Shown here in pieces: positions 1-18,018 of a DNA stretch of 18,018 nucleotides. Every line of letters starts with the position of its first letter. Within the stretch, counting starts at the first letter, position 1. The translations under genes and the position numbers were made by a program. This DNA comes from Methanobacterium sp. (lineage in GTDB: Archaea; Methanobacteriota; Methanobacteria; Methanobacteriales; Methanobacteriaceae). Location: NCBI GenBank assembly GCA_003166335.1, contig PMWA01000061.1, positions 1 through 18,018 of the forward strand, in the 5' to 3' direction. The notes beneath the pieces were generated by a model. It was given only the letters and a program-made list of their open reading frames with translations. It ran no database searches and was not told the origin of the DNA.

Positions 1-134
1 CATGAAAGAGTTATTCCGATCTGATATAATTAAAATAAAAAATGAATATTTAAATTCAATACGTACTAACAATGTATTAATTAGTGTAAACTAGAACGAG
101 ATCATAATGCGATTGTGAAGGGGAGGTTCTTTAA

Positions 135-167
135 ATGACTGACATTAATTTCTATGGTGGTGTGGAT
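135..167 (+). pseudogene. 5' stub of a probable MBL-fold metallo-hydrolase (RNase J-like) gene
   Basis: GGGAGG RBS at 121-126 and ATG at 135. MTDINFYGGVD resembles the 'FxGGVxEIGGN' start of MBL-fold hydrolases. After about nt 167 the frame just reads the antisense of the npdG stub. Confidence 0.45.
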
Positions 168-256
168 TCTCCGGCTTGTACGAAGCGTATGGCAATTCCT
201 AAACCTTGTCCACCAGTTCCACCAATTATTGCTATTTTCATTTTATCAAGTTCCAT
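152..256 (-). pseudogene. npdG: Truncated F420H2:NADP+ oxidoreductase (Fno/NpdG), N-terminal Rossmann fragment only
   Basis: Reads (MELDK)MKIAIIGGTGGQGLGIAIRFVQAGE then STPP-stop. This matches the Fno N-terminus (MKIAxxGGTGxQGxGLAxR...AGE). It lies 37 bp downstream of adh on the same strand and is not in the ORF track. Confidence 0.8.
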
Positions 257-293
257 TTTAATTTCTTTAAAAAAAGAATAGGATTCTTAATAT

Positions 294-1367
294 TTATTCG
301 TCTAAAAGGACGACTGGTTTGATTAAGTCTCTTGGTTTGTCTTTCATTAGGAGGAGTGCTTCTTCTAATTTGTCAAAACCTTTGTAGACATGAGTGGCCA
401 TGAGTGACGGATCCATACGTCCGTAGGTTATAATATCTGCAAGTCTTTCCATTCTAACTCTTCCACCAGGGCAAAGACCGGTGACTATATCTTTATCAGC
501 CATACCGAATCCCCAATTTACACGACAAAGTGGTAAGGTATCTTCTTTACCGAATCCTGTACCATAGTAGTTATTGTTAGAAATTTTTGATCCTGCTTTA
601 GCCATTTTTAATGCGTCTATTAGAATATCAGGACCACCACCAGATACGATTACAGCGTCAACACCTGCTCCATCAGTTGCTTCAAGTATTTGTTCTGCGG
701 TGTCTCCTTCTTTGTAGCTAATTATATCTGTAGCACCGTATTCTTTAGCTACTTTAATAGCGTTAGGTCTGGTACCAACTGCAAATATTCTTCCAGCACC
801 TTTTAGTTTTGCACCTGCTACACCGCAAAGTCCAACTGGCCCAATACCTAGAACTGCTACAGTGGCTCCTATTTCAATTTCGGCGTTTTCAGCACCCATA
901 AAACCAGTACTCATCATATCAGTAAGCATAACCGCTGATTCCAATGACATTCCTTCGGGTAGATGTGCTAGATTGTTATCTGCTAGGTTAACATGGAAGT
1001 ATTCACCGAATACGCCATCTTTAAAGTTAGAGAATTTCCAACCACCTAAAGCTCCACCACTTTGTGAAGGAAAACCACGTTGAACGGCTTCTGAATCCCA
1101 GTCAGGAGTGATAGCTGGTACAATTACCCTATCGCCTGGTTTGAAATCTTTAACTTCGCTTCCTACTTCGTCTACTACTCCTAAAGCTTCATGTCCTAAA
1201 ATCATATTATGTCTGTCACCTATTGCTCCTTCCCAGACAGTGTGTACATCAGAAGTACATGGTGCTAGAGCTAATGGTTTAACAATAGCATCTCTTAGGC
1301 CGCATTTTGGTTTATCTTTTTCTATCCATCCTATTTCCCCAATTTTTAACATTGCTAGTCCTTTCAT
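294..1367 (-). CDS. adh: Zn-dependent NADP-specific secondary (isopropanol) alcohol dehydrogenase, Thermoanaerobacter/Clostridium beijerinckii type
   Basis: Collinear with TbADH/CbADH: PCTSD, GHE and D150 (TDMM) Zn ligands, GIGPVG Rossmann motif, GTR...Y NADP determinants, KPRDLIKPVV end. RBS GAGGTGA at 1374-1380 (minus). Confidence 0.95.
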   Translation of the reverse strand: MKGLAMLKIGEIGWIEKDKPKCGLRDAIVKPLALAPCTSDVHTVWEGAIGDRHNMILGHEALGVVDEVGSEVKDFKPGDRVIVPAITPDWDSEAVQRGFPSQSGGALGGWKFSNFKDGVFGEYFHVNLADNNLAHLPEGMSLESAVMLTDMMSTGFMGAENAEIEIGATVAVLGIGPVGLCGVAGAKLKGAGRIFAVGTRPNAIKVAKEYGATDIISYKEGDTAEQILEATDGAGVDAVIVSGGGPDILIDALKMAKAGSKISNNNYYGTGFGKEDTLPLCRVNWGFGMADKDIVTGLCPGGRVRMERLADIITYGRMDPSLMATHVYKGFDKLEEALLLMKDKPRDLIKPVVLLDE

Positions 1368-1420
1368 TTTTTTTCACCTCATTGATTATGCAATTATAAT
1401 AGTAGTTATGAAATAGATCC

Positions 1421-1448
1421 CATATAAACATACCAAATGTTCTGTATG
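1421..1448 (-). promoter_or_regulatory. adh promoter: TATA box with overlapping putative operator
   Basis: TTTATATG on minus strand (1428-1421), directly preceded by inverted repeat CATAC-N10-GTATG (1429-1448). Confidence 0.55.
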
Positions 1449-1789
1449 CCTTATTAAATAGTACATATTAATAGAGACCGTTCTTTTTGTAAATTGGTCT
1501 AAAGAAAAACTTTTATCAAAATTAAAGTAATTTATGAACATTTATCCAACAAATTATTTCTTGTTCACGAATATAATAATTTTTAAGTCTCAAAAATAAA
1601 ATTAAAAGTTTTTAAAAGAGTATTAATATGTTTTGCCCAGAATTAATTCTTAATATACAGTATAAAGCAATTCAATAAACCATGACTCAATTTTATTCGA
1701 TTAGGATATCTTTATTAATTTGATTGTCCCTAGATGATCTATAACATTACAAGACTTCTATTATTAAAAATTATAAAGAGATGTGTATA

Positions 1790-2380
1790 ATGGATACGAA
1801 ATCTAGAATTATGGAAGAATCATTTAAATTATTTCTAAAAAAAGGATTTGTTGATGTTTCATTGAATGAAATTAGAAAAGCATCAAACATTACTACTGGC
1901 GGATTTTACTATCACTTTGACAGTAAAGACACTCTCCTAGTCGCAGTGATTGAAAAATACATATTTAACTATTTTAATTCAACCATACGACAAATTAGAG
2001 ATTTTGAAGGCACACCCAAAGAAAAACTAAAAACAGTGATATTATCTATCATAGGCGAAACTCAATTATCTGAAAGCTCTGAAAAAATAGATTATAGGAC
2101 ATTACACTTACTATTAATGGAAGGTGTAAAAAAATATGAAATAATAAGCAAACATTACACAGAATTTTATTATAACTTGTTAAACTTCATTAGAGATGTA
2201 CTCGATGATGGTGCAGCCCAGGATATTATCAGACGGGATATTGACTCCACCGAACTTGCAACATTTATTCAAACTTCTATGGTCGGAACAGTCTTAATGT
2301 GGATAGCAATGCCAGAAATGCCCATAGAAAACAGAATGAATTCTAATATAGATCATTTATGGAATTATATTACAAAATAA
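1790..2380 (+). CDS. TetR/AcrR family transcriptional regulator
   Basis: N-terminal HTH (LFLKKGF...SLNEIRKASNITTGGFYYHFDSKDTL) and TetR-like C-terminal domain. Start is ATG 1790 or 1781. Divergent from adh. Confidence 0.93.
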   Translation: MDTKSRIMEESFKLFLKKGFVDVSLNEIRKASNITTGGFYYHFDSKDTLLVAVIEKYIFNYFNSTIRQIRDFEGTPKEKLKTVILSIIGETQLSESSEKIDYRTLHLLLMEGVKKYEIISKHYTEFYYNLLNFIRDVLDDGAAQDIIRRDIDSTELATFIQTSMVGTVLMWIAMPEMPIENRMNSNIDHLWNYITK

Positions 2381-2394
2381 ATTTAGATTAAAAA

Positions 2395-2421
2395 AAACAT
2401 AATAGTCGGTATGTTTAAATT
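2395..2421 (+). promoter_or_regulatory. abm promoter with palindromic operator
   Basis: AAACATA-N8-TATGTTT (2395-2416) overlapping TATA-like TTTAAATT (2414-2421). Shares GGTATGTTTA with the adh promoter. Confidence 0.55.
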
Positions 2422-2522
2422 AATAATCCAACAATATATGAAATTATCTCGAGGTGAAATACCTCGATAATGTGAAAATCTGGATTAACCAAGATAATAT
2501 GAATAATTTTAGGAGGAATCAA

Positions 2523-2813
2523 ATGATAATAGTAACAGCCACAATAACAGCTAATCCTGATGAGAGGGATAAAATCATTAAAAAATCTCAAGATCTAATT
2601 GAATCAACTCGTTTAGAATCGGGTTGTATCAGTTATAATTTATATGCAAGCACTGAAGATGATAATATCCTACTGATGCTCGAACGATGGGAAAATCAAG
2701 AAGTATTAGAATCACATATGCAAACTAAACATTTCAAAGCATTTGGTGCGGACATTAAAAATCTTTTAGCGAGAAAATTAGACATTGATGTTTGCTCAGC
2801 TGACAAAATATAA
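2523..2813 (+). CDS. Antibiotic biosynthesis monooxygenase (ABM) / putative quinol monooxygenase
   Basis: TRLESGCISYNLY...LERW...HMQTKHF motifs. Start moved to ATG 2523 because AGGAGG lies at 2511-2516. Confidence 0.9.
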   Translation: MIIVTATITANPDERDKIIKKSQDLIESTRLESGCISYNLYASTEDDNILLMLERWENQEVLESHMQTKHFKAFGADIKNLLARKLDIDVCSADKI

Positions 2814-2978
2814 TAAAAGTTTGAATTCATGGAATCAAAAAACACGGTAATATTATTATTTAGGAGTTTCATGAAATAAAAATTTAAAGGAAAACAGCTT
2901 TAAATGCCTAAAGCAGCCAAAAAAACCGATTGAAAAAGAGTCTTAATAAGAAAGTGCGAAATTAAAAAATCTCATATT

Positions 2979-3006
2979 ATATGTTAGTAATTACTCACTA
3001 ACATAT
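2979..3006. repeat. Perfect 10-bp inverted repeat with asymmetric 8-bp spacer (candidate recombination or protein-binding site)
   Basis: ATATGTTAGT-aattactc-ACTAACATAT, in the convergent gap between abm and the recombinase. Confidence 0.6.
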
Positions 3007-3122
3007 TATGGTTATGTTTATTAATCCTAATGCACCATAATTAAATTTAAAAATGCAAGCAACCATCTGAGCAAGCAAGCCGTATTAGCGGTTATATGGG
3101 ATTTAAATGGGTTTTAGTATGT

Positions 3123-4583
3123 CTATCCTTCGATTGATTTCGTAAACTCATTCAACTTATTCTGAAATTCATTAAGCTTAGTTTCATATTGGGTTTCAGT
3201 TTCTTTTTTTCTTTTTTCATAAAGTATTTTGTCATTTTCAGATATAAATTCTATTTTTTCATTTATTGGTTCAAGCATTCTTTTATAATAATTTATTCTA
3301 TCCTCATAAAAATTTATTTTCATTTGATTGTAATAACTAATAATCTTATGATCATTTGCAGCCATTATACTAATTCTTTCAATATCCAATTCGCTCTTTT
3401 GCTCAATTAGTACCCTTCGCTTATTGAAATCTTCTTTAAGAGTAGCTTCTGAAATTTGAAGATCGATTTCTAGTATTTGCATATCAATCTCTTCCTTAGC
3501 ACTAATACGGTTATTTAAAGCTTTAAATTGATCTGATTGTTGATTTAACTGTGCTTGTAATGCTAGATTTTCTTTTTTTATTTTTTTTACATCTTCATGT
3601 TCTATAGTAATTGTTTCTGTAGGGTTAATTGTTATGTGAGGTAAGTATTGGATGTAAACTTTTTTCAAATCATCTCGTCTTCCCAAAAAATATGCGTCCT
3701 TTATCTTGTTCGATATTTTATGACCCATGAAAAGTTCTCTAATCTCTTCTGGCATCCCTGCAATTGTCAATTGGGTGTTGAACCATTTCCTACACATATG
3801 TCCTGTGATCTTTCTGAAAGTGTTACCTCCCTTATCCCACCCTAATTTATCGTTTATCCTTTTGTAAATGTAACCTATTCCTTCTGACTTAAAAGGTTGA
3901 TCATTAGTTGTATGTTGAGTAAAAAGAGGTTGATTATCTTTTAAGTTTCTTCTTTCAGTCTTTAAATAAGTTTTTATAGCATTAACAGCTTCTGGAGACA
4001 TATATGTTATAAATTCTATTTCAATCTTTTCCCTAACTAAAGATAATGAACACAAATCATTATCATCTAATCCATCCTTGAACTGCCCAACACTAAGATT
4101 ACAAACATCAGAATTGCTCAAACCGCTTGAAAGCTGTGTTAGTATGATGGCTTTTTGCTTTATAGTATTACAAGCATCTAAAAATATCTTAATATCTTCT
4201 TTTGATGGTAATTCACGATTGTTTGCTATACGGAATGATCGAGGTTTTCTTTTTGTAGGTTTAGGAGTCTCAATTTTATTACAATTAAAAAAATTAAGAA
4301 TTAAACCTCTTCTCAAATTCCTAGTTGTTCTTGCCCTATCAATTGATATACAATGATCATCATATTTAGGAAGCCATGAATTGATACTTTGATCCCAAAA
4401 AGGCAGTTCTTCTCTTTCTTTATTACATATCTCCAATATTTCATCCGGCGTTTTTTCAATTGCTATACAAAAATCTGCTAAAGCATAAAGATATTGAACT
4501 TTGGCATTATCAGTAAGTCCATATATCCAGTTTTGAAAAACATGATCCTGTTCAACAATCTTCACCATTTCATTCATTTTCAT
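3123..4583 (-). CDS. Tyrosine recombinase/integrase with long C-terminal coiled-coil extension
   Basis: Box I AIILTQLSSGLSNSDV, K186 (REK), H262-x-x-R265 (GHMCRKWF), MGH288 and Y298 (DAYF). The last roughly 160 aa are charged and helical. Confidence 0.9.
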   Translation of the reverse strand: MKMNEMVKIVEQDHVFQNWIYGLTDNAKVQYLYALADFCIAIEKTPDEILEICNKEREELPFWDQSINSWLPKYDDHCISIDRARTTRNLRRGLILNFFNCNKIETPKPTKRKPRSFRIANNRELPSKEDIKIFLDACNTIKQKAIILTQLSSGLSNSDVCNLSVGQFKDGLDDNDLCSLSLVREKIEIEFITYMSPEAVNAIKTYLKTERRNLKDNQPLFTQHTTNDQPFKSEGIGYIYKRINDKLGWDKGGNTFRKITGHMCRKWFNTQLTIAGMPEEIRELFMGHKISNKIKDAYFLGRRDDLKKVYIQYLPHITINPTETITIEHEDVKKIKKENLALQAQLNQQSDQFKALNNRISAKEEIDMQILEIDLQISEATLKEDFNKRRVLIEQKSELDIERISIMAANDHKIISYYNQMKINFYEDRINYYKRMLEPINEKIEFISENDKILYEKRKKETETQYETKLNEFQNKLNEFTKSIEG

Positions 4584-4631
4584 GTATGAATATTATGTGA
4601 TTATACCATAAAAAGCTTGCACTTTATTAGT

Positions 4632-5051
4632 TTATGTATCTAATATAACCTGCACCATATATCCATTTTCCTCTTTTATATCCATAAGGTGATAAGTAGC
4701 AGCTTTAACATCTTCTCTGCTCTCATGAATCGCAGGATCGAAAGCTTCACCATAAACCAAAGCATTTAACACATAATTATTCTTTCTTCTAGTTATCTTA
4801 ACCTTAAATTCAGAGAAAACCAAACATTCAGAGTCATGAAGAAAAATCAATTCTGAAAGCCAATCATATAGAAGAGCAAAAAGATCCTCTGATTCAATAA
4901 TAATCTTCTTCTCAACTGTAGACTTTATCGTATTAGTGTCAGTCATAACTTCAAACAATGCCAATGCAGCGTTTTCAAATGACTCCTCTAAGGTTTTTCC
5001 GTAAGCTTTATAACCTACATCAGCTGTTACATCAAAAAATTCATATTTCAA
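4632..5051 (-). CDS. Archease (RtcB tRNA-ligase activator)
   Basis: YEFFDVTADVG, VKAATYH and terminal LDT motifs. TTG start with upstream AGGAG. Confidence 0.96.
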   Translation of the reverse strand: MKYEFFDVTADVGYKAYGKTLEESFENAALALFEVMTDTNTIKSTVEKKIIIESEDLFALLYDWLSELIFLHDSECLVFSEFKVKITRRKNNYVLNALVYGEAFDPAIHESREDVKAATYHLMDIKEENGYMVQVILDT

Positions 5052-5101
5052 ATTATTTTAACTCCTAAAAAAATAATAATATTTTTAAATTATAAAATTT
5101 T

Positions 5102-7387
5102 TTATGCTACTTCCCTAGGAAATTCTTCTCTCACCTTTTTAGGCTCCAATCCTCTTCCCAATCTTCTCGCTACTTCTTCATAATATTGTTTAGTTCTAGG
5201 TGTGGTTGAAGGATTTATTTTCTTTAAAGCTTCTTCAAAATGTTTCGCAGAAACCTTATTTATCTTTATATTTTCATGAAGAGCAATCATACCTGCTTTT
5301 CTGCATAAAGCCTCTATATCCGCTCCAGAAAATCCCACTGTTCCTTTAGCTAAGTTTTTAAGTTTAACATCATCACTCAAAGACATATTTTTAACGTGAA
5401 CTTTCAGTATGCTAAGTCTAGCTTTTTCATCAGGCGGAGGAACTAATACTACCTCATCAAATCTTCCCGGACGAAGTAAAGCAGGATCCATTAAATCCGG
5501 CCTATTCGTGGCACCTATAACCACGACACCCCGTAATTCCTCCAACCCATCCATTTCTGAAAGCAAAGTATTCACCATCCTTTCCACTACCCGAGGTTCA
5601 CCTGCTCCAGAGCCCCTGGTAGGGGTTATAGCATCAATTTCATCAAAAAATATTATACAAGGAGAAGCCTGTTTAGCTTTCTTAAATATTTCTGCAATTT
5701 TTCTTTCAGATTCACCGAACCATTTACTCAATATCTCTGAACCCTTCACACTAATAAAATTAGCTTTCGATTCCGTAGCAACCGCCTTAGAAAGCATTGT
5801 TTTACCCGTACCTGGCGGTCCAAAAAGTAAAATACCTTTAGATGGATTAATTCCAATTCTTTTAAAATCTTCACTATTGGTGAGCGGCCATTCTACAACC
5901 TCTATTAAAGTTTCTTTAAGTTCGCCTAAACCACCTATATCTACCCAGTGAATATCAGGGACTTCTATGAAAACTTCTCGCAAGGCAGAAGGACTAATAG
6001 ATTTCAATGATTCCATAAAATCATCCTTAGTTACAAATAGGTTTTCAAGAACTTCTTGAGGTATGGTTTGCTGCTCTAAATCTATCTCTGGTAATATTTT
6101 TCTTAAAGCATTCATAGCTGCCTCTCGACATAAAGCAGCAAGATCCGCCCCTACAAAACCATGTGTTATGTTAGCTAATTCACTTAAAACAACATCATCA
6201 GCCAAAGGCATGCCTCTAGTGTGTATCTGCAGAATTTCATTTCTACCATCACGATCAGGCACTCGCAGTTCAATTTCATGATCAAATCTACCGGGCCTTC
6301 TAAGGGCAGGATCCAATGCATCCGGTCGATTCGTAGCTCCAATCACTATAACTTTCCCTCTTTCCTTTAAACCATCCATTAAGGCAAGTATCTGTGCAAC
6401 CACTCTACGCTCCACTTCACCTGTAACTTCCTCTCGTTTAGGAGCTATAGCATCTATTTCGTCAATAAATATGATGGTAGGAGCGTTTTCTTCAGCTTCC
6501 TTGAAAATTTCTCTTATCTTCTTTTCAGCCTCACCCACATACTTACTCATAACTTCCGGCCCATTTATAGGAACAAAATTAGATCCACTCTCATTGGCAA
6601 CCGCTTTAGCTAGCAAAGTCTTACCAGTACCCGGTGCACCATGTAAAAGCACTCCCCGCGGTGGATCAATTCCTAACCTATCAAATATCTCCGGATGACG
6701 TAAAGGAAGCTCTATAATCTCTCTCACTTTAGATATTTCCTTGTGTAATCCTCCAACATCATCATAAGTCACATCTGGAATCTTCTTCTCCACTACTTCC
6801 ACAGCTTCCGGCCGCACTTCAACCTGAGTAGTATCATTAATCCTTACAATACCAGCAGGATTGGTTGAAACCACCGTGAATTTAATTTCACCTAAAGAAA
6901 ATGGAGTCCCCATTTCAAAAAATTCTCTGAAAATATCTTCAGACCCGGGAAATTCCCTTAACGTCTCTCTAGTTCTTCTTGGAGAGGTTAAAGCCATTAC
7001 ATCTCCCCGAGCAACAGCTCTTCCAATTATATTATTTTTTATAATATCTCCCGATGCCATAATTCGTATGCCTTTTGTAGCTGGTGCTAAAACTACTTTC
7101 TGAGCCATTCTAACTTCTGATCTTCGTATAGTTATCATTTCCCCTATTGATGTACCAGCGTTAGAACGGGTGAGACCGTCCATCCTTACTATTTCAAGCC
7201 CTACATCAGCTGGATAAGATTTTCCAACTATAGCTCCAGTAGTTCTCTTACCAATTATATCAACAACATTACCTGGCTCGACTCCTATTTTATTAAGTAA
7301 TTCATTATCGATCCGTATAATTCCTTTACCAACATCCTGTTGTAATGCTTCAGCTACTCTCAACTCAATTTCACTGTTTTCAGGCAT
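5102..7387 (-). CDS. cdc48: CDC48/VAT (p97-like) AAA+ ATPase
   Basis: N-domain (LRVAEA...DVGKGIIRID) and two AAA modules (GAPGTGKT/FIDEID, GPPGTGKT/FFDEID) with ALRRPGRFD and ALLRPGRFD. GGGAG spacing favours ATG 7387 over TTG 7396. Confidence 0.97.
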   Translation of the reverse strand: MPENSEIELRVAEALQQDVGKGIIRIDNELLNKIGVEPGNVVDIIGKRTTGAIVGKSYPADVGLEIVRMDGLTRSNAGTSIGEMITIRRSEVRMAQKVVLAPATKGIRIMASGDIIKNNIIGRAVARGDVMALTSPRRTRETLREFPGSEDIFREFFEMGTPFSLGEIKFTVVSTNPAGIVRINDTTQVEVRPEAVEVVEKKIPDVTYDDVGGLHKEISKVREIIELPLRHPEIFDRLGIDPPRGVLLHGAPGTGKTLLAKAVANESGSNFVPINGPEVMSKYVGEAEKKIREIFKEAEENAPTIIFIDEIDAIAPKREEVTGEVERRVVAQILALMDGLKERGKVIVIGATNRPDALDPALRRPGRFDHEIELRVPDRDGRNEILQIHTRGMPLADDVVLSELANITHGFVGADLAALCREAAMNALRKILPEIDLEQQTIPQEVLENLFVTKDDFMESLKSISPSALREVFIEVPDIHWVDIGGLGELKETLIEVVEWPLTNSEDFKRIGINPSKGILLFGPPGTGKTMLSKAVATESKANFISVKGSEILSKWFGESERKIAEIFKKAKQASPCIIFFDEIDAITPTRGSGAGEPRVVERMVNTLLSEMDGLEELRGVVVIGATNRPDLMDPALLRPGRFDEVVLVPPPDEKARLSILKVHVKNMSLSDDVKLKNLAKGTVGFSGADIEALCRKAGMIALHENIKINKVSAKHFEEALKKINPSTTPRTKQYYEEVARRLGRGLEPKKVREEFPREVA

Positions 7388-7603
7388 ACTTTTCAACTCC
7401 CTATGATCATGAAAAAATGAAGAAAAAAAATTTGTTAATTATTTCCTGTTGTTTATTTATGTAACTGCAGAAATATAAAATTTTTTATATAGAGTTTAAA
7501 AATGTCTTTTTAGAAATTATTTGACTCTGAATACTTCTCAAACGCTCTCTATCTCTTCTTTTAAATAGTTACAAAAAGTAGTATTAGTTTAAGGAGGGAT
7601 TAA

Positions 7604-7792
7604 ATGTTAAAAATTTATAATAAATCTTCAATTCCAGATCTAAGAAAAAAAGTAGGGTATTTGGAACAATATAATTTAAAAACTATTAATTTAGCATCGT
7701 GCATTATGATAATGCTGATCATTATAATTTTAATTGCCAGTGTACTAATGGTAACAGCCGGTCCTAATTCTAACTATCCCCTAAATTATTAG
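7604..7792 (+). CDS. Small hypothetical single-pass membrane protein
   Basis: Strong AAGGAGGG RBS and one hydrophobic segment (LASCIMIMLIIIILIASVLMV). No family recognised. Confidence 0.5.
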   Translation: MLKIYNKSSIPDLRKKVGYLEQYNLKTINLASCIMIMLIIIILIASVLMVTAGPNSNYPLNY

Positions 7793-8231
7793 ATTATACC
7801 CAGAAAAAGATTTTAATTAAAAAATACATTTCAGATCCACATATTAATGTAATACTTTTATTCAAAAAACTTCAAAGAAAAATGTTTCGCTAAGGTGCTG
7901 ATAAGAGACATTCACGGATCTGAATAAGAATTATTTAACTGTTCTATAGCATTTTAAAGACCATATAAATCAGCTTTTCTAAAATTTTTTTATTTAAATT
8001 TTTGATTTCAATAGTATTAATTTTTCCTCTTCAATTAATCGAATTTTACGCTTTTCTAAAATTTTAGGTAATGAATATTTTAAGAGTAAAATTTCACTAT
8101 TATTTCACCAAATCCTTATTTTATACTTAAAAAAATTTCTTTAATTATATACTCCTCTAAAAAAATATTCAAATACAGTAGTAAAATAATATAAAATCAA
8201 TTAAAATTGAAAATAAAATATTTTAAGAAAA

Positions 8232-9350
8232 CTACATACATTTCTCTATAGCATCAGAATCAAACCTTAAAATTATAACCCTAGAATTACCCATCATACC
8301 TTTACCCGTAAATCTTATATCTATCAATCTTAAAAACTCTAATTTATTCAACAATCTATCAAAAGAAGCATAACTTAAAGGTTTAATACCATTTAAAAGT
8401 TCATACAAGTTACCCGCAACCCGATCCTCCTCAGTAGCTTCCAATATAATATTAAATAAAACCCTCTCATTCCCAGATAAATTACTAATAGTACTTTTAA
8501 GACTAATCGAATTAGCATTACGAATAGCAGATTCAAGATGCTCCTCTGTAATAATTTTTGAAGCATTAGCCTCAGCAATATTCCCCACCAAACCTAACAA
8601 ATCAATGCCAACCCTTAAATCACCAATTGACATAGTTTTATCCGTAATCTCATCTAAAACTTCATCAGAAATCACATCAGGATAAAAACCAACTTTAACC
8701 CTCTCCAATAATATGCTTCTCATCTCATCACGAGTATACGGATCAAAGATAATCTCCTGAGGAATAAAAACTGAATTAACATTCTTATCTAAAAGATACC
8801 GAAATTCAATATCAGATATAATAGCAAATAAACCAGTTCTAACCCCTTCAAATTCCTCATGAGCACGTAAAATATCATAAAATATTTTATTAGCATTCTT
8901 ACTATGGAAAAGATAATTAACATCATCCAACGCCACTACCAACGCCTGATCATTATCACGCAAATACTTCATAATAGCATTATAAATACGGGAAAATGGA
9001 ATACCAGTCTCCGGTGGGTGAATACCAAATATTTTCCGATAAATCTGAGAAAAAATATTAAAACGAGTGGTATGCAATTGACAATTCACGTAAACACATA
9101 AAATACCCTCAGAATACTCCCCCACCTTCTCGAAAATTTTTTTAATAGCAGTAGTTTTACCCGTAGCGCAAGAACCCACCACCACAGCATTAGTAGGTTT
9201 ACCACCTTTCAAAGCAGGTCTCAAGCAAAGAACAAGCGCATCCATCTGAGATTCTCTATACAAAAATTCATCCGGCACATAATCAGGATTAAAAACTCGT
9301 ATATTCCTAAATATAGTTTCATCATCCATTAGAATATCATCAATCGCCAT
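8232..9350 (-). CDS. cdc6: Orc1/Cdc6 family replication initiator (Cdc6-2-like)
   Basis: FNPDYVP...RE, Walker A GSCATGKT, VYVNC, Walker B ALDD, GDLR sensor-2 and winged-helix C-terminus (LEFLRLI...GKG). Likely start is MAIDDIL at 9350. Confidence 0.95.
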   Translation of the reverse strand: MAIDDILMDDETIFRNIRVFNPDYVPDEFLYRESQMDALVLCLRPALKGGKPTNAVVVGSCATGKTTAIKKIFEKVGEYSEGILCVYVNCQLHTTRFNIFSQIYRKIFGIHPPETGIPFSRIYNAIMKYLRDNDQALVVALDDVNYLFHSKNANKIFYDILRAHEEFEGVRTGLFAIISDIEFRYLLDKNVNSVFIPQEIIFDPYTRDEMRSILLERVKVGFYPDVISDEVLDEITDKTMSIGDLRVGIDLLGLVGNIAEANASKIITEEHLESAIRNANSISLKSTISNLSGNERVLFNIILEATEEDRVAGNLYELLNGIKPLSYASFDRLLNKLEFLRLIDIRFTGKGMMGNSRVIILRFDSDAIEKCM

Positions 9351-9369
9351 AAAGAAACACATCCAACTC

Positions 9370-9552
9370 TTATTCATGTTTAAAATACATACAATGCAAC
9401 GGATTCCCCGGACCTCTAGGATGCTTACAGGAAATACTTATCCGTTTAATATCCTCCAAGATAACTTCATACCGGAATTTACATTGAATACAACGATCAG
9501 TAGATGAAATCAATTCAAAATCTTCATTGTTTATCGTTTTAATTTGTTTCAT
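9370..9552 (-). CDS. Small Cys/His-rich putative Zn-binding protein
   Basis: CIQC...CKH...HC in about 60 aa. Ends 19 bp before the probable cdc6 start on the same strand. Confidence 0.6.
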   Translation of the reverse strand: MKQIKTINNEDFELISSTDRCIQCKFRYEVILEDIKRISISCKHPRGPGNPLHCMYFKHE

Positions 9553-9827
9553 CAAATATGTAACCTAAAATTTTATTTCTCCGATATTTCCTAGTCTGAA
9601 AATAGGCTTTTATATATATTTATATTAAATTATATTATTATTTACAAATGTTATAGTATTTAGAGTCATAATAAAATATAAATGCATTTACAAGAATAGT
9701 GAGAAGTTAAGTTACTAGAATATGATTAAGGGGGTTTTTAATGGTTCCAAATGACGAGGTAAGGAGTAAATTAACTGATATTGTATAAAGAATAATTTTT
9801 TTCTAAATTACAAATAAGTGGATATGA

Positions 9828-10409
9828 ATGTCAAATTCTCTGGATCATATTTGAACAATTTTATGCCAAAGATCGCCGAGAATGGCGCCAATGGCTAAGA
9901 GAACATCATAACTCTTCTCCTGGAGTATGGCTCATTTATTATAAGAAAAACAGCGATAAACGCGGGTTGAGTATGAAGAAGCAGTGAAAGAAGCACTTAG
10001 CTTCGGCTGGATCGATAGTAAATCCAAAGTTCTGGATGAAGAACGCTACATGCAAGTATTCACTCCCCGAAAACCAGGTAGTGCCTGGTCAAGGTCAAAT
10101 AAAGAGAGAGTCAAAAAACTTGTCAAAAATGGTTTGATGAAACCAGTGGGACTAGTAAAGATCGATGCCGCCAAAAAGGATGGTTCATGGACTATTCTGG
10201 ATGATATTGAATATCTGGTGATTCCTGATGATTTAAAGAATATATTAGATAAAAATAAAGCAGCTAATGAGAATTTTGAAGCTTTCAGCGATTCAGCTAA
10301 AAAGCAGGTACTTTACTGGATTGATAATGCCAAAAAGAAGGATACTAAGCTGCTAAGGATTAAAAAAACTGTCGAATTCGCAGCAAAGAATAAAAAACCC
10401 TTTAATTAA
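9828..10409 (+). pseudogene. YdeI/OmpD-associated (bacteriocin-protection) family gene with two frameshifts
   Basis: MSNSLDHI / EQFYAKDRREWRQWLREHHNSSPGVWLIYYKKNSDK / RVEYEEAVKEALSFGWIDS...FTPRKPGSAWS. One extra base near 9850-9852 gives TGA at 9852 and one base is missing near 9958-9962. ORF 9984..10409 is only the C-terminal part. Confidence 0.85.
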
Positions 10410-10500
10410 TACATTTTAAGTTCGATATTGCGTATGGGAGAATAATTAAAGCATCAGAAAATTTCAAGGATATAATCAAAACAAAAGTTTATATGTCATT

Positions 10501-10655
10501 GGTTTACTGCTTGGTTGGCGTAAACCGGCCCGTCAGACCTTAAACTGCAATAGCAGGCCATCCAGAAATAAAGATAAAAATACTATCTCATATGATATAT
10601 ACATTGCAGGTATGACGGATGGATTAAATGCCCTGAAATACCCGATAATCCTTAA
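10501..10655 (+). ncRNA. Candidate structured non-coding RNA, family unassigned
   Basis: BRE/TATA AAAAG-TTTATATG (TATA 10488-10495) with no ORF downstream. Stems: CCGTCA/TGACGG, CTGCAAT/ATTGCAG, AGATA/TATCT, GGATTA/TAATCC, plus a 5' hairpin. Confidence 0.55.
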
Positions 10656-10723
10656 ATTTTACCATACTAAAGAATTCTATGATTAAATCCAATTTATTTC
10701 TTACAAAAAAAATATTCTACTTT

Positions 10724-11482
10724 TTATAAATCTTTTAATTCTTCTATATTAACATCCCTCACTCCATCCAACTTCTCACCATGAGAAATGTTAAAAATGG
10801 TTACATTTTCATTACTAGCCAACCATTCCACCAGTTTTTTAGCATACTTAAGCTTCAATAATTTTATTTCATCAGCCTTACCCAACTTAGTATCCATATC
10901 CGGCCTTGAATATTTAGTGACCATCCTTCCAAAATCCATGCCCGCTAAAATAATATATTTTACACCTAATTCCACCGCGAAATATAATGCACGGTCTCCA
11001 TCAGTAAAACCACCGAAATTATAAACATTCCCAAGTGGAGTGCTCTGAGTGGTTCCTAAAACCCGCTTTAACCTTGGAAAATATTCATTTATCTTATCTA
11101 AATTATTACCGTGAGCATGCACCACTAAAAAAGAACCATCCCTGTTAGCCTGTATAATATCCTCCATTTTACCATCTAAATCCGTAACTATAATATCCGG
11201 TGTTATATCATCCTCTAAAAGTGCAGTTGTAGCCCCATCAGCTGCTATAAGCGTGAAATTTGATAAGTTTAAATTTTTTAAATCTTTTATATTCCCTTTA
11301 AGAGAGGGACCCGCCCCAAAAACTATAACCCTATCCTTAATAGGGATATCGTCCGGTGATAGACAATTTGAAGATTCTAAAAGTTTATTTAATATTAATG
11401 CCGATTTTTCATCATCATCTCTACTGAAACCTAATTCTTCTAGTATTTCTTTATACCATGAAAACCATATAACAAGGTTCAT
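10724..11482 (-). CDS. mptE: 6-hydroxymethyl-7,8-dihydropterin pyrophosphokinase MptE (methanopterin pathway)
   Basis: GAGPSL, AADGA, PDIIVTDLDG, VHAHGNN, NFGGFTDGDRA and GMDFG motifs. Likely start is MNLVIW at 11482. Confidence 0.92.
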   Translation of the reverse strand: MNLVIWFSWYKEILEELGFSRDDDEKSALILNKLLESSNCLSPDDIPIKDRVIVFGAGPSLKGNIKDLKNLNLSNFTLIAADGATTALLEDDITPDIIVTDLDGKMEDIIQANRDGSFLVVHAHGNNLDKINEYFPRLKRVLGTTQSTPLGNVYNFGGFTDGDRALYFAVELGVKYIILAGMDFGRMVTKYSRPDMDTKLGKADEIKLLKLKYAKKLVEWLASNENVTIFNISHGEKLDGVRDVNIEELKDL

Positions 11483-11538
11483 ATAGATAAGATAGATACT
11501 CAATACAAATAAAGTTAATTAACTTGGAGGTTTTTTAG

Positions 11539-12687
11539 ATGGATGAGACGTTGCTAATGATACCAGGACCCACTAGAGTAGCTCCCCGGGTCTTAAAAGC
11601 CATGTCTGAAAATATAGTAAATCATAGAAGCGCAGTTTTTGGTGAAATACTCACAGAAACCACTGAAATGATGTCTGAAGTATTCCAGACCGACAATCAA
11701 TCCTATATATTAACCGGCTCCGGAACCGCTGCCATGGAAGCCGCATTAGGAAACATAATTGAAAAAGATGATAAAGTATTAACTATTGTCGGCGGGAAAT
11801 TCGGAGAACGATTTATGCAGATAACCGAAACCCACAGAGGACAACCCGTTAAATTAGAAGTGGAATGGGGACATGCAGTAGATCCAAAAGATGTTGAATA
11901 CATCTTAGAAGAGGATGACGATATAAAAGCAGTGACTATAGTTCACAATGAAACCTCAACTGGAGTAACCAATCCTATAGATAAAGTGGGAAAAATCGTT
12001 AAAGATTATGATGCTCTCTACGTAGTGGATACTGTTTCCTCATTAGGAGGGGATGACGTCTTCGTAGATGGTTATAATATTGATATTTGTGTTACTGGAT
12101 CCCAGAAATGTCTAGCTGCACCTCCCGGTATGTCAGCCATAACATTAAATGATGATGCTTGGAAAGTGGTAGATAACACAGAAACCTATAATTATTACCT
12201 TGATATGAAACGCTACCGTAAAAGCGGGTCAGCTAAACCGCCAGAAACTCCTTACACTCCATCAGTATCCCTAATGTATGCCATGCGTGAAGCATTAATT
12301 GCAGTAATGGAAGAAGGATTAGAAAGTAGGATAGAAAGACATCAATTAGCAGCCTTAGCCACTAGGAATGGTATAAAAGCCATGGGATTAGAACTCTTCG
12401 CTCAATTAGAAGTTTCATCCAACACCGTCACCGCCATAAAAATACCTGAAGGTGTAACTGATAAAGAGTTAAGAGGCACCATGCGTAACAAGTACCAGAT
12501 AGAATTAGCGGGAGGCCAAGATCATCTTAAAGGCAATGTATTCAGAATTGGGCACATGGGTAACATCACTCACCGCGAAATCATATCAACAATATCCGCC
12601 TTAGAAATGACCTTAAAAGAATTTAACTTAGATGTATGTCTTGGAACTGGCGTTGCAGCCGTTGAAGAAGCATATCTAATTGGATAA
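11539..12687 (+). CDS. Class V PLP-dependent aminotransferase (serine-pyruvate/alanine-glyoxylate family; methanogen phosphoserine aminotransferase-like)
   Basis: LLMIPGPT, GSGTAAME, HNETSTG, DTVSS, GSQKCL (PLP lysine) and FRIGHMG motifs. GGAGG RBS. Confidence 0.93.
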   Translation: MDETLLMIPGPTRVAPRVLKAMSENIVNHRSAVFGEILTETTEMMSEVFQTDNQSYILTGSGTAAMEAALGNIIEKDDKVLTIVGGKFGERFMQITETHRGQPVKLEVEWGHAVDPKDVEYILEEDDDIKAVTIVHNETSTGVTNPIDKVGKIVKDYDALYVVDTVSSLGGDDVFVDGYNIDICVTGSQKCLAAPPGMSAITLNDDAWKVVDNTETYNYYLDMKRYRKSGSAKPPETPYTPSVSLMYAMREALIAVMEEGLESRIERHQLAALATRNGIKAMGLELFAQLEVSSNTVTAIKIPEGVTDKELRGTMRNKYQIELAGGQDHLKGNVFRIGHMGNITHREIISTISALEMTLKEFNLDVCLGTGVAAVEEAYLIG

Positions 12688-12754
12688 AAAAAAATATTAT
12701 TTTTTCCTCCAATTATTTTTTCTTTTTTTTAAATAAATATATAAAATACTTTTT

Positions 12755-14107
12755 TTAAACTTCTCTCAACATGGAAACAGCTGCCTTAAATAATATAGGT
12801 CCATCCATCCATGATTGACGTAACAAATAAAGTGGTCGAGCATAAAAATCTCTAAAAGCTTTTTTTTGAAGTTTCTTAAGTTCATCTAAAGAGCAATCCA
12901 CAGTCTCCATAACTGGAGTTAAAAGACTGAATTTAGACCAATCATCAGTCTTAATCAAGTTATCCTCCAAGGATTTAAGATAAAACTCCGTGCCAGGATA
13001 CGGTGTAGCCAAAGAAAATATAGCGTAATTCGGTTTCAGACTCTTCACAAACCTTATAGTGTTATTAATGCTTTTCCTGGTATCACCAGGCATACCCAGC
13101 ACCACAGAAGCAATAGTTCTAACTCCATGCTTCTTCGTAAGCTCAAAAGTCTTTCTAATCCTATCAATAGTAATATTCTTATTTATTTCATCTAAACTCT
13201 GCTGATCAGCTGATTCAACACCTAAAAGAAGAGTAATACAACCCGCATCCGTCATTTTCTTCAGTAAATCATCAGATATTGTATCCACACGAGCAGTGCA
13301 ACCCCAATAATTATCTATCTTCCTCTCCTTTAAATCATCACAAATATCATACACTCTCTGCTTATTCAAAGTAAAAGTATCATCCATAAAAGCTAGAATT
13401 TCAGCATCATGATCCTCAACAAGATGTTCCATTTCATCCACAACATTTTTTGATGATCTTAATCTCAATTTATGACCATGCATAGCTGAAGAAGCACAAA
13501 AAGAACAATGATAAGGACAACCCCTACCAGATATAAGCGTTCCAATCGGTAATTTCATATGCATTATCTTATAATCATCCATAGGAAGCAAATGACGAGC
13601 CGGGAACGGAATACTATCCAAATCCACTGTCACATCTCTTGGAAGAGTTTGAAAACCTTTACCAGCTATACCTTTAACATTCCTCAGATCCGCACCCTTC
13701 TCCAATGCCTGCACAATTTCAAGCATAGTATATTCACCTTCACCCAAAACCACCAAATCAATGAAATCATTTTCTAACAGCTTCGAGTAAGTGAAAGTAG
13801 GATGATAACCACCCAAAACTATCAAAGCACCCGGACATGCTTTCTTAGAAATCTCAGCCACGTTTAAAGCAATATCTATGGTAGGTGTTACTGCCGTAAT
13901 CGCAACCAAATCTGGAGAAAATCTTTCCAATTCACGTTTAATATCATCAAAATCCATATCCACCGCGGGAGCATCGATTATTTTAACCTCAACACCACCC
14001 GTCTCCAAAACCGCCGCTATATAAGCTAAACCCAATGGTGGAGCAACCAATCCTATAAATTTATATTTTGATGAATTATAAGGGGGATTTATCAATAAAA
14101 CCTTCAT
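12755..14107 (-). CDS. B12-binding domain radical SAM protein (class B methyltransferase-like)
   Basis: LLINPP...PPLGLAYIAA, GGYHPT, GEGE, SGRGCPYHCSFC (CxxxCxxC), DDTF, GVES and TPYPGT motifs. Confidence 0.93.
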   Translation of the reverse strand: MKVLLINPPYNSSKYKFIGLVAPPLGLAYIAAVLETGGVEVKIIDAPAVDMDFDDIKRELERFSPDLVAITAVTPTIDIALNVAEISKKACPGALIVLGGYHPTFTYSKLLENDFIDLVVLGEGEYTMLEIVQALEKGADLRNVKGIAGKGFQTLPRDVTVDLDSIPFPARHLLPMDDYKIMHMKLPIGTLISGRGCPYHCSFCASSAMHGHKLRLRSSKNVVDEMEHLVEDHDAEILAFMDDTFTLNKQRVYDICDDLKERKIDNYWGCTARVDTISDDLLKKMTDAGCITLLLGVESADQQSLDEINKNITIDRIRKTFELTKKHGVRTIASVVLGMPGDTRKSINNTIRFVKSLKPNYAIFSLATPYPGTEFYLKSLEDNLIKTDDWSKFSLLTPVMETVDCSLDELKKLQKKAFRDFYARPLYLLRQSWMDGPILFKAAVSMLREV

Positions 14108-14407
14108 AATGGATCACCTGAAAAAATGATACAACATTTTTTTTTTATAATCTTTAAAATCAAATATTACTTTTTTTTAAATCTTTTTTTATATACTAAA
14201 CAACGTGTGGATAGAATATAAACTTTAATCTATCTTACTATTTATCACTTCAAATGTTTTTAATTTATGGGAATACATTGAAAAATATAAACTATAAAAA
14301 AAAATTTCTCCGACATTCCAAAAATTCATAATCATAAAACAACAAAAAATTTTCATGTAAAATTAATTAAAAATTTCAGCCTAAAGGTTTAGGAGGAGGA
14401 TGATAAA

Positions 14408-15412
14408 TTGAAAAAAATGCGAACCATTGCACTGGAAGAAACCTATGCCACCCCTGCATTCATGGAAAACATCGAAAATAGCTTCAAAGCTCAAGCAGAA
14501 GCTGATAAAAAGCCCCATACCGCCCCTGAAGGTTTAGCTCAGATAGCAAGAAAACTGATCAATGTCGACGAAGGTAGGATTAAGGAGATGGATCAAGCTG
14601 GTATAGATTTGCAAGTACTGTCATTATTCTCCCCCGGAGTGGAGCAACTAGACGCGCCCGTAGCAGTGGACATAGCAACAGAAACAAATAATTATATCGC
14701 CAATGCAATACAGCATCATCCCACTCGTTTCGCTGGATTCACTACTTTACCCACTGCAGTTCCAGAAACCGCTGCTGACGAATTAGAACGAATGGTTAAA
14801 GAATATGATTTCAAGGGTGGAATAATTAATGGTCACACTAAAGGTCGCTACTTGGATGATGAATTCTTTTGGCCCATTTTAGAGCGTGCCGAAAAATTAA
14901 AAGTTCCAATCTACCTCCATCCCACACTACCCCCGCAACCTGTAATCGAAGCCTCATACACGGGAAACTTCTCATCCGATGTGACGACACTGTTAGCACG
15001 TAATGCTTGGGGTTGGCATATTGAAACCGCGACACATATCCTTCGAATCATCCTAAGCGGAGCATTCGACCAATACCCTAACCTACAATTAATAATTGGA
15101 CACATGGGTGAAGGACTTCCATTCATGCTACAAAGAATCGATGATTCTTTACCAAAAGAAACAATTAAACTAGAAAAATCAGTAGGTGAATATCTACGCG
15201 AGAATATTAACTACACATTCAGCGGATTAAACTATACCCAAACATTCCTCAACTTATTCCTGGAAGTAGGAGCCAGCCGAATCATGTTCTCAACCGACTA
15301 CCCCTTCATCCCAATGAAAGAAACTCACACATTCCTAGATAAACTACCAGTTAGCACCGCCGACAAAGAAAAAATAGCACACGGAAATGCAGAACGCCTC
15401 CTACGTCTATAA
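14408..15412 (+). CDS. Amidohydrolase-2 family protein, aromatic acid decarboxylase-like (2,3-/2,6-DHBD, LigW group)
   Basis: IALEE, MDQAGIDLQVLS, PIYLHP, WGWHIETA, GHMGE, FSTDYPF and GNAERLL motifs. AGGAGGAGG RBS. Confidence 0.9.
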   Translation: MKKMRTIALEETYATPAFMENIENSFKAQAEADKKPHTAPEGLAQIARKLINVDEGRIKEMDQAGIDLQVLSLFSPGVEQLDAPVAVDIATETNNYIANAIQHHPTRFAGFTTLPTAVPETAADELERMVKEYDFKGGIINGHTKGRYLDDEFFWPILERAEKLKVPIYLHPTLPPQPVIEASYTGNFSSDVTTLLARNAWGWHIETATHILRIILSGAFDQYPNLQLIIGHMGEGLPFMLQRIDDSLPKETIKLEKSVGEYLRENINYTFSGLNYTQTFLNLFLEVGASRIMFSTDYPFIPMKETHTFLDKLPVSTADKEKIAHGNAERLLRL

Positions 15413-15547
15413 AAAAATCAAATTATTTAAATTAAAAAAAAAAGTTATCATTAAGAATTACACTTATTATACGGTGAAGAGTTATCCCGACATCCAAAAT
15501 CATATGCTAAAAATAGTCCATTTATAAAAAAAATTTAATGAGAGAAT

Positions 15548-15811
15548 TCAATCATTTTCATTCGCGTTAATCATTTCAGCAGGCTCCCATCTCTCCCTAT
15601 TACCCCGATTGGAATCTGATAATATTTTTGAAGGTTTCTTCTTTGCTTTCTTCAATGGATGTCCACAGAGTAAACAGTTGAATTCAAGAAGCTTATTATT
15701 TATGGGATTAATTTTTCCATAATCATAAATTGCAGTTGCTGATTTCTTATTTTTTGATTCAACTTTCATCTGAAATTCACATTTTTCACAGACTAAAGTT
15801 TCACTTACCAT
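15548..15811 (-). CDS. Small Zn-ribbon hypothetical protein
   Basis: CEKC and CLLCGHPL pair followed by a basic tail. Start uncertain (15811 to 15844). Confidence 0.6.
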   Translation of the reverse strand: MVSETLVCEKCEFQMKVESKNKKSATAIYDYGKINPINNKLLEFNCLLCGHPLKKAKKKPSKILSDSNRGNRERWEPAEMINANEND

Positions 15812-15972
15812 GAAAATTACTATAGTTTTCATCATGGAAAACATTATCTATTAAAAAATAAACTCCAACTAATAAAGGCTAAAAATTAAAAATAATTTCT
15901 AATAAAACCTATTTTTATAATCAAAACATGTAAAATCATTCAAAACAAGTTTATTATGCTGAATAATTAATT

Positions 15973-16443
15973 TCATTTAATAAATTTTTTTACAAAATAA
16001 TCAAACATCTCACCATAATTTCCTTCATCTACATCCTTACTTAAAAGTCTCATCTGCCCTAAAAAATACATTCCCTGATCATCCAAATATTCACGAATTT
16101 GACTAGTGGCTTTTTGAGATCTACTACCACCGGAAGTGACAAAAACACCGAATCGTTTACCCCGCAAATTTTTAAGTTCCGATAAATATTGATTAATTGC
16201 TGCAGGCACCTTACCTCCCCAAACCGGACAACAAACCACAAGACTATCAAAACCCATCAAATCAGTTATACACGGTTTTATAGGCACATGTTTCTCTCTA
16301 AAAGCATCCCACAACTTAAAAAAATACCATCTATCATTCTCAGTTTTAATATCAGTTAAATCTGCATCAATTTCTTTTTTAAGAGCCTCGGCAACTTTAA
16401 GAGTATGGCCGGAATATGAATAACAAGCAATCAAAGTCTTCAT
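15973..16443 (-). CDS. Flavodoxin family protein
   Basis: YSYSGHT FMN loop, PVWGG and FVTSGG motifs. Start overlaps the upstream stop (ATGA). Confidence 0.9.
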   Translation of the reverse strand: MKTLIACYSYSGHTLKVAEALKKEIDADLTDIKTENDRWYFFKLWDAFREKHVPIKPCITDLMGFDSLVVCCPVWGGKVPAAINQYLSELKNLRGKRFGVFVTSGGSRSQKATSQIREYLDDQGMYFLGQMRLLSKDVDEGNYGEMFDYFVKKFIK

Positions 16444-16895
16444 AATATCTTTTCTTTTAAACTATTTGCAAAACTTTCTGCATTTTTAAAGTCTTCTTCA
16501 TCCGGTTTTCCTTTATTTAAACCACCAATAAGTTTAAAAGGACCCATAGTATCAAATGCTTTACAAGCGAATTCCCCAATGATTTCAAAACCTTTATTAG
16601 ATAATTCTTCCTTTAACCAAGTATTAAATTCAGTTTTACCTCTACCACTTGTAGTAAATACAAAAGCCTTCTTACCTTCAACATTATCCAACTCTTCAAT
16701 AAACTTCATCAACTCTTTATGAGGTTTACTATAATATATTCCAGAACCAAAACCAATTAAATCATATTCCTTAATAATATCCCGACTAACATCATCTAAG
16801 TCCAACAAATCCGCTTCCAAAGAACCAGCAATTACCTCAGCTATCCGCTTAGTGTTTCCATGATGTACAGACTTATATATTATCCCAATTTTCAT
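16440..16895 (-). CDS. Flavodoxin family protein
   Basis: YKSVHHGNT, YDLIGFGSGIY, AFVFTTSG and GGLNKGKPD motifs. Confidence 0.92.
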   Translation of the reverse strand: MKIGIIYKSVHHGNTKRIAEVIAGSLEADLLDLDDVSRDIIKEYDLIGFGSGIYYSKPHKELMKFIEELDNVEGKKAFVFTTSGRGKTEFNTWLKEELSNKGFEIIGEFACKAFDTMGPFKLIGGLNKGKPDEEDFKNAESFANSLKEKIL

Positions 16896-16983
16896 TTTCT
16901 AAACTCCTTTTTTTAATTTTTTCGAATGGTTACCTAAAAATTTACTATTTTTCGAATTTATAGTATCAAATAAATTTAAATAT

Positions 16984-17280
16984 TCATTTTAAATGCAGCT
17001 TTAAAAGCTCGTTCACTTCATTTACCATATTCTCATTAACTTTCGCCACTAAATACTTACCTTTCCTTTCAGTAAATATTAATTCAGCGTTAGCTAATTC
17101 TTTAAGGTGATGTGAAACCGTAGGAGCTCCAATATTCAATGATTTAACAATATCACTTATTAAACATTCACAATTTGTTTCATAACTGGCATCATGCTTT
17201 CTAACGATTTGTAAGTATAATTCTAACCTGTTAGAGTTCGAAAGGGCCTTAAAAACCTTAACCATCTTCTTTTTATCCAT
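16984..17280 (-). CDS. ArsR/SmtB family transcriptional regulator
   Basis: FKALSNSNRL, CEC before the HTH, PTVSHHLKEL and ERKGK motifs. Confidence 0.93.
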   Translation of the reverse strand: MDKKKMVKVFKALSNSNRLELYLQIVRKHDASYETNCECLISDIVKSLNIGAPTVSHHLKELANAELIFTERKGKYLVAKVNENMVNEVNELLKLHLK

Positions 17281-17306
17281 TATATAATAACACCAATCAA
17301 ACTTTT

Positions 17307-17338
17307 ACAATTCGATAACTATCGAAATGTGATATAAA
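17307..17338 (-). promoter_or_regulatory. arsR promoter with palindromic operator
   Basis: ACAATTCGAT-aact-ATCGAAATGT (9 of 10 inverted match, 17307-17330) directly downstream of minus-strand TTTATAT (17338-17332). Confidence 0.7.
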
Positions 17339-17489
17339 TATTAATTAAAATTTTATATAAAACTTTGCATTTAGGACGTCAAGAAGTTTTTTTTTAGGAG
17401 TTTACATTCTTGAATTTTGGTGTAATATGGTGTAATTTGCATATAATTTTGAAAAAGTTACTTAAATATAAAATTTTTAAACAAAAAGA

Positions 17490-17591
17490 TAGGGAGGGGT
17501 TACAATCGATAAAAAAAAATAATTTTTTTATCACGTCCATTTAATTTTACCGCCTCAAAATTAATAACCCTCCCTAAACTCTCATTTTTTT
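17490..17591. ncRNA. Candidate three-way-junction small RNA or MITE-like element
   Basis: P1 TAGGGAGGGGTTA/TAACCCTCCCTA, P2 GATAAAAAAA/TTTTTTTATC, P3 TTAATTTT-accgcctc-AAAATTAA. TTAAATAT at 17462 and a T-tract just after the element. Confidence 0.55.
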
Positions 17592-17628
17592 AAAAGGTAT
17601 TTCTTAAATTTTAGGATGTGAAAAAAAT

Positions 17629-18000
17629 ATGGTAATTGAATGGAGACCGTTGATAATTGGTATATTATTTGCTCTAGCTATATACGTCGTATCTATCCTG
17701 TCAAGCCAAAGTGCTATAGCACTTCTCAGTTTGTTATTGGGAGGAGTAGTATTGGGCGTTATGATTGGAGGAAAAATTAAAGATGCATTAATTAATGGAT
17801 TAATTTTTGGAGTAATAACCGGTGTGATCATTTTCGTAGTAACTCTAATTGAAATAGTCACATCAACATTAGGCTCAGCATTATTAGGCGCATATACTGA
17901 GGAACTTTTACTACTACTAGTTATAGAAATAATTCTAGGAATAGTTGGTAGTATATTGGGAATTTATTTGAGGTCAGAAGCGCTTAAAAACAGTTCATAG
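17629..18000 (+). CDS. Small multi-pass membrane protein (DUF5518-like)
   Basis: About four Gly-rich hydrophobic helices, WRPLIIG start, GxxVGxMIGG...ALING and GIVGSILG patterns. Confidence 0.7.
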   Translation: MVIEWRPLIIGILFALAIYVVSILSSQSAIALLSLLLGGVVLGVMIGGKIKDALINGLIFGVITGVIIFVVTLIEIVTSTLGSALLGAYTEELLLLLVIEIILGIVGSILGIYLRSEALKNSS

Positions 18001-18018
18001 TCAAAATAATTTTCAAAT

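Follow-up and report, generated by a model that had tools for sequence, protein, structure and literature searches.

The non-coding stretch between ydeI and mptE in this Methanobacterium genome is very probably a relic of a virus-derived cassette. It holds the conserved core of a dispersed viral unit which bears a terminase gene and lacks an integrase, and the chances are even that this core acts as a structured leader RNA read from the minus strand. The element is real, constrained, and new both to Rfam and to the literature searched, while its function as RNA is unproven.

Results

Setting of the Element

The window, meaning the whole 18,018-nt stretch of DNA analysed, is contig C81 of a 2.49-Mb genome (G000). 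The flagged stretch sits between the rightward ydeI/OmdA ORF and the leftward mptE (Table 1). In the assembly, ydeI is apparently frameshifted near its 5' end (window positions 9829–9984); the metagenome locus L186 has the intact form of 194 aa. About 6 kb away from the element, at 3123–4583, is a lone tyrosine integrase gene (Pfam Phage_integrase, E 7e-11).

Table 1. Features of the flagged stretch and its flanks, in window coordinates.
Feature	Position	Strand	Basis
ydeI/OmdA-family ORF, host flank	9984..10409	+	Pfam OmdA, E 4.9e-17
A/T tract, read as BRE-TATA by the earlier note	10470..10494		sequence
Conserved 72-nt cassette block, putative leader-RNA core	10494..10565	- (putative)	78 copies, constraint, provirus homologues L100 and L269
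AU-rich linker, shortened in the window copy	10566..10590		copy alignment
Second conserved (3') block, ATATACATT..GTATGAC	10591..10625 (approximate)	-	in 70/78 copies
Decayed cassette tail	10626..10696		window +97..+201 aligns to L160 +175..+281
mptE, host flank	10724..11503	-	Pfam MptE-like, E 3.7e-34

An earlier note on this DNA had proposed a stand-alone RNA gene here. All the motif strings it listed are present where it placed them (among them AGATA at 10572–10576 and TATCT at 10584–10588). The tract of higher GC content that it described exists and is only mild, with 32–35% against 28–29% on both sides in 200-nt windows. Its view that the RNA would be neither a tRNA nor an SRP or RNase P RNA is upheld: ARAGORN calls no gene in the window, and Rfam has no match over 10483–10660 at E ≤ 5. 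The same Rfam scan lends no support to the HgcC or H/ACA guide families that were suggested. The stretch is a conserved non-coding element outside Rfam, and it is not a stand-alone gene; it is an internal part of a multi-copy, terminase-bearing cassette.

Copies, Insertion Sites, and Distribution

BLAST and profile searches revealed three paralogues of the stretch in G000 (E 1e-13 to 1e-15), giving four copies in this genome. With a covariance model built on 30 copies, 78 copies were found in eight of 19 congeneric genomes (4, 3, 19, 16, 14, 3, 12, and 7 per genome); the remaining 11 genomes have none. Every copy consists of the 72-nt block and an AU-rich linker of variable length, mostly followed by the second block. 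Indels of 1–3 nt in the loops of the block break the reading frame, and the element is therefore non-coding.

The sites are intergenic. Neighbouring genes are unrelated between sites and stand in both orientations, so a riboswitch serving a single pathway is ruled out. Different species have several insertion sites in common. The earlier note had proposed to collect homologues beside mptE. No element follows mptE in G109, G046, G027, and G152, and the element next to mptE is thus an insertion.

A pattern search across GTDB returned 32 loci, 29 of them from Methanobacteriaceae; the other three are bacterial, lie within coding sequence, and were rejected. In 151 genomes of the family, matches outside the genus number only three and are weak. 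The weak model match L102 is within a coding gene and was discarded together with its near-identical twin L101. Seven further weak model matches comprise five coding and two intergenic ones. The latter (L297 in G144 and L294 in G204) are outside the genus and have E values of 0.01–0.03, possibly by chance. Three DNA patterns had no match in IMG/VR, and blastn against PLSDB and INPHARED gave short chance matches only. Beyond the window, Rfam scans of 10 loci gave nothing relevant, with no match at E ≤ 3 in L100, L185, L267–L269, L070, or L074. The element is undescribed in the literature searched, and published tables of predicted archaeal ncRNA motifs or repeats could contain it.

Structure and Decay of the Cassette

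Homology between copies at different sites spans about 300–550 nt leftward and at least 300 nt rightward. The full-length cassette is about 3.9 kb. Its fullest copy is the metagenome locus L185. There, the left motif is followed by the DUF8136 gene, which points leftward, then by the block and genes B and C, and lastly by the gene for the terminase large subunit (TerL) of 522 aa. The homology of L185 stops after the TerL stop codon. The left end of the cassette is composed of AGTAATACTT repeats around three TAAGG units in an 11-bp phase. The 3' block or the left-end motif is tandemly duplicated in L114, L113, L062, L052, L120, and L181.

The leftward small gene encodes DUF8136 (PF26457) of 76–98 aa, predicted to form a two-helix hairpin (pLDDT 89). 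The predicted structure has no viral fold match at E ≤ 0.001, the sequence has no notable match in PHROG or the PDB, and none of 44 candidates in IMG/VR was confirmed. Among the 19 congeneric genomes, the DUF8136 gene and the left-end motif are confined to the eight that contain the block. The left motif is kept in 56 of the 74 copies with enough upstream DNA, a translated DUF8136 match in 14, and an intact DUF8136 gene in eight.

TerL is present in L160, L141, L163, L169, and L185, and the cassette has no other large genes. The TerL of L160 matches phrog_38 (E 9e-46). In IMG/VR, the cassette TerL has one distant match (25%); its DNA is about 76–77% identical to the TerL gene found, in the same genomes, in islands of the integrase-MCM-TerL type. 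No integrase, replication gene, or transposase was found in the long forms of block-bearing cassettes.

Islands of about 8 kb (L165, L167/L168, L171, L172, and L180, in G063, G159, G100, G117, and G131) contain a tyrosine integrase, an MCM helicase, a small gene, a 165-aa gene, and TerL, without head genes, and their homology ceases just past the TerL stop. These islands may be archaeal satellites and could serve the cassette as helpers.

The block is absent upstream in all 23 loci around DUF8136 homologues. The genus g19 has the layout of left motif, DUF8136, and gene B without the block; in L209–L212 and L228, the left-end motif flanks DUF8136 and a gene B homologue. The left-end motif is also seen without the block in G000 (C116:10150–10330, C114:3400–3550, C30:12491 and 15659, C37, and C1).

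Short copies revealed neither a target-site duplication nor a defined right end. Their right ends are ragged, and the left-end motif was not found there in inverted form. The empty sites in G000 are too diverged for reading a duplication. The motif GGTTGTCATATAATGTG occurs six times in G000 with up to two mismatches, several times beside cassette relics (C11, C33, C37, C46, C50, and C114). It was rejected as an attachment site or cassette end, as it is near only eight of the 78 copies, on either side.

In full cassettes, the A/T tract stands between the block and the ribosome-binding site of the leftward DUF8136 gene. In the window copy, the DUF8136 gene and the left end of the cassette are deleted beside this tract. 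The orthologue in G063 has likewise lost the left end and the genes, and the linker is shortened in both. The span from GTC to TATGACR is 123 nt in the window copy, compared with about 200 nt in most copies. What the window copy retains is just the two blocks and the alignable decayed tail.

Constraint on the Block

Divergence from the consensus was compared in copies from five genomes. At G/C columns, the block has a value of 0.089 and the left motif one of 0.085, and the 3' block follows with 0.113; the linker reaches 0.31, and linker and flanks taken together range over 0.19–0.31. At A/T columns, it is 0.04–0.08 in the conserved parts against 0.16–0.17. The block is under constraint, since its divergence is about 3-fold below that of the flanks. 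The window block is identical to four orthologous copies at 70/72, 66/72, 66/71, and 66/72 positions (92–97%), while the third codon positions of mptE between the same lineages are 72–84% identical.

Many copies carry helix-breaking changes and deletions, as would be seen in a neutral relic whose GC-rich part only seems conserved or is kept uniform through gene conversion between paralogues. Such a relic is highly improbable: the linker, flanks, and DUF8136 pseudogenes next to the block decay 3–4 times faster at G/C columns, and the block is more conserved than the coding sequence of mptE between species. The block likely stays under selection after the cassette genes are lost, judging from these comparisons.

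Conservation alone does not indicate an RNA, because the phased TAAGG left motif, which is like a DNA site, is equally conserved. The main rival to the leader RNA is a DNA-level cis site, such as an operator array, an origin, or a packaging site for a protein of the cassette or virus, with the stems being incidental. In the terminase unit, three islands are conserved to the same degree, among them the block and the phased 11-bp repeat, and short motifs are repeated in the block (GTCA three times and ACTGC twice). The spacing between these motifs, however, varies by several bases. Besides, the block persists in the window and G063 lineages without the left end or genes. Mobility cannot select the block in these two lineages, because the left end and all the genes are gone.

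Pairing and Covariation

The fold and switch of the earlier note turned out to be traits of the window copy only, since the six helices are complete in 1–10 of 64 aligned copies. The 5' hairpin GGTTTAC/GTAAACC is complete in four and its alternative GGTTGG/CCGGCC in seven. For the long helix, CCGTCA/TGACGG is complete in 10 and CTGCAAT/ATTGCAG in one. The pseudoknot or switch CCATCC/GGATGG and the 3' stem GGATTA/TAATCC are each complete in one.

Other pairings recur in the same copies. GC-AATA-GC is complete in 60/64, TGGT/GTCA and GGC/GCC are each found in 57/64, and GACC/GGYC is found in 45/64, with one pair broken in the window copy. The long-range pairing of TGTCAT (10494–10499) with ATGACR (10612–10617) is complete in 52/64. 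RNAalifold, together with pair counts, yields two small helices, in which two pairs covary.

Folding of the region was compared with dinucleotide shuffles. The z score is −1.14 for the plus strand (30 of 200 shuffles as good) and −1.55 for the minus strand (16 of 200). The block alone has no excess, with mean z scores of +0.34 (plus) and +0.60 (minus) over 38 copies. On a tree of the 78 distinct copies with 19 proposed pairs, 61 substitution events keep the pairing and 55 break it, and there are four double changes. In a shuffle test, two covarying pairs were reached by 230 of 500 shuffles, and the variety of pair types was below that of every shuffle. Conservation of the sequence is far beyond chance, and covariation among copies is weak.

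The missing folding excess and the weak covariation speak for a DNA site. Against it, the homologues in proviruses retain pairing while their sequence changes. When L100 and L269 of the genus g18 are included, five cells are changed on both sides, and none of 500 shuffles equals this. Loop lengths differ by 1–5 nt between copies, which suits an RNA better than a protein site with fixed spacing. With both sides considered, the DNA site is somewhat unlikely. The evidence on whether the block functions as RNA is evenly poised.

A leader RNA would probably be read from the minus strand. At G-C pairs on the 78-copy tree, C>T and G>A changes are nearly equal (25 vs 27), and thus no strand signal is seen. 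At A-U pairs, A>G changes exceed T>C changes, 17 vs 8. This bias and the long-range TGTCAT/ATGACR helix favour the plus strand, against the minus-strand model. They could belong to a small plus-strand RNA of about 125–210 nt, closed by this helix and started from the upstream A/T tract. The closing helix recurs in two elements of g18, L267 and L268, as GTCAT/ATGAC and GTCGT/ATGGC, and the wobbles fit the plus strand; these elements, however, otherwise share little with the block. A TATA-like octamer begins 11–20 nt before GTC in 46 of 76 copies (7 nt before the edge in the window), too close for a transcript to include the 5' strand of the helix, and it may be the promoter of DUF8136. Also because RNA contigs run in from ydeI, the plus-strand RNA is quite unlikely.

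Promoter-Like Motifs and RNA Data

The TATA box proposed in the earlier note (TTTATAT, 10488–10494) abuts the conserved 5' edge, where GTC begins at 10495. A start at 10513–10518, as suggested there, would therefore exclude conserved sequence. No RNA-library contig from four runs begins at these positions, although contigs show neither ends nor strand. On the minus strand, the A/T tract is a U-rich run past the block, and it is a possible terminator.

The minus strand of the 3' block resembles an archaeal TATA box. It reads NWAAW-KTATAWA in 51 of 70 cassette copies, in an AT-rich context and counted without a shuffle control. In the window, the TATA-like part is present and the BRE-like part is mismatched. 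This TATA-like motif aligns with the leftward promoter of L100, and ATGACG of the same block can pair with the 5' TGTCAT.

On the minus strand, the 3' block could also encode a leader peptide of 16 residues. A 16-codon frame from ATG to TAA is open in more than half of 28 copies examined, but it is broken or startless in the window, its G063 orthologue, L062, L047, L054, L056, and others. No ribosome-binding site is evident, and such a peptide is scarcely credible.

Part of the stretch is contained in six RNA runs from five studies. Contigs from four runs (10376–10526, 10429–10610, 10313–10563, and 10249–10534) enter from the ydeI side across the proposed TATA. Their depth is about that of their neighbours, and DNA carry-over is possible. 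The contigs, which give neither strand nor ends, show no discrete RNA. A depth peak over the block of L185 was rejected as a sign of expression, because a DNA run has the same peak; it is a pile-up of paralogues.

Homologues in Proviruses of the Genus g18

L100 is a diverged homologue of the block in a methanogen provirus of g18. The leftward Bro-N gene about 120 nt downstream of it opens a long early operon of small leftward genes. A good leftward BRE-TATA is located further upstream of the block homologue. L100 keeps both small helices, and two pairs are changed on both sides, from A-U to G-C and from C-G to U-A. L269 has the second hairpin only, at the same position upstream of leftward genes.

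Long hairpin-rich regions precede leftward operons at L100:1560–1660, at about 1380–1600 of L267/L268, and at L269:1400–1600, all in mobile elements of g18, and contain exchangeable modules. They are candidates for further viral leader RNAs and have no Rfam match.

Discussion

In the favoured model, the block is transcribed from the minus strand, folds, and controls termination. A promoter in the 3' block would initiate a transcript, which would traverse the linker and the 72-nt block and then the U-rich tract ahead of the first gene. The first gene is DUF8136 in the cassette; in the provirus, it encodes a BRO antirepressor. Whether transcription stops or continues at the U-rich tract would depend on the folded block. 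Once terminated, the short RNA could affect related elements in trans, in the way of the CI RNA of satellite phage P4. Such an effect would account for the retention of the block by hosts after gene loss. A role as RNA remains the best reading of the flagged stretch, with its transcription and fold being putative. An immunity role in trans, similar to that of CI, is rather unlikely.

In P4, the CI RNA arises by processing of an untranslated transcript, and its pairing with seqA and seqC causes premature termination (PMC4825925). Like P4 CI RNA and the seqA-IsrK leader, the block is non-coding and lies before the first genes of a viral or satellite operon, with a terminator-like tract. Based on the TATA-like motifs, it would lie inside the transcript of the leftward genes. 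Unlike P4 CI RNA, the block resides in an archaeal host, in up to 19 chromosomal copies, with no sequence likeness shown. A search of the 3'-block side found no flanking antisense target pair like seqA and seqC; the complementarities of the block to the 3' block are only the 6-bp TGTCAT/ATGACR and the 5-bp GCAAT/ATTGC.

The C4 antisense RNA of phages P1 and P7 precedes an antirepressor operon. Similarly, L100 precedes an antirepressor-type Bro-N gene. In G000, G100, G017, G071, and G084, nothing matches the C4 model (RF01695) at E ≤ 10.

PICI-like satellites have one or more packaging genes without head genes, together with their own integrase, a replication module, and a small terminase subunit. 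The cassette resembles them in having TerL without capsid or portal genes. DUF8136, with its predicted two-helix hairpin, was considered as a possible small terminase subunit. Unlike them, the block-bearing cassette has no integrase or replication module, which are seen only in separate islands such as L165, and it is present at dozens of sites, mostly reduced to non-coding parts. A preprint on archaeal satellites names only two earlier ones, both of spindle-shaped viruses (bioRxiv 10.1101/2025.02.15.638363).

The copies are like MITEs in being numerous, intergenic, non-coding, and lineage-restricted, with empty sites in relatives. Unlike MITEs, they have ragged ends and a long form that bears a terminase gene, and neither terminal inverted repeats nor a target duplication nor a cognate transposase was found. 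A likeness to hairpin, twister, or hammerhead ribozymes, to dif/loxP sites, or to IS200/IS605 RNAs was rejected, as key motifs or any Rfam match are lacking.

Racrs are virus-borne solitary CRISPR repeats behind a promoter (PMC10651486). The block is also associated with viruses, lies behind a promoter-like motif, and partly resembles a host repeat, and it could be a mimic of this repeat acting as an RNA anti-CRISPR against the host type I system. The block consensus and the CRISPR repeat of G100 and G117 share TCAGACCATA (10 nt; reached in 5 of 2000 shuffles), and six of eight positions match the 3' handle. The likeness, however, covers only 16 of 30 repeat positions, not near the full length of the repeat. 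In what was a post hoc comparison, 190 of 5000 shuffles align with at least the same score, as do 1256 of 8328 genome windows (15%). Moreover, G000, G063, and G017 yielded no repeat of this type, and the conservation of the block reaches well past the repeat-like part. Such mimicry is very unlikely.

No convincing match to the cassettes or islands was found for 213 CRISPR spacers of G117 and G100; there are two AT-rich matches of 20–22 nt only. Over 22–29 nt, several spacers of G117 match the contigs C36, C16, and C17 of G000 in part. G000 has a short remnant of a CRISPR array at C13:8534–8688, whose repeat is unlike that of G117 C6 and G100 C54. The element thus lacks at least one defining feature of each of MITEs, PICI-like satellites, C4, and Racrs.

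For annotation, intergenic ncRNA candidates of this kind in these methanogens are cassette relics, not single host genes. The cassette itself poses a puzzle: a terminase unit that has neither an integrase nor a transposase has come to occupy dozens of chromosomal sites, and its genes are outlasted by three short non-coding islands. If the block is a leader RNA, it would be a candidate for a switch of termination or immunity at the RNA level in an archaeal virus. In the literature searched, such control is described only for bacterial phages. A further step, which is doubtful, is that the block is a domesticated leader RNA of an archaeal virus and that up to 19 relics per genome, each a promoter plus RNA, silence related viruses or terminase-bearing satellites in trans. 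If true, this would be superinfection immunity by RNA only in methanogens, spread by an integrase-less cassette with an undescribed mechanism of mobility.
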